This document shows positions 1 to 64,000 of a DNA stretch of 64,000 bases, in pieces; position 1 is the first letter of the stretch; each line of letters opens with the position of its first letter. The notes under the pieces are model-generated. The model did no database searches, had not been told where the DNA came from, and was given only the letters and a program-made list of their open reading frames with translations. The position numbers were made by a program, and so were the translations under genes. Origin of the DNA: Eubacteriales bacterium (GTDB lineage: Bacteria; Bacillota; Clostridia; Oscillospirales; CAG-272); assembly GCA_045649645.1 (NCBI GenBank), contig JAZRQH010000172.1:32214-96213 (forward strand). The letters run 5' to 3'.

Positions 1-151
1 CAGTTATGTCCTTTTTGTCTATCATAGGCATAGCTTCGAAAACGTAGTCAAGAAGAGGCTTGTCGTTAGCACGACGGAGAACCTTGGGCATAGGGTTGCC
101 TGCCTCCTGTAATCTTGTTCCTTTTCCTGCTGCCATAATTATTGCTTTCAT
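1..151 (-). CDS. Sugar-phosphate nucleotidyltransferase family protein, N-terminal 50 aa only (gene runs off the left edge)
   Basis: Reverse translation from ATG at 151..149 gives MKAIIMAAGKGTRLQEAGNPMPKVLRRANDKPLLDYVF, which carries the GxGTR...PK signature of NTP-transferase fold enzymes. A GGAGG lies about 10 nt upstream. Confidence 0.6.
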   Translation of the reverse strand, partial: MKAIIMAAGKGTRLQEAGNPMPKVLRRANDKPLLDYVFEAMPMIDKKDIT

Positions 152-270
152 TTTATTTTACCTCCAAGGCAGATAATAATTCATACTAATTAAGTATATC
201 ATACAAATTTACAAAAGTAAATATTAACACGAAAAAAATAGAGAATAGTTTATATATTTTTTAAAATCTA

Positions 271-299
271 TTGTAATTTACACCCCGTTATGATATAAT
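271..299 (+). promoter_or_regulatory. Sigma-A type promoter for tRNA-Val (TTGTAA-N17-TATAAT with TG extension)
   Basis: TTGTAA at 271..276, a 17-nt spacer, and TGATATAAT at 291..299. The tRNA starts 14 nt downstream. Confidence 0.5.
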
Positions 300-312
300 C
301 TAATTAATGAAT

Positions 313-389
313 GGGGGTATAGCTCAGCAGGTTAGAGCGCATGCTTGACATGCATGAGGTCATTGGTTCGAGCCCGATTATCCCCACCA
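313..389 (+). tRNA. tRNA-Val (anticodon GAC), CCA encoded
   Basis: Cloverleaf folded by hand. Acceptor GGGGGTA/TATCCCC, D stem GCTC/GAGC, anticodon stem CATGC/GCATG with loop TTGACAT, T arm ATTGG-TTCGAGC-CCGAT, then ACCA. Confidence 0.9.
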
Positions 390-392
390 TAG

Positions 393-421
393 GACTCGTT
401 CCACATGAACGGGTCTTTTTT
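393..421 (+). terminator. Rho-independent terminator after tRNA-Val
   Basis: 9-bp stem GACTCGTTC/GAACGGGTC with a 5-nt loop, followed by TTTTTT. Confidence 0.6.
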
Positions 422-446
422 ATATTTACAACGAAAGGGAAGAGCT

Positions 447-1223
447 ATGAATATTCTTAATGACGAAAAGGTAATTGTTATACTTACAGACGGTATGCAC
501 CCGGATGCAATCAAGCTTGTACCCAAGGCGCAAAAATTCTATGATGAAGCTGCATCTACTCTTAACGGAAAAAGTGTAATGCCTGCAGTAACGATGCCTT
601 GTCATATGTCACTTTTTAAGGCAGTTGAACCTACGGTACATAACTGTATAGACAACTATGATCCTGCGCATTTTAACCCGGTGAAGGGAATATGTGAAGT
701 CTTGAGAAGAAGAGACAGAAAAACTGCGATGTTTTACACCTGGGGTGAGCTTCGAGATCTTTCCAGACCCGGTGTCGTTGCTTACGACTGCTTTATAAAC
801 GCATCCTACGACGGTGTTGAGGATACCTCGAAGAAGTTGACACATGAAGCGATCAGATACCTGAAGGATAATTTCACCAGCTTTACGTTCATTCATTACG
901 ACGTTATTGATGTATATGGCCACTGGTACGGATGGATGACCGACAAGTATATTGATGGTGTTAAGTTTGTGTGGGAAGAGATATACAAGCTCTTGGAGGT
1001 TGTTGATGACGATACTACGGTAATAATTCTCTCGGATCACAGCGGACACGATACGGACCACGGCATTGAATCCGATACACAGATTCCCGTTATGATAAAG
1101 AGTAAATTCTTTAAAGGCGCCACAGAACTCAAGGACGTATCTATAAAAGACATAGCACCTACCATCTGTAAAATACTTGAAGTACAGCCGGATCCCGATT
1201 GGGAAGGCAAAGCGTTATTCTGA
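447..1223 (+). CDS. Alkaline-phosphatase superfamily metalloenzyme (type I phosphodiesterase / nucleotide pyrophosphatase-like)
   Basis: Contains ILTDGMHPD, a TMPCH candidate nucleophile Thr, HYDVIDVYGHWYG and ILSDHSGHDTDHG, which match the metal-ligand layout of NPP/AP-fold enzymes. Start moved to ATG 447 (MNILNDEK), downstream of the tRNA terminator. Confidence 0.7.
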   Translation: MNILNDEKVIVILTDGMHPDAIKLVPKAQKFYDEAASTLNGKSVMPAVTMPCHMSLFKAVEPTVHNCIDNYDPAHFNPVKGICEVLRRRDRKTAMFYTWGELRDLSRPGVVAYDCFINASYDGVEDTSKKLTHEAIRYLKDNFTSFTFIHYDVIDVYGHWYGWMTDKYIDGVKFVWEEIYKLLEVVDDDTTVIILSDHSGHDTDHGIESDTQIPVMIKSKFFKGATELKDVSIKDIAPTICKILEVQPDPDWEGKALF

Positions 1224-1230
1224 TACCATA

Positions 1231-1254
1231 AGGGGCAGTATATTATCTGCCCCT
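1231..1254 (+). terminator. GC-rich hairpin after the phosphodiesterase gene (atypical terminator, no U-tract)
   Basis: AGGGGCAG-N8-CTGCCCCT lies 8 nt after the stop codon. It is followed by AAAAAT rather than a T-run. Confidence 0.35.
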
Positions 1255-1267
1255 AAAAATATAATAT

Positions 1268-1301
1268 CCAATTATATAAAATACAAATTTTATATAATTG
1301 G
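1268..1301. repeat. Perfect 15-bp inverted repeat with 4-nt spacer
   Basis: CCAATTATATAAAAT-ACAA-ATTTTATATAATTGG, read directly from the sequence. Confidence 0.9.
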
Positions 1302-1337
1302 GAGAAGTATCGGTAAACAAAGATGCTGTATTTATAA

Positions 1338-1372
1338 GTTGTGCGTTCGGAGATAGCCATGTTGTGCGTTCG
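1338..1372. repeat. Two copies of GTTGTGCGTTCG, starts 23 bp apart (possible operator half-sites upstream of araB)
   Basis: The 12-mer is identical at 1338..1349 and 1361..1372. The second copy sits in the imperfect palindrome TTGTgcgTTCGAAtaaACAA. Confidence 0.8.
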
Positions 1373-1562
1373 AATAAACAATTATAATATTAAGGTTTTA
1401 ATACAATTATCATTATCCGGTTATCATTTATTATATCTGTTGTCAATGATATGCTATTATTTGATCCCATTGGCTAAGTATGTAAAATTTCGCTTTCCAA
1501 AGGAATTTTGTTTCGTATATTTTAATAGGTTTTAAAAAATCCCTTTAGATTTAATTTTAGTA

Positions 1563-1591
1563 TTGTAATAATTATTTTGCTATGATATAAT
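1563..1591 (+). promoter_or_regulatory. Sigma-A type promoter for araB operon (TTGTAA-N17-TATAAT, TG-extended)
   Basis: TTGTAA at 1563..1568, a 17-nt spacer, and TGATATAAT at 1583..1591, about 95 nt upstream of the araB ATG. Confidence 0.5.
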
Positions 1592-1684
1592 CAACCTGTG
1601 TAATCCAAAGGATTTTTTCATAACGTATATTTCATCATTTATAGAATTTTCTTAGGATTCAGATTTTTGGTTTTGGAGCTAAGC

Positions 1685-3325
1685 ATGGCTAAATATTCAA
1701 TTGGCATAGATTTCGGTACGTTGTCAGGCCGAGCGGTACTGATAGACGTCGATAGCGGCAATATGATCGCCGAGGCTACTCTGGAATACAAGCACGGCGT
1801 GATGGATGATTATCTTTGCAATAGCGAAATAAAGCTTCCCGATAATTATGCTCTGCAGCACCCCGCTGATTATATCGACGTGATCGAATTTTGCATTCCT
1901 GAGATCTTGAGAAAACCAGGTGTTCACAATTCGGACATAATTGGAATTGGTGTGGATTTCACGGCATGTACTGTAATACCTACCGATCACAACGGAAATC
2001 CCTTATGCTTTAACCAAAGATTTAAAAATTGCCCTGATGCCTACGTAAAGCTGTGGAAGGATCATTCTTCCCTGCCTTATGCAGACAAGCTGACAAATCT
2101 CGCTAAAAGTGAGGGCATGGATTTTATAAACAGATACGGCGGTGCTGTATCCTCTGAGTGGCTTATACCAAAGATCATGCTTATAGCTGATAAAAGCCCC
2201 GAGGTGTACAATGAAGCCTCTTATTTTATTGAAGCGGCCGACTGGTTGGTATGGCAACTTTGCGGCGAACAGGTACGTAGCTCATGCACGTGCGGTTATA
2301 AGGCGCTATGGCATCACGAGGCTGGATATCCGTCCACAGAGTTCTTTGAAAAGCTTGATCCTAAATTCTGCAATCTTCTTTCCGAAAAACTCGATGCACC
2401 AGTTCGTTCTTTAGCAACGAAAGCAGGTACAATAACAAAGAAATGGGCAGAAAAGCTCGGTTTGAGTGAAAACACAGCGGTAGCTATAGGAAATATTGAC
2501 GGACACGCGACGGTTCCTGCAGTCAAGGTAACAAGACCCGGTCAGATGCTTATGATATTAGGCACATCGGCATGCTTTATGACTCTCGATGAAAGAGAGC
2601 TTGACGTAAGAGAGATCGCCGGATACGTAAAGGACGGTATGATACCCGGATATTACGGCTACGAGGCGGGTCAGGCTTGTATGGGAGACCATTTCGCCTG
2701 GTACGTCAAGAATATGCTACCTTATGAATATAGGGTTGAAGCTCAAAAAAACAAAAAGAGCGATATAGAATACATATTTGAAAAATCCGCTCAGTTAAAG
2801 CCCGGTGAGAACGGACTTATAGCTCTTGACTGGTGGAACGGCAACCGCGCTCTTCCCTGCCGAAGCGGGCTTGCAGGTTGTATTATCGGAATGAACCTTT
2901 CAACAAAGCCTGAGCATATATTCAGAGCTTTGATTGAAGCAACAGCGTTCGGTGCCAGAAAAATTACCGACAACTTCCGTAAATACGGATTAAATATCGA
3001 TTCGATTCACGCTGCAGGCGGTATCGCTGAGAAAAATCCTTTTGTGATGCAGTTATATGCTGATGTATTAGATATGGAAATCAAGATTTCCGGTTCTCCT
3101 CAGGCTGCAGCTCTCGGTGCTGCAATGACAGGTGCCGTAGCGGGAGGAGCATACGATACATTGACCGAGGCCGCCGAAGCTATGGGTAAGTTAAAGGACT
3201 TTACTTATAAGCCTGATCCTGTTAACCGAGAGATATATGATTCTCTCTATAATGAATTCTGCCGACTTTATGATTATTTCGGCAGAGAAAATGAATTGAT
3301 GAATAATATAAAATTATATAAATAA
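1685..3325 (+). CDS. araB: L-ribulokinase (FGGY carbohydrate kinase)
   Basis: The N-terminus MAKYSIGIDFGTLSGRAVLIDV and the length (546 aa) are typical of Firmicute AraB. GGAG lies 6 nt upstream of ATG 1685. Confidence 0.9.
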   Translation: MAKYSIGIDFGTLSGRAVLIDVDSGNMIAEATLEYKHGVMDDYLCNSEIKLPDNYALQHPADYIDVIEFCIPEILRKPGVHNSDIIGIGVDFTACTVIPTDHNGNPLCFNQRFKNCPDAYVKLWKDHSSLPYADKLTNLAKSEGMDFINRYGGAVSSEWLIPKIMLIADKSPEVYNEASYFIEAADWLVWQLCGEQVRSSCTCGYKALWHHEAGYPSTEFFEKLDPKFCNLLSEKLDAPVRSLATKAGTITKKWAEKLGLSENTAVAIGNIDGHATVPAVKVTRPGQMLMILGTSACFMTLDERELDVREIAGYVKDGMIPGYYGYEAGQACMGDHFAWYVKNMLPYEYRVEAQKNKKSDIEYIFEKSAQLKPGENGLIALDWWNGNRALPCRSGLAGCIIGMNLSTKPEHIFRALIEATAFGARKITDNFRKYGLNIDSIHAAGGIAEKNPFVMQLYADVLDMEIKISGSPQAAALGAAMTGAVAGGAYDTLTEAAEAMGKLKDFTYKPDPVNREIYDSLYNEFCRLYDYFGRENELMNNIKLYK

Positions 3326-3337
3326 AGGAGTAAAATT

Positions 3338-4822
3338 ATGTTTACCAATGATGTAAAGGTAAAGATAGGTATTGTAGCGGTTTCCAGAAGCTGTTTCTCC
3401 AAGGAGCTCAGTACAAACAGACGTAACGCTGTTAAGGCTGAGTGTGATAAGCTTGGTCTTGAGCTCTACAACTGTCCCGTACTTGTTGAAAATGAAGTTG
3501 ATGCTATGAATGCTCTTGATGACCTCAAGGCAAACGGTGTTAACGCACTTGTAGTTTATCTCGGCAACTTCGGTCCTGAGACTCCCGAAACAATGATGGC
3601 TCAGAAGTTCCAGGGTCCCAAGATGTTCTGTGCAGCGGCTGAGGAGTCCATGAACGACCTCTTTGACGGCAGAGGCGATGCATACTGCGGTATGCTCAAC
3701 GCATCCTACAATCTCAAGCTCCGCGGTCTCAAGGTATTTATTCCCGACGAGCCCGTAGGAACTGCTGACGAAACAGCGGCTTCTATCGCTGATTTCGAGC
3801 CTATTGCTCGCGTTCTTATCGGCATGTCCTCCCTCAAGGTAATTTCCTTCGGTCCCAGACCTCAGGATTTTATCGCTTGCAACGCACCCATCAAGCCTCT
3901 TTATGATCTCGGTGTTGAGATTCAGGAGAACAGTGAGCTTGACCTCTTCTGTTCCTTCAACGACCACGAGGGTGATGAGAGAATCCCCGCTATCGTTGAG
4001 GAAATGATGGCTGACTACGGCGGAAAGGTTACATATCCTGATGCTCTCGCTAAGCTTGCACAGTATGAAGTAACTCTTCTCGACTGGGCTGAGGCAAACC
4101 GCGGCGCTTGCGAGCACGTTATCTTTGCTAACAAGTGCTGGCCTTCCTTCCAGACAGCGTTCAAGATCGTTCCCTGCTACGTAAATGGACGTCTTGCTGC
4201 CAAGGGTATTCCCGTATCCTGTGAGGTTGATATCTACGGCGTTCTCTCCGAGTATATGATCTATCTTGCAACAGGTAAGGCTCCCGCCCTTCTTGATATT
4301 AACAACACCGTTCCCAAGGATCTCTACGAGACCTACAAGGATATGGCTAAGGGCTATAAGAACAATGAAATGTTCATGGGCTTCCATTGTGGTAACGGTT
4401 CTACCTGCATACTCAAAAAGCCTACAATGGGTTATCAGCGTATCATGAAGCGCGATCTTGAGCCCGAAGGCGAGCCTTTCATCACCAGAGGTACCGCTGA
4501 AGGCGATCTTATCTCCTCTCCCGTAACTCTCTTCAGACTCCAGGGTGCTGCTGATTGCAGACTTACATCCTACATTGCTCAGGGTGAGACTCTCGATATT
4601 CCCTCTCACTCCTTCGGTACTATCGGTGTTATCGCTATTCCCGAGATGCCCAGATTCTACCGTCACGTACTTATCGAAAAGAACTACCCTCACCACTCCG
4701 GTGTTGCGTTTGCTAACTGCGGTAAGACTCTCTTCGAGGTAGTTAAGCTTCTCGGTGTTGAGGATATCTCCTACAACCAGCCTGCTTCCCTGCCCTATAA
4801 GACAGAGAATCCTTTTGCTTAA
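3338..4822 (+). CDS. FucI/AraA-superfamily sugar isomerase (L-fucose isomerase-like short form); candidate L-arabinose isomerase
   Basis: 494 aa, of similar length to AraA (about 500 aa). Has a Rossmann-like N-terminal swivel region (KIGIVAVSRSCF...ALVVYLGNFGPE) and a C-terminal GFHCGNG...YPHHSGVAF block. AAAGGAG lies upstream, and the gene starts 12 nt after the araB stop. Confidence 0.75.
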   Translation: MFTNDVKVKIGIVAVSRSCFSKELSTNRRNAVKAECDKLGLELYNCPVLVENEVDAMNALDDLKANGVNALVVYLGNFGPETPETMMAQKFQGPKMFCAAAEESMNDLFDGRGDAYCGMLNASYNLKLRGLKVFIPDEPVGTADETAASIADFEPIARVLIGMSSLKVISFGPRPQDFIACNAPIKPLYDLGVEIQENSELDLFCSFNDHEGDERIPAIVEEMMADYGGKVTYPDALAKLAQYEVTLLDWAEANRGACEHVIFANKCWPSFQTAFKIVPCYVNGRLAAKGIPVSCEVDIYGVLSEYMIYLATGKAPALLDINNTVPKDLYETYKDMAKGYKNNEMFMGFHCGNGSTCILKKPTMGYQRIMKRDLEPEGEPFITRGTAEGDLISSPVTLFRLQGAADCRLTSYIAQGETLDIPSHSFGTIGVIAIPEMPRFYRHVLIEKNYPHHSGVAFANCGKTLFEVVKLLGVEDISYNQPASLPYKTENPFA

Positions 4823-4837
4823 TTAAATTATATAAAT

Positions 4838-4861
4838 AAAGCTCTCCATACGGAGAGCTTT
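4838..4861. terminator. Bidirectional terminator between convergent isomerase and TRIC-family genes
   Basis: AAAGCTCTCC-ATAC-GGAGAGCTTT, flanked by an A-run and a T-run. Confidence 0.7.
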
Positions 4862-4863
4862 AT

Positions 4864-5511
4864 TTATTCAATATTGATCTTAGGTAATTTCCATCTGTAT
4901 CTTGCGGCGAGTGTTCTTGATAAAACGGTAAAAGCAATAACAAATAAGGTTGCAATCACCTTATGCCCAAATTTTACGCTTAAAAGATAATATGAGCAGC
5001 TGCCGAGGATGGATACAACGGCATATACATGTTTGATAAGAATGTACGGCTTTTGATTAACCAATACGTCTCTGAGTATACCGCCGCCAACACCTGTCAG
5101 AACTCCCAGAGTTATTACGAGGAGGACGTTATCCTGATATTCGGAAAGACAAGCTATCTCAACACCCGTGATAGAAAAGGCCGCCAACCCTAAAGCGTCA
5201 AAAAATATATTTATAAGTTCGGTAGTTTTACGAAATTTATCAAATTTCTTTCTGAAAAGATATGCGATCACAAACACTGCTAAAGAAGTTATCGCAGAAA
5301 GAAACAGTATTGTCGGATTTGAGAAAACATAGGGCGGAATATTACCAATAAGCAGATCACGGATGATCCCTCCTCCAACAGCTGTTATACATCCTACCGA
5401 TATTACACCGAACAGATCCAGACTGCAGCCTATTGCAACAAGCGAACCTGATACCGCAAACGAAATAGTCCCGATCCATTCCATTATTAATATTATAATA
5501 TCACTTAACAT
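4864..5511 (-). CDS. Trimeric intracellular cation channel family (UPF0126 / YadS-YicG) membrane protein
   Basis: Two internal repeats, each with a GGGI(I/L)RD motif (AVGGGIIRDLL and GVGGGILRDVL), plus about 7 hydrophobic helices. Confidence 0.8.
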   Translation of the reverse strand: MLSDIIILIMEWIGTISFAVSGSLVAIGCSLDLFGVISVGCITAVGGGIIRDLLIGNIPPYVFSNPTILFLSAITSLAVFVIAYLFRKKFDKFRKTTELINIFFDALGLAAFSITGVEIACLSEYQDNVLLVITLGVLTGVGGGILRDVLVNQKPYILIKHVYAVVSILGSCSYYLLSVKFGHKVIATLFVIAFTVLSRTLAARYRWKLPKINIE

Positions 5512-5534
5512 ACATTTATCTCCCGATTAAGATA

Positions 5535-5568
5535 AAAACAGAAAACCTCGTTCAAAAGAACGAGGTTT
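5535..5568 (-). terminator. Rho-independent terminator after tRNA-Thr
   Basis: 11-bp stem AAACCTCGTTC/GAACGAGGTTT with an AAAA loop. On the minus strand it is followed by CTGTTTTTATC. Confidence 0.7.
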
Positions 5569-5572
5569 ATTC

Positions 5573-5648
<76 letters not shown>

Positions 5649-5671
5649 ATCGATCCGTAATCGACTTGTAT

Positions 5672-5700
5672 ATAATAACAGATATATATCGATTTGTCAA
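5672..5700 (-). promoter_or_regulatory. Sigma-A promoter for tRNA-Thr (TTGACA-N17-TATTAT)
   Basis: On the minus strand, TTGACA at 5700..5695, a 17-nt spacer, and TATTAT at 5677..5672, about 24 nt upstream of the tRNA 5' end. Confidence 0.55.
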
Positions 5701-5740
5701 GGTTTTTTGCAAAAAAACTTTTGATTTTTTTAAATAAAAT

Positions 5741-5762
5741 AACGGTCACTTTGGTGACCGTT
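5741..5762 (-). terminator. Terminator after polC
   Basis: AACGGTCAC-TTTG-GTGACCGTT lies immediately after the polC stop. On the minus strand it is followed by ATTTTATTT. Confidence 0.65.
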
Positions 5763-5767
5763 ATTTA

Positions 5768-8700
5768 TCAAAACATTGATATCTGAGAATCGTCGTCTGC
5801 GTAATCTACTACATCGTTCTTTTGAATAGAATTAGCCTCGCTTTGCTCCATCAGTTCCCTTCTCTGCTTGTCAAGCTCGCTTTCTTTTTGTGGTACAGCA
5901 GGCTTATTATCATCAATAAGAGAGACCTGATTTGTCTGGCTCAAACCCTTGAATACACCACTTCTGCGAAGTATCTCGATAACCGTTTTTGAAAGACCGG
6001 CTCTTGAGCGAAGGTCCTCTATCGAGAGAAGATCCTTATCGGCACATACATCCATAATGTTCTGCGCAGCCGTATCACCGAGACCAGGCAAGGAGTTAAA
6101 CGGCATACGTATGCCCTTGTCGCCCTCAGGTAGAAATTTAAAGGCATGAGACTTATAAAGATCAACAGGCAGGAATTCTATACCCCTTGCCATCGCCTCG
6201 TTTACAAGCTGCAGGAAGGGTATCATATCCTCCTCTTTCTTCTCTGCCATCTTCTTACGCTTACGTTCTTCTATATCCTTCAAAGTGAAAGAAACATTGC
6301 TCAGACCGCCGCTGACAATATCAGCGTCAAATCCTGAGGGTGCAACGGTGAAGAACGCGGCATAGAATACAACGGGATGATATACCTTGAACCACGCAAG
6401 GCGTATAGCTGAGGTTACGTATGCGGCAGCATGAGCCTTAGGGAACATGTACTGGATCTTCTTACAAGAGCCTATATACCAATCCGGAACGTTCTGGGCT
6501 CGCATTGCTTCCTCATATTCAGGCTTCAGACCCTTACCCTTACGAACATCCTCCATTATCTTGAACGCCATGCTCTTCTCTACTCCCTGGTAGATAAGAT
6601 ATGTCATGATTGAGTCTCGTGTACCGATAAGCTCTGAAATCGTACAGGTACCGTTTGCAATAAGCTCGTCACCGTTACCTAACCATACCGCCGTACCGTG
6701 AGTAAGACCCGAAAGCTGTAATAGGTCAGAGAATGATTTGGGCTGGGTTGCAACGATTACCTGCTGGACGAATCTCGTACCAAACTCAGGAAGTCCGTAG
6801 GTACCGACCTCGGCACCTATATCGTCGGGAGTAACACCCAAGGCCTCTGTATTAAGGAAAAGACTCATTACCTTTTTATCGTTCATAGGAACGTCCATAA
6901 CGCTGAGTCCCGAATATTCTTCGAGACGCTTATACTTGGTCGGCATATCGTGTCCAAGCTCGTCAAGCTTAAGGATAGTATCGTGGAGATACGAGAATGC
7001 AAAGTGCGTTGTTATAATGTCGGAGTTTGCATCGTCTGCAGGATGCTGTACAGGGGTGAAATCGTAAACGTCATACTGTCGCGGTACAACTATAATACCG
7101 CCCGGATGCTGCCCTGTTGTACGCTTTACGCCGACACATCCGGTCTTAAGACGTTCGATCTCGGAACGGTTAAGAGGTATCTGCTTTTCTTCTGCATATT
7201 TTTTAACGAAGCCGTATGCGGTTTTTTCAGCCAAGGCAGAGAGCGTTCCGGCACGGAATACGTTTTCGCTACCGAACAGTTCTTCTGTATACTTGTGTAC
7301 TTTACCCTGAACGTCACCGGAGAAGTTAAGGTCGATATCAGGGGATTTATCACCGTAGAAACCGAGGAAGGTCTCAAAAGGAATATCGTGACCGTCACCT
7401 ATCATCTTTTTTCCGCACTTAGGACACACCTTATCGGGAAGGTCATAGCCGGAGCCAATTGAACCGTCGGTAAAGAACTCGGAATATAAGCAGTCGGGAC
7501 ATCTGTAATGAGGCACAAGGGGGTTAACCTCACTTATACCTGCCATTGTAGCAACGAAAGAGGAGCCTACAGAGCCTCTGGAACCAACAAGGTATCCTTG
7601 CTCCTCGCTGTACCAAACGAGCTTCTGTGCGATCATATAAAGCACAGCAAAGCCGTTTTTGATGATAGAGGTCAACTCACGGTCCAGTCTCTCGCTTACT
7701 ATCTCGGGCAAGGGATCACCGTACATTGTCTTAGCTCTCTCCCAGCAGATACGCTGAAGGTCCTCCTCTGCGCCCTCCATTTCGGGCGTATAGGTGCCCT
7801 CAGGAATAGCACGGATGCTTTCTACCATATCAGCGATCTTGTTGGTGTTGGTAACAACAACCTCATAGGCCTTTTCTTCACCGAGGTATGAAAACTCCTC
7901 CAGCATCTCATCAGTAGTACGAAGATATATTCCAGTATCCTTGTCTGCATCAGAAAACTTCATCGATTTAAGAAGTACCTTGCGGTATATCTCATGATGC
8001 TTTTCAAGGAAGTGTGCGTCACAGGTCGCAACTGTAGGCTTACCCAGCTCGTCACCAAGATCTATTATCAGCTTGTTGATATCCTTGAGTGCTTCGACGT
8101 CGGGGACGCTTCCCTCATTTACAAGGAACATATTGTTGCAAAGAGGCTGTATCTCAAGATAGTCATAGAAATCTGCTATCTTTAGGAGCTCATCTCTGGA
8201 TTTATTTTGCTTTATAGCCGTATAAAGCTCGCCGGCTTCACAGGCGGAGCCAATTATAAGACCCTCACGATGCTCCTCGAGCAGAGTCTTAGGTATACGC
8301 GGATGTCTGTAATAGTAGTCAAGATAACTCTGGGATATAAGATAATACAGATTCTTAAGACCAACAAGATTCTTGACAAGAATGATCATATGATGTGAAC
8401 GAAGCTTCTTGGGATCAGCCTTGTCCGCCATTATACGCACCATAGCTTCAAAGTCAAATATACCTTCAAGCTTAAGCTTTTCGCACATACAGAAGAATAT
8501 CTTTGCGAGCATTGCCGCATCGTCACAAGCTCTGTGATGTGAAAAATCCGGAAGCTTGTAATATCTCTGAAGTGTGTCAAGAGTGTGCTTATTTAGCTCG
8601 GGATTTACGTATCTCGATAATGCAACCGTATCAAGATATGTGTTTTCAAAGGGGATCTTATATTCCTTTGCCGCCGCTCTTATGAAAGAAGTATCGAATA

Positions 8701-10348
8701 CTGCATTGTGTGCGATAATGATATCATCACCGCAGAAATCAAGGAACTGTTTTAAAGCAACATCGCATTTAGGCGCGTCCTTGACCATTTCGTCGGTAAT
8801 GCCTGTAAGCTCGGTGATTTCCTCGGGTATATGTACCTCGGGATTAACAAAGGTGTTAAACTCATCGATAACCTGACCGTTTTTGATCTTGACAGCACCG
8901 ATCTCTGTTATCTTATTATACATTGCTGACAGACCCGTGGTTTCAAGGTCAAATACTACAAATTCATCCTCAAGAGAAGCGGTCTTATCACCGTAGAGAG
9001 CTCTTGCGGTATCATCTACATAGTAGGCTTCCATACCGTAGATGATTTTTATATCCTTCTTTTCGGCGGCCAGCATAGCTTCAGGGAAGCCCTGAACGTT
9101 ACCGTGGTCGGTTATCGCTACAGCCTTGTGTCCCCAGCGTATAGCGGTCTCCACGAGCTCCACGGGCGGGATGGTAGCATCCATTGCCGACATATTTGTG
9201 TGACAGTGGAGCTCTACTCTCTTTTCCTCGGCTTTATCCTCGCGCAGTATCTGCTTTACGAGACAAGCATCCGAAAGGTTCAGAGTATATTCACCGTCAA
9301 AGCTGTCTGCCTTAACGTTACCGTATACGGCAAGACACGCAGAATAGAGCTCAACCTTGATGGTACCTCTCTTCTGCTTGTATTTAGATTTACTTATAGT
9401 TTTGATAAGTGGCTCAGCCGCCTCGTTTTCCATAACGGCCTTTACCGTAATTGAACCCTGCTCATCGGTAAGTCCGAAGGAAATGATCTGCTTGTCGTTC
9501 TTACGCGTAGACTTTGCTTCAAAGTTGACTACCTTACCGAGTGCAACGACACCTCTCATATTAGAGGTCATCAGTGAAATAGGAGTAGGAACGATATCAA
9601 AGGGCTCTTCGCTCATAAAGAACTGAGGGTCGCTTATATCGAATATAAGATTACCGCTCCTTATATAACCCTCGGGTGTAGATTCGATTATGAAATCCTT
9701 ATCCTCTACAGAGTTAACGTAGTCAACGGGCTCCTTTGCAATCTCCTCCTTCAGAGCATCCTTTGCCTGCTGAGATATTATACGGTCTCTTTCCCGTTCT
9801 ATCTCACCGACGTAGTAGGACAGCTCCTCGAACTGAGCCTGATTGTAGGAATCATAGTCAAAGGTAGAGTTCTCGTCCCTTGTAATGCCTACGTTATAGT
9901 TAAGTCCAAACTCGGAACGAATAATATCCTCGATCCTTCTGGGCGTGTCGGCACTGTAAAGAAGCTCGATTCCGCCGTTGGTAAAGGAGAGATAAACGGT
10001 TATCCTGTTACCGTCAACTGTATATGTATATTCATTAAAGAAGCCTCTGGAAACGTCAGCGCTTCTGGAAGCCTCCTTAAGTATCTCACTTATATAATCA
10101 TCATAAAACAAAGAAGAGTCGTACTTGGGACATATACGCATAAGGCGAAGATCATAGGCCTTTGCAATCTCTTCTTCGATTTTATAGAGAATATCTTTTT
10201 TAACAATGTTTTCAAATCTTACGTCTACCTCAAGCATGCGCTTCTCAACGTCGGCTCGCCGCGCCAGTATTTCGCAGCCGCTTAACAGCGAAGCAGCCAA
10301 TTCCGTAGGCTCGTATTTTGAAAACACCTCTAAAAACGTCTTAGCCAA
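5768..10348 (-). CDS. polC: DNA polymerase III alpha subunit, Gram-positive PolC type (PHP + inserted DEDDh exonuclease + polymerase core)
   Basis: 1526 aa. Contains the PHP motif VELHCHTNMSAMD, the exonuclease motif FVVFDLETTGL...AHNAVFD, the zinc module CPDC...CPKCG, and the palm/fingers region. Confidence 0.97.
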   Translation of the reverse strand: MAKTFLEVFSKYEPTELAASLLSGCEILARRADVEKRMLEVDVRFENIVKKDILYKIEEEIAKAYDLRLMRICPKYDSSLFYDDYISEILKEASRSADVSRGFFNEYTYTVDGNRITVYLSFTNGGIELLYSADTPRRIEDIIRSEFGLNYNVGITRDENSTFDYDSYNQAQFEELSYYVGEIERERDRIISQQAKDALKEEIAKEPVDYVNSVEDKDFIIESTPEGYIRSGNLIFDISDPQFFMSEEPFDIVPTPISLMTSNMRGVVALGKVVNFEAKSTRKNDKQIISFGLTDEQGSITVKAVMENEAAEPLIKTISKSKYKQKRGTIKVELYSACLAVYGNVKADSFDGEYTLNLSDACLVKQILREDKAEEKRVELHCHTNMSAMDATIPPVELVETAIRWGHKAVAITDHGNVQGFPEAMLAAEKKDIKIIYGMEAYYVDDTARALYGDKTASLEDEFVVFDLETTGLSAMYNKITEIGAVKIKNGQVIDEFNTFVNPEVHIPEEITELTGITDEMVKDAPKCDVALKQFLDFCGDDIIIAHNAVFDTSFIRAAAKEYKIPFENTYLDTVALSRYVNPELNKHTLDTLQRYYKLPDFSHHRACDDAAMLAKIFFCMCEKLKLEGIFDFEAMVRIMADKADPKKLRSHHMIILVKNLVGLKNLYYLISQSYLDYYYRHPRIPKTLLEEHREGLIIGSACEAGELYTAIKQNKSRDELLKIADFYDYLEIQPLCNNMFLVNEGSVPDVEALKDINKLIIDLGDELGKPTVATCDAHFLEKHHEIYRKVLLKSMKFSDADKDTGIYLRTTDEMLEEFSYLGEEKAYEVVVTNTNKIADMVESIRAIPEGTYTPEMEGAEEDLQRICWERAKTMYGDPLPEIVSERLDRELTSIIKNGFAVLYMIAQKLVWYSEEQGYLVGSRGSVGSSFVATMAGISEVNPLVPHYRCPDCLYSEFFTDGSIGSGYDLPDKVCPKCGKKMIGDGHDIPFETFLGFYGDKSPDIDLNFSGDVQGKVHKYTEELFGSENVFRAGTLSALAEKTAYGFVKKYAEEKQIPLNRSEIERLKTGCVGVKRTTGQHPGGIIVVPRQYDVYDFTPVQHPADDANSDIITTHFAFSYLHDTILKLDELGHDMPTKYKRLEEYSGLSVMDVPMNDKKVMSLFLNTEALGVTPDDIGAEVGTYGLPEFGTRFVQQVIVATQPKSFSDLLQLSGLTHGTAVWLGNGDELIANGTCTISELIGTRDSIMTYLIYQGVEKSMAFKIMEDVRKGKGLKPEYEEAMRAQNVPDWYIGSCKKIQYMFPKAHAAAYVTSAIRLAWFKVYHPVVFYAAFFTVAPSGFDADIVSGGLSNVSFTLKDIEERKRKKMAEKKEEDMIPFLQLVNEAMARGIEFLPVDLYKSHAFKFLPEGDKGIRMPFNSLPGLGDTAAQNIMDVCADKDLLSIEDLRSRAGLSKTVIEILRRSGVFKGLSQTNQVSLIDDNKPAVPQKESELDKQRRELMEQSEANSIQKNDVVDYADDDSQISMF

Positions 10349-10361
10349 TTTAATTGCCTTT

Positions 10362-11429
10362 CTACATCTTGTTTATCTCGTCAATCAGAGCAGATATAAG
10401 CCCTTCCTCAGGCAGCTTTTTGATGACCTCGCCCTTCTTTATAAGCAACGCTTCACCCTTGCCGCCGGCTATACCAATGTCAGCTTCTCTTGCCTCTCCC
10501 GGTCCGTTTACCGCACAGCCCATAATTGCTACCTTGAGCTTTTTGTTGGTCTTTATCTCAGTGGTCATACGGCTCTCAAACTCATCAACCAGACCGATCA
10601 TATCAATTTGTGTACGTCCGCAGGTGGGACAGGAAACTATCTCAATACCGCTTTTTTCGCGAACGCCTGCGGCTTCAAGTATTTTGATTCCCCAGTCTAT
10701 TTCGTAGAGAGGGTCAGCCGTAAGAGAAACACGGACGGTGTCACCGATACCTTGAGTCAGAAGTCCCCCGATACCAACGGCAGATTTCATAACTCCCATA
10801 CGCATACTGCCTGCCTCCGTAACACCCAGATGCAAAGGATAATCGCACATCTCGGATACACGCTTGTTTGCGGCAACCATCATTGCGGGATCGGATGATT
10901 TAATAGCAAGAACTATATCGTTAAAATCAAATCTTTCAAGAATAGCCGCGTGTTTAAGTACGCTTTCTGCCAAAGCATCAGCAGTAACGCGACCGTGCTT
11001 AGCAAGTATATCCTTGTCAAGAGAGCCTGAGTTTACACCGACTCTTATAGGCATATTATGCTTACGGCAGGCTTCAACTACAGCCTTAATATTATCGTCA
11101 GAGCCTATATTACCGGGGTTTATCCTGATTTTATCAGCACCGGCATCGCATGATGCGACAGCAAGCTTATAATCAAAATGAATATCTGCCACAAGAGGTA
11201 TGGTTATTCCCTTCTCTTTCAGATAGCTGAACACTCCGACGGCATCTTTGTTCGGAACAGCCATACGTATGATATCGCATCCGCGCTCCTCAAGAGTCTT
11301 GACTTGACGGTAAGTTGCTTCAAAGTCGCATGTGTCAGTGTTTGTCATCGACTGTACACTTACAGGTGTATCACCGCCAATATATCTGTTTCCGATTTTA
11401 ATTTTTCTTGAAATTCTTTTCATAATCAA
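10362..11429 (-). CDS. ispG: 4-hydroxy-3-methylbut-2-en-1-yl diphosphate synthase
   Basis: Typical GcpE sequence (IGGDTPVSVQSMTNT, SCPTCGRT, MGCAVNGPGEA). TTG start. Confidence 0.95.
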   Translation of the reverse strand: MIMKRISRKIKIGNRYIGGDTPVSVQSMTNTDTCDFEATYRQVKTLEERGCDIIRMAVPNKDAVGVFSYLKEKGITIPLVADIHFDYKLAVASCDAGADKIRINPGNIGSDDNIKAVVEACRKHNMPIRVGVNSGSLDKDILAKHGRVTADALAESVLKHAAILERFDFNDIVLAIKSSDPAMMVAANKRVSEMCDYPLHLGVTEAGSMRMGVMKSAVGIGGLLTQGIGDTVRVSLTADPLYEIDWGIKILEAAGVREKSGIEIVSCPTCGRTQIDMIGLVDEFESRMTTEIKTNKKLKVAIMGCAVNGPGEAREADIGIAGGKGEALLIKKGEVIKKLPEEGLISALIDEINKM

Positions 11430-12454
11430 CCTGTAATCAATTTAATAATGTCCTTGTAGGTTACTGCCACCATCAGCGCCATAAGCAATACGATTCCTGC
11501 AAAATGGACCATTCCTTCGTATTTAGGCGGGATGGGCTTTCTGCGTACAAGCTCTATTAACTGGAAGAACAATCTTCCGCCGTCAAGAGCAGGCAGGGGT
11601 AAAAGATTAAACACGCCTAAGTTCATAGCAAGAACCGCCGACAGGTACATCAGACTGCCTATTCCCTGCTTTGCCGCATCACCTATGGTAGTAGTTACGC
11701 CAACAGGTCCGGACATGGCTTCAAAGCCATATTTTCCCGTAATAAGATCCATAAGTGATTCCCATATCATCTTTACGGTAAGAGTTGAAGCGTGCCACGT
11801 ATGTCTGAGGATATTCAAAGGAGTCTTATCCTCTCTTGCAACAAGAAAATCTATAACTCCAAAGGTAACGCCCTCGTTTACCTCTTCACCGAAATTAACG
11901 TTACTGAGGGTAATTTTCTCACCGTTTCTCAATACGGTTACGTGCACGGGGTCGGCACCGACGTGGCCTATCTCGTAAACGACGTTTCTCCAGGTAGGTG
12001 TTTTATCGTTGCCTATAGCAATTATCTCATCACCAACCTGCAAGCCGTAATCGCAGGAAACCGCGTTTTCGCTGAATTCCGCAACGACCGTCGAGCCTAT
12101 AGCAGGAGACGTTATTATAACTGCAAATATAAGAATAACGCCGGTAATTACGTTAAACACCGATCCTGCGGCACAGATTATCATTCTCTGCCATACCGGC
12201 TTGTTGCAAAGGGCGTCGGGGGACTCGGAATCCTCATCCTCTCCGATCATCGACACGAAGCCACCTATAGGCAGAAGACGGAAAGAGTAACGTATACCTG
12301 TTTTCTTCGATACCCTTGAATACACCTTGGGGCCCATTCCAACGGCAAATTCCTTTATTGCAACGTGAAAAAGTCTTGCAAACAGGTAATGGCCCAATTC
12401 ATGCAACAGAGTTAACAGACAAAAAACAAGTAATGCTATTATAATATAAATAAT
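11426..12454 (-). CDS. rseP: RIP site-2 metalloprotease (M50, RseP/YluC type) with PDZ domain; 5' end extended beyond the listed ORF
   Basis: Has the HELGHY zinc motif, a PDZ-like middle region, and LLPLPALDGG in the C-terminal TM helix. The listed TTG start would put HExxH at residue 2. The frame stays open to 12463, and ATT codons follow an AAGGAG. Confidence 0.85.
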   Translation of the reverse strand: MIYIIIALLVFCLLTLLHELGHYLFARLFHVAIKEFAVGMGPKVYSRVSKKTGIRYSFRLLPIGGFVSMIGEDEDSESPDALCNKPVWQRMIICAAGSVFNVITGVILIFAVIITSPAIGSTVVAEFSENAVSCDYGLQVGDEIIAIGNDKTPTWRNVVYEIGHVGADPVHVTVLRNGEKITLSNVNFGEEVNEGVTFGVIDFLVAREDKTPLNILRHTWHASTLTVKMIWESLMDLITGKYGFEAMSGPVGVTTTIGDAAKQGIGSLMYLSAVLAMNLGVFNLLPLPALDGGRLFFQLIELVRRKPIPPKYEGMVHFAGIVLLMALMVAVTYKDIIKLITG

Positions 12455-12455
12455 A

Positions 12456-13616
12456 TCAGCTCCTTAAAAGCTCATCTACAAGCTCACGGCTTATGATATC
12501 AGTTTCTTCGATATCGGTGATCGTGGGCTCTTCTATATATTTTATCTTATCTACAGCTGTGCATACCAGATCCATAATATCGGTAAAGGATATCTTTTTA
12601 TCCAGGAACAGAGCAACCGCTCTCTCGTTTGCACCGTTAAGTGCAGCTCCGATGTTTCCGCCTCTGTCAAGCACATCGTAAGCAAGCTTAAGAAGCTTGA
12701 AGGTTTCCATATCAGGTCTCTTAAAGGTGAGAGATCCGATATCGGCGAGATCAAGAGGCTTAAGAGTGCCTGTACAACGGTTGGGATATGACAGCGCATA
12801 CTGAACGCAGAGTCGCATATCGGGACAGCTGAGCTGTGCTATAACTGCTCTATCAATATATTCTACCATAGAATGAACTATGCTCTCGGGATGAACTATG
12901 ACCTCTATCTTTTCGGCAGGCATATCAAAAAGATACCTTGCTTCAATAACCTCAAAGCCTTTATTCATAAGAGTTGCGCTGTCGATGGTAATTTTAGGTC
13001 CCATCTTCCAGGTCGGGTGAGCGAGCGCCATCTCGGGAGTAATACCCGCAAGCTCCTCACGGGTCTTCCCATAGAAAGGACCTCCTGAGGCTGTTAATAT
13101 AACCTTATTGATATCCTCGTGACGACTATCGCCTATACACTGGAAAATAGCACTGTGCTCGCTGTCAACGGGAAGTATCTTAACGTTCATCTCAGCGGCT
13201 TTTTTGTTTACTATTTCACCTGCACAGACAATAGTTTCTTTATTGGCTAAAGCAAGAGACGTACCTGCTTCGATTGCGGCAAGCGAAGGGCGGAGCCCTG
13301 CCTTTCCCGTGATGGAATTAATAACCGAATCACTGACACCCTTGCCCGCAAGCTCTACGATAGATTCGTACCCTGAAACTATTTTACAGTCGGTGTCTGC
13401 GACCTTAACGGCAAGCTCTTTTGCTTTGCTTTCGTCAAGGACAGCACATACAGAGGGCGAAAACTCTCTTATCTGTTGTTCCAGTATATCTATACGTGTA
13501 GCGCCGGAAATGGCATCAACCTTTAAATTCTGTGAGCGTGCAACGTCAAGCGCTTGCGTTCCTACAGAGCCCGTCGAGCCTAAGACGGTTATGGATTTTT
13601 CGTATATTGCCTTCAA
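12456..13616 (-). CDS. dxr: 1-deoxy-D-xylulose 5-phosphate reductoisomerase
   Basis: NADPH loop ITVLGSTGSVGTQ, plus LANKE and DSEHSAIFQC motifs. Confidence 0.95.
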   Translation of the reverse strand: MKAIYEKSITVLGSTGSVGTQALDVARSQNLKVDAISGATRIDILEQQIREFSPSVCAVLDESKAKELAVKVADTDCKIVSGYESIVELAGKGVSDSVINSITGKAGLRPSLAAIEAGTSLALANKETIVCAGEIVNKKAAEMNVKILPVDSEHSAIFQCIGDSRHEDINKVILTASGGPFYGKTREELAGITPEMALAHPTWKMGPKITIDSATLMNKGFEVIEARYLFDMPAEKIEVIVHPESIVHSMVEYIDRAVIAQLSCPDMRLCVQYALSYPNRCTGTLKPLDLADIGSLTFKRPDMETFKLLKLAYDVLDRGGNIGAALNGANERAVALFLDKKISFTDIMDLVCTAVDKIKYIEEPTITDIEETDIISRELVDELLRS

Positions 13617-13628
13617 AGTAATTACCTC

Positions 13629-14462
13629 TTAAAGAATATTCTGTGCGATATAAGGAATATTGAGAAGAACGTACATAACCGAAGCGGTGGCGATGATAGA
13701 GTCGAATCTATCCATTATCCCGCCGTGTCCGGGTATAAGCTTACTGTAGTCTTTGAGGTCATACTGACGCTTAACAAGAGATGCCACAAGGTCACCGCAC
13801 ATAGATACGATCGCGAGAGTAAGACCCATACAGCCGAGTAATATATAGTTGGGGGTAAGATCGTAGAGGTTCTGCATTATTGCACCGTAAACTACAAACG
13901 CAACGATGCCAAACACCAAGCCACCTATCGCTCCCTCAACCGTCTTTTTGGGGCTGACGTCGGGAATAAGCTTATGCTTTCCGAAAAGAACACCCGTAAA
14001 GTATGCACCTGTATCGGGTATCCACGCGCTGATGAATATCAGCAGGAAAAGATATTGCCCCTTATCCGCGCCTCTGATGGCGAGTATAGAGCTGAATCCG
14101 AAGATTATATAGAATATAAGTACGAAGGCTGTGGCAACGTCCTGCACCTTATATTTGCCGTGAGAGAACACCGCGATCCCGAGTAATAAAAACAGGAATA
14201 CGATAAATACGAGAAGGATAAGCTCGGACAAGGATACGCCGGTATCTAAAGCTCTTACGCACATAGGAACAAAAGCTCCCAATAAAAGAGAGGGTGCAGA
14301 TATTCCCAATGTCTTTTTCATTTTAATACATCCGAGCATCTCAAAGCACGCCATTACACACAATACAGTGATCACTGCATCAAAAAGAAAGGTATGCGAG
14401 AGAAAGAGACAGGGTATGAATATAGCCAACATAACGACTGCGCTTATAACTCTGACTAACAT
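13629..14462 (-). CDS. cdsA: Phosphatidate cytidylyltransferase
   Basis: Polytopic membrane protein with the CDS signature SxxKRxxxxKDxxxxxPGHGGxxDRxD (SLVKRQYDLKDYSKLIPGHGGIMDRFDS). Confidence 0.9.
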   Translation of the reverse strand: MLVRVISAVVMLAIFIPCLFLSHTFLFDAVITVLCVMACFEMLGCIKMKKTLGISAPSLLLGAFVPMCVRALDTGVSLSELILLVFIVFLFLLLGIAVFSHGKYKVQDVATAFVLIFYIIFGFSSILAIRGADKGQYLFLLIFISAWIPDTGAYFTGVLFGKHKLIPDVSPKKTVEGAIGGLVFGIVAFVVYGAIMQNLYDLTPNYILLGCMGLTLAIVSMCGDLVASLVKRQYDLKDYSKLIPGHGGIMDRFDSIIATASVMYVLLNIPYIAQNIL

Positions 14463-14464
14463 AA

Positions 14465-15190
14465 TTAAAGTCCTCCGTATCTGCGTTGTCTGGAATAGAA
14501 GTCTGCAACCGCCTTGTCGATATCCTCGGGCTTAAGGTCGGGCCACAGAACGTCTGTAAAATAAAATTCTGAATACGCGCTCTGCCACAGTAAGAAATTT
14601 GAAAGCCTCTGCTCTCCTGCTGTGCGGAATATCAGATCCGGCATGGCTACGTGATTTGTGTAGAGGTTTGATTCTATATCATATGCAGTGATCTCGCTCT
14701 TGCCTTTTTTTAAAGCAAGATTAACAGCGTTTACGATCTCGTCCTGACCGCCGTAATTTATGGCGATATTGAGATGTCTGGTGTTATCCTTTGAGCCCTC
14801 CTCTACCTCTGCCATAAGCTTTTTCATCTTATCAGACAGAGGCGTCTTGTCACCGATAAATCGGATGCATACATCCTTTTTCATCATTACCTCAAGAGCT
14901 TCGTATATGTAATCCATAAAAAGATCCATAAGAGCGTTGACCTCAGCGGCAGGTCGCTTCCAGTTTTCAGTGGAAAAGGCGTATACCGTTACGGTATTGA
15001 TGCCTATCTCGCCGCAATAATCGGTAATCATCTTGAAGGTCTTTGCACCCTGAGTGTGACCGTATTCGCGGGGCATAGCTCTCTTCTTTGCCCATCTGCC
15101 GTTTCCGCCCATGATAAAGGCGATGTGCTGAAGTCTTTCGTCGCATATGATCTTCTCGGTACTGTTCTTCTTTTTAAATAAGTTTAACAT
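14465..15190 (-). CDS. uppS: Undecaprenyl (isoprenyl) diphosphate synthase
   Basis: HIAFIMGGNGRWA, FSTENWKRP and RTAGEQRLSNFLLWQ motifs. Start set at ATG 15190, which has GGAG 5 nt upstream. Confidence 0.93.
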   Translation of the reverse strand: MLNLFKKKNSTEKIICDERLQHIAFIMGGNGRWAKKRAMPREYGHTQGAKTFKMITDYCGEIGINTVTVYAFSTENWKRPAAEVNALMDLFMDYIYEALEVMMKKDVCIRFIGDKTPLSDKMKKLMAEVEEGSKDNTRHLNIAINYGGQDEIVNAVNLALKKGKSEITAYDIESNLYTNHVAMPDLIFRTAGEQRLSNFLLWQSAYSEFYFTDVLWPDLKPEDIDKAVADFYSRQRRYGGL

Positions 15191-15214
15191 AAAAACTCCG
15201 TATATATTCACAAA

Positions 15215-15234
15215 TCACGCCCTTGAAGGCGTGA
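15215..15234 (-). terminator. Hairpin between frr and uppS (weak terminator/attenuator)
   Basis: TCACGCC-N6-GGCGTGA. On the minus strand it is followed by TTTGTG. Confidence 0.4.
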
Positions 15235-15247
15235 CTGTGAAAAATAT

Positions 15248-15802
15248 TTAAATAGACATGATTTCCTTGTTCTTTGCTTCAGCTACACTGTCAAGGATCT
15301 TGGAATACTTATCTGTAAGATCCTGAATAGCCTTTTCGGAAGCCTTCTGCTCGTCTTCTGTCATCTCGCTGTTCTTCTTCATATCCTTTGCCTTGTCGTT
15401 GGCATCGCGACGGATATTTCTGATAGCAACCTTAGCATCCTCGGCCATCTTTGCAACGTCCTTGGTAAGCTGCTTTCTCTTCTCCTCTGTGGGCTGAGGG
15501 AACGCAAGTCTGATCACCTTACCGTCACTAACGGGGTTAATGCCGAGATCAGAAGCCTGAATTGCCTTCTCGATCATCTTAACGGTAGAAGCATCCCAAG
15601 GGGTAATTGTAAGAGTCATAGCGTCGGTTGCTTTTACTGCGGCGATAGCGTTGATCGCTGTAGGAGAGCCGTAATAGTCTACGTTAATTCTGTCAAGAAC
15701 GGAAGCGTTTGCTCTGCCTGCACGGATCGTAGCAAGCTCTGTTTCAAAAGCGGAGACGCTCTTTTTCATTTTTTCTTCATAAGGCTTAACGTCAAGTTTC
15801 AT
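15248..15802 (-). CDS. frr: Ribosome recycling factor
   Basis: 184 aa with typical RRF sequence (LATIRAGRANASVLD, IRNIRRDAND). Confidence 0.95.
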   Translation of the reverse strand: MKLDVKPYEEKMKKSVSAFETELATIRAGRANASVLDRINVDYYGSPTAINAIAAVKATDAMTLTITPWDASTVKMIEKAIQASDLGINPVSDGKVIRLAFPQPTEEKRKQLTKDVAKMAEDAKVAIRNIRRDANDKAKDMKKNSEMTEDEQKASEKAIQDLTDKYSKILDSVAEAKNKEIMSI

Positions 15803-15803
15803 T

Positions 15804-16520
15804 TTATTTACCTACCTTTACTATAGTTCCGATATTTTCGCCCATAATGGCTTTTTTAATATTTTCTGATTTATCAAGACCGAACACGAACAGAGGCATA
15901 TTATACTCCATACAGAAGCTTGCGGCTGTCGTATCGATAACACGCAGACCCTTGGAGAGTATATCCTGATAGGTGATCTCGTCGTATCTTACGGCTGTAG
16001 GATCAACCTTGGGATCGGCAGAATAGATGCCGTCGATGTTCTTAGCCATAAGGATAACATCTGCACCGATTTCAACGGCTCTGTGTGCCGCCGTAGTATC
16101 TGTTGAAAACAGAGGCATACCGAGACCGCATCCGAATATAACGACTCTTCCCTTCTTAAGATGCTTTACAGCATCTCTGTACGTATAGGTTTCAGCAAAC
16201 GCCTTCATTTCAACGGCAGTAAGTACTCTGGCGTCAACTCCGTGCTGCTCAAGAGCATCCTGAAGCGCCAGTGAATTGATGGTTGTAGCGAGCATACCCA
16301 TATGGTCAGCTCTGCTGCGGTTCATACCGCCGCCCTGTCTGCCGCGCCAAATATTGCCTGCACCAACAACAAGTGCAACCTCACAGCCAAGGTCAACGCA
16401 TTCTTTGATTGTACCGCATACCTCAGAAACATAATCAAAATTGAGTATATCCTCGGAGCCTGCAGCAAGCGCCTCTCCGGATAACTTCAAAAGTACTCTT
16501 TTGTACGCCGGTTTATTCAT
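15804..16520 (-). CDS. pyrH: UMP kinase
   Basis: YKRVLLKLSGEAL and VVGAGNIWRG motifs, 238 aa. Confidence 0.95.
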   Translation of the reverse strand: MNKPAYKRVLLKLSGEALAAGSEDILNFDYVSEVCGTIKECVDLGCEVALVVGAGNIWRGRQGGGMNRSRADHMGMLATTINSLALQDALEQHGVDARVLTAVEMKAFAETYTYRDAVKHLKKGRVVIFGCGLGMPLFSTDTTAAHRAVEIGADVILMAKNIDGIYSADPKVDPTAVRYDEITYQDILSKGLRVIDTTAASFCMEYNMPLFVFGLDKSENIKKAIMGENIGTIVKVGK

Positions 16521-16646
16521 AGTCAGATACCTCCGGACAAAATAATTATTATTACATATATTCTACTATAAATCTTCCCTTTTGTAAATACGTAAATGAA
16601 AAGTTTATATATATTTTATAATTATTCCGCGCTCGCATAAAACAAT

Positions 16647-16670
16647 AAAGCCACCCTTTCGGATGGCTTT
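16647..16670 (-). terminator. Terminator after tsf
   Basis: AAAGCCACCC-TTTC-GGATGGCTTT with one mismatch. On the minus strand it is followed by ATTGTTTTAT. Confidence 0.6.
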
Positions 16671-16683
16671 AATAATTGTTATA

Positions 16684-17613
16684 TTACTTAAGCATAGAAG
16701 CAATTTCTTCAGCGAAATTGTCCTCTCTCTTTTCAAGGCCTTCGCCCTTCTCGTAACGGAAGAATGCCTTGAGCTTGAGGGAACCGCCCATTTCCTTAGC
16801 AGCTGCATCAAGGTACTGAGTAACGCTCATGTCCTCATCCTTAACGTATGCCTGCTCAGCGAGACAGTTGGTCTCATAATACTTGTTGATACGGCCGATA
16901 ACCATCTTTTCCTTGATAGCGTCAGGCTTGTTAGCGTTCTTAGGATCGTTGGAGATCTGAGCGAGAAGGATCTTCTTCTCCTCTTCAAGTACGCTTGCGG
17001 GAACGTCCTCGCGGTTGGTGTAGAGACAGTTCATAGCAGCAGCCTGCATACCGATGTTCTTACCAACCTCTGCGAACTTCTCGTTGTTAGCAACAGCCTC
17101 ATCGGCATCAAAGCTGATAACGATACCGGTTGCGCCTGCACCGTGGATGTAGGTACCTACAGGACCCTCAACAACAACGAAACGGCGGATAGTGATCTTC
17201 TCACCGATAACGAATGTCTGATTCTTAACCTCTGCCTCAACGGTTACGTCGGAACCGTCAAGTGTGCAAGCAAGAAGAGCCTCAACGTCTGCGGGCTTGT
17301 TCTTAAGGATAGTCTTAAGAACAGACTTAACGAATTCCTTGAAGCCATCGTTCTTTGCAACGAAGTCAGTCTCGGTGTTAACCTCGATCATAGCGGTAAG
17401 ACCGCACTCCTTGCAGGAAAGAATGTCAACAAGACCTTCTGCAGCGATTCTGCTCTGCTTAGCGTCAGCTTTAGCAAGACCCTTCTCACGAAGAACCTTA
17501 ACAGCCTCGTCGAAGTTACCGTCAGCCTCAACGAGAGCCTTCTTACAATCCATCATACCGCAGCCTGTCTGAGCTCTCAGAGCAGCTACGTCCTTTGCTG
17601 TAATAGCAGCCAT
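16684..17613 (-). CDS. tsf: Translation elongation factor Ts
   Basis: The UBA-like N-terminus MAAITAKDVAALRAQTGCGMMDCKKALVEADGNFDEAVKVLREKG is diagnostic. Confidence 0.96.
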   Translation of the reverse strand: MAAITAKDVAALRAQTGCGMMDCKKALVEADGNFDEAVKVLREKGLAKADAKQSRIAAEGLVDILSCKECGLTAMIEVNTETDFVAKNDGFKEFVKSVLKTILKNKPADVEALLACTLDGSDVTVEAEVKNQTFVIGEKITIRRFVVVEGPVGTYIHGAGATGIVISFDADEAVANNEKFAEVGKNIGMQAAAMNCLYTNREDVPASVLEEEKKILLAQISNDPKNANKPDAIKEKMVIGRINKYYETNCLAEQAYVKDEDMSVTQYLDAAAKEMGGSLKLKAFFRYEKGEGLEKREDNFAEEIASMLK

Positions 17614-17676
17614 TTTTATATCCTCCTGTAATTTGGTAAATTCTTGGTTTATAAAATTCTGTTAAGTGTAGTCTGA

Positions 17677-18408
17677 TTACTCAGCGTCTGCCTCAACTGC
17701 AGCGTCTTCCTCAGCAGCGAAAGCCTCGCCCTGCTTGCCCTCGATCATAGCGTCAGCAAGTACGGAAGAAATGAGCTTGATGGCGCGGATAGCGTCGTCG
17801 TTACCGGGGATAACGTAATCAGCGTCATCGGGATCACAGTTGGTGTCGATGATAGCTACAACGGGAATACCGAGCTTCTTAGCTTCAAGAACTGCGTTTC
17901 TCTCCTTGCGGGGGTCAACGATGAAGATTGCATCGGGAAGACCGGGCATTTCCTTGATACCGCCGTAGTTCTTCTCGAGATCTGCCTTCTCCTTCATAAG
18001 CTTTGCAGCTTCCTTCTTGGTGAGAAGGTCAAGAGTGCCGTCCTCGGCCATCTTGGTGAGGTCATTGAGACGAGCGATGCTCTTCTTAATGGTCTTGTAG
18101 TTGGTGAGCATACCGCCGGGCCATCTCTCGTTTACATAGTACATACCGCATCTGGTAGCTTCTTCCTTGATGGCGTCAGCTGCCTGCTTCTTTGTACCAA
18201 CGAAGAGCATGTTACCGCCCTGTGTGGAAAGGTCGCGAACGAACATGTAAGCTTCCTCGAACTTCTTAACAGTCTTCTGAAGGTCGATGATGTAGATGCC
18301 GTTTCTCTCGGTGAAGATGTACTCTGCCATCTTGGGGTTCCATCTTCTTGTGTGATGTCCGAAATGGACGCCTGCTTCAAGCAGCTGCTTAATAGTAATT
18401 ACTGACAT
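17677..18408 (-). CDS. rpsB: 30S ribosomal protein S2
   Basis: [27 protein letters not shown] is a canonical S2 N-terminus. AAGGAGG Shine-Dalgarno. Confidence 0.97.
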
Positions 18409-18504
18409 TTTTAATGTCCTCCTTCGGTTATTTCCACCACAGAAAGCCGCAATACCGTAGGTACACCGAAAGCATTTTCTGTGTGTGAATTCATAAGCCT
18501 AAAT

Positions 18505-18533
18505 ATAATATCACAACTTAATTATAAATGCAA
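18505..18533 (-). promoter_or_regulatory. Sigma-A promoter for rpsB-tsf (TTGCAT-N17-TATTAT)
   Basis: On the minus strand, TTGCAT at 18533..18528, a 17-nt spacer, and TATTAT at 18510..18505. This implies a leader of about 90 nt. Confidence 0.5.
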
Positions 18534-18570
18534 GAACTATTTTTATCATTTTTACGATTTAACACTTTGT

Positions 18571-18849
18571 TTACACATTGCCGCATCTGTCCTGGGGTTT
18601 GGTTTCACAGACCCTGCTTCTGAGGTCGACAAGGATAGTGTCATCTCCTATGCGTACGATACGTTCCCAGGGTATACGTATCTCATCACATCTGCCGAAT
18701 ATAAAGCCTCTTGATTCTCCGGGGACCATAATAGCCACAAGCCTGCCGTTACAAACGTCAATATCAACATCGGTAACGCAGCCGAGCTTGCGTCCGTCAT
18801 TTATATTTACAACATCCTTGTCGCGTAGATCATTAATACAACAGCCCAT
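18571..18849 (-). CDS. YlmC/YmxH family sporulation protein (PRC-barrel)
   Basis: The LRDKDVVNINDGRKLGCVTDVDIDVCNGRLVAIMVPG...IPWERIVRIGDDTILVD pattern is typical of YlmC/YmxH. Start set at the ATG 6 nt after GAGGG. Confidence 0.8.
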   Translation of the reverse strand: MGCCINDLRDKDVVNINDGRKLGCVTDVDIDVCNGRLVAIMVPGESRGFIFGRCDEIRIPWERIVRIGDDTILVDLRSRVCETKPQDRCGNV

Positions 18850-18878
18850 AATCATCCCTCAAATAAAATATGACAGTA

Positions 18879-19685
18879 TCACTGTACTGTCATATAATAT
18901 TCGATTAGACCCTTTGTTATACCCTGAGCCAACAGTATCCTATACCCTTCGTCGGCTAAAAGCATATCATCCTCCGGATTTGACATAAAGCCGCACTCCA
19001 CGAGAATGCAAGGCACCCTTGTCCAGTTGAATCCCGTCAGATCGTATCTTTTTATAAGCCCCTTGTTATCGGCTCCCGTTGATTCGATTAATGCGTCAAG
19101 GACGCATTGTCCTGCGTTTTCGGACGCGATTATTATATCGGCATCGTTTATGTATTGATTTTCACCTGGAACAAGGACCGATATTCCTTTGGCAGAGGTG
19201 TTCTCCGAGCCGTCGGCGTGTATACGTACGACTATATCACAGCCAAGATCGTTGGCGTACTGCGCCCTTCCAATGTTACTGAGAGTGGCGTTTTCGTCTG
19301 TTCTCGTCATATAAACGAGGGCACCCTTTTGCTCCAGCATATCCTTAAGGAGATATGCTGTCTTTAGGTTGAATTCAGCCTCGGTCTGATAAGAGCCCTC
19401 GGTACCCGAAACAAAGGCTGCTTTCGTCTCGCTCGAGCCGGGTCCTATGGGTTCTTTGTAGGACTCGCTGAATTTACCGTGTCCGGGATCGATACAGATC
19501 ACCTTACCCTCAAGCTCCCTTATCACGACGGGAGCAGTTTCGGTTGTCTCGGTCGTATCGACGCTCTCGACGGTTTCGGGAGGTGCGTCGGGCAACCTGA
19601 CAACGTTTTCATCTTCAAAGTCTTGCTTTTGGCAGGATGCAAGCATAAGCAGGAGCACCATTAAGAGAAATAGTCTTTTTACCAT
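18879..19685 (-). CDS. N-acetylmuramoyl-L-alanine amidase (Amidase_3, CwlD/AmiC-like) lipoprotein
   Basis: Signal peptide with lipobox (LLLMLASC). Has ICIDPGHG, RIHADG and ILVECGFMSNPED, the Amidase_3 zinc-ligand blocks. The ATG overlaps the upstream stop (ATGGTAA). Confidence 0.8.
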   Translation of the reverse strand: MVKRLFLLMVLLLMLASCQKQDFEDENVVRLPDAPPETVESVDTTETTETAPVVIRELEGKVICIDPGHGKFSESYKEPIGPGSSETKAAFVSGTEGSYQTEAEFNLKTAYLLKDMLEQKGALVYMTRTDENATLSNIGRAQYANDLGCDIVVRIHADGSENTSAKGISVLVPGENQYINDADIIIASENAGQCVLDALIESTGADNKGLIKRYDLTGFNWTRVPCILVECGFMSNPEDDMLLADEGYRILLAQGITKGLIEYYMTVQ

Positions 19686-21391
19686 GTGACTTCCTTGGGT
19701 CTGAGGGGATCCCACACCTCTTCGGTGTCAAAGAGGTACATGTATTTATCACGCCTGTTACGTAAAGAATATCCGTCAAGTGCCTTACGGTCCATAAATA
19801 TTCCCAAGCCGTCAGGCTCTTTTGCAACGAAGGGCTTGATACCTACGCCACAGAAAAGTCTGAAGCCTGAATCATAAAGATACTTATGAGCTTCGCCCTC
19901 GCGGATAAACGCACCATAGGGCCATACCATTATTTTCGTCTCACCGATAATGGGTGTTACCTCAGCGATCCATTTATCAGTGTCCTCTTTGATGTACTCA
20001 AGATCCTTCTGAGGCATCTGAGCGTGACCGTAGCTGTGGCTTGCAAAGGTCCAGCCCTCATCCCGTAAAGCCTGAGCCACGAGCAGGGCCTGCTCCTTTT
20101 CATATGCCGGATCGACATCCTCCTTGGGATCCTTCTGGGTTCTGTAACCGAACACTCCGTCAAAGCCCGTGTGGCACAGTGTACCTCTTGCGCCCTGGAA
20201 TGTAAAATCAGGATGCTGTCTTACAAACTCATCTATTATGGGGAAGCACTCATTTTCGTAGGAGATGACCTCGGTGCCATCCTCGTGCATTGTGTAGGTA
20301 CAAACTCTACCGTTGTCATCTACGATAAGCTTATCCACCATACCAGTATGCATCTTGCGTGAATCGTAGGTAACGTCATCCACAGAGAACACAAAGGGAG
20401 TTTTACCACGGGGGATCTTTACCTCGCCTATCTCAACACCGTTTTCGGTTTCGTTGATAAGCATATTGATATCGATAAGGATATAGTCCTTTTCGTACAG
20501 CGCATTGAGTATCTTTGTAAACTCACTTGGAGTAACGCAATCCTCATCAAGACTGGCGGTCATAGAGGGGCTGGAATAACAAAGCTCGGGATAGGCAATA
20601 AGACAGTGTGTAAAGAGATGCTCCACGGGACCGTTAAAGGTAACGAGGTCTGTCTGCTCAGTATAATATGATTCAATTCTGTCTTTTTCGTTTGTGATAA
20701 AATCAGAATCTCCAAGCTTTGATGAAAGAGATTCAACGTAAGCTCTCGCTCCGTCTATATCGAACTTGCAAAGATATTCATTCACCCTGTAGCTGATGCC
20801 GTCTCTCGCGTCAACCTCTATCTCCTTAGCCTTTTCAAGAGCGGTTTTATAATTTAAAGTATCGGCTTCTTCGACAGAAATATAAGCGGATAATGCACCG
20901 ACAAGATCGCCTGCGATCTTAAGATCCTTTGCGGACTCGTATAACCTTCTACCCTGCTCTATCTTATCAATATCGGTTCTCTTGGCAGTGGTTATATCGT
21001 TAGCGTTTGAAAGCTGCGAAAAAGCGTTGATAACGTTGATGGCCTTATTATATTCAAGATCTCCCTTTCGATAGCTGTCATAAGCCTTGGTGAGAGTTGA
21101 ATCAACGCTGCTCTCAACCTTTTCCCATTTGCCGTCAAGGGCCATCTCGGATTTGGAAAGAATATAATCGGGTGAGTTAAGGCTGTTATTATAAATACCC
21201 TGTACAGCCGCACCGAAGGAGGAATGACCGCCTCCGAGCACTTTAGCAAAGCCGAAAATGCACAAAAAAACAAGAGCAGCCAACACTCCGCCGATTATTG
21301 CGGCGTTGTATATGCGTTTTTTGTCGTTCTTTAAATTTTTCTTATATATTTCACGAGCCTTATCAGCGTTATAAATAACTCTATTCTGCAT
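19679..21391 (-). CDS. Membrane-anchored polysaccharide deacetylase-like protein (NodB-type C-terminal domain, helical N-terminal region)
   Basis: One N-terminal TM helix. The C-terminal half has FVFSVDDVTYD (a DD motif), FASHSYGH (an HxxxH motif) and MVWPYG, which resemble NodB motifs 1-3. Confidence 0.6.
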   Translation of the reverse strand: MQNRVIYNADKAREIYKKNLKNDKKRIYNAAIIGGVLAALVFLCIFGFAKVLGGGHSSFGAAVQGIYNNSLNSPDYILSKSEMALDGKWEKVESSVDSTLTKAYDSYRKGDLEYNKAINVINAFSQLSNANDITTAKRTDIDKIEQGRRLYESAKDLKIAGDLVGALSAYISVEEADTLNYKTALEKAKEIEVDARDGISYRVNEYLCKFDIDGARAYVESLSSKLGDSDFITNEKDRIESYYTEQTDLVTFNGPVEHLFTHCLIAYPELCYSSPSMTASLDEDCVTPSEFTKILNALYEKDYILIDINMLINETENGVEIGEVKIPRGKTPFVFSVDDVTYDSRKMHTGMVDKLIVDDNGRVCTYTMHEDGTEVISYENECFPIIDEFVRQHPDFTFQGARGTLCHTGFDGVFGYRTQKDPKEDVDPAYEKEQALLVAQALRDEGWTFASHSYGHAQMPQKDLEYIKEDTDKWIAEVTPIIGETKIMVWPYGAFIREGEAHKYLYDSGFRLFCGVGIKPFVAKEPDGLGIFMDRKALDGYSLRNRRDKYMYLFDTEEVWDPLRPKEVTW

Positions 21392-21470
21392 ATTAACCTC
21401 ACAATAATCTTTATATAATTATGATATCAAACTGTTTTTCTTTTGTCAACAAATTTCGTCACACTTTTCA

Positions 21471-21499
21471 TTGCTTTTTTTAGTAAGGTGTGATATAAT
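21471..21499 (+). promoter_or_regulatory. Sigma-A promoter for aldo/keto reductase gene (TTGCTT-N17-TATAAT, TG-extended)
   Basis: TTGCTT at 21471..21476 and TGATATAAT at 21491..21499. Confidence 0.45.
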
Positions 21500-21524
21500 C
21501 ACCATAACGAAAGGAGAGATGATT

Positions 21525-22460
21525 ATGAAAACAATAGATATCGGAAAACAGAACTTTAACGCAAGTGAGCTTATCCTCGGTTGTATGCGAATAAACGCCC
21601 TCAACGTTGACGAAGCAGATCATCTTATAATGAACGCCTTTAATGCCGGAATTAATATTTTTGACCATTCTGACATTTACGGCGGCGGAAGATGCGAGGA
21701 GCTCTTCGGCGAGGTTATGGAGAACCACAAGGATCTTCGTGACAAGATGATAATTCAGTCCAAATGCGGAATCGTCAAAAATTCCAACGGAGCAATAACA
21801 CATTTCGATTTCTCCCGCGATCATATTATTGAGTCGGTCGAAAACTCCCTGCGCAGACTGAAGGTAGACTACCTTGACTCTCTTCTCCTTCACCGCCCCG
21901 ATACGCTTATGGAGCCGGAAGAGGTGGCAGAAGCCTTTGATATACTGTATACCGGCGGCAAGGTTAAGCATTTCGGCGTCAGCAACCAGAACGTAAGACA
22001 GATAGAGCTTCTCAAGACCTATGTAAAGCAGCCACTCTGTATCAACCAGCTTCAGATGAGTATCGCAGAGTGCGGTATGATAGCACAGGGGCTTAACACC
22101 AATATGACAAACAAGCTGTCTGTTATGCACGAGGACGGAATTCTTGAATATTCCAGAATCAATAATATGACCATCCAGGCTTGGTCTCCCTTCCAGGTAG
22201 GTTTCTTCGAGGGAACCTTTATCGATAATCCCGCATTCCCCGAACTCAATGCATGTCTTGAAAATTACGCCGACAAATTCGGCGTAGCAAAGACTGCAGT
22301 TGCCGTTGCATGGATCCTTCGTCATCCCGCAAAAATGCAGGTTATCGTCGGAACCACAAATTACCGACACTTAAACGAGGTACTCGGTTTCGATAAAGTA
22401 GAGCTTAACCGCGAAGATTGGTACACCATCTACAGAGCCGCAGGACATACACTTCCGTAA
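21525..22460 (+). CDS. Aldo/keto reductase family oxidoreductase
   Basis: Has FDHSDIYGGG, LLLHRPD and KHFGVSN, typical AKR catalytic-tetrad context. Start set at the ATG after AAAGGAGAG. Confidence 0.88.
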   Translation: MKTIDIGKQNFNASELILGCMRINALNVDEADHLIMNAFNAGINIFDHSDIYGGGRCEELFGEVMENHKDLRDKMIIQSKCGIVKNSNGAITHFDFSRDHIIESVENSLRRLKVDYLDSLLLHRPDTLMEPEEVAEAFDILYTGGKVKHFGVSNQNVRQIELLKTYVKQPLCINQLQMSIAECGMIAQGLNTNMTNKLSVMHEDGILEYSRINNMTIQAWSPFQVGFFEGTFIDNPAFPELNACLENYADKFGVAKTAVAVAWILRHPAKMQVIVGTTNYRHLNEVLGFDKVELNREDWYTIYRAAGHTLP

Positions 22461-22470
22461 TGAAATAAGT

Positions 22471-22495
22471 AAGGCATAGCTTAACGCTATGCCTT
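22471..22495. terminator. Bidirectional terminator between the convergent AKR gene and comFC
   Basis: AAGGCATAGC-TTAAC-GCTATGCCTT followed by AAATTGTTTTT. The hairpin's last two bases overlap the comFC stop codon. Confidence 0.65.
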
Positions 22496-23225
22496 AAATT
22501 GTTTTTGCTACGGTAAAGAGGATCACTCGCTTGGCACCCTTCTGCTTAAGAAGTCCTGCACAGCGGGTCGAAGTTGCACCTGTGGTCAGTACGTCGTCAA
22601 CGAGGATCACATTCTTGTCCTTGAGCACCTTACCTGCTCCATTGACTATATGATAGCTCTTTTCCGCATTCTTCAATCTTTGCGTCTGACCGAGCTTCTT
22701 CTGATTTGAAGATCCTTCGTGTACCAGCACGTGAGCTGTTTCAAGTCCGGTCAGTATGCCTAATTCTTTTGCGATATTTAAGGATTGATCATGTCCGTAT
22801 TTACGTATATTGGCAGGGCTTCTGGGTACGTAGGCTATGATGAGATTGTTATAATCGATCCTTGTGTAGAGCTCGTTATACATATCTTTAGCAATTGTTT
22901 TGAAAACGATATCTCTATTATAGTTTTTCATATAATATAGCAAGCTCTTAATGACGGTATTAGCAGTCTTGTCGTACTGAACAAGATGATACTCACCTGT
23001 TATATGTGATTCTTTATCCAACGGAACACCGCACCAGCAATCCTTAATGCGCTGTCCACAACGGTAACAGATCTCCTTCTTGTGCTTTTCCCACTTAGCT
23101 CTGCAATCAGGACAGAAGGCGTCGGTTGCATTAAGAGGTATCACTTCCGAGCAACCGGGACAACGGGGCGGAAAGAAAATATCAAGTAGCTTGCTTGTCA
23201 CTCTTCTGAAATTGCTGTCAACCAT
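22494..23225 (-). CDS. comFC: ComF family protein (ComFC-like phosphoribosyltransferase-fold, N-terminal zinc finger)
   Basis: CPGC...CPDC...CYRCG cysteine pairs, followed by the PRTase loop VILVDDVLTTGAT. Confidence 0.8.
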   Translation of the reverse strand: MVDSNFRRVTSKLLDIFFPPRCPGCSEVIPLNATDAFCPDCRAKWEKHKKEICYRCGQRIKDCWCGVPLDKESHITGEYHLVQYDKTANTVIKSLLYYMKNYNRDIVFKTIAKDMYNELYTRIDYNNLIIAYVPRSPANIRKYGHDQSLNIAKELGILTGLETAHVLVHEGSSNQKKLGQTQRLKNAEKSYHIVNGAGKVLKDKNVILVDDVLTTGATSTRCAGLLKQKGAKRVILFTVAKTI

Positions 23226-25423
23226 TCTCTTAGACCCGTATATCTCAATGCCCTTCTGTTGTTGTCAACCATACCGCAAACCACGTCGCCTCTGCCTACA
23301 ACTATAACCATCTGCTGAGCTCTCGTTACAGCAGTATAAAGAAGGTTACGGGTAAGCAGTTTGGGTGAATAGCTATAAGAAGGTATTATAACCACAGGGT
23401 ATTCACTTCCCTGGCTCTTATGGATAGTGATTGCATATGCGTGTTCAAGCTCATCAAGCTGAGTAAAATCATATACCACTTCCCTGCCGTCAAAATCAAC
23501 GGTAACGGTCTCTTCGCCCGGATCTATCTTTTTTATAATCCCGATATCACCGTTAAATACACCGACGCCCGACATAACGCCCTTTGTCCATTCGATATCG
23601 TAGTTGTTCCGTATCTGCATTATCTTATCCCCTTCACGGAAGATGACGTCACGGACGTTCTTCTGATTTCTGCCGCTTTTTTTAGGATTTAATGAGTTCT
23701 GAAGTACGGAATTCAATATGGCAGTTCCTGCAGCACCCTTGTGTGAGGGTGTTATCACCTGTATTCCGTCCTTTATCTCAGAACCGTAGGTCCTCGGGAG
23801 CCTGTTAGAACAAAGATCGGCTATAGTTTTAGCTATATCCTCATCATTGCGCCTGATAAAGAAGAAATCACTTGACTTTGTTTCAAGATCGGGATATTCT
23901 CCCGAATTGATAAGATGAGCGTTGGTTATTATAAGGCTTTCTTTTGCCTGTCGGAATATCTCCTTAAGCTTAACGCAAGAGAATACGTCTGACTCTATAA
24001 GGTCGTTCAGAACGTTGCCTGCACCGACCGAAGGAAGCTGATCTGCGTCACCGATAAGTATAAGCCTTGCGGCAGGTTTCATAGCTTTTAACAGTGCTTC
24101 GAGAAGAAATATATCGACCATCGAAGCCTCGTCTACGATAATAACATCCTCTTCAAGAAGATTCTTATCATCCCGTCTGAACACAGGCTCGTTTTCCTTT
24201 GAAAAATCCATCTCAAGTAAACGGTGAATAGTCTTTGCTTCGCATTGTGTAGCCTCAGACATACGCTTTGCTGCTCTGCCGGTAGGAGCGCAAAGAACTA
24301 TCTTATACGCCATATCGTCAAGAATTCGCATAACACCCTTGATGATGGTAGTCTTACCCGTACCCGGACCGCCGGTAAGAACGAAAACTCCGCTGTTTAC
24401 CGCGCAGGTGATCGCCTTGCGCTGCATGGTTGCGTATTCGATATCCTCTGTTGTTTCAATACGCTGTATAAACTTATCAATATCGTTAAGCTCTATTCTC
24501 GGACACATACGATCGAGGTTATAGAGCTTTTTTGTTATATACTGCTCTGCATCATAGTATTTCTTGAGGTAGACGCAGGTCTTCCTTGACATCTCCACAA
24601 AGTATATCTCACCCTCGTTTTTAAGCAGTTCAAGACACCTTTCAACAATATCTTCATCAACCGACAATGTCTGAACAAGTGCCGGGATAAGCTTAGCCAA
24701 GGGTATATAGCAATGTCCGTTCTGTACACCGTTAAGATTGATAAAATATTTTATACCGCTCTTAACACGGCTTTCTGTGTTGTTGATACCTAGACTTTTT
24801 GCCACCGAGTCTGCTTTAGCGAAGCTGATGCCGTATATCTCCTCGCAGAGAATATAGGGATCCTGCTTTATCATATCAACTGCGGCAACTCCCCATTTGC
24901 GGTATATACGTACCGATATCATAGGTCCGAAAAACTCACGGCAGAACATCATTACGGTTCTTATACCGAACTGAGTTTTAAAGCTATCGCAGATTTCTTT
25001 GGCTTTCTTCTCAGAAATACCGTTGATCTCAGCAAGCCAGTCCGGATGATTTTCCAGAACGTCGAATGTATCCTCCCCGAACTTATCTACAATCCTGCGA
25101 GCGGTAACCGCGCCGATACCCTTCACCGTTCTGGAGGAAAGGTATCGGTAGATCGCTTCGGTGCTTGAGGGAAGCTGCTTTTCGTAGAACTCCACTCTGA
25201 ACTGCTTACCGAAACTTTGGTGTAACTGCCAATTGCCGAGGGCTTTAATAATTTCACCCTCGGCTAAATATGGCATAATGCCCACTATTGTATACAATTC
25301 AGCTTCTCCGACCGCAATGTCGCAAACGGTATAGCCGGTTTCTTCGTTAGTATAAACGATATGCTCGACAGTACCGACGATCTCTACGTACTCTGCGTCG
25401 TAATCTTTTTGCATATCAAGCAT
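23198..25423 (-). CDS. recD2: SF1B ATP-dependent RecD-like DNA helicase (RecD2)
   Basis: 741 aa. Has Walker [10 protein letters not shown], the [11 protein letters not shown] motif and the C-terminal LLYTAVTRA motif, with the N-terminal OB/HhH region typical of RecD2. Confidence 0.9.
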
Positions 25424-26606
25424 TAATATTTTCTAAAAGATCCTTTGTAAGGTCAAGTGATTCCCAAGGAAGATCTATATCTTCTCTGCCCATATGTCCG
25501 TATGCTGCGGTCTGACGATAGATGGGACGGCGAAGTCCGAATCTCTCGATAATCGCAGCAGGACGAAGATCGATAGACTTCTTAACAGCCTCTGCGATGG
25601 CAGCTTCGTCTACCTTTGCTGTACCGAAGGTTTCAACGAGCAGAGATACGGGATGAGCTACGCCGATAGCATATGCGATCTGTACCTCACACTTATCCGC
25701 AAGACCTGCGTTAACAACGTTCTTAGCGATATAACGCGCAGCATATGCAGCACTGCGGTCAACCTTTGTGGGGTCCTTACCCGAGAACGCACCGCCGCCG
25801 TGACGGGAATAACCGCCGTAGGTATCTACAATGATCTTTCTGCCTGTAAGACCGGAGTCACCCATAGGACCGCCGATAACAAATCTGCCGGTGGGATTAA
25901 CGTATATCTTAGTGTTTTCATCCATAAAATCAGCAGGAATAGTAGCCTTGATGACCTTATTGATCATATCCTCGCGGATCTGCTCAAGAGTAACGTCATC
26001 ATCATGCTGTGTAGACAGAACTACGGTGTCAACTCTTTCGGGCTTACCGTTGACGTATTCAATGGTGACCTGAGACTTACCGTCGGGACGAAGGTAAGTG
26101 AGCTCGCCGGATTTTCTTACGTCTGTAAGCTTTCTTGCAAGCTTGTGTGCAAGGGATATGGGCATAGGCATGAGCTCGGGAGTTTCGTTTGAGGCAAAGC
26201 CGAACATCATACCCTGGTCACCTGCGCCTGTGTCGTATCGGTCTGCCATTTCGCCGCTCTTAGCTTCAAGTGCCTTATCAACACCCATAGCGATATCAGG
26301 AGACTGCTTGTGGATCATATTGATGATAGCGCAGGTTTCAGCATCAAAGCCGTACTTAGCGCGGTTATAGCCAATGTCGTTTACAACGTCACGGATAATG
26401 GTCTGAAAATCAACCTGAGCCTTAGTGGTGATCTCACCCATTACGGTTACAACGCCTGTAGTAGTTGTTGTTTCGCAAGCAACACGGGACATAGGATCCT
26501 GACGGAGCATTTCGTCAAGTATTGCATCGGAAATGCAATCGCACATTTTATCGGGATGTCCTTCTGTAACAGACTCGGAGGTGAAATAAGTAATTATATC
26601 CTTCAT
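25416..26606 (-). CDS. metK: S-adenosylmethionine synthetase
   Basis: [36 protein letters not shown] and [16 protein letters not shown] motifs. Start set at MKDIITYF, downstream of the riboswitch. Confidence 0.96.
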
Positions 26607-26622
26607 TTTGTACTTCCTTTCT

Positions 26623-26755
26623 AAACAAACAGCGTCTTGGGCAAACCCCAAGACGCTAAAGAACAATATCGCTCTCATCTCTCAGGATTTAGCACCTTGC
26701 ATATGCAGGTTGCCGGGCTTCATAGGGCCAGTCCCTCCGCCGCTCTTGATAAGAT
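26623..26755 (-). promoter_or_regulatory. SAM-I (S-box) riboswitch with intrinsic terminator, controlling metK
   Basis: The minus strand reads CTTATCAAGAGCGGCGGAGGGACTGGCCCTATGAAGCCCGGCAACCTGCATATGCAAGGTGCTAAATCCTGAGAGATGAGAG, which matches the S-box core consensus. It is followed by the terminator AGCGTCTTGG-GGTTTGC-CCAAGACGCT plus GTTTGTTT. Confidence 0.9.
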
Positions 26756-26769
26756 ATTTTATTGCTTAC

Positions 26770-26798
26770 AGTATAACAAATATTTATGAATAATGCAA
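26770..26798 (-). promoter_or_regulatory. Sigma-A promoter for the metK riboswitch transcript (TTGCAT-N17-TATACT)
   Basis: On the minus strand, TTGCAT at 26798..26793, a 17-nt spacer, and TATACT at 26775..26770, about 15 nt upstream of the P1 helix. Confidence 0.5.
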
Positions 26799-26801
26799 TA
26801 A

Positions 26802-27965
26802 TTATTTTATAACATTTATTCTGATGATATCTTCGATAGAATTGATCTTTTCGATGATGGTTTCAGGTATCTCACCGAGGATCTCGATTACAGTATAAGC
26901 AAAGTTACCCTTGGAACCGCTTGCCATATTCTCTATGTTGATTCCCTCTTCAGATACGATACCGGTTATATTGGCGATGATGGCAGGAATATTCTTGTGC
27001 ATGATACAGATACGCGCATCACCGTCGTGACCGATAGAAATATTAGGATAGTTAACGCTGTTCTTGATGTTACCAGTCTTAAGGAACTCAACGAGCTGAT
27101 GAGCTGCCATAATAGCGCAGTTATCCTCAGATTCAGCAGTAGAAGCACCAAGATGAGGAATTGTTACGATACCGGGAGTATTGATAGTCTCCTCCGTGGG
27201 GAAATCTACAACATATCTCTTGACCTTACCGGAAGCGATAGCTGCCTTCATATCAGCCGCATTCACCAGATCAGCTCTGGAAAGATTGATGATGCGTACA
27301 CCGTCATTCATCTTAGCAAAGTTCTCTTCGCAGAACATACCCTTTGTTTCAGGAGTAGAAGGCACGTGAACAGAGATATAATCAGCGTGAGCGTATACCT
27401 CATCATAGCTTGCAGCCTTGCGGACAGATCTGGAAAGTCTCCATGCCTGTTCAACGGTAACGTAGGGGTCGTAGCCTATAACCTTCATGCCGAGATCATC
27501 TGCTACGTTAGCAACCATACCGCCGATAGCACCGAGACCAATAACGCCCAGAGTCTTGCCTGCAAGCTCGTTGCCTGCAAACTGAGACTTACCCTTCTCT
27601 ACCAGCTTAGCAACATTTTCCTGACCTGCAAGAGAATTAGCCCAGTTAACACCTCCGACAACATCGCGTGCAGCAAGCAGCAGCGCACAGATAGCAAGCT
27701 CCTTAACGCCGTTCGCGTTAGCACCGGGTGTGTTGAACACAACGATACCCTGCTCTGCACACTTTTCAACGGGGATATTGTTTACGCCTGCACCGCAACG
27801 TGCTATTGCCTTGAGCTCGGGAGCGAACTCCATGTCGTGCATAGCAGCGGAACGGACCATAATTGCATCGGGATTTTCTACGTCGTCAGCAACGTGATAC
27901 GCTTTCTTGTCAAAGATATCTGTGCCAACCTTAGCTATCTTATTTAAAAGTTTGATATTATACAT
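26802..27965 (-). CDS. serA: D-3-phosphoglycerate dehydrogenase (short form with C-terminal ACT domain)
   Basis: 2-hydroxyacid dehydrogenase fold (GVIGLGAIGGMVA, HVPSTPET) with an ACT-like tail. Adjacent to serC. Confidence 0.9.
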   Translation of the reverse strand: MYNIKLLNKIAKVGTDIFDKKAYHVADDVENPDAIMVRSAAMHDMEFAPELKAIARCGAGVNNIPVEKCAEQGIVVFNTPGANANGVKELAICALLLAARDVVGGVNWANSLAGQENVAKLVEKGKSQFAGNELAGKTLGVIGLGAIGGMVANVADDLGMKVIGYDPYVTVEQAWRLSRSVRKAASYDEVYAHADYISVHVPSTPETKGMFCEENFAKMNDGVRIINLSRADLVNAADMKAAIASGKVKRYVVDFPTEETINTPGIVTIPHLGASTAESEDNCAIMAAHQLVEFLKTGNIKNSVNYPNISIGHDGDARICIMHKNIPAIIANITGIVSEEGINIENMASGSKGNFAYTVIEILGEIPETIIEKINSIEDIIRINVIK

Positions 27966-27970
27966 TGTTA

Positions 27971-29062
27971 TTACTCCGCCTTAGGATTATTTTTTGCGAA
28001 TTCCTTCATGAATTCAACCAGTGCAACTACACCCTCGGTGGGCATAGCGTTATAGATGGACGCTCTCATGCCGCCAACAGAACGGTGCCCCTTGATGTTC
28101 TTAAAGCCTGCTGCGCCTGCTTCGGTAGCGAACTTCTTGTCGAGCTCAGCATCGCCTGTAACGAAGGTAACGTTCATCATAGAACGCGCTTCCTTTTCTG
28201 TAGGAGCGATATAGTAATCCTGGCTATCAAGATAATCGTAAAGAACAGCGCACTTCTTTTCGTTGATCTCCTTCATGCCTTCAAGACCACCGATAGAGAG
28301 GATCCACTCGTAAACGAGCTTAGCAACGTAGATGCACCAGCAAGGAGGGGTATTGTACATTGAATCTGCATCAGCAATGGTCTTATAATCGAGCATTACA
28401 GGGATATCCTCTCTTGCGTTGCCCATAAGATCCTCACGAATTATAACGATAGTAAGACCTGCGGGAGCCATATTCTTCTGCGCGCCGGCATAGATAACGC
28501 CGAACTTGGAAACATCAACAGGCTCGGAGATAATGCAGGAGCTCATATCAGCTACCAGAGGAATGTCACCTGTATCGGGGATATAATTCCACTTGGTTCC
28601 GTAGATGGTGTTGTTAAAGCAGATATGTACGTAGTCAGCGTCAGGTCTGAAGTCTTCCTTGGTGAGCTTGGGGATATATGTATTGTTCTTATCCTCGCTT
28701 GATGCAACAAGCTTAACGTCACCGTACTTCTGAGCTTCCTTATAAGCCTTCTTGGAGAACTGACCGGTTACAACGTAATCAGCCTTCTTGTTCTTATTCA
28801 TAAGATTAAGAGGAACTGCAGAGAACTGAGTGGAAGCACCGCCCTGTACAAAGAGAACCTTGTAATTATCGGGGATGTTCATCAGCTTACGGAGCAGAGC
28901 TTCAGCATCCTTAATGATAGCATCATATTCCTTGGAACGGTGGCTCATCTCCATAACGGACATACCGCTGTTCTGATAGCAAATCAAATCCTTCTGACAA
29001 GCCTCTAAAACAGCCATAGGAAGCATGGAGGGACCTGCAGAAAAGTTATATACTCTGTTCAT
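27971..29062 (-). CDS. serC: Phosphoserine aminotransferase
   Basis: MNRVYNFSAGPSMLP N-terminus, a GAQKN(M)APAG PLP-lysine region, and GGMRASIYNAMP near the C-terminus. Confidence 0.93.
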   Translation of the reverse strand: MNRVYNFSAGPSMLPMAVLEACQKDLICYQNSGMSVMEMSHRSKEYDAIIKDAEALLRKLMNIPDNYKVLFVQGGASTQFSAVPLNLMNKNKKADYVVTGQFSKKAYKEAQKYGDVKLVASSEDKNNTYIPKLTKEDFRPDADYVHICFNNTIYGTKWNYIPDTGDIPLVADMSSCIISEPVDVSKFGVIYAGAQKNMAPAGLTIVIIREDLMGNAREDIPVMLDYKTIADADSMYNTPPCWCIYVAKLVYEWILSIGGLEGMKEINEKKCAVLYDYLDSQDYYIAPTEKEARSMMNVTFVTGDAELDKKFATEAGAAGFKNIKGHRSVGGMRASIYNAMPTEGVVALVEFMKEFAKNNPKAE

Positions 29063-29083
29063 TGTTCTTTATCTCCTGTATAG

Positions 29084-29659
29084 TTAATTATTAATTATTA
29101 AGTCGTCGGTTTTGCGCTTGGGGACGTGATGAACGTTATTTTCATCTCTGTAATAAGCAACACTGCCGTCTTCGTCCTCGACTATGGGAAATTCAGCGGG
29201 GTATCCCAAAGCTAATGTAAGCTTCGGCTTGATGTTATCAGACAGACCGAAATGCTCTGCAACCATCGCAATATTGAAGCTGCCTATCATACAGCAACCG
29301 ATACCCTTCTCTCTTGCAAGCAGGTTTACCGTCTGTGCGGCAATACCAACGTCCTTAAGATACATCGTTTCGTTCGCGGTGACAAGCGTATCGTGACATA
29401 TCACTATATACGCCGTAGGTGAATGCTCTGCATCGGGTCCGTTATAGTTCGGCAAAAGTGCAGCCCATCTCGTCTGTGAGCGCATAAAATCGCATTCAGT
29501 CTTGTCTGAGACTAAAAGGTATTTTAATGCCTGATAATTGCAACTTGCGGGAATCAGCCTTAACGTATCGATAAAGGATACAAGCTCCTGTCTTGTTACC
29601 GGCTTAGACGTATCAAAGCTTCTGATACTGCGGGCTGCAGCTACGGTATCGTGCAGCAT
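29084..29659 (-). CDS. Nitroreductase family (FMN-dependent) protein
   Basis: RSIRSFD N-terminal motif, 191 aa, and typical nitroreductase-fold size. The start overlaps the pfp stop as TAATG. Confidence 0.8.
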   Translation of the reverse strand: MLHDTVAAARSIRSFDTSKPVTRQELVSFIDTLRLIPASCNYQALKYLLVSDKTECDFMRSQTRWAALLPNYNGPDAEHSPTAYIVICHDTLVTANETMYLKDVGIAAQTVNLLAREKGIGCCMIGSFNIAMVAEHFGLSDNIKPKLTLALGYPAEFPIVEDEDGSVAYYRDENNVHHVPKRKTDDLIINN

Positions 29660-30885
29660 TATTTTATAACAAAGTGTACGGGAAGACCGTTAACGTACTT
29701 GATATCAGGCTCTCCGTAGGTAAGAGGTGCGATATACTTAAGACATTCGTCGGTTACGTTATTACCGCGCTCGTTGATAAACTCGCGAGGTACCTCACGA
29801 ACCATATTCGCTATCTTCTGAATATCTTCGCTGGAACACTCTACCTTATAGGGATCGTCCGAGGTTCTGACGTAAGTCATCATCTTGCCTGTAGTACCTT
29901 CAACAGCTGCATTAACTGCTGCGGCACCTACCATAACAGATTCGTCAAGGTCGGTCTTTGAAGCGATATGAGAAGCACATCTCTGAAGAATATTAAGCTC
30001 CACGGAACGAACCTTACAGCCTATTCTGTCCTTAACCGCAAGTTCAAGCGCCTTGCCTGTACCGGAAAGATAAGCGTGTCCGAAAGCATCGGTAACACCC
30101 GACTGAGCAGAAGCTCCAACGTAGGTTCCGTCAGCAAATCTTGCGCCCTCGGAAACAGCTACTACAACGTTAGGATGTACTTCAAGTGCAGCACGTACAT
30201 CATCCATAAAGTTATCCATATCGAAATCAACCTCAGGAAGATATACAAGGTCGGGAGCAACGTCAGAGTTAAGTCTGGGAAGCGCTGCTGCGCATGTAAG
30301 CCAGCCAGCGTCACGACCCATGATCTCAACGATAGTAACAGCCTTTACCTTATATACAGCAGTATCGCGGAGAATCTCCTGCATAGAAGCCGCAATATAC
30401 TTGGCAGCAGAGCCGTAACCGGGAGTATGGTCGGTACCCATAACGTCGTTATCGATAGTCTTGGGAACACCCATAACTCTCATTTCGTAATCATTCTGAG
30501 CACAGTAAGCAGAAAGCTTAGCAACCGTATCCATAGAATCGTTACCGCCAATATAGAAGAAGTAACGTATATCGTGCTCCTTGAAGAAATTGATGATCTG
30601 CTCGTATACCTCGGGCTTTTCATCCATCTTGGGAAGCTTAAGTCTGCAGGAGCCGAGAGCGGCAGCGGGAGTATGGGAAAGAAGCTCAAGATCCTCTTCA
30701 CCCTTTATAATTTCGGAAAGGTTGCAAATAGTGCCCTTGAGGATACCCTCAACACCGTTTAGTGCACCGTATACCGTATTGATAGCTTCGGATTCAAAAG
30801 CGCCCTTAATAACGCCCGCGAGCGTAGCATTAATGGCAGCAGTAGGTCCGCCGGACTGTCCGACGATAGCGTTTCCTATTAACAT
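29659..30885 (-). CDS. pfp: 6-phosphofructokinase, probably pyrophosphate-dependent (Pfp type)
   Basis: GQSGGPTAAINA N-terminus and PKTIDND. The phosphoryl-donor loop reads GGNDS, with Asp where ATP-dependent PFKs have GGDGS Gly. Confidence 0.85.
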   Translation of the reverse strand: MLIGNAIVGQSGGPTAAINATLAGVIKGAFESEAINTVYGALNGVEGILKGTICNLSEIIKGEEDLELLSHTPAAALGSCRLKLPKMDEKPEVYEQIINFFKEHDIRYFFYIGGNDSMDTVAKLSAYCAQNDYEMRVMGVPKTIDNDVMGTDHTPGYGSAAKYIAASMQEILRDTAVYKVKAVTIVEIMGRDAGWLTCAAALPRLNSDVAPDLVYLPEVDFDMDNFMDDVRAALEVHPNVVVAVSEGARFADGTYVGASAQSGVTDAFGHAYLSGTGKALELAVKDRIGCKVRSVELNILQRCASHIASKTDLDESVMVGAAAVNAAVEGTTGKMMTYVRTSDDPYKVECSSEDIQKIANMVREVPREFINERGNNVTDECLKYIAPLTYGEPDIKYVNGLPVHFVIK

Positions 30886-30983
30886 TTTCTATGATCCTTC
30901 CATAAAAATAAATATTTACTCTATGATACAATATTGTGAATTAAATGTCAATAGAATATGGACAAATTTATAAAAAAGAAGAG

Positions 30984-31012
30984 TTGATTTAATGATACAT
31001 TTCTGTTATAAT
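30984..31012 (+). promoter_or_regulatory. Sigma-A promoter for cca (TTGATT-N17-TATAAT, TG-extended)
   Basis: TTGATT at 30984..30989, a 17-nt spacer ending in TGT, and TATAAT at 31007..31012. Confidence 0.5.
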
Positions 31013-31035
31013 ATCAATATTAAGGGGTGATGTCG

Positions 31036-32361
31036 ATGTTTCTGCCGGAATATGCCGCAAAAGCAATAGAAATAATGTGCAATAACGGTTATAAGGTATA
31101 CCCTGTTGGCGGCTGTGTTCGTAATTATATCATGGGGCTTACGCCTGATGATTACGATATGACCACAAGTGCGCTTCCCGCAGAGACTCTCGCAGCCTTC
31201 AAGGATTTCACTACCTTTGATGCAGGATTAAAGCACGGCACGGTGTCCGTGGTTATAGACAAACACGTTATTGAGATCACTACCCACCGCATAGAAACAT
31301 CTTATACTGACAACAGACACCCGGACGAAGTAATATTTACACGCGACCTCAGTGAGGATCTGCGCCGTCGTGATTTTACTATGAACGCTATTGCATACGA
31401 TAGTGAGAGTAATAGCTTTTTTGATCCGTATAACGGTATTTCGGATATAGAGAGTAAGCTCATACGAGCTGTCGGAGATCCTGCGCAAAGATTCAACGAA
31501 GACGGTCTCAGGATCCTTCGTGCTCTACGTTTTTCTTCGGTTCTGGGGTTTGATATAGAGGACAACACCTCAGCGGCAATACACAGCTGCAAAGAATTAT
31601 TAAGAAATATATCTCCTGAGCGAATATATACTGAATTCACAAAGCTTCTGTGCGGAAAGAACGTAGCAAGCGTTATTTCGGATTACCATGACGTAATAGC
31701 AGAATTCATCCCTGAGATCACACATATGATAGGCTTTGACCAACAAAACCCTCACCACTGCTATGACGTATTCCGGCATACATTGGTAACGATGGAATCT
31801 ATTGAACCCGATCCGTTACTACGTTGGACAATGCTGCTACACGATATAGGTAAGCCCGACACGTTTTTCCTTGACGAAAAGGGAGGACATTTTTTCGGTC
31901 ACTACAAAAACAGCACAGAAATCGCTAAGAAGATCTTATTAAGACTCAAAGCATCAAACGATACTATAAATAAAGTAACCACACTTATATACCACCATGA
32001 CAGCGTTATTCCCGAAACCGAAAAATCGGTAAGACGCCTGCTTATGAAGCTGGGATATGATATGACTCTGCTTTTGTATAAGGTAAACCGCGCCGATGCA
32101 AAAGGACAGACACCGAGCCAGATTGAGGAAAGACTGCAGCATTTCAACAGACTGGAAGAGATCACCAAGGATATCATATCAGCAAACGAATGCTTTTCTC
32201 TGAAGGATATGGATATATCCGGAAAGGATATCATAGCGCTTGGCGTCCCTCCGGGTAAAAGGATAGGTCAGATACTTGACATCCTCCTTAACGAGGTTAT
32301 AGACGGTGAGATCAATAACGAAAAGGAGACTCTTATACAAAGAGCCTCTGAACTAAAGTAA
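31036..32361 (+). CDS. cca: CCA-adding tRNA nucleotidyltransferase (class II, with HD domain)
   Basis: YPVGGCVRNYIMG...DYDMTT, RRDFTMNA and the HD region HDIGKP. Start set at the ATG 8 nt after AAGGGG. Confidence 0.85.
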   Translation: MFLPEYAAKAIEIMCNNGYKVYPVGGCVRNYIMGLTPDDYDMTTSALPAETLAAFKDFTTFDAGLKHGTVSVVIDKHVIEITTHRIETSYTDNRHPDEVIFTRDLSEDLRRRDFTMNAIAYDSESNSFFDPYNGISDIESKLIRAVGDPAQRFNEDGLRILRALRFSSVLGFDIEDNTSAAIHSCKELLRNISPERIYTEFTKLLCGKNVASVISDYHDVIAEFIPEITHMIGFDQQNPHHCYDVFRHTLVTMESIEPDPLLRWTMLLHDIGKPDTFFLDEKGGHFFGHYKNSTEIAKKILLRLKASNDTINKVTTLIYHHDSVIPETEKSVRRLLMKLGYDMTLLLYKVNRADAKGQTPSQIEERLQHFNRLEEITKDIISANECFSLKDMDISGKDIIALGVPPGKRIGQILDILLNEVIDGEINNEKETLIQRASELK

Positions 32362-33030
32362 TTCTTTTATCTTTTCAAGCGCAGCCTTTTCGATACGGGA
32401 AACGTAGGATCTTGATATACCAAGCATAACTGCGATCTCTCTCTGAGTTTTTGCAGGTCTGCCGTCAAGACCATACCGCAGTATTATTATCTCCTTTTCC
32501 CTTTTGCTCAGCTTGTTTTTGATGATATCTACCGCCTTTTTGCAGTTTATACGGCTGTATATATCCTCGGCTATGGTATCGTCACAGCTTATTATATCGA
32601 TATACGTTAAAGGATTTCCGTCCTTATCCATATCTATCGCTTCATTTATCGATACTTCGTTTAACAGCTTTTTCTGAGAACGAAAATACATTAATATCTC
32701 ATTCTGAACACAACGGCTGGCATACGTAGCAAATCTTGCCCCGTTTGATACATCAAAGGAGTCTATAGCCTTGATCAGTCCGATCGTTCCTATAGACATA
32801 AGATCCTCAGGGTTCTTTGTTCCCGTGTAATATTTCTTGACTATGTGAGCGACCAGCCTCAGATTATGCTCTATCAGTAATTCCCTTGCCTTCATATCCC
32901 CTTCCTTAGCAAGGACAAAGTATTCTCTTTCTTTATCCGTCGGCAAAGGCGGAGGAAAATTATTACTCCCCGACACACGAAGAAACACACCTACAAATTT
33001 CATTAACGTACCGAACAACGTACCAATCAT
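32353..33030 (-). CDS. sigK: Sporulation sigma factor K (pro-sigma-K), uninterrupted
   Basis: Hydrophobic pro-sequence followed by NNFPPPL, LIEHNLRLVAHIVKKY and SIGTIGLIKAIDSF. By recollection this closely parallels B. subtilis SigK (NNAFPQPL, LIEHNLRLVAHIVKKF). Start set at the ATG 7 nt after AGGAG. Confidence 0.85.
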   Translation of the reverse strand: MIGTLFGTLMKFVGVFLRVSGSNNFPPPLPTDKEREYFVLAKEGDMKARELLIEHNLRLVAHIVKKYYTGTKNPEDLMSIGTIGLIKAIDSFDVSNGARFATYASRCVQNEILMYFRSQKKLLNEVSINEAIDMDKDGNPLTYIDIISCDDTIAEDIYSRINCKKAVDIIKNKLSKREKEIIILRYGLDGRPAKTQREIAVMLGISRSYVSRIEKAALEKIKELL

Positions 33031-33072
33031 ATCATCACTCCTCAAGCTATTATATTAAAAGGAAGCGTAATT

Positions 33073-33954
33073 ATGCTCTACTCTGTTATTGATATAGGCT
33101 CTAATACTGTAAAATGTCAGGTATATTCTGTTGACGGTAAGGATATCAAGCCAACAAACTTTTTCACCCGACAGCTTGGACTTATCGCAAAAATTTCAGA
33201 CGGTATTCTGCCCGAATACGCGATCAAAGAGCTTACGGACACTATAAACGATTATAAGAATAAAGTCGATTCTAAGGTATATTGCTTTGCAACCGAAAGT
33301 CTGCGTAAGACCGAAAATCTCAACGAAATCGCAAAACGAATCAAAGAAGATTGCCAGCTTGAGCTTGAACTGATATCCGGTAAAGATGAGGCGCTGCTTA
33401 GCTTTTCGGGATTTCTTGCTAATTCTCCTGACATAACCGATGGAATAATGGTGGATATGGGCGGCGGAAGTACGGAGATATTAAAATTCAGTGACAGCCA
33501 GCCCCTGCACCTCAACTCGTTTAAGTTCGGTTGTTTGTCATTACGTAAGGAGTACGTAAAGGACAGATTTCCCAATGATGATGAAATGAAGAAGATCAAA
33601 GCAAGAGTCAAAGACGAGCTATGCGGATTCGCTTGGATAAAGGACTGCAAAAGATTATGCCTTATCGGCGGCACAGGCAGTGCTATAGGCAAATTGGCAT
33701 TTGAATTAGGTTATACGACGGTTCCGGAATTTTCGAGCACAACCTTTATGAAGCTTTTTGACCGCTTAAGCGATCCCGATGAACAGACAGCAGCATTGCT
33801 GGAAAAACACATTCCTGCAAGAATCGAAACCATAATTCCTGGAATGTGTGCATACAGACAGATAATAGAAACGGTTAATGCCGATACGGTGTATATTTCA
33901 AAAGGAGGTATCCGTGACGGATATCTTTACAGAAAACTCAGAGGACAGATATGA
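33073..33954 (+). CDS. Ppx/GppA phosphatase family protein (ASKHA fold, catalytic domains only)
   Basis: VIDIGSNTVKCQVY, ISGKDEALLSF and VDMGGGSTEI motifs, 293 aa. Confidence 0.8.
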   Translation: MLYSVIDIGSNTVKCQVYSVDGKDIKPTNFFTRQLGLIAKISDGILPEYAIKELTDTINDYKNKVDSKVYCFATESLRKTENLNEIAKRIKEDCQLELELISGKDEALLSFSGFLANSPDITDGIMVDMGGGSTEILKFSDSQPLHLNSFKFGCLSLRKEYVKDRFPNDDEMKKIKARVKDELCGFAWIKDCKRLCLIGGTGSAIGKLAFELGYTTVPEFSSTTFMKLFDRLSDPDEQTAALLEKHIPARIETIIPGMCAYRQIIETVNADTVYISKGGIRDGYLYRKLRGQI

Positions 33955-34721
33955 AAAAAGAAGAATCCAGATTTATACAGAGCAATTTGTTTGAAGGCAT
34001 GGTCTCTATACGTGCTATTATCAACGCTTGTGACAACAACATCTCCGAAAGAAGGATAACCAACGTATACGTTTCCGAAGACAAGGCAAAAAAGCGCGCC
34101 AAGGAGCTTTCCTATATAAAGGCAAGATCCTATGATCTGGGATACAGCATTGAGACTGTTTCTGCAGAAGAGTTTGATCCGTTAACCATCGGAAACACCC
34201 ACGGCGGTCTGATATGCCGCTGCACAGACAGAAGCATACCTGTACTTACCGCGAAGGATATTAAAGATAAGGGCTTTTATGTTATGCTTGACGGAATAGA
34301 GGACCCCTATAACTTCGGATACGCCATCCGCAGTCTGTACGCCGCAGGTGTTGACGGTATCATCCTCGCACCGCGCAACTGGATGACTGCAGCAGGTGTG
34401 GTGTGCCGTGCTTCAGCGGGTGCAAGCGAAACCGTCCCTATGTACATGTGTGACGGAGTAGGTGCGTCCGAGATATTCAAAACCAAAGGCTACAGCGTTA
34501 TCTGTTCTGATATCAAAAACTCTGTTTCTGCATACGAAACAGAGCTCAAGTTCCCTATCTTCCTTATTGTAGGCGGAGAAAAAAGAGGAATAAGCAGCGA
34601 ATTGCTCGATCAGTGCGACAAGATCGTAAGACTTGATTATAAGGGTGATTTCGGGATGGCACTTTCAGCTGCCAGTGCAGCTTCAATACTTGCATTTGAA
34701 ATAATGAGACAGAATCTATGA
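33951..34721 (+). CDS. TrmH/SpoU family RNA 2'-O-methyltransferase (RlmB-like)
   Basis: LDGIEDPYNFGYAIRS, LIVGGEKRGIS and LSAASAASILAFE correspond to SPOUT motifs 1-3. ATGA overlap with the upstream gene. Confidence 0.8.
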   Translation: MKKEESRFIQSNLFEGMVSIRAIINACDNNISERRITNVYVSEDKAKKRAKELSYIKARSYDLGYSIETVSAEEFDPLTIGNTHGGLICRCTDRSIPVLTAKDIKDKGFYVMLDGIEDPYNFGYAIRSLYAAGVDGIILAPRNWMTAAGVVCRASAGASETVPMYMCDGVGASEIFKTKGYSVICSDIKNSVSAYETELKFPIFLIVGGEKRGISSELLDQCDKIVRLDYKGDFGMALSAASAASILAFEIMRQNL

Positions 34722-36001
34722 AATTTAAAAGAAGACAAAGATGGCTAAAGCTTGATAATGCGGCTAAGATCTTCCCTGCCGCACGAACAAGGACCTGGAC
34801 AAACGTTTTCAGACTGTCCGCTACTTTGATAGAAGATATAGATACCGAAATATTGCAGAAATCGGTTTGTGATATTAAAAGGAGATTTCCTTCTATATGC
34901 GTACACCTGGATAACGGCATATTTTGGTACTACATCGAGGAAACACCGAATGCACCTACAGTGACGAAGGAAGGTCCTCACGCCTGTATGAAAATGGAAT
35001 TCTCCGAAATAAGGAGATGCGCCGTAAGAATACTCTGTTATAAAAACAGAATATCAGCAGAGTTCTTCCATTCCCTCACCGACGGCAATGGTGCTCTTGT
35101 GTTTCTTAAGACCCTTGTAGCAACTTATCTTGAAAACAGATACGGTATTGATGTACCTCATACTGACGGTGTTCTGGATATATCAGTAAGGGCAAAGAAA
35201 GAAGAACTTGAGGACAGCTTTTTAAAGTATGCGGGCAGAATAGCCTCAGGCAGACGTGATACCGACGCTTATATGCAGAGCGGTACGCCGATTGAGGATG
35301 GCTTCACCCCTCTTATTACCGGCGTAATAGACGTTGACGAGATAAAGACGATATGCAAGCAATACGGTGTAAGCGTTACCACCTACCTTGCGTCAGTTAT
35401 GGCGTATGCTTTCCAGTCCATACAGGAAAAAGAAATATTAAAGCAGAAAAACAGGAAGCCTGTCAAAATATTTCTGCCGGTAAATTTAAGAAACTTTTAT
35501 CCCTCGAACACCTTGCGTAATTTTATACTTTACGTGATTCCGGGAATAAGTACAAAGCTCGGTCATTATGAGTTAGATGAAATAATCAAAAGCTTTCACC
35601 ATCAGATAGGCTACGGACTTACCGAAAAGAATATGAATGCTCTTATGGCAACAAACGTCAAGGATGAGCTAAATCCGTTATTGAGAGCGGTTCCCCTTTT
35701 CATCAAGAACCCGGTGATGAAGACAGTTTACAATCTTACAGGTGAGCGAAAATCCAGTATCAGTATGTCTAACCTCGGTAACGTAAAGATACCTAACGTA
35801 ATGGCGGATTACGTTGAAAGATTTGACTTTATCCTAAGCCCTCAGGCAACACAGCCGTCGGGATGCAGTGTAATATCCTTCAAAGGCAAGCTTTACATAA
35901 GCTTTGTCAGAAAGATCAAAGAACCAAAACTGGAAAAAGAATTCTTTACTACTCTTGTAAAGCAAGGGATTCACGTAAAGATAGAAACCAACAGGAGGTA
36001 G
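34718..36001 (+). CDS. Condensation/alcohol-acetyltransferase-like acyltransferase (HxxxDG motif), function unknown
   Basis: 427 aa with FFHSLTDGNGALVF at about residue 105, the catalytic His motif of the CAT / NRPS-C / WS-DGAT / PapA5 superfamily. ATGA overlap with trmH. Confidence 0.55.
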   Translation: MKFKRRQRWLKLDNAAKIFPAARTRTWTNVFRLSATLIEDIDTEILQKSVCDIKRRFPSICVHLDNGIFWYYIEETPNAPTVTKEGPHACMKMEFSEIRRCAVRILCYKNRISAEFFHSLTDGNGALVFLKTLVATYLENRYGIDVPHTDGVLDISVRAKKEELEDSFLKYAGRIASGRRDTDAYMQSGTPIEDGFTPLITGVIDVDEIKTICKQYGVSVTTYLASVMAYAFQSIQEKEILKQKNRKPVKIFLPVNLRNFYPSNTLRNFILYVIPGISTKLGHYELDEIIKSFHHQIGYGLTEKNMNALMATNVKDELNPLLRAVPLFIKNPVMKTVYNLTGERKSSISMSNLGNVKIPNVMADYVERFDFILSPQATQPSGCSVISFKGKLYISFVRKIKEPKLEKEFFTTLVKQGIHVKIETNRR

Positions 36002-36003
36002 CA

Positions 36004-36708
36004 ATGTCATACTGTGTTAACTGCGGTGTAGAGCTGGCTGAATATATAAAGAAATGCCCGTTGTGCTCAACGGAAGTAATCAACCCCAATCAGCCTTACG
36101 ATTTCGCTTCTTCACCTCCATATCCCGAGTATCAGCCTGTACCCAAGCAGAAGCTGAGCGCAAAGCTTGTTCTTGGAATAATAGCCATACTGTTTTTGCT
36201 TCCCGTTGCCGTTTGCATGACGGCAGATATAGCATACGACGGTGTTATCGGTTGGTCTGGATACGTTATAACCTCTCTGTTTGCCGTATACACTTTTATC
36301 GCTTCTGCGTTGACCGTTCACGGCGAATCCTTGCTGTTAGAACAGATATTCGACTATATGGCGATACTGTTGCTGTTAGTATATATCGAAGAGCACAGTG
36401 CCGGGGCCTGGTTTTTACCTTTAGCGTTGCCGATAACCGTCTGTGTTGCACTGACCACTCTCGTACTGACCTTCTTTGCAAGGATACTAAAAAAACGTAT
36501 ACTGACGGTTGTTTCTGTCGGAATGTTTCTTTCGAGTATAGTATGCGTAGTTTGTGATATACTGATCAAATACAATTATTTCAACAGCATATCTATAGGT
36601 TGGTCGTTATACCCCTTCATATCGTTGGTGATCATAGGCTCGGTGTTATTGTTTATTGACAATAACAAGTACATCAAGCGCAGACTTGAGAAAAAATTCT
36701 TCATATAA
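36004..36708 (+). CDS. Zinc-ribbon polytopic membrane protein, function unknown
   Basis: N-terminal CVNCG...CPLC ribbon, a Pro/Tyr-rich linker, then about 6 hydrophobic helices. The ATG lies 2 nt after the upstream stop. Confidence 0.6.
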   Translation: MSYCVNCGVELAEYIKKCPLCSTEVINPNQPYDFASSPPYPEYQPVPKQKLSAKLVLGIIAILFLLPVAVCMTADIAYDGVIGWSGYVITSLFAVYTFIASALTVHGESLLLEQIFDYMAILLLLVYIEEHSAGAWFLPLALPITVCVALTTLVLTFFARILKKRILTVVSVGMFLSSIVCVVCDILIKYNYFNSISIGWSLYPFISLVIIGSVLLFIDNNKYIKRRLEKKFFI

Positions 36709-36709
36709 T

Positions 36710-36735
36710 AAATGGACAGCAAATGCTGTCCATTT
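36710..36735. terminator. Bidirectional terminator between the convergent zinc-ribbon and Cys-rich genes
   Basis: 11-bp perfect stem AAATGGACAGC/GCTGTCCATTT with an AAAT loop. It abuts both stop codons. Confidence 0.75.
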
Positions 36736-37551
36736 CTATTTGCAACCGCAGTTGCCGTTGACATCCCTGTAAGAGGGCGGATAGAACTCACTTACGGGAA
36801 AGCTCATTTTCGCAAAGGCCGCACAGGGATCTTCGTCGGTAGATTCAACGCACACCTTGTCAGGAATAGTATATTCGGTAGCGTTTATCATGTACTGGCA
36901 AGGGCGCTCAATGCGCACCACAGAAAAGAATCCAAGGGTTACGTATACACTCTTATAACCATCGTCAACGTCGCATAGGCAGGACGACAAACAATCACAT
37001 ACGTGCTTGGGGATGTCGTCAACACAGCAACAACAGGATCTGCAATGCTCGGGCTTTCCCACCTTTACGCTAAGTGCGATAGGGTCTGTGACCTCGCACA
37101 CAACGGTAGGAGCATTACTTTTGCAGTTTTCGGTAAGCTGAGGCTTATCGCAGAAGCAGGGATTACCGGGTTCACTTCTGAAGATATTCACGTTACCCTC
37201 GCTGCCGTAAAGAATTATCTTCTTTTCGGTTACTGCAATACCGTCAAACTCCTGCACCTTACCGGGACACAGACAAGCCTCAAAGCATATACGTGTATAG
37301 AATCTTACCGTAATCTGATAGAATCCGCGGTTGAACTGCACCGGTTCAAGATCAAGGCAGCTCCATACCACCTTGGTGCTCTTTACCTTGATGGCGGACG
37401 TCTTTTCAATTATCTCCTGACCGAAGCCGGTAAGATATACTCTGACGTCCTCAAAGCAATCCTTGTCACGGCAGCTGTCAAGAATTCTGTTACAATCAAT
37501 ACAGACAGTCTCTGCATTGTTTCCATGGAAACAGTTTTTATTTTCAGCCAT
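36736..37551 (-). CDS. Cysteine-rich protein (27 Cys in 271 aa), candidate spore coat/exosporium component
   Basis: Clean ORF with AGGAGGG 9 nt upstream. Cys clusters include CIDCNRILDSCRDKDC, CFEACLC, CFC, HCRSCCCCVDD, CDCLSSCLC and a C-terminal CGCK. No signal peptide or TM helix. Confidence 0.7.
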   Translation of the reverse strand: MAENKNCFHGNNAETVCIDCNRILDSCRDKDCFEDVRVYLTGFGQEIIEKTSAIKVKSTKVVWSCLDLEPVQFNRGFYQITVRFYTRICFEACLCPGKVQEFDGIAVTEKKIILYGSEGNVNIFRSEPGNPCFCDKPQLTENCKSNAPTVVCEVTDPIALSVKVGKPEHCRSCCCCVDDIPKHVCDCLSSCLCDVDDGYKSVYVTLGFFSVVRIERPCQYMINATEYTIPDKVCVESTDEDPCAAFAKMSFPVSEFYPPSYRDVNGNCGCK

Positions 37552-37606
37552 GGGGATATTCCCTCCTATATGTTATAGAAAACACAAGACATATGTCTTC
37601 TCTAAC

Positions 37607-37633
37607 ATAATATGCACGGCATAAATAAAATGT
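37607..37633 (-). promoter_or_regulatory. Candidate sigma-K-type promoter (AC-N17-CATATTAT) for the Cys-rich gene
   Basis: On the minus strand, AC at 37633..37632, a 17-nt spacer, and CATATTAT at 37614..37607. This fits the remembered sigma-K consensus AC-N16/17-CATAnnnT. The motif is short and AT-rich, so a chance match is possible. Confidence 0.3.
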
Positions 37634-37659
37634 CCCATTGTAGAATCAATGGGACATTT
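37628..37659 (-). terminator. Terminator after the LRR surface-protein gene
   Basis: 13-bp perfect stem AAATGTCCCATTG/CAATGGGACATTT with a 6-nt loop, 3 nt after the stop. Confidence 0.7.
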
Positions 37660-37662
37660 AAG

Positions 37663-40600
37663 TTATTCAACAACAATATGATATAAATTCTCCGACTCGT
37701 CGTCATACCGTACGCAAAGAGTCCAATCGCCGGACGGAAGATCGTTTATAGATATATAACCGTCGATAATATCGGAGGGTTTAATATATCTTGAACCTTG
37801 TGCGTTTTTTACACCGTTATATGATTTCCATATACCGGGTGCATATCTGACGATCACGAGCCCGTCAAGGTCGCCTATGCTGATGCTGTTGCCCTTCTGC
37901 ACAACAGCCGGAACCTTCTTGGAAATATCAACGTGCTCTACGTGCTTGTAACCGTTATAATATTCAACGATTATCGTAACCGTTGTGTTTTCGCGGTACT
38001 GGATCTTATAGGACTCTGCATCCTTGATGGTCGTCTTATTGTTAAAGCAACGTAGACCCTTGGCAGTCTTGATCTCCGCTATGGAATTATATTCGCCGTA
38101 AGCGGTACGGATCACCTTGACGCCCCCGAGATTGCCTACGGTTACCTGAAGACCGTTTACATCAAAGGTAGGAACGTCAACGGTGAGGTTGGTATGAATA
38201 ACATCCTGTGTACCGTCGTTATAACGGATAAGCACGGTATGGTCACCGGGGTTAGCTGTGGTATAAGTAAAGTCGTGGTTTGCAAAATAGTTTGACAGTT
38301 TCGTCGCAGCCGCCTGATACTTTACGGTTGCGTTATTCTTGATTTCAGAATAACTGCTCCATGTACCCTCAGCTATCCACATATCCTTATAGTTTTCGCC
38401 GAAGTCCTTGACAGTAAGTCTGAGACCGTCAGATTCAAGATAAGGATTAATTTCGTTTACGTCACAGTAAAGGAAATAACCCGAACCGTCATTTGTTCTC
38501 ACCCAGAAGGTATATTCACCTACCCAAGGTACCTCGTACGTCATAACACCGTCAACTGTATACTTAGCAACAAGGGCTGCTGAAAGTGTCTGATTCTTCT
38601 CTGCCGCTTTTACATCGGCGCCCGTGGTATAGTGACCGATAGCGTATCTGATCTCCTTGATATCCTCAATACCGTCTATTGTCACAGTATAGTTATTAAC
38701 AGATGTAATATGGAAGGGTGTGAGATCAACAAAGTTGATTCCGTTATTCTGCGCAAACGTTTGTGCGTAGCTGCCCGAATAACCCTCGATAGATACGTTC
38801 GGTGAGTTCTTAAAGGCATCGTAGGAGATATAGGTCGTTGAATCGGGAATAACGATCTTTTTGAGATTTCCGCAGTTACTAAAGGCAAGACCTTCTATTG
38901 TGGTTACGGTATCGGGGATAATTATTTCCTCAACACCTTGGCAATATTGGAAAAGCTTATATGCGACTTTTCCGGTTCCTTCTTCAAAAGTCACACTCTT
39001 AAGAGTTTCGCAACCGTAAAATACCGATCCGCCGGTAGAATTAAGTGCCTTTGGTATCTCAATCCCTGTAAGTGCTGTTCCCATAAAAGCAGATTCACCT
39101 ATGTAAGTAAGTGACTCGGGGAGATCAACCTTTGTTAAACTACTACAATTATAAAACGCTCTGTATGCGATATCGGTAACCGAATCGGGAATGTCTATAG
39201 ATTTAAGTGCCGTACATCCCCTGAAGGTCTCTCTCTGTATCGCACTTATCGCTTCCGGCAGATCTATCTCGGTAAGAGCTGTGCACTGCTGGAAGGCATT
39301 ACCCTGTATCTCAGTTACAGATTCGGGGATATGGACCTTTTTAAGGTTGGAGCAATGCCAGAATGCCAGCCATTCAATAGTAGTAACAGAATCAGGGATA
39401 GTTATTTCTTCAAGACTGACACATCCTGCAAAAAGCTTTTCGGCAACAGTCTCTGTTCCGTCTTCAAAGGTAACCTTTTTAAGATTTTCACAATCTGTAA
39501 AAGGACCCCAATTTACAGTAGCGATACACTTATCAAGGGACTTGGGTATTTGGATCTCGGTAATCGGGATGTTTGCAAATGTTCTCTCACTAAGCTGTAC
39601 AAGGTTAGCGGGTAATTTCAACGATGTCAAATTTTCGCAATCAGCAAATGCCTCTTGAGCAATATATGTAACGTTATCGGGGAAATCCATCTTGGTAAGA
39701 CCGGTGCAACCTCTGAAGGCTTCGTTCTGTATCTCAGTAAGAGAGTTGGGTAATTCGACATATTCAAGGGATTTACAATTCATGAACGCATAAGGCTCAA
39801 TAACCGCAAGAGAATCGGAGAAATTAACGTATTTAAGATTTTCACAGCCGTTAAAAGCATGATTTTCTACGGTGGTGACTGTATCGGGAATCTTTATTTC
39901 CTCAAGGCTATCACAATGCGAAAAGATATTCTGAGGAATCTTTGTAATTCCATCTTCAAAGATTACTTCCTTAAGATACTGACAATCGGCAAAGGGACTG
40001 TCGGCGCCGTTTGCGCCGCCCTTTTCGAGGGTTTTTGGTATCTCAATCTTGGTTATTGCAGTATTCGCAAAAGCTCTGGAATCGATCTGCTTTACAGAAG
40101 CAGGAATAGATATCTCCTTAAGTGATGTACATCCATCAAAAGCACTTGTATATATCATTGTAACGCTGTTGGGGATGGTAAGAGCTTTAATGCCGCCGCA
40201 GTTTTCAAAGGCTCTGTTTTCTATCCTTGTTACGGAGGTAGGTATATGAAGCTTTGCCAAGCCTTTTTCTTCAAAGGCATATGCACCTACGCTTATAACA
40301 GGTTTACCGTCAATATTGGAAGGAAGATTTACCGTATAGTAATTCTTTAAGAATTTTGTGATAATTACGTTATTGTTTGTATCAACAGTGTATTCGTATA
40401 ACGGCACCTGAAAGCCCAAGGAGTCTACGGCATATGCACCGTTACAACCGTTCCAGCCGCTGCCTCCGTAGGCAGAGTCGGAATTAGTATAATATGAGCT
40501 TGAACCGTTACCCTGGGTGCAGGCTGCAACCTCTATATCATCCTCATAATGATGGACTATACGTACGGGGCTGTTGCCTGCATGGTAGAACTCTACCTTG

Positions 40601-42225
40601 GGATTAAAGGAAAACTCTACCTTGCCGAGATCAACCGAAGCATATCCGCCGTATTCTCCGTACAGATATCCGTTAAAGCTTACGCAGGTACCGCTTTCCT
40701 CACCGAACGTCCAGGAGGAGACCTTTACGTTTGCTTTAATACCCATCCTTATGTATACATATGCCGATACAAACGGCAGTTCGGTAACACCGAGAGAAGC
40801 CTTTAAACCTATGGCACCCGTAAGATCAGCATTACAACCGCTTCCTGTCTGATAGAAGCTTTTAACCTCACGCAAACCGCTTTGCTTAGTATATTCAAGA
40901 CCTGCGGTAAGTACACCTGTAACGTAACCGTTAATGCTGCCCGAGAGCTCTACCTCTACCTCAACGGTAAAGCTGCCAACACCGCCTACGTTGACCTTAA
41001 GCAGTGTAACCGAATCCTTACCCTTTGCCGCCAATGGATCGCAGGTTACTCCGTAGCTGATCTCGGCATCGCTGACGAGAGCTACGTATCCGTAATCCTC
41101 GTTCACCTTATAGCTTATCTCGGGATTATCAAGGGTGACCGACAGCGAAATTTCAATGCCGTCAAGGATTTCAAAATCACCCGAAAGGTCGATGGTTTTA
41201 AGCGGTTTAGTGCCGTTTGCTTTTGCCAAGCCATCGGTCTTTTCGCTGATATTCATTTCAACGCCCTCGGCAGGAATAAACTCCATATCATATGCCTTGC
41301 CCTGAGCATCAATAGACGTAATAAACTCCTCGGCGGCAACTGATTGTGTTGAGATGACGGTAACATTATTATTTATTTCAACCGCAAGAGCTGAATAAAT
41401 AACCGGAATATCATTGTAAAAAACAGCAAAGCTGTCACCGACTGAAATTGTTACAGGACTATCGGTAATGCTGACAACTCCGTTTTCATCGGCACTCACT
41501 GCGGTTCCGATCGGAACGACAACAACACCCTCAGCAAACTCGAAGGTATCAACTGTATTTTCATCAATTACTGTTGCTTCAATAATTGACTTTGCATCGT
41601 CAAGCATTATCTCTACCTCGGTATTTGTTACCGCAAGTTCAGGAGAAAAGCATCCGTCGACAAGCCCGAACCATCCACGATCAAGCGATATCTGCGCCGA
41701 TACTGCATCAACAACCGCTTCTGTATCGGCAAAGCTAAGTGCTGTATTCTCTTCAAGTGAATAACCGAGACAGAAGTTAAGTGTACTTGCTGCAAATTCT
41801 CTTGTTAATGCTTCGTCAGGATAAACAGGTTCACCTGCTTCTATATCGACTACACCGAAGGATATATTCAGAATAATATCAGTGTAATAAGGATGATCCT
41901 CGGAAAGGTCACTGAAATAGTTATCCGGAGCTGCCATGGTCTCTACCGTCATTTCAAATACGACAGCTAAGTTATGCAGCCACTGTGCTCTTGTAATAAC
42001 TGATTCTTCACCGTAAACAAGATCATCGCTTGTAGCAGTGATCAAATCTGTTTTGTTTTCCGGCAGTACTACAGTAGTACCTCTGTTCGCACCGGCATTG
42101 TCAACGGTGTTATCAGGAGCTACATTTACAGTAGTCTTAACACCATCGTTACCGGCAAATAAGCCTATGGGCAAAGACGTAAACATAAGCATTACGGTCA
42201 ATATTACCGAAATTACTCTTTTCAT
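37663..42225 (-). CDS. Large secreted cell-surface protein: signal peptide, SLH-like region, beta-rich middle, BspA-type leucine-rich repeats (LRR_5), four C-terminal Ig-like repeats
   Basis: MKRVISVILTVMLMFTSLPIGLFA signal peptide. FSDLSEDHPYYTDI...LTREFAASTL resembles SLH. There are over 20 repeats of IPxSVTxIxxxAFxxCxxLxxI. Start set at ATG 42225; a TTG at 42246 is also possible. Confidence 0.85.
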   Translation of the reverse strand: MKRVISVILTVMLMFTSLPIGLFAGNDGVKTTVNVAPDNTVDNAGANRGTTVVLPENKTDLITATSDDLVYGEESVITRAQWLHNLAVVFEMTVETMAAPDNYFSDLSEDHPYYTDIILNISFGVVDIEAGEPVYPDEALTREFAASTLNFCLGYSLEENTALSFADTEAVVDAVSAQISLDRGWFGLVDGCFSPELAVTNTEVEIMLDDAKSIIEATVIDENTVDTFEFAEGVVVVPIGTAVSADENGVVSITDSPVTISVGDSFAVFYNDIPVIYSALAVEINNNVTVISTQSVAAEEFITSIDAQGKAYDMEFIPAEGVEMNISEKTDGLAKANGTKPLKTIDLSGDFEILDGIEISLSVTLDNPEISYKVNEDYGYVALVSDAEISYGVTCDPLAAKGKDSVTLLKVNVGGVGSFTVEVEVELSGSINGYVTGVLTAGLEYTKQSGLREVKSFYQTGSGCNADLTGAIGLKASLGVTELPFVSAYVYIRMGIKANVKVSSWTFGEESGTCVSFNGYLYGEYGGYASVDLGKVEFSFNPKVEFYHAGNSPVRIVHHYEDDIEVAACTQGNGSSSYYTNSDSAYGGSGWNGCNGAYAVDSLGFQVPLYEYTVDTNNNVIITKFLKNYYTVNLPSNIDGKPVISVGAYAFEEKGLAKLHIPTSVTRIENRAFENCGGIKALTIPNSVTMIYTSAFDGCTSLKEISIPASVKQIDSRAFANTAITKIEIPKTLEKGGANGADSPFADCQYLKEVIFEDGITKIPQNIFSHCDSLEEIKIPDTVTTVENHAFNGCENLKYVNFSDSLAVIEPYAFMNCKSLEYVELPNSLTEIQNEAFRGCTGLTKMDFPDNVTYIAQEAFADCENLTSLKLPANLVQLSERTFANIPITEIQIPKSLDKCIATVNWGPFTDCENLKKVTFEDGTETVAEKLFAGCVSLEEITIPDSVTTIEWLAFWHCSNLKKVHIPESVTEIQGNAFQQCTALTEIDLPEAISAIQRETFRGCTALKSIDIPDSVTDIAYRAFYNCSSLTKVDLPESLTYIGESAFMGTALTGIEIPKALNSTGGSVFYGCETLKSVTFEEGTGKVAYKLFQYCQGVEEIIIPDTVTTIEGLAFSNCGNLKKIVIPDSTTYISYDAFKNSPNVSIEGYSGSYAQTFAQNNGINFVDLTPFHITSVNNYTVTIDGIEDIKEIRYAIGHYTTGADVKAAEKNQTLSAALVAKYTVDGVMTYEVPWVGEYTFWVRTNDGSGYFLYCDVNEINPYLESDGLRLTVKDFGENYKDMWIAEGTWSSYSEIKNNATVKYQAAATKLSNYFANHDFTYTTANPGDHTVLIRYNDGTQDVIHTNLTVDVPTFDVNGLQVTVGNLGGVKVIRTAYGEYNSIAEIKTAKGLRCFNNKTTIKDAESYKIQYRENTTVTIIVEYYNGYKHVEHVDISKKVPAVVQKGNSISIGDLDGLVIVRYAPGIWKSYNGVKNAQGSRYIKPSDIIDGYISINDLPSGDWTLCVRYDDESENLYHIVVE
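37666..38721 (-). repeat. Four tandem ~85-aa domain repeats (protein level) at the C-terminus of the surface protein
   Basis: The recurring pattern is (V/I)T(V/I)...(I/V)RYAxGxxxxxxxIK...(Y/W)T(F/L/V)x(V/I)R(Y/T)xDG...; for example IKEIRYAIGHY, MWIAEGTW, VKVIRTAYGEY and LVIVRYAPGIW. Confidence 0.6.
38722..40332 (-). repeat. LRR_5 (BspA-like) repeat array, ~23-aa units organised in three ~115-aa super-repeats
   Basis: There are three parallel segments. They begin ITKIEIPKTLEKGG...EVIFEDGITKIPQNIF, ITEIQIPKSLDKC...KVTFEDGTETVAEKLF and LTGIEIPKALNSTGG...SVTFEEGTGKVAYKLF. Confidence 0.8.
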
Positions 42226-42264
42226 GATGTTTATTGTTTCCTCCAAAAGTTAAAACATAAGCGA

Positions 42265-42300
42265 TAATAAGCCTTTGATCGTTAAATCAAAGGCTTATTA
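42265..42300 (-). terminator. Long hairpin between the small ATPase gene and the surface-protein gene
   Basis: 15-bp perfect stem TAATAAGCCTTTGAT/ATCAAAGGCTTATTA with a 6-nt loop. On the minus strand it is followed by TCGCTTATGTTTTAAC. Confidence 0.6.
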
Positions 42301-42317
42301 AGTCGAAACATAATTAA

Positions 42318-42725
42318 TTAAACGTACTTCTGAGCGGACTCAGGAAGATCTTCCTTAGCGATGGAGTTGGTAGCAACAACAGTTACGCCGTTCTTTTCGC
42401 TGAATGCGTTGAGCTTGTCAGCGAGAGAAGCAAGCTTATCAACGTCGTTACCGATGATCTTAAGAGCAGAGTCTATGAAGATATGAGTGATATCATGGTT
42501 GCTTGCGTACATACCAACGATCATTCCGTACAGAGAGCAAGCGTTCGCAACTCCGTATTCCTCGGTATCTGCAAGTCTGATATTCTTATCAAGCTCGTGA
42601 ATAAGCTTTGTGCCTTTTTCGATAAAAGCAACACAACCGTTGGTTTCCTTTACCGCAGCATTAGCCTGAGCAACGATCTCCTTGGTCTTGCCTGCGCCCT
42701 TAAGGCCTACAATAAATTTTAACAT
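42318..42725 (-). CDS. Small stand-alone P-loop NTPase (135 aa), function unknown
   Basis: Walker A GLKGAGKT at residues 7-14 and a Walker B-like HIFIDSA. Codon usage resembles that of tsf, rpsB and pgi. Confidence 0.65.
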   Translation of the reverse strand: MLKFIVGLKGAGKTKEIVAQANAAVKETNGCVAFIEKGTKLIHELDKNIRLADTEEYGVANACSLYGMIVGMYASNHDITHIFIDSALKIIGNDVDKLASLADKLNAFSEKNGVTVVATNSIAKEDLPESAQKYV

Positions 42726-42758
42726 AGTTAAACCTCCGTATATTTATATATATTTAAT

Positions 42759-44093
42759 TTATTTTTTAAGTTCAGCTCTTATAGCATCAAACTTTTCACC
42801 CTTCTTGCCGAGAAGAGCAAACATATTGTTCTTGTATGCTTCAACACCGGGCTGATCAAAGGGATTGATGCCCAAAGTATAACCGGATACCGCACATGCA
42901 AGCTCAAAGAAGTATACCATATAACCGAAATCAGCTTCTGTTCTGCCGTCAAGCTCAAGTACGATATTGGGTACAAGTCCTGTAGAGTGAGCGATAATGG
43001 TCGCCTCTGTAGCTGTACGGTTAACCTCGTGCATAGACTTGCCTGCAATATAGTTAAGCTCATCGAGATCTTCGGCGTCAGTGGGGATAAGAATCTCATT
43101 TCTGGATGTAGTGATATCTACTACAGTCTCGAAAATGTTTCTTTCGCCCTCCTGTACGATCTGGCCAAGAGAATGAAGGTCTGTTGAATAAATTACAGAA
43201 TCAGGGAGAATACCCTTTCCGTCCTTACCTTCAGATTCGCCATAAAGCTGCTTCCACCATTCAGCCATAAGAGCGTATGCACTCTCGTAGCATGCCATGA
43301 TCTCAACCTTCTTACCCTTACGGTAAAGAATGTTTCTTACTGCAGCATACTGGAAACAAGAGTTAGAGTCATAGTCAGCAGAGTTAAGCTCATCATAAGC
43401 AGCCTTGGCACCCTCCATGATGGCATCAAGGTCACAGCCCGCAACAGCGATAGGAAGAAGTCCTACTGCGGTAAGTACAGAATATCTGCCACCGATATCA
43501 TCGGGAACCACAAAGGTCTTATAACCCTTCTGATTAGCTAACTGCTTAAGAGCACCCTTTTCCTTATCTGTTGTAACGTAGATTCTGGAACGCGCGCCTT
43601 CCTCGCCATACTTCTTTTCAAGATATTCTCTGAATATTCTGAACGCGATAGCAGGCTCGGTGGTCTTACCGGACTTAGAAATGACGTTTACACATACATC
43701 CTTACCCTCACAGATATCAAGAAGCTCCTTCATCTGAGTGGAAGAAATGTTATTACCTGAGAAGTATATCTCGGGTGTGTCTTTTTTGAGTGTGTTGTAG
43801 AGGGGGCTCTTGATAAATTCGATAGCAGCTCTTGCACCGAGGTAAGAACCTCCGATACCAATAACGATAAGCACGTCGCAGTCCTTTTTGATCTGCTCTG
43901 CTGCCTTCTTTATCTCGTCATACTCCTCTGTTTTGTATCTTAAAGGAAGGTCGTACCAGCCTAAAAAGTCGCTGCCTGCACCTGTTCCCTCCTTTGTTGT
44001 TTTGTAAGCTGTTTCAACTTCACCCTTGATTGCTGATATCTCAGCCTCCGAAACAAATTCGTAAAGGTAGTTTTTGTTGATTCTGATTGCCAA
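42759..44093 (-). CDS. pgi: Glucose-6-phosphate isomerase (Firmicute ~450-aa type)
   Basis: DFLGWYDLP, IGIGGSYLGARA, SKSGKTTEP, GGRYSVLTAVGLLP and QLYGESEGK motifs. Confidence 0.95.
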   Translation of the reverse strand: MAIRINKNYLYEFVSEAEISAIKGEVETAYKTTKEGTGAGSDFLGWYDLPLRYKTEEYDEIKKAAEQIKKDCDVLIVIGIGGSYLGARAAIEFIKSPLYNTLKKDTPEIYFSGNNISSTQMKELLDICEGKDVCVNVISKSGKTTEPAIAFRIFREYLEKKYGEEGARSRIYVTTDKEKGALKQLANQKGYKTFVVPDDIGGRYSVLTAVGLLPIAVAGCDLDAIMEGAKAAYDELNSADYDSNSCFQYAAVRNILYRKGKKVEIMACYESAYALMAEWWKQLYGESEGKDGKGILPDSVIYSTDLHSLGQIVQEGERNIFETVVDITTSRNEILIPTDAEDLDELNYIAGKSMHEVNRTATEATIIAHSTGLVPNIVLELDGRTEADFGYMVYFFELACAVSGYTLGINPFDQPGVEAYKNNMFALLGKKGEKFDAIRAELKK

Positions 44094-44128
44094 TTTGATT
44101 TCCTCCGTGGTGTAAATATATCATATGG

Positions 44129-45271
44129 TCATACCATTATAAATGATTTTAATAATCTTGATATCAGACCAAAATATGTCGTTTTTAAAACGTCGCATGA
44201 AGCAACGATATTATCCTCGTGTACAGCTTCTCCGTTGATGCTGTATATGACCTTACCTACTACGTCGCCCTTTCTCAACGGTGCTTTAACGTTATCCTTA
44301 AGGCGAACCGCGCGCTCGACCAACGCCGTTTTATCCTTTGCCAAAACATCGGTATAATTCGGAATATAATAGTCGGTATAATCACATTCTCCATTTTTGA
44401 CGTACTGCTCTGTCAAAATTTCTTCATCGTAGGACAGCATACCGTAGTTGGCAAATCCGTAGTCAAAAAGCTTTTTAGCCGCCTCGTTACGTATATCACG
44501 GCTCGGAGCCTTCATTATAACGGCTATAAGCTGCATATCATCACGCTTTGCCGATGCCGAGATACAGAATCCCGCCTTAGACGTGGAGCCTGTCTTTAAA
44601 CCGTTAGCGCCTTTATAGAATCTGACAAGACGGTTTGTGTTGGTCAGACCGAAGCTTCCGTCGCGAACGCTGTCCATCCACACCGACGTAAAGTCGAGAA
44701 TCTCGGGAAAACGGTTAATGAGCTCTCGGCTCATGAGCGCTATGTCCCGTGCGCTTGTGTAGTGGTTGGTCACGGTATCGTCAAGTCCGTTGGTGTTTTC
44801 AAAATTAGTATTCACCATGCCGAGCTGCTTAGCCTTGTCGTTCATCATTGCAACAAAGGCTTCTTCGCTGCCGGCAATATGCTCTGCCATAGCGACACAG
44901 GCGTCATTTGCGCTTGCCATAGTAATGGACTTGAGCATATCGGTAACCGAAAACTGTTCGCCCTCCTTGAGGTAGACCTGAGAACCTCCCATAGAAGCTG
45001 CGTTAGCACTGGCACTTATCATATCATCGTACGAAAGTGTGCCTGCTTCTATTGCTTCCATGATCAGAAGCATAGTCATCACCTTTGTCACGGATGCGGG
45101 AATGTGTTTCGTATCAGCTTCTCTTTCGTAAAGCGTTTTGCCCGTGGCAGACTCTATCAGTATGACCGAGGATATCGATTCATCGATACTGACATCTGCA
45201 TTTACAGATATCGGCATAACGTAAATTACACATATTAAAGCCACAATAAAACATACGTATCTTTTCATCAT
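44129..45271 (-). CDS. dacB: D-alanyl-D-alanine carboxypeptidase (S11, PBP5/DacB-like)
   Basis: Signal peptide, an SxxK motif (PASVTKVMT), an SAN motif (ASANDA), a KTGST motif and the C-terminal PBP5_C-like domain. Start set at the ATG after TAGGAG. Confidence 0.88.
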   Translation of the reverse strand: MMKRYVCFIVALICVIYVMPISVNADVSIDESISSVILIESATGKTLYEREADTKHIPASVTKVMTMLLIMEAIEAGTLSYDDMISASANAASMGGSQVYLKEGEQFSVTDMLKSITMASANDACVAMAEHIAGSEEAFVAMMNDKAKQLGMVNTNFENTNGLDDTVTNHYTSARDIALMSRELINRFPEILDFTSVWMDSVRDGSFGLTNTNRLVRFYKGANGLKTGSTSKAGFCISASAKRDDMQLIAVIMKAPSRDIRNEAAKKLFDYGFANYGMLSYDEEILTEQYVKNGECDYTDYYIPNYTDVLAKDKTALVERAVRLKDNVKAPLRKGDVVGKVIYSINGEAVHEDNIVASCDVLKTTYFGLISRLLKSFIMV

Positions 45272-45376
45272 TACAACTCCTAACCTTTTGTTATAAACTA
45301 TGCAAAAGGATGTACAAGTATGATGAAAAATGATGTTCGATACCAAGGTGAACACTTCCCTGGATACTGTATTTAT

Positions 45377-45405
45377 ATTTTACAATATTATGAACAATTT
45401 GTCAA
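45377..45405 (-). promoter_or_regulatory. Sigma-A promoter for dacB (TTGACA-N17-TAAAAT)
   Basis: On the minus strand, TTGACA at 45405..45400, a 17-nt spacer, and TAAAAT at 45382..45377. Confidence 0.55.
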
Positions 45406-45415
45406 CTGATATAAG

Positions 45416-45447
45416 AAAAAAACACGGCATAAAAGCCGTGTTTTTAA
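45416..45447 (-). terminator. Terminator after the DUF4430-like lipoprotein gene
   Basis: AAAAACACGGC-N6-GCCGTGTTTTT. On the minus strand it is followed by TTTTTCTTAT. Confidence 0.7.
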
Positions 45448-45454
45448 AGTTTTT

Positions 45455-45883
45455 TTACGCTGCTGCGTTCTCGAGAGCTTCAAACTCATCAGAGGTCATA
45501 TAACCCCAGGTGATAACGTCGCCGTCCTTGATCTTTGCGTTGCTTGCACGGCCGTTTGTACCGTATGCATCATCGCCGATCTTGAAGTCCCAGAACTTGT
45601 CGCCGTCGGTATAATCGTCAACGTCAAGGATAGTTGTGGGCTCGTCCATGTTGTCAAGGTTGATCACGATATCATCGTTTTCATCCATGAGGTTCTGTAC
45701 AGCCATAAGCACGGTGGGCTCGTCAGCATATACAGTAACTTCCTTAGAGTAATAGTCAGCGCCGTCAGCAACAAAGTTAACTGTAACGGTAACTGCATTA
45801 TCGGATGTCTGGGTGTTGCCACAGCCTGCAAATACACAAGCTACGAGCATGAGTGAAAGTACAAGTGAAATAATCTTTTTCAT
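45455..45883 (-). CDS. Small lipoprotein, DUF4430-like
   Basis: Lipobox LVACVFAGC. The C-terminal W-x-(F/Y)-x-(I/V)-x...G...DGDxIxWxY pattern (FWDFKIGDD...KIKDGDVITWGY) is as remembered for DUF4430. Confidence 0.65.
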   Translation of the reverse strand: MKKIISLVLSLMLVACVFAGCGNTQTSDNAVTVTVNFVADGADYYSKEVTVYADEPTVLMAVQNLMDENDDIVINLDNMDEPTTILDVDDYTDGDKFWDFKIGDDAYGTNGRASNAKIKDGDVITWGYMTSDEFEALENAAA

Positions 45884-45922
45884 GATTTTTCCTCCATTTA
45901 TTATATTGCGTTACGCAATTAT

Positions 45923-48307
45923 TTACTCTTGATTCGGATCGTTTGATTCCGGTGTCACGGTGGTATCTACAGGAGCCGCTGTAGTTGTCTCTTCTGTAGC
46001 CGGAGTCGTAGTCTGTGTATCCGTGACGACTGTACCGGATGTATCTGGTGTATTCTGTCCTGTGGTTGTATCAGTAGATGACGTTGTAGTTCCGGTCGTT
46101 ACCTTGTTCATCATAGAGCTGGATTCATCGCTCTTATGCTGATCACAATACTTGCCGGGCATATTTGCCTTGACAAAGTAACCTGTACGGGCACCGTCTG
46201 TACACTGCTTGGTGGCAAGCTTGCCTGACTTGGAACAGATAGAAGCCTTGACTACACCGTCAGCAAGCTTAAAGCTTTCGACAGATCCAGAATCGATCAG
46301 GGGCTTATGAAGCTTCGCCATAATATCATCCCATATTGCAAGGGACGGAGCTCTTGTCTCGGAGAATCCGTTAAGACTCATAGGCATCGCATAGCCAAAC
46401 CATACGCCGCCAATATAGTGGGGGGTATACCCCATAAACCATCTGTCGCAGTCGTCCGACGTCGTACCGGTCTTACCCGCAACGTTTACATATGCGTCAA
46501 CCTGCATCTTCGAACCGGTACCGTAGCTGATAACGCCCTGAAGTATCTTTGTCATTATGCTTGCATTCTGCTCGCTCATAACTATATTTGATACACCGGA
46601 GTTATCCACAATAACGTTACCGCTGCTGTCAAGTATCTTTATAACCGTACGGTTTCCTGTATAGACACCCTTGTTTGCGAATACCTGATACGCACTTGTC
46701 AGCTCTCTTACGGTAACACCGTAGTTCATACCGCCAAGGCCGAGAGCAGAAAGGTTGATATCGGTCAACACCTGACCTGATTTGGTTGTATATTCGCCTA
46801 TTACGCTCGTCATACCAAGCTTGTTATGAACAAAGTCGTAGGAGTTTTCAAGACCTAACTTCTGAAGTGTTCTGACAGAAACAGTATTTACGGACCTTGC
46901 AACCGCATCATATATGGGAGTAGGTCCCCTGTAGCCCGCAGGATAGTTCACAGGCCATTTACCCTTAACGGGAGCGTCATTGATCATTGTACAGTAGTTT
47001 ATAACACCGTACTCAAGCGCAGGACCGTAGACCGCAACCGGCTTGATGGATGAACCGGGAGAACGGGTCGTCTGTGTAGCGTAGTTAAGGATACGGCTGG
47101 AGGTCTTTTCTCCTCTGCCGCCGACCAAGCCAAGCACGTCACCTGTATGGGGATCGATCACCACCATAGAGGCTTCTGGCTGTACACCTTTATTGATAGT
47201 CGGGAAATTAGCCGCATTGGCAAAGTAATCTTCGAGAGTATCCTGTACAAACGGATTCATAACGGTATATATACGAAGACCGCCTGTATAGACCATCTGA
47301 CCGGCAACAGTTTCGGAAACACCTGCGTGCTCTACAAGAAGATCTATGGTATCTTCAATAACAGCATCTGTGTACCAGGATGTAGTAGCACTTGTGGCAG
47401 AATTACGAACGTTTTCGCTGATAACGAGTTCCGTATTAAGAGCCGTTTCGTACTCTTCGTCGGTCAGCTTACCCAGCTCATGCATTTTCCAAAGAACGTC
47501 ATCTCTTCTGTCCTTGTTGTTTTCAGGATTCACGTAAGGATCGTATTTATAAGGATATTTAGGTATTGCCGCAAGAGCTGCACACTCTGTAAGTGAAAGC
47601 TCAGAAACGTCCTTATCAAAGTAAGCGTTGGCAGCAGCCTGTATACCGTAGCAATGTTCAGAGAGATATATGGTGTTGAGATACAACTCAAGTATCTCCT
47701 GCTTGGTCATCGTCTTCTCAAGCTCAAGAGCAGACATTATCTCCTTGACCTTACGCTGGATGGTAACGTCATCATCACCGGTAACGTTCTTGATCAGCTG
47801 CTGTGTGATGGTAGATCCGCCGTAGCTGGACTTACCGATAGCAAAATAGAAGGTCGCGCCACCCGTACGCTTCCAGTCAACACCACTGTGTGTCCAGAAA
47901 CGCTCATCCTCGATAGAAATAAAAGCTTCTATAAGGTATGTGGGAATATTATTGTATGATACCCAGGTTCTGTTTTCGCTGGAGAAAAGCTGCTGATTTT
48001 CTATCTCAACAGGTGTACCGATACGGTTTGTACGGTCGGAATAATCCATATAGTACAAACGGGTGGTCATATCCTGATTTGTAGAAAGCATCTTGATCTC
48101 AGATACGTCTACTTCGATATAATTGTTGATATATACGCCGAACGCAACACCGATGATGGTGCCGGTAATAAGACCTATCAACAGCAGAGTCATTATTGTA
48201 TTGAGAATATAAGTAATTATCTTACCTATTACACGAAGAACGATTCCGCCGGAATGCTTGACTTCATTGCCCCAATCTGTTTTTTGCTTTGGATTCTTGT
48301 TAGCCAT
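45923..48307 (-). CDS. Class A penicillin-binding protein (glycosyltransferase GT51 + transpeptidase), Thr-rich C-terminal tail
   Basis: N-terminal TM helix, GT51 motifs (IEDERFWTHSGVD, GGSTITQQLIKN), transpeptidase motifs SxxK (SPGSSIKP) and KTGTT, and a tail of about 65 aa rich in T, S and D. Confidence 0.92.
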   Translation of the reverse strand: MANKNPKQKTDWGNEVKHSGGIVLRVIGKIITYILNTIMTLLLIGLITGTIIGVAFGVYINNYIEVDVSEIKMLSTNQDMTTRLYYMDYSDRTNRIGTPVEIENQQLFSSENRTWVSYNNIPTYLIEAFISIEDERFWTHSGVDWKRTGGATFYFAIGKSSYGGSTITQQLIKNVTGDDDVTIQRKVKEIMSALELEKTMTKQEILELYLNTIYLSEHCYGIQAAANAYFDKDVSELSLTECAALAAIPKYPYKYDPYVNPENNKDRRDDVLWKMHELGKLTDEEYETALNTELVISENVRNSATSATTSWYTDAVIEDTIDLLVEHAGVSETVAGQMVYTGGLRIYTVMNPFVQDTLEDYFANAANFPTINKGVQPEASMVVIDPHTGDVLGLVGGRGEKTSSRILNYATQTTRSPGSSIKPVAVYGPALEYGVINYCTMINDAPVKGKWPVNYPAGYRGPTPIYDAVARSVNTVSVRTLQKLGLENSYDFVHNKLGMTSVIGEYTTKSGQVLTDINLSALGLGGMNYGVTVRELTSAYQVFANKGVYTGNRTVIKILDSSGNVIVDNSGVSNIVMSEQNASIMTKILQGVISYGTGSKMQVDAYVNVAGKTGTTSDDCDRWFMGYTPHYIGGVWFGYAMPMSLNGFSETRAPSLAIWDDIMAKLHKPLIDSGSVESFKLADGVVKASICSKSGKLATKQCTDGARTGYFVKANMPGKYCDQHKSDESSSMMNKVTTGTTTSSTDTTTGQNTPDTSGTVVTDTQTTTPATEETTTAAPVDTTVTPESNDPNQE

Positions 48308-48399
48308 TAATTCCGATCACCTCTTTCTTTAATAACTTTTTCATTAAATTATATGATAACCTAATACTATGAACGGGATATGAACACAGCATAAATTCC

Positions 48400-51300
48400 C
48401 TATCTTAAAACTACATTTTCGCTGCCTAATATCTCAATAAGCTCGCGTACAACAAAATCTGACGGACATATTCCTCTGTCGCTGATCTTTGTATACTTAC
48501 CCGTTGATATATCATAGAATACTACTTTACAATCGCCTGAAAATATATCTACCATAGCAACGGAACGCTTAAAGGTATCGGCACCAACACTTGCAACTCT
48601 GAGGTATACGGTCTTTTCTTTCGAAGGAGATTCCTTGACCGAAGCTGTGTTTGTCAAGCGCTCAACGCTTTCGGCTACGATCTTTGGATATTCATCCTCT
48701 TTCTGAGATACCTTACCCCTGACCACCAAGGGTGTGTCAACGATAAACAATTCTCTTTGTGCAACGAACATTTCAGGGAATATTATCACCTCAAGCTCTG
48801 CGCTTTCATCCTCAACCGTAACAAACGCCATATCCTTACCGCTACGGGTTGTTTTTTTAACAACGTTGTTAACTACACCGCATACGGTCACCGGCTGATT
48901 GTCGGATGATTCGAGCATTATGTGCATAATTTCAGTACGGTCTATACCCGCAACAGTATCTTTATACTCGTCTATAAGGTGTCCAGAGAAGCAAAGTCCC
49001 GATACTTCCCTTTCAAGAGCAAGCTTTTCCTTGATTGTGAAATCGTCAAGCCTTGGATATTCCACAGTATCTGTACGCTCGGCGCTTCCGAAGAGGTCGA
49101 GCTGCCCTGTCATCATACTTCTTTGCTTTTCCAAACAGAGGTCAATTATTTTTTCATATACTGCAAGCAGAGAGCTGCGGTATACACCGAGAGAATCAAA
49201 GGCGCCTGATTTGATAAGCGATTCTACCTGACGCTTATTAATATCCTTATCTATCATTCGTTCTACGAAATCAGCAAAGGATCTGAATGGCTTTGAGCTT
49301 CGTTCTGCAATAAGTTCCTTAACAAATCCTATTCCAACGTTACGCAGTGCCAGCATTCCATATCTTATATTTCCATCCTCACTTACAGTAAAGTTAAGAC
49401 CGCTGGAATTGATATCGGGAGGCAGAAGCTTGATGCCAAGCTTTTTTGCATCATTTACGTACAGTGCTGTTTTAGCCATATCACCAAGAACCGAGGTAAG
49501 AAGAGACGCCATATAATATGCAGGATAATTTGCTTTAAGGTATGCGGTTCTGTAAGAAACAAAAGCATAACCGGCCGCATGTGCTTTTTTGAAGCCGTAG
49601 TCGGAGAAACCTGTCATATCCTCAAAAAGCTCTTCTGCATCATTTCTATCAGCACCCAGATCAACAGCGCCGCTTATAAAGTTGTCGCGCTCGGCAGATA
49701 TAACGTCAGCCTTTTTCTTGGATATAGCACGGCGGACGATATCAGCCTTGCCGTAGGTATATCCCGCTATGGCTCTGAATATCTCCATCACCTGCTCCTG
49801 ATAAACGATACATCCGTAGGTCTCGTCAAGAATAGGAGCGAGCGCAGGAAGTGTGTATCTGATCTTTGAAGGATCGGCAGAATTTTCTATATATTTGTCA
49901 ATGAATTTTGCAGGACCGGGTCTATAAAGCGCTATAGCACTCATTATATGCCTTATGGTAGAGGGTCTGTATCTACCCAGCATCTGCTTCATACCTGCTG
50001 ATTCAAGCTGGAACACGCCGTCTGTTTTTCCTGCCGATAAAAGTTCGTATGTCTTTTTGTCGTCAAGTGGTATCCTTGTAAGGTCAAAGGACTTGTCCTT
50101 TTCCTGTATCATCTTAACGGTATCGTCGATAACGGTAAGATAACGGATACCAAGAAAATCGAATTTAAGTAAGCCAAGCGACGCAATATCATTCATGTTG
50201 TACTGAGTCAGCACGTCCTCGCCGCTCACGGCAAGAGGCACGTACTCATATATAGGCTTATCACATATAACGACACCCGCAGCGTGAGTGGATATGTTTT
50301 TAGGCATACCCTCAACCTGACGTGAGAAATTCAGAAGCTTACGTACCGTCTCATTTTGGTCCATCATCTTCTTGATCTCAGGAAGCTGCATTACGTAATC
50401 AACGGTTATCTTCTTTTCTCTGGGGATCTTCTTCGCAACCTCGTCAACGTCAGAATAGGACATACCGAGAGCTCGTCCTACACTGCGTACAGCTGCTCTT
50501 GGAGCAAGAGTTCCGAAAGTTATTATCTGACACACTCTGTCAAAACCGTATTTATTCTTTACGTAATTGATAACGTCGGGACGCTTGGTATCCGAAAAAT
50601 CTATATCAAAGTCAGGCATGCTGACTCTTTCGGGATTGAGAAAAGCATCGAACAGAAGTCCGTATTCGAGAGAATCGACTTCTGTGATATTTATGAGGTA
50701 CGCAACAAGACTTCCCGCACCTGAGCCTCTTCCGGGAGAGGTGGGGATATCGTTGTTTCTTGCGTAGTTTACAAAATCGGCAACTATAAGGAAATATTCC
50801 GCATACCCCATAGAACATATTACGTTGAGCTCATATTTTATACGTTCGAGATATGCATCGCGTCCGATACGGTCAAATCTTATCTTACCATTCGAAACTT
50901 TATCTTCAAAGCCGTCGAGAGTAAGTTTTTTGAGATATTGCTCAGCAGTCAGGTTCTCGTCAAAAGAGATCCTGGGATATATATACTTTGAAAAATCAAA
51001 CTCAAAGTTGCATTTATCTGCAATCACCGCAGTATTGTCGATGGCATCGGGATATGCAGAAAAGAGCTGACGCATCTTAAATTCGTCTTTAAAATAATAT
51101 TCGTCAGATTCAAAGCCCAAAGGATTCTTCTCGGATACTACGTTATTGGTCTGCATACAGACCAGTACGTTCTGAAGCTCAGCATCCTTTTTCTTGATAT
51201 AGTGGACGTCGTTTGTTGCCACAAGAGGAATAGAATACTTCTTTGAAATATCTGCCAGCACAGGCGTTATCTGCTTTTCTTCGGCAAGCCCGTGATCCTG

Positions 51301-51822
51301 TATCTCGAGATAAAAATCATCACCGAAAAGCTCCTTCATTTCAAGAGCGTGATTGTATGCCTCGGTGATATTGTTTTTCAGGATCAACTGTGGGATCTTT
51401 CCTGCAAGACAGCCGGACAAACAGACCAGCCCCTTACAATGCTCGCGAAGCAGATCCATATCTATACGGGGCTTCTGATAAAAGCCGTCGGTATAGCTCT
51501 TTGATACCATATAAATGAGGTTTTTATAACCCGTCTGATCCTTGCACAGAAGAACAAGATGATAATATGGATTGCCTTCTCTCGGTGTACGGTCTGTCAT
51601 GCTCTCGGGTGCAAGGTAGACCTCACAGCCGATAATAGGCTTAACGCCCACCTGCTTGCAGGCGTTATAAAATTCAACGGCTCCGTACATAGCACCGTGG
51701 TCTGTAAGTGCAACAGCACTCATACCCATAGCCAAAGCATACGCAGGAATAGCCTTAATACGGCACGCGCCGTCAAGAAGGCTGTATTCACTGTGAAGAT
51801 GCAAATGTACAAAGCCGGACAT
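48400..51822 (-). CDS. dnaE: DNA polymerase III alpha subunit, DnaE type
   Basis: 1140 aa with the PHP N-terminus FVHLHLHSEYSLLDGA, PDFDIDF, a HhH region and an OB fold. Confidence 0.96.
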   Translation of the reverse strand: MSGFVHLHLHSEYSLLDGACRIKAIPAYALAMGMSAVALTDHGAMYGAVEFYNACKQVGVKPIIGCEVYLAPESMTDRTPREGNPYYHLVLLCKDQTGYKNLIYMVSKSYTDGFYQKPRIDMDLLREHCKGLVCLSGCLAGKIPQLILKNNITEAYNHALEMKELFGDDFYLEIQDHGLAEEKQITPVLADISKKYSIPLVATNDVHYIKKKDAELQNVLVCMQTNNVVSEKNPLGFESDEYYFKDEFKMRQLFSAYPDAIDNTAVIADKCNFEFDFSKYIYPRISFDENLTAEQYLKKLTLDGFEDKVSNGKIRFDRIGRDAYLERIKYELNVICSMGYAEYFLIVADFVNYARNNDIPTSPGRGSGAGSLVAYLINITEVDSLEYGLLFDAFLNPERVSMPDFDIDFSDTKRPDVINYVKNKYGFDRVCQIITFGTLAPRAAVRSVGRALGMSYSDVDEVAKKIPREKKITVDYVMQLPEIKKMMDQNETVRKLLNFSRQVEGMPKNISTHAAGVVICDKPIYEYVPLAVSGEDVLTQYNMNDIASLGLLKFDFLGIRYLTVIDDTVKMIQEKDKSFDLTRIPLDDKKTYELLSAGKTDGVFQLESAGMKQMLGRYRPSTIRHIMSAIALYRPGPAKFIDKYIENSADPSKIRYTLPALAPILDETYGCIVYQEQVMEIFRAIAGYTYGKADIVRRAISKKKADVISAERDNFISGAVDLGADRNDAEELFEDMTGFSDYGFKKAHAAGYAFVSYRTAYLKANYPAYYMASLLTSVLGDMAKTALYVNDAKKLGIKLLPPDINSSGLNFTVSEDGNIRYGMLALRNVGIGFVKELIAERSSKPFRSFADFVERMIDKDINKRQVESLIKSGAFDSLGVYRSSLLAVYEKIIDLCLEKQRSMMTGQLDLFGSAERTDTVEYPRLDDFTIKEKLALEREVSGLCFSGHLIDEYKDTVAGIDRTEIMHIMLESSDNQPVTVCGVVNNVVKKTTRSGKDMAFVTVEDESAELEVIIFPEMFVAQRELFIVDTPLVVRGKVSQKEDEYPKIVAESVERLTNTASVKESPSKEKTVYLRVASVGADTFKRSVAMVDIFSGDCKVVFYDISTGKYTKISDRGICPSDFVVRELIEILGSENVVLR

Positions 51823-51825
51823 ATA

Positions 51826-52677
51826 TTACTCCTTGTTTTCCGAAAATTCTACTATCTTTTTGAGTCTGTGGTTTAATCCCGATTTTGTTATTTTAGGCTC
51901 GTGCATATCTGCAAGATCGGAAAGAGACATATCGGGAAACGCAAGTCTCAGGCCTGCAGTTTCCTGCAAGGGCTTAGGCAACAGCTGTATTCTGTTGTCA
52001 TCCTGAAGCTTAAGTATAGCGTCCACGTGAGTTTTGGTGGCCGCTATAGATTTCTTGATGTTTGCGGTATCGCAGTTTTTGGCACGGTTAACGTCGTTAC
52101 GTATTTCCCTTTTGATCTTTTCATTCATCAGGGTAAATGCAGCATTCATAGCACCAATATAATTAAGGAAATCCTCAATACTCTCGCTTTCCTTGATATA
52201 TATAACGTTATCCTTGCCGCGAACAGTTGTTCTGAAGTTAAGATTCATTCCCTGCAGTCGCTCTACAAGCTCATCTCCGTTACGCTTGAAACAAAGCTCA
52301 AGCCTGTATGACGCATCAGGCGAATTGACACTGCCGCAAGCAATAAATATACCACGTATGTAGTGCGCCTGACACTTGTTACACTGCTTGTACTTATATC
52401 TGTCCTGAGCAAGAGCACCCAAGGTATCAAAATCACTTATTGTAAGCAGAAATCCACCCGAATGATATTCGATATCACACACACCGCCGTAGCATTCCAA
52501 AAGCAAGCGCTCCATCAACGTAGCGGCTTCCTCACATTCCGTGAAAAAAGTAATATCGCTGATACCGAACTTAGCTCCGTAAAACATCATTCCGTATAAC
52601 AGAGATTTTTTACAGCACAGCGATTTGGTATGCAACTCAGTAAGAGAAATTTTAGTCTGTAAAGAAAATGAAATCAT
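51826..52677 (-). CDS. whiA: DNA-binding protein WhiA (sporulation/cell-division regulator)
   Basis: FSLQTKISLTE N-terminus, degenerate LAGLIDADG-type repeats, and a C-terminal HTH (LSDLADMHEPKITKSGLNHRLKKI). ATGA overlap with the upstream gene. Confidence 0.9.
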   Translation of the reverse strand: MISFSLQTKISLTELHTKSLCCKKSLLYGMMFYGAKFGISDITFFTECEEAATLMERLLLECYGGVCDIEYHSGGFLLTISDFDTLGALAQDRYKYKQCNKCQAHYIRGIFIACGSVNSPDASYRLELCFKRNGDELVERLQGMNLNFRTTVRGKDNVIYIKESESIEDFLNYIGAMNAAFTLMNEKIKREIRNDVNRAKNCDTANIKKSIAATKTHVDAILKLQDDNRIQLLPKPLQETAGLRLAFPDMSLSDLADMHEPKITKSGLNHRLKKIVEFSENKE

Positions 52678-53048
52678 AGCTTATCACAATCACGGTTATA
52701 AAGCGTTACGTCATAACCGAGCTCAGAGAAATAGTCTTTTGCTCTTCTGGCAAAAGAAACCGATCTGTGCTTGCCGCCGGTACAGGCATATGCGAGGGTG
52801 AAGCTCTCCTTTTCAAGAGCAATGGCACGGTCGATAGCTATCCTTGCGGCATTTACGGAAGGAAGAAAGAACTCTTCTGCATCACTGTCGGAAAACACGT
52901 AATCGAACACCTCGTCGCAAAGCCCTGTCTTTTCTCTCAGTTCATCAACGTAATAAGGATTTTTAAAGCCTCTTACGTCATAGAGAATGTTGACATCTTC
53001 GCAAAAACCGTGCTTAAAACCAAAGGACATAACGGTAAGCTTAAACAA
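52674..53048 (-). CDS. RapZ/YvcJ C-terminal domain protein (N-terminal P-loop domain absent)
   Basis: 124 aa. VMSFGFKHG...DVRGFKNPYY...LREKTG...ACTGGKHRSV aligns by eye with the C-terminal half of YvcJ/RapZ (SFGFKYG, DVRFLPNPY, CTGGQHRSV). TTG start 8 nt after GAGGT, inside the murB 3' end. Confidence 0.8.
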   Translation of the reverse strand: MFKLTVMSFGFKHGFCEDVNILYDVRGFKNPYYVDELREKTGLCDEVFDYVFSDSDAEEFFLPSVNAARIAIDRAIALEKESFTLAYACTGGKHRSVSFARRAKDYFSELGYDVTLYNRDCDKL

Positions 53049-53964
53049 TATATCTTACCTCACATTCGATGTGTATGCCTTTGTTTTCGTATATCTTATC
53101 CTTGATTATTTGTATAAGTGTAAGTACGTCCTCAGCCGTAGCTCCTCCACGGTTGACTATAAAGCCGGCATGCTTTTCGGATACCTGTGCACCGCCTACA
53201 GAAAATCCCTTAAGGCCGGCTTCATCAATAAGGGCAGCGGTAAAGTAACCGGGATAACGCTTAAAAACGCTTCCTGCGCTGGGATATTCAAGAGGCTGCT
53301 TTTCCTTACGCGCGCGGATATGATCTTCCATCAGAGCAATTACGGTACTGGGATCGTCAGCTTTATTGAGCTTAAATGCCGCTCCAATAATGATCCTGTC
53401 GTTCTCCATATAGGAAGAATGACGGTAAGCAAATTCATGCTCCTGCGCCGAAAGTCTGCCTGTCTCTCCCGTCTTTGGATCATAATAGTCACTGTAAATG
53501 AGTACGTCGGATATCTGTCCCTCGTATGCGCCGGCATTCATATATACGGCACCGCCTATGCTTCCCGGAATACCGCAGGCAAAAGCATAGCCGTCATAAC
53601 CGTCCTTTACGGCACGTACGGAAACTGCGGTGAGCTGAACTCCCGCGTCACACTCAAGCACGTCACCGTTAAAGCTGAAGCTTTTCATCTTTGTGGTGAA
53701 AACAACGACGCCTCTGTAGCCCTCGTCAGCAAACAGCACGTTTGAGCCGTTACCGATAACGATATGCTTCAAAGAATTATCGTTCAGATACCGAAGAAGC
53801 TCACAAAAGCTTTCGCGATCATGAGGAAAAAGCGCAATATCGCAGGGTCCGCCGATACGGAAGGAGGTGTACTCCTTCATATCGGCATTTTCTGCTATGT
53901 CAACGCGTCCGTTGAATTTTGCTGTAATAAAATCGATCAATTGATCCTTCATTATATTCTCCAT
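53041..53964 (-). CDS. murB: UDP-N-acetylenolpyruvoylglucosamine reductase
   Basis: FAD-binding TSFRIGGP and GNGSN motifs, GIPGSIGGAVYMNAGAYEG, and SAGSVFK. Confidence 0.93.
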   Translation of the reverse strand: MENIMKDQLIDFITAKFNGRVDIAENADMKEYTSFRIGGPCDIALFPHDRESFCELLRYLNDNSLKHIVIGNGSNVLFADEGYRGVVVFTTKMKSFSFNGDVLECDAGVQLTAVSVRAVKDGYDGYAFACGIPGSIGGAVYMNAGAYEGQISDVLIYSDYYDPKTGETGRLSAQEHEFAYRHSSYMENDRIIIGAAFKLNKADDPSTVIALMEDHIRARKEKQPLEYPSAGSVFKRYPGYFTAALIDEAGLKGFSVGGAQVSEKHAGFIVNRGGATAEDVLTLIQIIKDKIYENKGIHIECEVRYIV

Positions 53965-55187
53965 TACACGGTAAAACGGTGGAATGTCTTCTTACCCTTC
54001 TTAACAATAAGTCCGTCACCCTCAAAATCGGATGCAGTATATTCCTTAGCAAAATCGGTAACCTTTTCGTCGCCGACGGTTACGCCGCCCTGCTGGATAA
54101 GACGTCTTGCCTCACCCTTGGAGGGACAGAGCTTGGAAACAAGAAGCATATCGATGATAGCGATCTTGCCGTCGGTGAAGTTATCGTCGGTAAGAACGGT
54201 CTTAGGCATATTTTCAATAGAACCGCCCGCAGAGAAAAGTGCTCTTGCTGCATCAAGGGCCTTGTTTGCCTCTTCTTCGTTATGAACGAGCTTGGTAAGT
54301 TCGTATGCAAGAACCTCCTTTGCAACGTTGAGCTGGCTACCCTCAAGACCTTCATACTTCTTGATCTCCTCAAGAGGAAGGAAGGTGAGCATCTTGAGAC
54401 ACTTGATAACGTCAGCGTCACCAACGTTTCTCCAGTACTGGAAGAAGTCATAGGGAGAGGTCTTCTCGGGATCAAGCCAGATAGCGCCCTTCTCGGTCTT
54501 ACCCATCTTCTTACCCTCGCTGTTGGTGAGAAGCTGGAAGGTCATACCGTACGCTTCCTTACCGAGCTTACGACGGATAAGCTCAACACCGCCGATGATG
54601 TTGGACCACTGGTCGTCGCCACCGAACTCGATAGCACAGCCGTAATCGTTGTAGAGCTTGTAGAAGTCATAGCTCTGCATGATCATATAGTTGAACTCAA
54701 GGAATGTAAGACCCTTTTCCATTCTTGCCTTGTAGCACTCAGCGGAGAGCATTCTGTTTACGCTGAAGTGAGCACCGATATCGCGGAGAAAATCAACGTA
54801 GTTAAGGTCAAGGAGCCAATCGCCGTTGTTTACAAAGAGAGCCTTATCGTCAGAGGTATCGATAAACTTAGCCATCTGCTTCTTGAAGCACTCGATGTTA
54901 TGAGCGATAGTCTCCTTTGTAAGCATCTTACGCATATCGGTCTTACCGGAGGGGTCTCCGATCATGCCCGTACCGCCACCAAAGAGAGCGATGGGTCTGT
55001 GGCCTGCGCGCTGCATATGTGCCATTATCTTCATCTGCATAAAATGTCCCACGTGGAGACTGTCTGCTGTGGGGTCAAAGCCTATATAGAATGTAACCTT
55101 TTCATTTTCAAGAAGCTTTGCAATAGCCTCCTCGTTTGTGGACTGAGCTAAGAGTCCTCTTTCCTTAAATTCCTGATAAACGTTCAT
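53964..55187 (-). CDS. tyrS: Tyrosine--tRNA ligase (with C-terminal S4 domain)
   Basis: [13 protein letters not shown] (the HIGH motif), KMGKT (the KMSKS motif) and an S4-like tail ([14 protein letters not shown]). Confidence 0.96.
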
Positions 55188-55203
55188 TGTTTTATATGTC
55201 CTT

Positions 55204-56877
55204 TCAATTATTTGCTTGATAAATTAATTCTTTTGCACTTGACAGAAGCTTTTCTGTTATTTGGGAACCACCCATGATTCGAGCGATCTCGCAAATACGC
55301 TCTTCTTCGTCAAGCGCTCTTACCGTTGTTTCTACTCTGTCACCGATCTGATTCTTTTCGATAAACAAATGATTATCGCAGGCAGAGGCAACCTGTGCGG
55401 AATGTGTTACACATAACACCTGTGCATATTCTCCGCTTGCCTTGAGCTTAAAGCCAAGCTTCTGAGCGGTCTTGCCTGAAATACCGGTATCTATCTCGTC
55501 ATAGATAAGAGTCTGGGTCCCCTCTCTCTTTGCAAACACTGTCTTCATAGCCAGCATTATTCTCGCAAGCTCACCGCCCGAAGCTATCTTAGACAGGGGC
55601 TTGGGAGCTTCACCGGGGTTTGTGGATATAAGGAAGCAGATATCGTCACAGCCGTATGAGTTTAATTCACAAGGCTTAATATCAACTTTGAACTTAACCT
55701 TATCCATATCAAGATAACAGAGCTCTGACATGATCTCACTCTCAAGCTTTTTTGCGCCTACCTTCCTTATCTCTGAAAGCTCAGCCGCAAGAGTGCTCGC
55801 TGTGTCAGTAAGAGAAATTATCTTCTTTTGATATTCCTCTGTCTGTATCTCGCTTAATTCTATAGAATCAAGAGCCTTAGCGGTCTTATCCCGATAATCA
55901 AGTATTTCATCAATGCTCTTACCGTATTTACGCTTAAGGCGGTTGATCGTATACAGTCTGCCCTCTATGACGTCAAGAGCCGCATCCGGATTTTCTATCT
56001 CGGCATCTCGCATATCATAGTAGGTTTCCGCTATATCGGTAAGCTCGCTTGATATCTCCTCAAGCTTATCGATATACTCTTCACCTTTAGGAAAGATGTC
56101 AGTCAGATTTTCTATAGATTTCTTTGCCATATCAATGAGCTGGCAAGCGCTTGTCCCCTTACTGTTATGATAAAGCGCTCTGTATACAACGCTGACATTT
56201 TTGGAGATACGCTCGAGATTCTTTATCTTAAGCTTTCTTTCCTCAAGCTCCTCCTCTTCGCCTCTGCGAAGCTTTGCGGAATCTATATCATCCAACTGAT
56301 ATTTATAAAGATCTATCATTCTCTGTTTCTCGGCATCATCCATGTTGAGTGAAGCTAAAGCCTTTTTTGTTTCACAGAGATCTGTGTAAACAGAATGATA
56401 TTCACCTCTGTCGATACCGTCGGCTATATATGCATCAAGTAACGACAGGTGTCGGGTATCGTCAAGCAAGGTCTGATTGTCGTGCTGACCGTGTATATTG
56501 ATTAAATACTTAAGCACTGACCGGAGCAAGGTAGCAGGTACAACACGTGAATTTAGTCTTGCCTTTGACTTTCCGTCAGAATATATATCACGCTGTACAA
56601 ATATTCCGCCCTCCTCGTCACATTCAACGCCAAGCTCGGCTATTGCCTTCTTGTTTGTGTCGGAGATGTCAGAGAAATAAGCCGATACCATTGCATGATC
56701 CTCGCCTCCTCGGACCAGATCTCTTGCGCTTCTGGCACCTGTCAGCAAGGATATAGAATCTATTATCATAGATTTACCTGCACCCGTTTCGCCAGTCAAA
56801 GCATTAAATCCGGGGCTGAATTCTATATCACAGCTTTTAATAACTGCAATATTGGATATATGAAGTGCAGAAAGCAT
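55204..56877 (-). CDS. recN: DNA repair protein RecN
   Basis: SMC-like. Has the N-terminal Walker [11 protein letters not shown], coiled-coil middle region, and signature/Walker [13 protein letters not shown]...[12 protein letters not shown]. Confidence 0.95.
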
Positions 56878-56886
56878 TATGTCTCC

Positions 56887-57345
56887 CTATCTTATATTCA
56901 GTATATTTCTGAAATTCTGTGTATATTCCTCTGCTTTTTCGGGTGTACGCATTACGATAAAAATGGTATCGTCACCCGCAATACTGCCGACTATCTCATT
57001 CCACCCGAGAGCATCTATGGCGGCGGCTGCCGCCTGTGCCATGCCCGCAAGGGTCTTAAGAACGATCATATTGCAAGCCGACTCAACGCTTATAATGGTC
57101 TCTCTTACAATATACTGATACTTTGAGGAATATATCTGTGAGTCATGGGTAGGAACGGCATACTTATACGCATTATGACCTGCCGCAACCTTAGTGAGCT
57201 TAAGCTCTCTTATGTCGCGGGATACGGTCGCTTGTGTAACGTCGTATCCTCTGTCCTTTAATTTTTCGATAAGCTCATCCTGAGTTTCTATATTATAAGA
57301 GTTAACAATCTTGATAATCTCGTTATGTCTTTTATACTTCATCAT
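56887..57345 (-). CDS. argR: Arginine repressor
   Basis: Winged-helix N-terminus (QDELIEKLKDRGYDVTQATVSRDIREL) and a C-terminal GTIAGDDT-like motif (GSIAGDDTIFIV). Confidence 0.9.
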   Translation of the reverse strand: MMKYKRHNEIIKIVNSYNIETQDELIEKLKDRGYDVTQATVSRDIRELKLTKVAAGHNAYKYAVPTHDSQIYSSKYQYIVRETIISVESACNMIVLKTLAGMAQAAAAAIDALGWNEIVGSIAGDDTIFIVMRTPEKAEEYTQNFRNILNIR

Positions 57346-57351
57346 ATACTC

Positions 57352-58143
57352 CTAATTCATTTTTTTACCCAACGTACGGTAGAAGCATTCATCCTTGATT
57401 CGCACTAATTTTGTAGTTATATCGGAACGTTTGATAGAAACCGATTCACCGTATCCAATCTCAAGGTTATCGCCGCCGTCAACGGTTATAAACATAGGTA
57501 TATCGCGGTCTGTTTCGTTTTTAACCGTGAGCTCTGTATTTCCGGAGAAGATAACGGGTCTGTTATTAAGCGAATGGGGACATACGGGGGTCGCAATAAG
57601 ACATTCCACGGCAGGGTCAACCACGGGTCCACCCGCAGCCATAGAATAAGCGGTTGAGCCGGTCGGGGTTGCAACTATCACACCGTCTGCGGTGTAATTT
57701 GAAAGAAACTGTCCATTACTGTAAAGTGAGAAGCTGACCATTTTCGAAACTCTGCCGTTGGAAAGAACAGCGTCGTTGAGCGCAATATTCTCGGCTCCGT
57801 CGGGAGTTGTAACCGACAGCATCATACGTTCCTCGATATGATAATCACCCGAAAAAAAACTTTCAATAAGATGAAGCTCATCCTTTTCAAGCTCAGCCAT
57901 ATACCCTATCCTGCCGAGATTAATGGAGAGTATGGGTATACCGTATCGTGCTGCGCTGTGGCTGGCTCTCATTATAGAACCGTCGCCGCCGAGAACGATA
58001 TACAGATCCGCCTCTGCGGACGGTGATATACCGTCGTGACAAACCGTATAGGTACAGCCATATGTGTCAAGCAGCTTTGTGAGCTTGCTCGTATAGATAA
58101 GTTCCTTATCCTTCTGTTTGTTGGGAATTACAACAACCTTCAT
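57352..58143 (-). CDS. nadK: NAD kinase
   Basis: GGDGS(I/M) motif (VLGGDGSIMRA), NLGRIGYM, and TPTGSTAYSMAAGGP. Confidence 0.92.
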   Translation of the reverse strand: MKVVVIPNKQKDKELIYTSKLTKLLDTYGCTYTVCHDGISPSAEADLYIVLGGDGSIMRASHSAARYGIPILSINLGRIGYMAELEKDELHLIESFFSGDYHIEERMMLSVTTPDGAENIALNDAVLSNGRVSKMVSFSLYSNGQFLSNYTADGVIVATPTGSTAYSMAAGGPVVDPAVECLIATPVCPHSLNNRPVIFSGNTELTVKNETDRDIPMFITVDGGDNLEIGYGESVSIKRSDITTKLVRIKDECFYRTLGKKMN

Positions 58144-58858
58144 AGCGAAAACGTCCTATATACTCAGTATTACCGTCTCCTCCCTTGATGGGAGATACGA
58201 TCTTATCAACAAAAACAAACCCGCATGCAGACGCCGATTCGATGACCTTATCAACTGCGATCTGTCTTGCTTTTTCATCCTTAACAATACCGTTTTTACC
58301 GATATTCGATCTGCCAACCTCAAACTGCGGCTTGATCAGCGTTATGAGGTCAGCTCCGTTCTTGAGAACGGAAGCCAAAGCGGGGTGAATAAGCGTCTGG
58401 GAAATAAAGGAAACGTCCATAACGCAAACGTCTATCGCCTCGGAAATTATTTCCCGGGAAATATCTCTGGCATTACAACCCTCGATAGAGATCACTCTGC
58501 CATCCTTTTCAAGATCGGCATCAAGCTGCCCGTGTCCGCAGTCAACTGCGTAGACCTTAGCCGCTCCCTCCTGTAACAGACAGTCGGTAAATCCGCCTGT
58601 GGATGCACCGACGTCAAGACAGACCTTGCCGATGACGTTTAGCTTAAAGCTATCCACAGCACCCTTAAGCTTGAGACCTCCGCGACTGACATAAGGCATT
58701 ACCTCGCCCCGTATCTCAATCACAGAGTCACCTAAGCTCTTCGAAGCTTTGGTAACCTTGACACCGTCGGCGTACACAAGGCCTTCGTCTATCATATCCT
58801 GAGCCTTTTTACGACTCTTGGCTATTCCCTTTTCTACAAGGTAAAGATCAGCTCTCAT
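58106..58858 (-). CDS. tlyA: TlyA family rRNA 2'-O-methyltransferase (S4 domain + FtsJ-like)
   Basis: MRADLYLVEKGIAKSRKKAQ (S4), YVSRGGLKL and the SAM loop DVGASTGGFTD. The 3' end overlaps nadK by 38 nt. Confidence 0.88.
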   Translation of the reverse strand: MRADLYLVEKGIAKSRKKAQDMIDEGLVYADGVKVTKASKSLGDSVIEIRGEVMPYVSRGGLKLKGAVDSFKLNVIGKVCLDVGASTGGFTDCLLQEGAAKVYAVDCGHGQLDADLEKDGRVISIEGCNARDISREIISEAIDVCVMDVSFISQTLIHPALASVLKNGADLITLIKPQFEVGRSNIGKNGIVKDEKARQIAVDKVIESASACGFVFVDKIVSPIKGGDGNTEYIGRFRYEGCCNSQQTEG

Positions 58859-59742
58859 TTATTACGGTTCAAAAGATAATCCGCAAAATCACAAAGAATC
58901 TCACTGTTCGGAAAATCCTTGATCACTGATTTTGCTTCCTCGGTAAGCTTTCTTGCCTCCTCAAACGCCTTTTCCACAGACATAAAGGTCATAAACGTGG
59001 TCTTGTTCTGCTCTTCATCGCTTCCGATAGGCTTGCCGAATATCTCCTCATCGCCTATTTTATCAAGGATATCATCTATTATCTGGAAAGCAAGACCTAT
59101 ACAGGACGCATATTTGTCAGCTGCCTCGTATTTTGTGCTATCGCACTTATCACCTGCCGCAAGGCAACCTAAAAGGGATGCGCATCTTATAAGACAGCCT
59201 GTCTTTCTGGCGTGGAGGTATTTAAGTGTATCCATATCTATACTCTTGCCCTCAGAAATAAGGTCGATCTGCTGACCGCCCACCATGCCCATAGGACCTG
59301 ACATAGAAGCAAGAAGATTGATCGCCTTAACGGTATTCTCGGCAGAAACGAGCTTGTTAGCTGAGGCAACCTCGAAGGCATAAGTCAGAAGTGCGTCGCC
59401 GCAGAGAAGCGCGTTTGCTTCACCGAACTTAACGTGATTGGTAGGCTTACCGCGGCGAAGTGTATCGTTATCCATACAAGGAAGATCGTCATGCACCAAG
59501 GAATAAGAATGGATACATTCAATAGCTACCGCAAAAGGCAGAACCGCCGCATCCTCACCGCCCCAGAGCCTGGAGAACTCAAGTGCAAGGAAGGGTCTGA
59601 CACGCTTTCCGCCGTCAAGTACACCGTAACGCATCGCATCAAAAAGCACGGGGTACTTATCGTCATTAATCGAAAAATATTTTTCAAGAGTGCGCTCCAT
59701 AAGGGCCGCATCGTCATTTATTCTTTTCTTTAAATCACTCAT
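58855..59742 (-). CDS. ispA: Polyprenyl (farnesyl/geranylgeranyl) diphosphate synthase
   Basis: First and second Asp-rich motifs LVHDDLPCMDNDTLRRG and FQIIDDILD. Confidence 0.9.
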   Translation of the reverse strand: MSDLKKRINDDAALMERTLEKYFSINDDKYPVLFDAMRYGVLDGGKRVRPFLALEFSRLWGGEDAAVLPFAVAIECIHSYSLVHDDLPCMDNDTLRRGKPTNHVKFGEANALLCGDALLTYAFEVASANKLVSAENTVKAINLLASMSGPMGMVGGQQIDLISEGKSIDMDTLKYLHARKTGCLIRCASLLGCLAAGDKCDSTKYEAADKYASCIGLAFQIIDDILDKIGDEEIFGKPIGSDEEQNKTTFMTFMSVEKAFEEARKLTEEAKSVIKDFPNSEILCDFADYLLNRNK

Positions 59743-59938
59743 TTGTCTGCTCCTTGGTCAAAACCGTGATCTTCATCTGCGCCTCGTCAAGCTCCTTTGT
59801 GCAGGAACGTACAAGGGCCGTCCCCTCCTCAAAGAGCGCAAGGGACTTATCAAGCTCTGCGTCCGAGGATTCAAGAGTTCTGACTATTTCTTCAAGACGC
59901 TTGAGATTCTGCTCAAAGGTCTTTTTATTTTCATCCAT
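59735..59938 (-). CDS. xseB: Exodeoxyribonuclease VII small subunit
   Basis: 67 aa with FEQNLKRLEEIVRTLES...L(D/E)KSLALFEEG, typical of XseB. Overlaps xseA and ispA. Confidence 0.9.
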   Translation of the reverse strand: MDENKKTFEQNLKRLEEIVRTLESSDAELDKSLALFEEGTALVRSCTKELDEAQMKITVLTKEQTNE

Positions 59939-61223
59939 TATTTTTCTCCTTTATCTCGACAGCTTCGGCAACAATAATACCGTCGCTGACATTAAGGCTT
60001 AATCTATCACCGATATCAACATTTTCAACAGACTTAACGAGCGCTCCGTCGTCATCAAACACGGCACTGTAGCCTCTTGATATGACCGACATAGGGTTGA
60101 GAGCTTCCAATTTAGCGGTCAGGCGTACGTAATCGGTTCTGCTTTTTTCGTAAATATATCTGATATCGCTGTATAGCGATATTTCTGCGTTGGATATCTT
60201 GCTTGCCCTGTTGTCGATAATACGATGCATGCTTGCGCACAGCTTATCGCGCATACGTTCTGTATACAGACGTTTATCGTCAACGAGATTCAACGGAGAC
60301 TGCAGCACTCTGTTTTTAGAGCATTTTTCAACCTTAAGTCTGTACGAGGATATGCGCAGAGAAAGGTTGTTCTCCATCTTCTTGACAACGTTGCCAAGCT
60401 GACGCTTAAGGTCCCTTACGTCGGGCACCGCAAGCTCTGCTGCCGCCGAGGGTGTCGGTGCACGAAGATCGCTTACAAAATCGCAGATCGTAAAATCAGT
60501 CTCGTGTCCTACAGCAGAAATTACAGGTATGGGACATTCAAATATCTTCCTTGCAAGCTTTTCCGAATTAAATGACCACAGATCCTCTATCGATCCACCG
60601 CCTCTACCGATTATTATGGTGTCAACGTTTCTCTTTTTTGAAAAATATTCAATACCTCTGCAAAGATCCTCCTCGGCATCCTTACCCTGCACAAGGCTCG
60701 GGTACAGTATCATCTCAGCTATCGGGTATCTGCGGGATAATATGTTCCTTATATCCTGTATAGCCGCACCGGTTTCAGAGGTTATAACACCAATGGACCT
60801 CGGATATCTTGGTATTGCTTTCTTTCGTGAGGCATCAAACAGACCCTCCTCAGCAAGCTTCTTTTTTGTCTCTTCAAACTTGAGATATAGATCGCCGATA
60901 CCGTCCGCATCAAGCTTATCTACGTAAAATATGAACTGTCCGTCGCGGACAAACATCGATACTCTGCCATGGGCAGTTACCTTCATACCGTCCTTAGGAA
61001 CGAAGGTAAGCTTAGAAGCATAGGAAGAAAACATCACACAACGGACCTGTGCATCTTCATCCTTTATTGAAAAGTAAAAATGCCCGCTTTTATAGTGGTT
61101 TGTAAAATTGGATATCTCACCTCTTATATTGACCGAAGCCAGATAAGAGTTACCTTCAACTATTCTTTTTACAAAATCGTTAAGCGCCTTAACGCTCAGA
61201 ACAGTATTATCGGAAAAGTTCAT
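59931..61223 (-). CDS. xseA: Exodeoxyribonuclease VII large subunit
   Basis: OB-fold N-terminus (VNIRGEISNFTNHYKSGHFYFSIKD), IGVITSETGAAIQD, GRGGGSIEDLW and SAVGHETD. Confidence 0.93.
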   Translation of the reverse strand: MNFSDNTVLSVKALNDFVKRIVEGNSYLASVNIRGEISNFTNHYKSGHFYFSIKDEDAQVRCVMFSSYASKLTFVPKDGMKVTAHGRVSMFVRDGQFIFYVDKLDADGIGDLYLKFEETKKKLAEEGLFDASRKKAIPRYPRSIGVITSETGAAIQDIRNILSRRYPIAEMILYPSLVQGKDAEEDLCRGIEYFSKKRNVDTIIIGRGGGSIEDLWSFNSEKLARKIFECPIPVISAVGHETDFTICDFVSDLRAPTPSAAAELAVPDVRDLKRQLGNVVKKMENNLSLRISSYRLKVEKCSKNRVLQSPLNLVDDKRLYTERMRDKLCASMHRIIDNRASKISNAEISLYSDIRYIYEKSRTDYVRLTAKLEALNPMSVISRGYSAVFDDDGALVKSVENVDIGDRLSLNVSDGIIVAEAVEIKEKNNG

Positions 61224-62127
61224 CTTTCAATTTATCATACGTAAGCAACGCAGTGCCCGCTGCATTGTCCGAGGAATATGCAGGCTCGGCAAAATATGCT
61301 CCGTACTTTTGCTTAAAATAATTTTTAATTTGTTTGTTGCTCATAACACCGCCCGAATACACCAAGGGTAAGCCGGAGTAGTCGGCAAGTAGATTTTCGG
61401 TCATCTTATCAAGTGTACGGAGAACAAAATCTATTGTAAAGGACGCTACGTCCTCTTTTGAAGCTCCGTCCTTATACATCTTTGATGCAAGGTTTTCAAG
61501 TCCTGACATATTACAGTCGTAGCCCTTGACGCTTATCTTACACTTGTCAGCGTTTCCGTTTTCGGAAAGCTTTTCAAGCTGGGCACCGCACGGAAAGGAC
61601 AGACCCATCATAACGCCCACACGGTCGATCGCCTGACCCGCAGTCAGATCGTTTGTGCCGCCGATGAGCTTTATATCACCGTTCTTTACGTGAAGCACCT
61701 CAGTGGTACCGCCCGACAGATGAAATGCAAGATATTCTCTGCCCAAAAGATGCTCCGCCTCAGCTGAATACAGTGCCGCTCTTATATGTCCTCTCTGATG
61801 AGAAAAAGCAACACAGGGTATATCAAGCAAAGCGGCAAGTGACTGTGCATAAGCTTTGCCGCAAAGAAAGCAAGGCATATATGAGCCCTCGTTGTCTCTG
61901 GGATAAGCGCTGTAACCAACAGCGCAGATGTCCGCTTTACCTAACATGCGTGCTACCTCAGGCAGGTTAACGGTATGAGCAAAAACAGCATCACTCTGTC
62001 TTAAACCTCTTTCTCCTGCCTTTACGGGTAAAAGCATCTTTTGATTCGAGACGATCTTACCATCAGAGGAGCAAAGCGCCATAGAGGTAGTATAGTTACT
62101 GGTATCTATACCGAGTATATAACTCAT
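61207..62127 (-). CDS. Divergent Kae1/TsaD (peptidase M22, ASKHA) family protein
   Basis: ILGIDTSNYTTSMAL N-terminus, an HQRGH metal-site-like motif, and HLSGGTTE and YSGGVMSN phosphate-loop-like motifs, all in the TsaD order. The sequence differs clearly from canonical TsaD (no GGVVPELASR). Confidence 0.65.
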   Translation of the reverse strand: MSYILGIDTSNYTTSMALCSSDGKIVSNQKMLLPVKAGERGLRQSDAVFAHTVNLPEVARMLGKADICAVGYSAYPRDNEGSYMPCFLCGKAYAQSLAALLDIPCVAFSHQRGHIRAALYSAEAEHLLGREYLAFHLSGGTTEVLHVKNGDIKLIGGTNDLTAGQAIDRVGVMMGLSFPCGAQLEKLSENGNADKCKISVKGYDCNMSGLENLASKMYKDGASKEDVASFTIDFVLRTLDKMTENLLADYSGLPLVYSGGVMSNKQIKNYFKQKYGAYFAEPAYSSDNAAGTALLTYDKLKDELFR

Positions 62128-62535
62128 TTATCCCTTCAAACCCTTGTTGGAAGCAACGGTATTGAGAACACCGTTGACAAACTTAGGCGCCTTTTCATCG
62201 TCGTATTTCTTTGCAAGCTCTACGGCCTCGTTGATAGAAACCGCAAAGGGCACGTCCTTAAGATTGAGCATCTCGTAAACAGAAATACGCATTATATTAA
62301 GAACCACCTTTGATAAGCGGGAGAGTTTCCAGCCCTTGGCGGTAGCAGCGATCTCTGCATCAAGAGATTCCTTATTTTCAAGAACGCCAAAGAACACAGT
62401 CTTTAAATATTCATCGTCCTCGTAACCGCCTATTTCAAGAGCACTTGCGTAAAACTCTTTGAAATCCTCATCAACCTTAAAATCTGCTTCGAACAGCATT
62501 ATAAATGCTGCTTCTCTGTATCCGCGTCTGTCCAT
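62128..62535 (-). CDS. nusB: Transcription antitermination factor NusB
   Basis: 135 aa. RRGYREAAFIMLFE, the central RLSKVVLNIMRISVYE and the C-terminal KFVNGVLN are typical of NusB. Confidence 0.92.
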   Translation of the reverse strand: MDRRGYREAAFIMLFEADFKVDEDFKEFYASALEIGGYEDDEYLKTVFFGVLENKESLDAEIAATAKGWKLSRLSKVVLNIMRISVYEMLNLKDVPFAVSINEAVELAKKYDDEKAPKFVNGVLNTVASNKGLKG

Positions 62536-62572
62536 TTGTTTCCCTTTCGGATGATATAATTATAGATAATAT

Positions 62573-62601
62573 ATTGTATAATAAAAATAACAAAATGTCA
62601 A
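62573..62601 (-). promoter_or_regulatory. Sigma-A promoter for the nusB-led gene train (TTGACA-N17-TACAAT)
   Basis: On the minus strand, TTGACA at 62601..62596, a 17-nt spacer, and TACAAT at 62578..62573. Confidence 0.5.
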
Positions 62602-62679
62602 CATATTTATACAGTATATACCGAATATTCTGTATATAATTAAAAATTTATAAAAACTTAATACTATTTGAGATAATTG

Positions 62680-62688
62680 TGCTATAAT
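62680..62688 (+). promoter_or_regulatory. Extended -10 element (TGCTATAAT) for the small membrane-protein gene
   Basis: TGnTATAAT lies 30 nt upstream of ATG 62718. No good -35 element is present. Confidence 0.4.
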
Positions 62689-62717
62689 GTATACATCAAA
62701 CAGTAAAGGACAATGAA

Positions 62718-63122
62718 ATGAAACATATCAAATCTTTATTAACTAACGTACTCTTCCCTGCCTCTTTTTTCTTTACCTTATACAGTATTTTCATTTATCT
62801 TGTAAACTCTTCCGCCGATGGCGGCAAAGACCTGTTGAAGAAATTTTTATTAGTTTTATCCTATTGCCTTATTATCGCATTGGCAAATAATATATTCAAA
62901 ACAGAGCTTTCCATCTTAATTAAAGTCGTTATACACTATCTGGCATTCCTTCTGCCCCTCATCGGTATTGTCGTTATAATCGGCAACAACGGTGCAATCG
63001 GCGGCGTGTTTATGGTAGTAACGGTTGTCTATGCAATAGTCGCAACCCCAATACTTCTGATCCGTACGGTCCTCAATAAGAAAGAAAATGAGGAGCAGAA
63101 ATACGACAGTCAGTTTAAATAA
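62718..63122 (+). CDS. Small integral membrane protein (4 predicted helices), function unknown
   Basis: 134 aa with four hydrophobic stretches and a basic/acidic C-terminal tail. AAAGGA Shine-Dalgarno. Confidence 0.6.
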   Translation: MKHIKSLLTNVLFPASFFFTLYSIFIYLVNSSADGGKDLLKKFLLVLSYCLIIALANNIFKTELSILIKVVIHYLAFLLPLIGIVVIIGNNGAIGGVFMVVTVVYAIVATPILLIRTVLNKKENEEQKYDSQFK

Positions 63123-63130
63123 AACAAGAA

Positions 63131-63161
63131 AAGAGCTATCAAACGATAGCTCTTATTTTTT
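63131..63161. terminator. Bidirectional terminator shared by the membrane-protein gene and murE
   Basis: AAGAGCTATC-AAAC-GATAGCTCTT followed by ATTTTTT. The downstream (higher-coordinate) arm encodes the last murE codons. Confidence 0.6.
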
Positions 63162-64000
63162 GTGCTGTCTTAACAACAATATCATACTCGCTAAACGGAA
63201 CCTTTTCATTACCTATAAGCTGATAATCCTCGTGTCCCTTTCCCGCAAGAAGAATTACGTCGCCTGCCTTTGCGTTTGCAACGGCATATTCAACCGCTTC
63301 TGTGCGGTCAGCGAAGCGAAGATAAGGTGTCTCACCGAGAAAACTGCATATCTCGTCAATTATCTTATTGGGATCCTCGTTTCCGGGGTTGTCACTTGTA
63401 ACGATGGCAAGATCAGCATATTCTCTTGCTACCTCGGCAAGCTCCTTACGGCGAAGCTGAGTACGGTCACCCACCGAGCCGAACAAAACGATAAGACGCT
63501 CGGGCTCGTATTCTCTGATCGTTTTAAGAACACTTTCGAGGCTAAGTCCGTTATGAGCGTAGTCAATAATAACGGTAGCATCAGGCAAAGCATCAACGAT
63601 CTCAAATCTGCCCTTAACTCTTGTTGTAGGCAGATATTTTATTATCTGAGCGGATGTAACACCGCACTGCAGGCAAACGGTATATGCACATAGCGCGTTA
63701 TATACACTGTATATACCGGGGGTGGCTATCTTAAGCTCTGTTATAACGTCGTTATAACGGCATTTGAATTTAACACCAAGACAGCCCGATTCTGACCATC
63801 GGTCAATATCATAGGCGCAACAATCACCGTCTTTAACGGAATAGGTTATGACCTTTCCCGCAGCCGCTTTGATCATATACGAAGCGTCATCGTCATCGCA
63901 ATTTACGACAGATACCTTGCTTCTTGCAAAAAGACCTGCTTTGCAGGTGCGATATTCGTCGTAATCAGCATGCTCACCCTCACCGATGTGGTCGGGTGAA
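63139..64000 (-). CDS. murE: Mur ligase, MurE type (UDP-MurNAc-L-Ala-D-Glu:diamino-acid ligase), C-terminal part; gene runs off the right edge
   Basis: VIIDYAHNGLSLESVL, the C-terminal domain and LLAGKGHEDYQ. The frame is open to position 64000 (SPDHIGEGEH...VNCDDDD). Confidence 0.88.
   Translation of the reverse strand, partial: SPDHIGEGEHADYDEYRTCKAGLFARSKVSVVNCDDDDASYMIKAAAGKVITYSVKDGDCCAYDIDRWSESGCLGVKFKCRYNDVITELKIATPGIYSVYNALCAYTVCLQCGVTSAQIIKYLPTTRVKGRFEIVDALPDATVIIDYAHNGLSLESVLKTIREYEPERLIVLFGSVGDRTQLRRKELAEVAREYADLAIVTSDNPGNEDPNKIIDEICSFLGETPYLRFADRTEAVEYAVANAKAGDVILLAGKGHEDYQLIGNEKVPFSEYDIVVKTAQKIRAIV

Follow-up and report, generated by a model that had tools for sequence, protein, structure and literature searches.

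CsxA is an exosporium basal-layer protein of Clostridium sporogenes and group I Clostridium botulinum, and it has so far been described in Clostridium species only (PMC4942563, PMC7333573). When produced in Escherichia coli it self-assembles into the p6 lattice of the native exosporium (PMC7333573); its dissociation requires harsh reducing conditions, and formation of the exosporium requires CsxA (PMC7333573, bioRxiv 10.64898/2026.09.03.749163). The protein (UniProt G9F2G0, with the sequence taken from the supplement of PMC4942563) is 299 amino acids long and contains 25 cysteines. Its gene is frequently, although not universally, accompanied by a divergently oriented partner gene and by genes for bclA-type collagen-like proteins and glycosyltransferases, and the divergent partner has itself been described (PMC7333573).

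The SPOCS/DUF3794 fold and a trimeric tripod are common to CsxA, CsxC, CotE and SipL, and CdeC of C. difficile and CsA and CsB of C. sordellii reportedly have a fold related to that of CsxA (bioRxiv 10.64898/2026.09.03.749163). Cysteine-rich exosporium proteins of the CdeC/CsA/CsB type are described as self-assembling (PMC7677010), and the cysteine-rich relatives CsxC, CdeC and CsB reportedly serve different spore layers (bioRxiv 10.64898/2026.09.03.749163). For the promoters of mother-cell genes a -10 element has been published, and the -35 region carries AC as the signature of sigma-K and ATA as that of sigma-E (PMC3789822). The C. difficile gene CD1067, an analogous cysteine-rich gene that encodes CdeC, has a mapped sigma-K promoter.

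In this article we describe a cysteine-rich gene in a 64-kb stretch of DNA, referred to below as the window. We consider it likely that the gene encodes a divergent CsxA-type lattice subunit of the spore envelope, which would be produced late in sporulation in the cytoplasm of the mother cell and cross-linked by disulfide bonds. The basis in hand consists of homology, conservation of the cysteines, conservation of the promoter, predicted fold topology and the sporulation genes that the host carries. That the protein self-assembles, is cross-linked by disulfides and resides at the spore is inferred from CsxA.

The cysteine-rich gene and its product

The gene under study occupies the following position in the window:

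36736..37551, minus strand: coding sequence of a divergent CsxA-family protein of 271 amino acids with 27 cysteines; start codon ATG at 37551, stop codon TAG at 36738-36736

The cysteines (9.96% of the residues) are found at positions 7, 17, 20, 27, 32, 65, 89, 93, 95, 132, 134, 143, 152, 170, 173-176 (a run of four, CCCC), 185, 187, 191, 193, 218, 234, 243, 268 and 270, and the protein terminates in CGCK. When the counts were recomputed they agreed with the first-pass annotation, which had pointed to the same open reading frame. Cysteine makes up 1.9% of the residues when the other 51 long ORFs are pooled, and 7.4% at most in any one of them; relative to these ORFs the binomial probability of 27 or more cysteines in 271 residues is 7.5e-12. 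The absence of a transmembrane helix and a signal peptide, as noted previously, is also borne out: the highest mean Kyte-Doolittle hydropathy over 19 residues is 0.98, and the same hydropathy measure, which is the only one used here, reveals no hydrophobic N-terminal core of the kind found in signal peptides.

Searches with Pfam and NCBIfam models yielded no hits to the protein at E<=10, in a copy of Pfam that does not hold the PF27077 model and in which CsxA itself also has no hits. Models of metal clusters and zinc fingers in the two collections are among those without a match at this threshold. Sequence searches of the PDB returned only noise (E>0.1), whether the query was the protein alone or the profile of its family. 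The AF2 model of the protein has a pLDDT of 82.8 and is all-beta, with long strands.

Relationship to CsxA and extent of the family

The first-pass annotation saw no clear sequence match to known cysteine-rich spore proteins and considered that the protein might constitute a distinct family. The comparison with CsxA shows this assessment to be wrong. A plain BLASTP comparison of the two proteins already aligns the C-terminal 70 residues with 30% identity (E 6e-6). The family profile aligned with hhalign to CsxA alone gives a probability of 98.0% (E 2.2e-13) over 218 columns, which cover positions 16-260 of the family and 24-259 of CsxA, and aligned to a CsxA alignment of 49 homologues (A3) it gives 99.1% (E 7.3e-19) over 209 columns. 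With a CsxA HMM built in this analysis the window protein reaches 41.9 bits; in the opposite direction the family HMM matches 87 of 87 CsxA-family sequences with 34-61 bits. In the joint alignment the identity between the window protein and CsxA is 21.6% over 222 positions.

The similarity extends to specific residues. Six cysteine columns are in common, such that C17/C27/C32/(228)/C234/C243 of the window protein correspond to C40/C50/C55/C238/C244/C251 of CsxA. A pair of N-terminal motifs can be recognized by eye (CIQVPKVFDQCLRKEC in CsxA and CIDCNRILDSCRDKDC in the window protein), and a pair of C-terminal motifs comprises ITLGLF...VPAYGYCPVPEEC..HDPCKEF...YPP in CsxA and the consensus VTLGxF...IPAYDYCxPxKEC...DPCxxF...FFPP in the family. 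The cysteine-rich loop occupies the same place in both, directly before the (I/V)TLGxF strand. The AF2 models (pLDDT 73.6 for CsxA and 82.8 for the window protein) both contain six long beta-strands in the same order followed by a short helix, which in both models sits after the DPC motif. The family of the window protein is accordingly a branch that has diverged within the CsxA family and is probably orthologous to CsxA. By homology with CsxA, the protein should also have the SPOCS/DUF3794 fold and form a trimeric tripod; the model PF12673 (SPOCS/DUF3794, which covers SipL, SpoVID and CotE) has no match to the window protein at E<=10 or to 91 aligned family members at E<=1.

The family is large. 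Relatives of the window protein at E<=1e-3 amount to 1,493 clusters at 90% identity and 939 clusters at 50% identity, and at least 568 matching stretches were confirmed in species-representative genomes, mostly metagenome-assembled genomes (MAGs) of gut and rumen Clostridia. A second search started from P0171, which has the highest score of the family with the CsxA HMM, and recovered 2,368 clusters at 90% identity, possibly overlapping with the 1,493 of the first search; the sequences so found score 257-308 bits with the family HMM versus 48-82 bits with the CsxA HMM and thus belong to the family of the window protein. Every named match listed for the window protein is a 'hypothetical protein'. 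The genome scan for loci used 16 closer sequences as the alignment, the 91-sequence family alignment (A1) having no sufficiently conserved stretch. The best 80 genomic loci come nearly all from MAGs of uncultured Clostridia, Eubacteriales or Oscillospiraceae of gut or rumen, and the closest among them (L001) encodes a protein 92% identical to the window protein. Among the matches listed for the P0171 search, a single one (P0454) is named to a cultured species, Pseudoclostridium (Clostridium) thermosuccinogenes. This organism is a spore-former.

The Pfam family PF27077 ('CsxA') is precomputed on 87 of 87 CsxA matches. Of the 120 relatives listed for the window protein (51% or more identical) not one carries it, and of the 120 listed for P0171 a single one (P0451) does. 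Judged by this precomputed annotation, most of the family appears to lie below the current Pfam threshold for PF27077. Pfam searches with the 91 members of A1 produced only scattered chance matches. In summary, the window protein belongs to a set of thousands of unannotated proteins in a gut-Clostridia branch of the CsxA family.

Conservation of the cysteines is uneven. Seven positions in A1 are kept in 70-97% of the sequences (C17, C27, C32, C234, C243, C268 and C270), with the spacing C-x9-C-x4-C, C-x8-C and a terminal CxC, the last of which (C268, C270) is specific to this family. The central region of approximately residues 125-200, which holds the CCCC run at 173-176, is hypervariable in A1, both in length (57-97 residues) and in cysteine content (0-17), and the number of cysteines per protein ranges from 3 to 31 across the family. 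A small number of conserved cysteines (about seven) combined with a loop that contains anywhere from 0 to 17 cysteines is what one would expect of cross-linking and is at odds with a metal site of fixed geometry; the pattern is consistent with a structural core and a cross-linking loop.

Promoter, leader and gene neighbourhood

Upstream and downstream of the coding sequence the window contains the following elements, listed in the order in which they occur along the transcribed strand, together with the gene for sigma-K located further downstream:

37628..37659, minus strand: terminator of the upstream gene for a 1527-aa LRR surface protein; 13-bp stem, -18.1 kcal/mol, z -6.41
37631..37636, minus strand: putative -35 element GGGACA (AC at 37633-37632), 17 nt upstream of CATA
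37603..37615, minus strand: putative extended -10 element GCATATTATGTTA of the mother-cell sigma-E/K class, with the core CATATTAT at 37614-37607
37577..37601, minus strand: predicted stem-loop of the 5' leader, AGAAGACAUA...UGUGUUUUCU; leader -14.2 kcal/mol, z -2.15
37561..37567, minus strand: ribosome-binding site AGGAGGG, 9 nt 5' of the ATG at 37551
36710..36735, minus strand: terminator hairpin directly after the stop codon; -18.4 kcal/mol, z -4.86
32353..33045, minus strand: sigK, predicted trans-acting sigma factor, intact, 230 aa; NCBIfam NF004471, 276 bits (cutoff 252)

The upstream regions of 80 family loci share the motif (G/A)(T/A)CA-N15/16-GCATAnnAT(G/A)nTA, in which CATA is located 52-99 nt (with a mode of about 60) 5' of the ATG and the -10 part matches the published mother-cell element. 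In a leave-one-out assessment the motif is present at 12 bits or more in 76% of the 80 family upstream regions versus 3.5% of 606 controls, which were the upstream regions of other ORFs at the same loci. The window site AC-N17-CATATTAT scores 20.1 bits with the family position weight matrix and is the sole site of at least 20 bits on either strand of the 64-kb window. Bona fide csxA promoters carry the same motif, with 17.3 and 20.1 bits (for example ATCACA-N15-GCATACTATATA, 57 nt before the ATG), as does the C. thermosuccinogenes family gene, with 15.5 bits. The sigma-K-like promoter proposed in the first-pass annotation is thus found again as a conserved mother-cell motif. As to which of the two sigma factors is involved, the window site has AC-N17 and no ATA, which favours sigma-K; at -35, however, TCA is commoner in the family than ACA and is the form of most members, and for this reason sigma-E keeps a part of the probability. 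Judged by these sequence elements, sigma-K is the fairly likely choice for the window promoter.

The -35 element is located within the 3' arm of the terminator hairpin of the upstream gene. The leader stem-loop begins approximately at the predicted transcription start, which is itself inferred. Leaders with z<-1.5 are found in 58% of the family versus 41% of the controls, a modest excess measured against an imperfect control. GGAGG is found at the equivalent place of the ribosome-binding site in nearly all family loci.

The gene had been proposed to be monocistronic between two strong terminators, and both hairpins proved to be real (z -6.4 and z -4.9). The upstream terminator insulates the cysteine-rich gene, which would make it monocistronic, and the downstream hairpin is common to the gene and to a convergent DUF6320-like gene that ends at 36708. 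The downstream hairpin was missed by a simple terminator scan because its U-tract is interrupted. The proximity of sigK was a further argument of the first-pass annotation. Its identification of sigK and the distance of 3.7 kb are correct, but no more than 6 of the 83 loci, which all belong to close relatives, have sigK next to the family gene, and we therefore do not accept proximity as functional evidence. A further sporulation protein encoded in the window is YlmC/YmxH (81.5 bits, with a cutoff of 44.2).

The conserved neighbourhood of the family is a block of three upstream genes: one for an S11 D-Ala-D-Ala carboxypeptidase, present at 31 loci, one for phosphoglucose isomerase, at 41 loci, and a 135-aa ORF, at 46 loci, whose product is a mini P-loop NTPase. 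The 135-aa ORF is located on the same strand and directly upstream of the family gene in 45 of the 46 loci, typically with a gap of 105-240 nt. In the window, the gene for the 1527-aa LRR (BspA-like) protein is inserted between the two. We considered this LRR protein as a possible partner at the spore surface and rejected it: its translation has a hydrophobic, signal-peptide-like N-terminus, its gene adjoins the family gene in no other locus, and it is unrelated to the other ORF of similar length (1526 aa).

A cluster of the csxA type was sought in the window and in 83 gut loci, and neither contains collagen-like (BclA) genes, a glycosyltransferase or a divergent partner; collagen-like repeats are absent from the whole 64-kb window, and homologues of the csxA divergent partner are absent from the window and from L001-L083. 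In C. thermosuccinogenes, a divergent ORF of 430 aa precedes the family gene and is homologous to the csxA partner (BLASTP E 1e-6 and 8e-5).

Proposed role and known spore-surface proteins

The mechanism that we propose is modelled on CsxA. Late in sporulation, the mother-cell RNA polymerase, most likely with sigma-K, would transcribe the monocistronic gene from AC-N17-CATATTAT. The leaderless protein would be made in the cytoplasm of the mother cell and would adopt a beta scaffold of six long strands held by about six conserved cysteines, and this cysteine core may stabilize the fold or the oligomer. Oligomerization of the subunits would then surround the forespore with an ordered layer, which would be locked by intermolecular disulfides with contributions from the hypervariable poly-Cys loop (CCCC and similar clusters) and the C-terminal CxC. 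[quoted passage not shown] With an identity to CsxA of about 22%, the quaternary structure and the layer may differ from those of CsxA. The first-pass annotation had likewise envisaged a cysteine-rich, sigma-K-driven protein of the coat or exosporium; the homology to CsxA and the promoter support that part of its proposal, and a kinship with CotY/CotZ/ExsY, which it had also brought up, does not hold.

Other explanations differ in how far they depart from this proposal. The nearest is that the gene encodes an envelope protein of the CsxA family that is not the basal scaffold of the exosporium and serves instead as a component of the outer coat or interspace (parasporal) or as a morphogenetic organizer, in the manner of CsxC, CdeC and CsB. 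Such a role would be compatible with the low identity to CsxA, the missing N-terminal segment and the different C-terminus (CxC), with the lack of the BclA-like collagen and glycosyltransferase neighbours that accompany csxA, with the different layers served by the cysteine-rich relatives (bioRxiv 10.64898/2026.09.03.749163), and with a range of 3-31 cysteines per protein, which implies that the capacity for cross-linking varies by lineage. However, the homology covers the full length and points most closely to CsxA, whereas CsxC is undetectable in the profile comparison (hhalign 0.3%), and the divergent partner of csxA is kept in C. thermosuccinogenes, which argues for orthology. We regard this explanation as unlikely. 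A related and somewhat more doubtful reading is that the gut-Clostridia branch is not simply orthologous to CsxA and is instead a functionally distinct scaffold that may form another lattice or layer, possibly aided by the 135-aa P-loop NTPase. The features that may distinguish such a branch are about 10% cysteine by way of the poly-Cys loop, the CxC at the C-terminus, and a context from which bclA and the partner gene have been lost. If that were true, many gut commensals that are uncultured, spore-forming and transmissible would have this protein as the main one of their outer shell.

The remaining explanations would take the protein away from the spore envelope altogether. The cysteines could ligate metal in a soluble Zn or Fe-S protein or a redox protein, and the seven positions conserved at 70-97% could in principle bind a structural metal; yet neither Pfam nor NCBIfam offers a metal-cluster or zinc-finger match at E<=10, most of the cysteines fall in the hypervariable loop with its 0-17 cysteines, and the protein combines homology to a structural lattice protein with a sporulation promoter, which together make a metal-binding function very improbable. 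We give even less credence to a vegetative or stress protein that is cysteine-rich by coincidence and has no link to sporulation. The variable location of sigK and the predominance of uncultured MAGs among the carriers agree with that idea, but the family and csxA alike keep the mother-cell promoter motif, SigK and YlmC/YmxH are both encoded in the window, and the only listed match named to a cultured species comes from the spore-former Pseudoclostridium thermosuccinogenes.

Under the preferred reading, that of a CsxA-type lattice subunit, the CsxA family reaches beyond Clostridium species and takes in a very large number of gut Clostridia that are uncultured, and 'CsxA-like spore envelope protein' can be offered as an annotation for proteins now listed as 'hypothetical'. 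The result suggests that disulfide-locked shells of the CsxA type are widespread in spore-formers of the intestine that are uncultured, a point of relevance to how these organisms persist and pass from host to host. In lineages of gut Clostridia, late mother-cell genes can now also be sought with a sequence marker and with a promoter motif. The protein represents a known kind of building block of the spore surface and does not reveal a new principle.

Several groups of spore-surface proteins can be compared with the window protein. The Bacillus proteins CotY/CotZ/ExsY resemble the proposed role in that they are cysteine-rich, made in the mother cell, and self-assemble into disulfide-locked crystalline layers, but their reported alpha/beta fold is distinct and they form hexameric rings. 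A relationship by descent was rejected, as PF10612 (CotZ) has no match to the window protein at E<=10 and none in the 91 members of A1; CotY/CotZ/ExsY are analogues and not relatives. CsxC was rejected as a sequence relative on the basis of the hhalign probability given above; CsxC itself matches DUF7852 and, weakly, the SipL model PF12673 (E 8.7e-4), and CsxB has no match in Pfam. CdeC (C. difficile CD1067) and CsA/CsB of C. sordellii are cysteine-rich, leaderless morphogenetic proteins of the exosporium and are in this respect similar to the role proposed for the window protein. CdeC is larger, with about 405 amino acids, and no Pfam or NCBIfam model links it to the window protein.

The closest comparison is with CsxA. 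The window protein differs from it in lacking the conserved N-terminal segment FIPRPGxVNKQGxLPDP, in having a C-terminal CGC motif in place of the acidic tail, and in lacking the CsxA-specific cysteines C84, C149 and C224; the hosts also differ, being uncultured gut Clostridia for the window family and Clostridium sensu stricto for CsxA. On the other hand, the two proteins are alike in size and cysteine load (299 aa with 25 cysteines in CsxA and 271 aa with 27 cysteines in the window protein) and are homologous over nearly their full length. They have in common the motifs C-I-x3-[KR]-[IV]-[FL]-D-x-C-x2-K-[DE]-C, (I/V)TLGxF, PAYxYC.P..EC, DPCxxF and (F/Y)PP, the lack of a signal peptide, the architecture of a mother-cell promoter, the predicted order of the strands, and the site of the poly-Cys loop.

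Genes flanking the CsxA-like gene

In the window, two sporulation markers (a YlmC/YmxH family gene and sigK) are interspersed with housekeeping genes, and two further genes converge on the CsxA-like gene, which encodes a divergent member of the CsxA family.

Genes of the window (window coordinates)
18571-18855, minus strand: YlmC/YmxH family sporulation protein (81.5 bits)
32353-33045, minus strand: sigK, 230 aa, intact and uninterrupted, without a skin-like insertion
34718-36001, plus strand: 427-aa ORF, convergent with the CsxA-like gene
36001-36708, plus strand: zinc-ribbon membrane protein, convergent with the CsxA-like gene; weak DUF6320 match (27.1 bits, below the cutoff)
37663-42246, minus strand: leucine-rich-repeat (LRR) protein of 1527 aa, BspA/HupY-like; its N-terminus is hydrophobic and resembles a signal peptide
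42318-42725, minus strand: ORF of 135 aa carrying the motifs GLKGAGKT (Walker A) and HIFIDSA (Walker-B-like)

The 427-aa ORF matches nothing in Pfam or NCBIfam, and its synteny, like that of the zinc-ribbon gene, is limited to the closest relatives (loci L001 and L081-L083). In the window, the LRR gene separates the 135-aa ORF from the CsxA-like gene. It occupies this position in none of the 83 homologous loci and is missing from the 81%-identical relative (L081); it appears to be a gene for a vegetative surface adhesin, inserted in a lineage-specific manner.

Pfam and NCBIfam searches returned no significant match for the 135-aa ORF, which is present in 46 of the 83 loci and, in 45 of these, lies on the same strand directly upstream of the CsxA-like gene. 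In the window, only 33 nt separate it from the preceding gene, pgi, so it may simply be part of a pgi operon within a block of conserved synteny. Another possibility is that it encodes a mini P-loop NTPase acting as a partner of the spore protein.

Promoter and leader of the CsxA-like gene

The promoter of the CsxA-like gene overlaps the terminator hairpin of the LRR gene, with the -35 element placed within the 3' arm of the hairpin, and an inverted repeat follows in the leader.

Elements of the promoter region (window coordinates)
37628-37659, minus strand: terminator hairpin of the LRR gene
37636-37631, minus strand: -35 element GGGACA
37577-37601, minus strand: leader stem-loop (inverted repeat), at or near the predicted mRNA 5' end

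Among family loci L001-L080, a conserved GAAGA and then an inverted repeat stand immediately 3' of the -10 element. The window leader folds with -14.2 kcal/mol (z -2.15), and z values below -1.5 are found for 58% of family leaders versus 41% in an imperfect control. The stem-loop may act at the 5' terminus to stabilise an mRNA that is made late and in large amounts.

Cysteine content and the neighbours of csxA

Across the family alignment (A1) together with P0396-P0514, the number of cysteines per protein ranges from 3 to 31. The median content is 3.7% in the P0171/C. thermosuccinogenes group versus ~8.5% for the gut group, and the window protein has 10%. A core of ~6-7 cysteines is kept throughout this variation, and therefore the extreme cysteine load is a lineage-specific elaboration of the loop.

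In Clostridium species, csxA itself stands beside a divergently encoded gene of an uncharacterised family (430-609 aa, no Pfam match), whose members match one another with BLASTP E-values of 1e-6 to 7e-56. This partner family was not found in the window or the gut loci.

Genes at the csxA loci (L084-L086) and the C. thermosuccinogenes locus (L087)
L084 3967-5796, L085 3991-5775, L086 4252-5787 and L087 6545-7837, all minus strand: partner family
L086 6001-6744 and 7019-7783: csxA paralogues
L085 6946-7740 and L086 7938-8471: DUF4489 genes

The two csxA paralogues of C. estertheticum lie in tandem, the second having the better match to the promoter motif (20.1 bits), and in this species, as in Hathewaya histolytica, a DUF4489 gene is located 3' of csxA.

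In C. thermosuccinogenes, the same partner family adjoins a gene of the window family, and a PF11823 (Se_S_carrier) gene accompanies the partner gene both there and at csxA locus L086.
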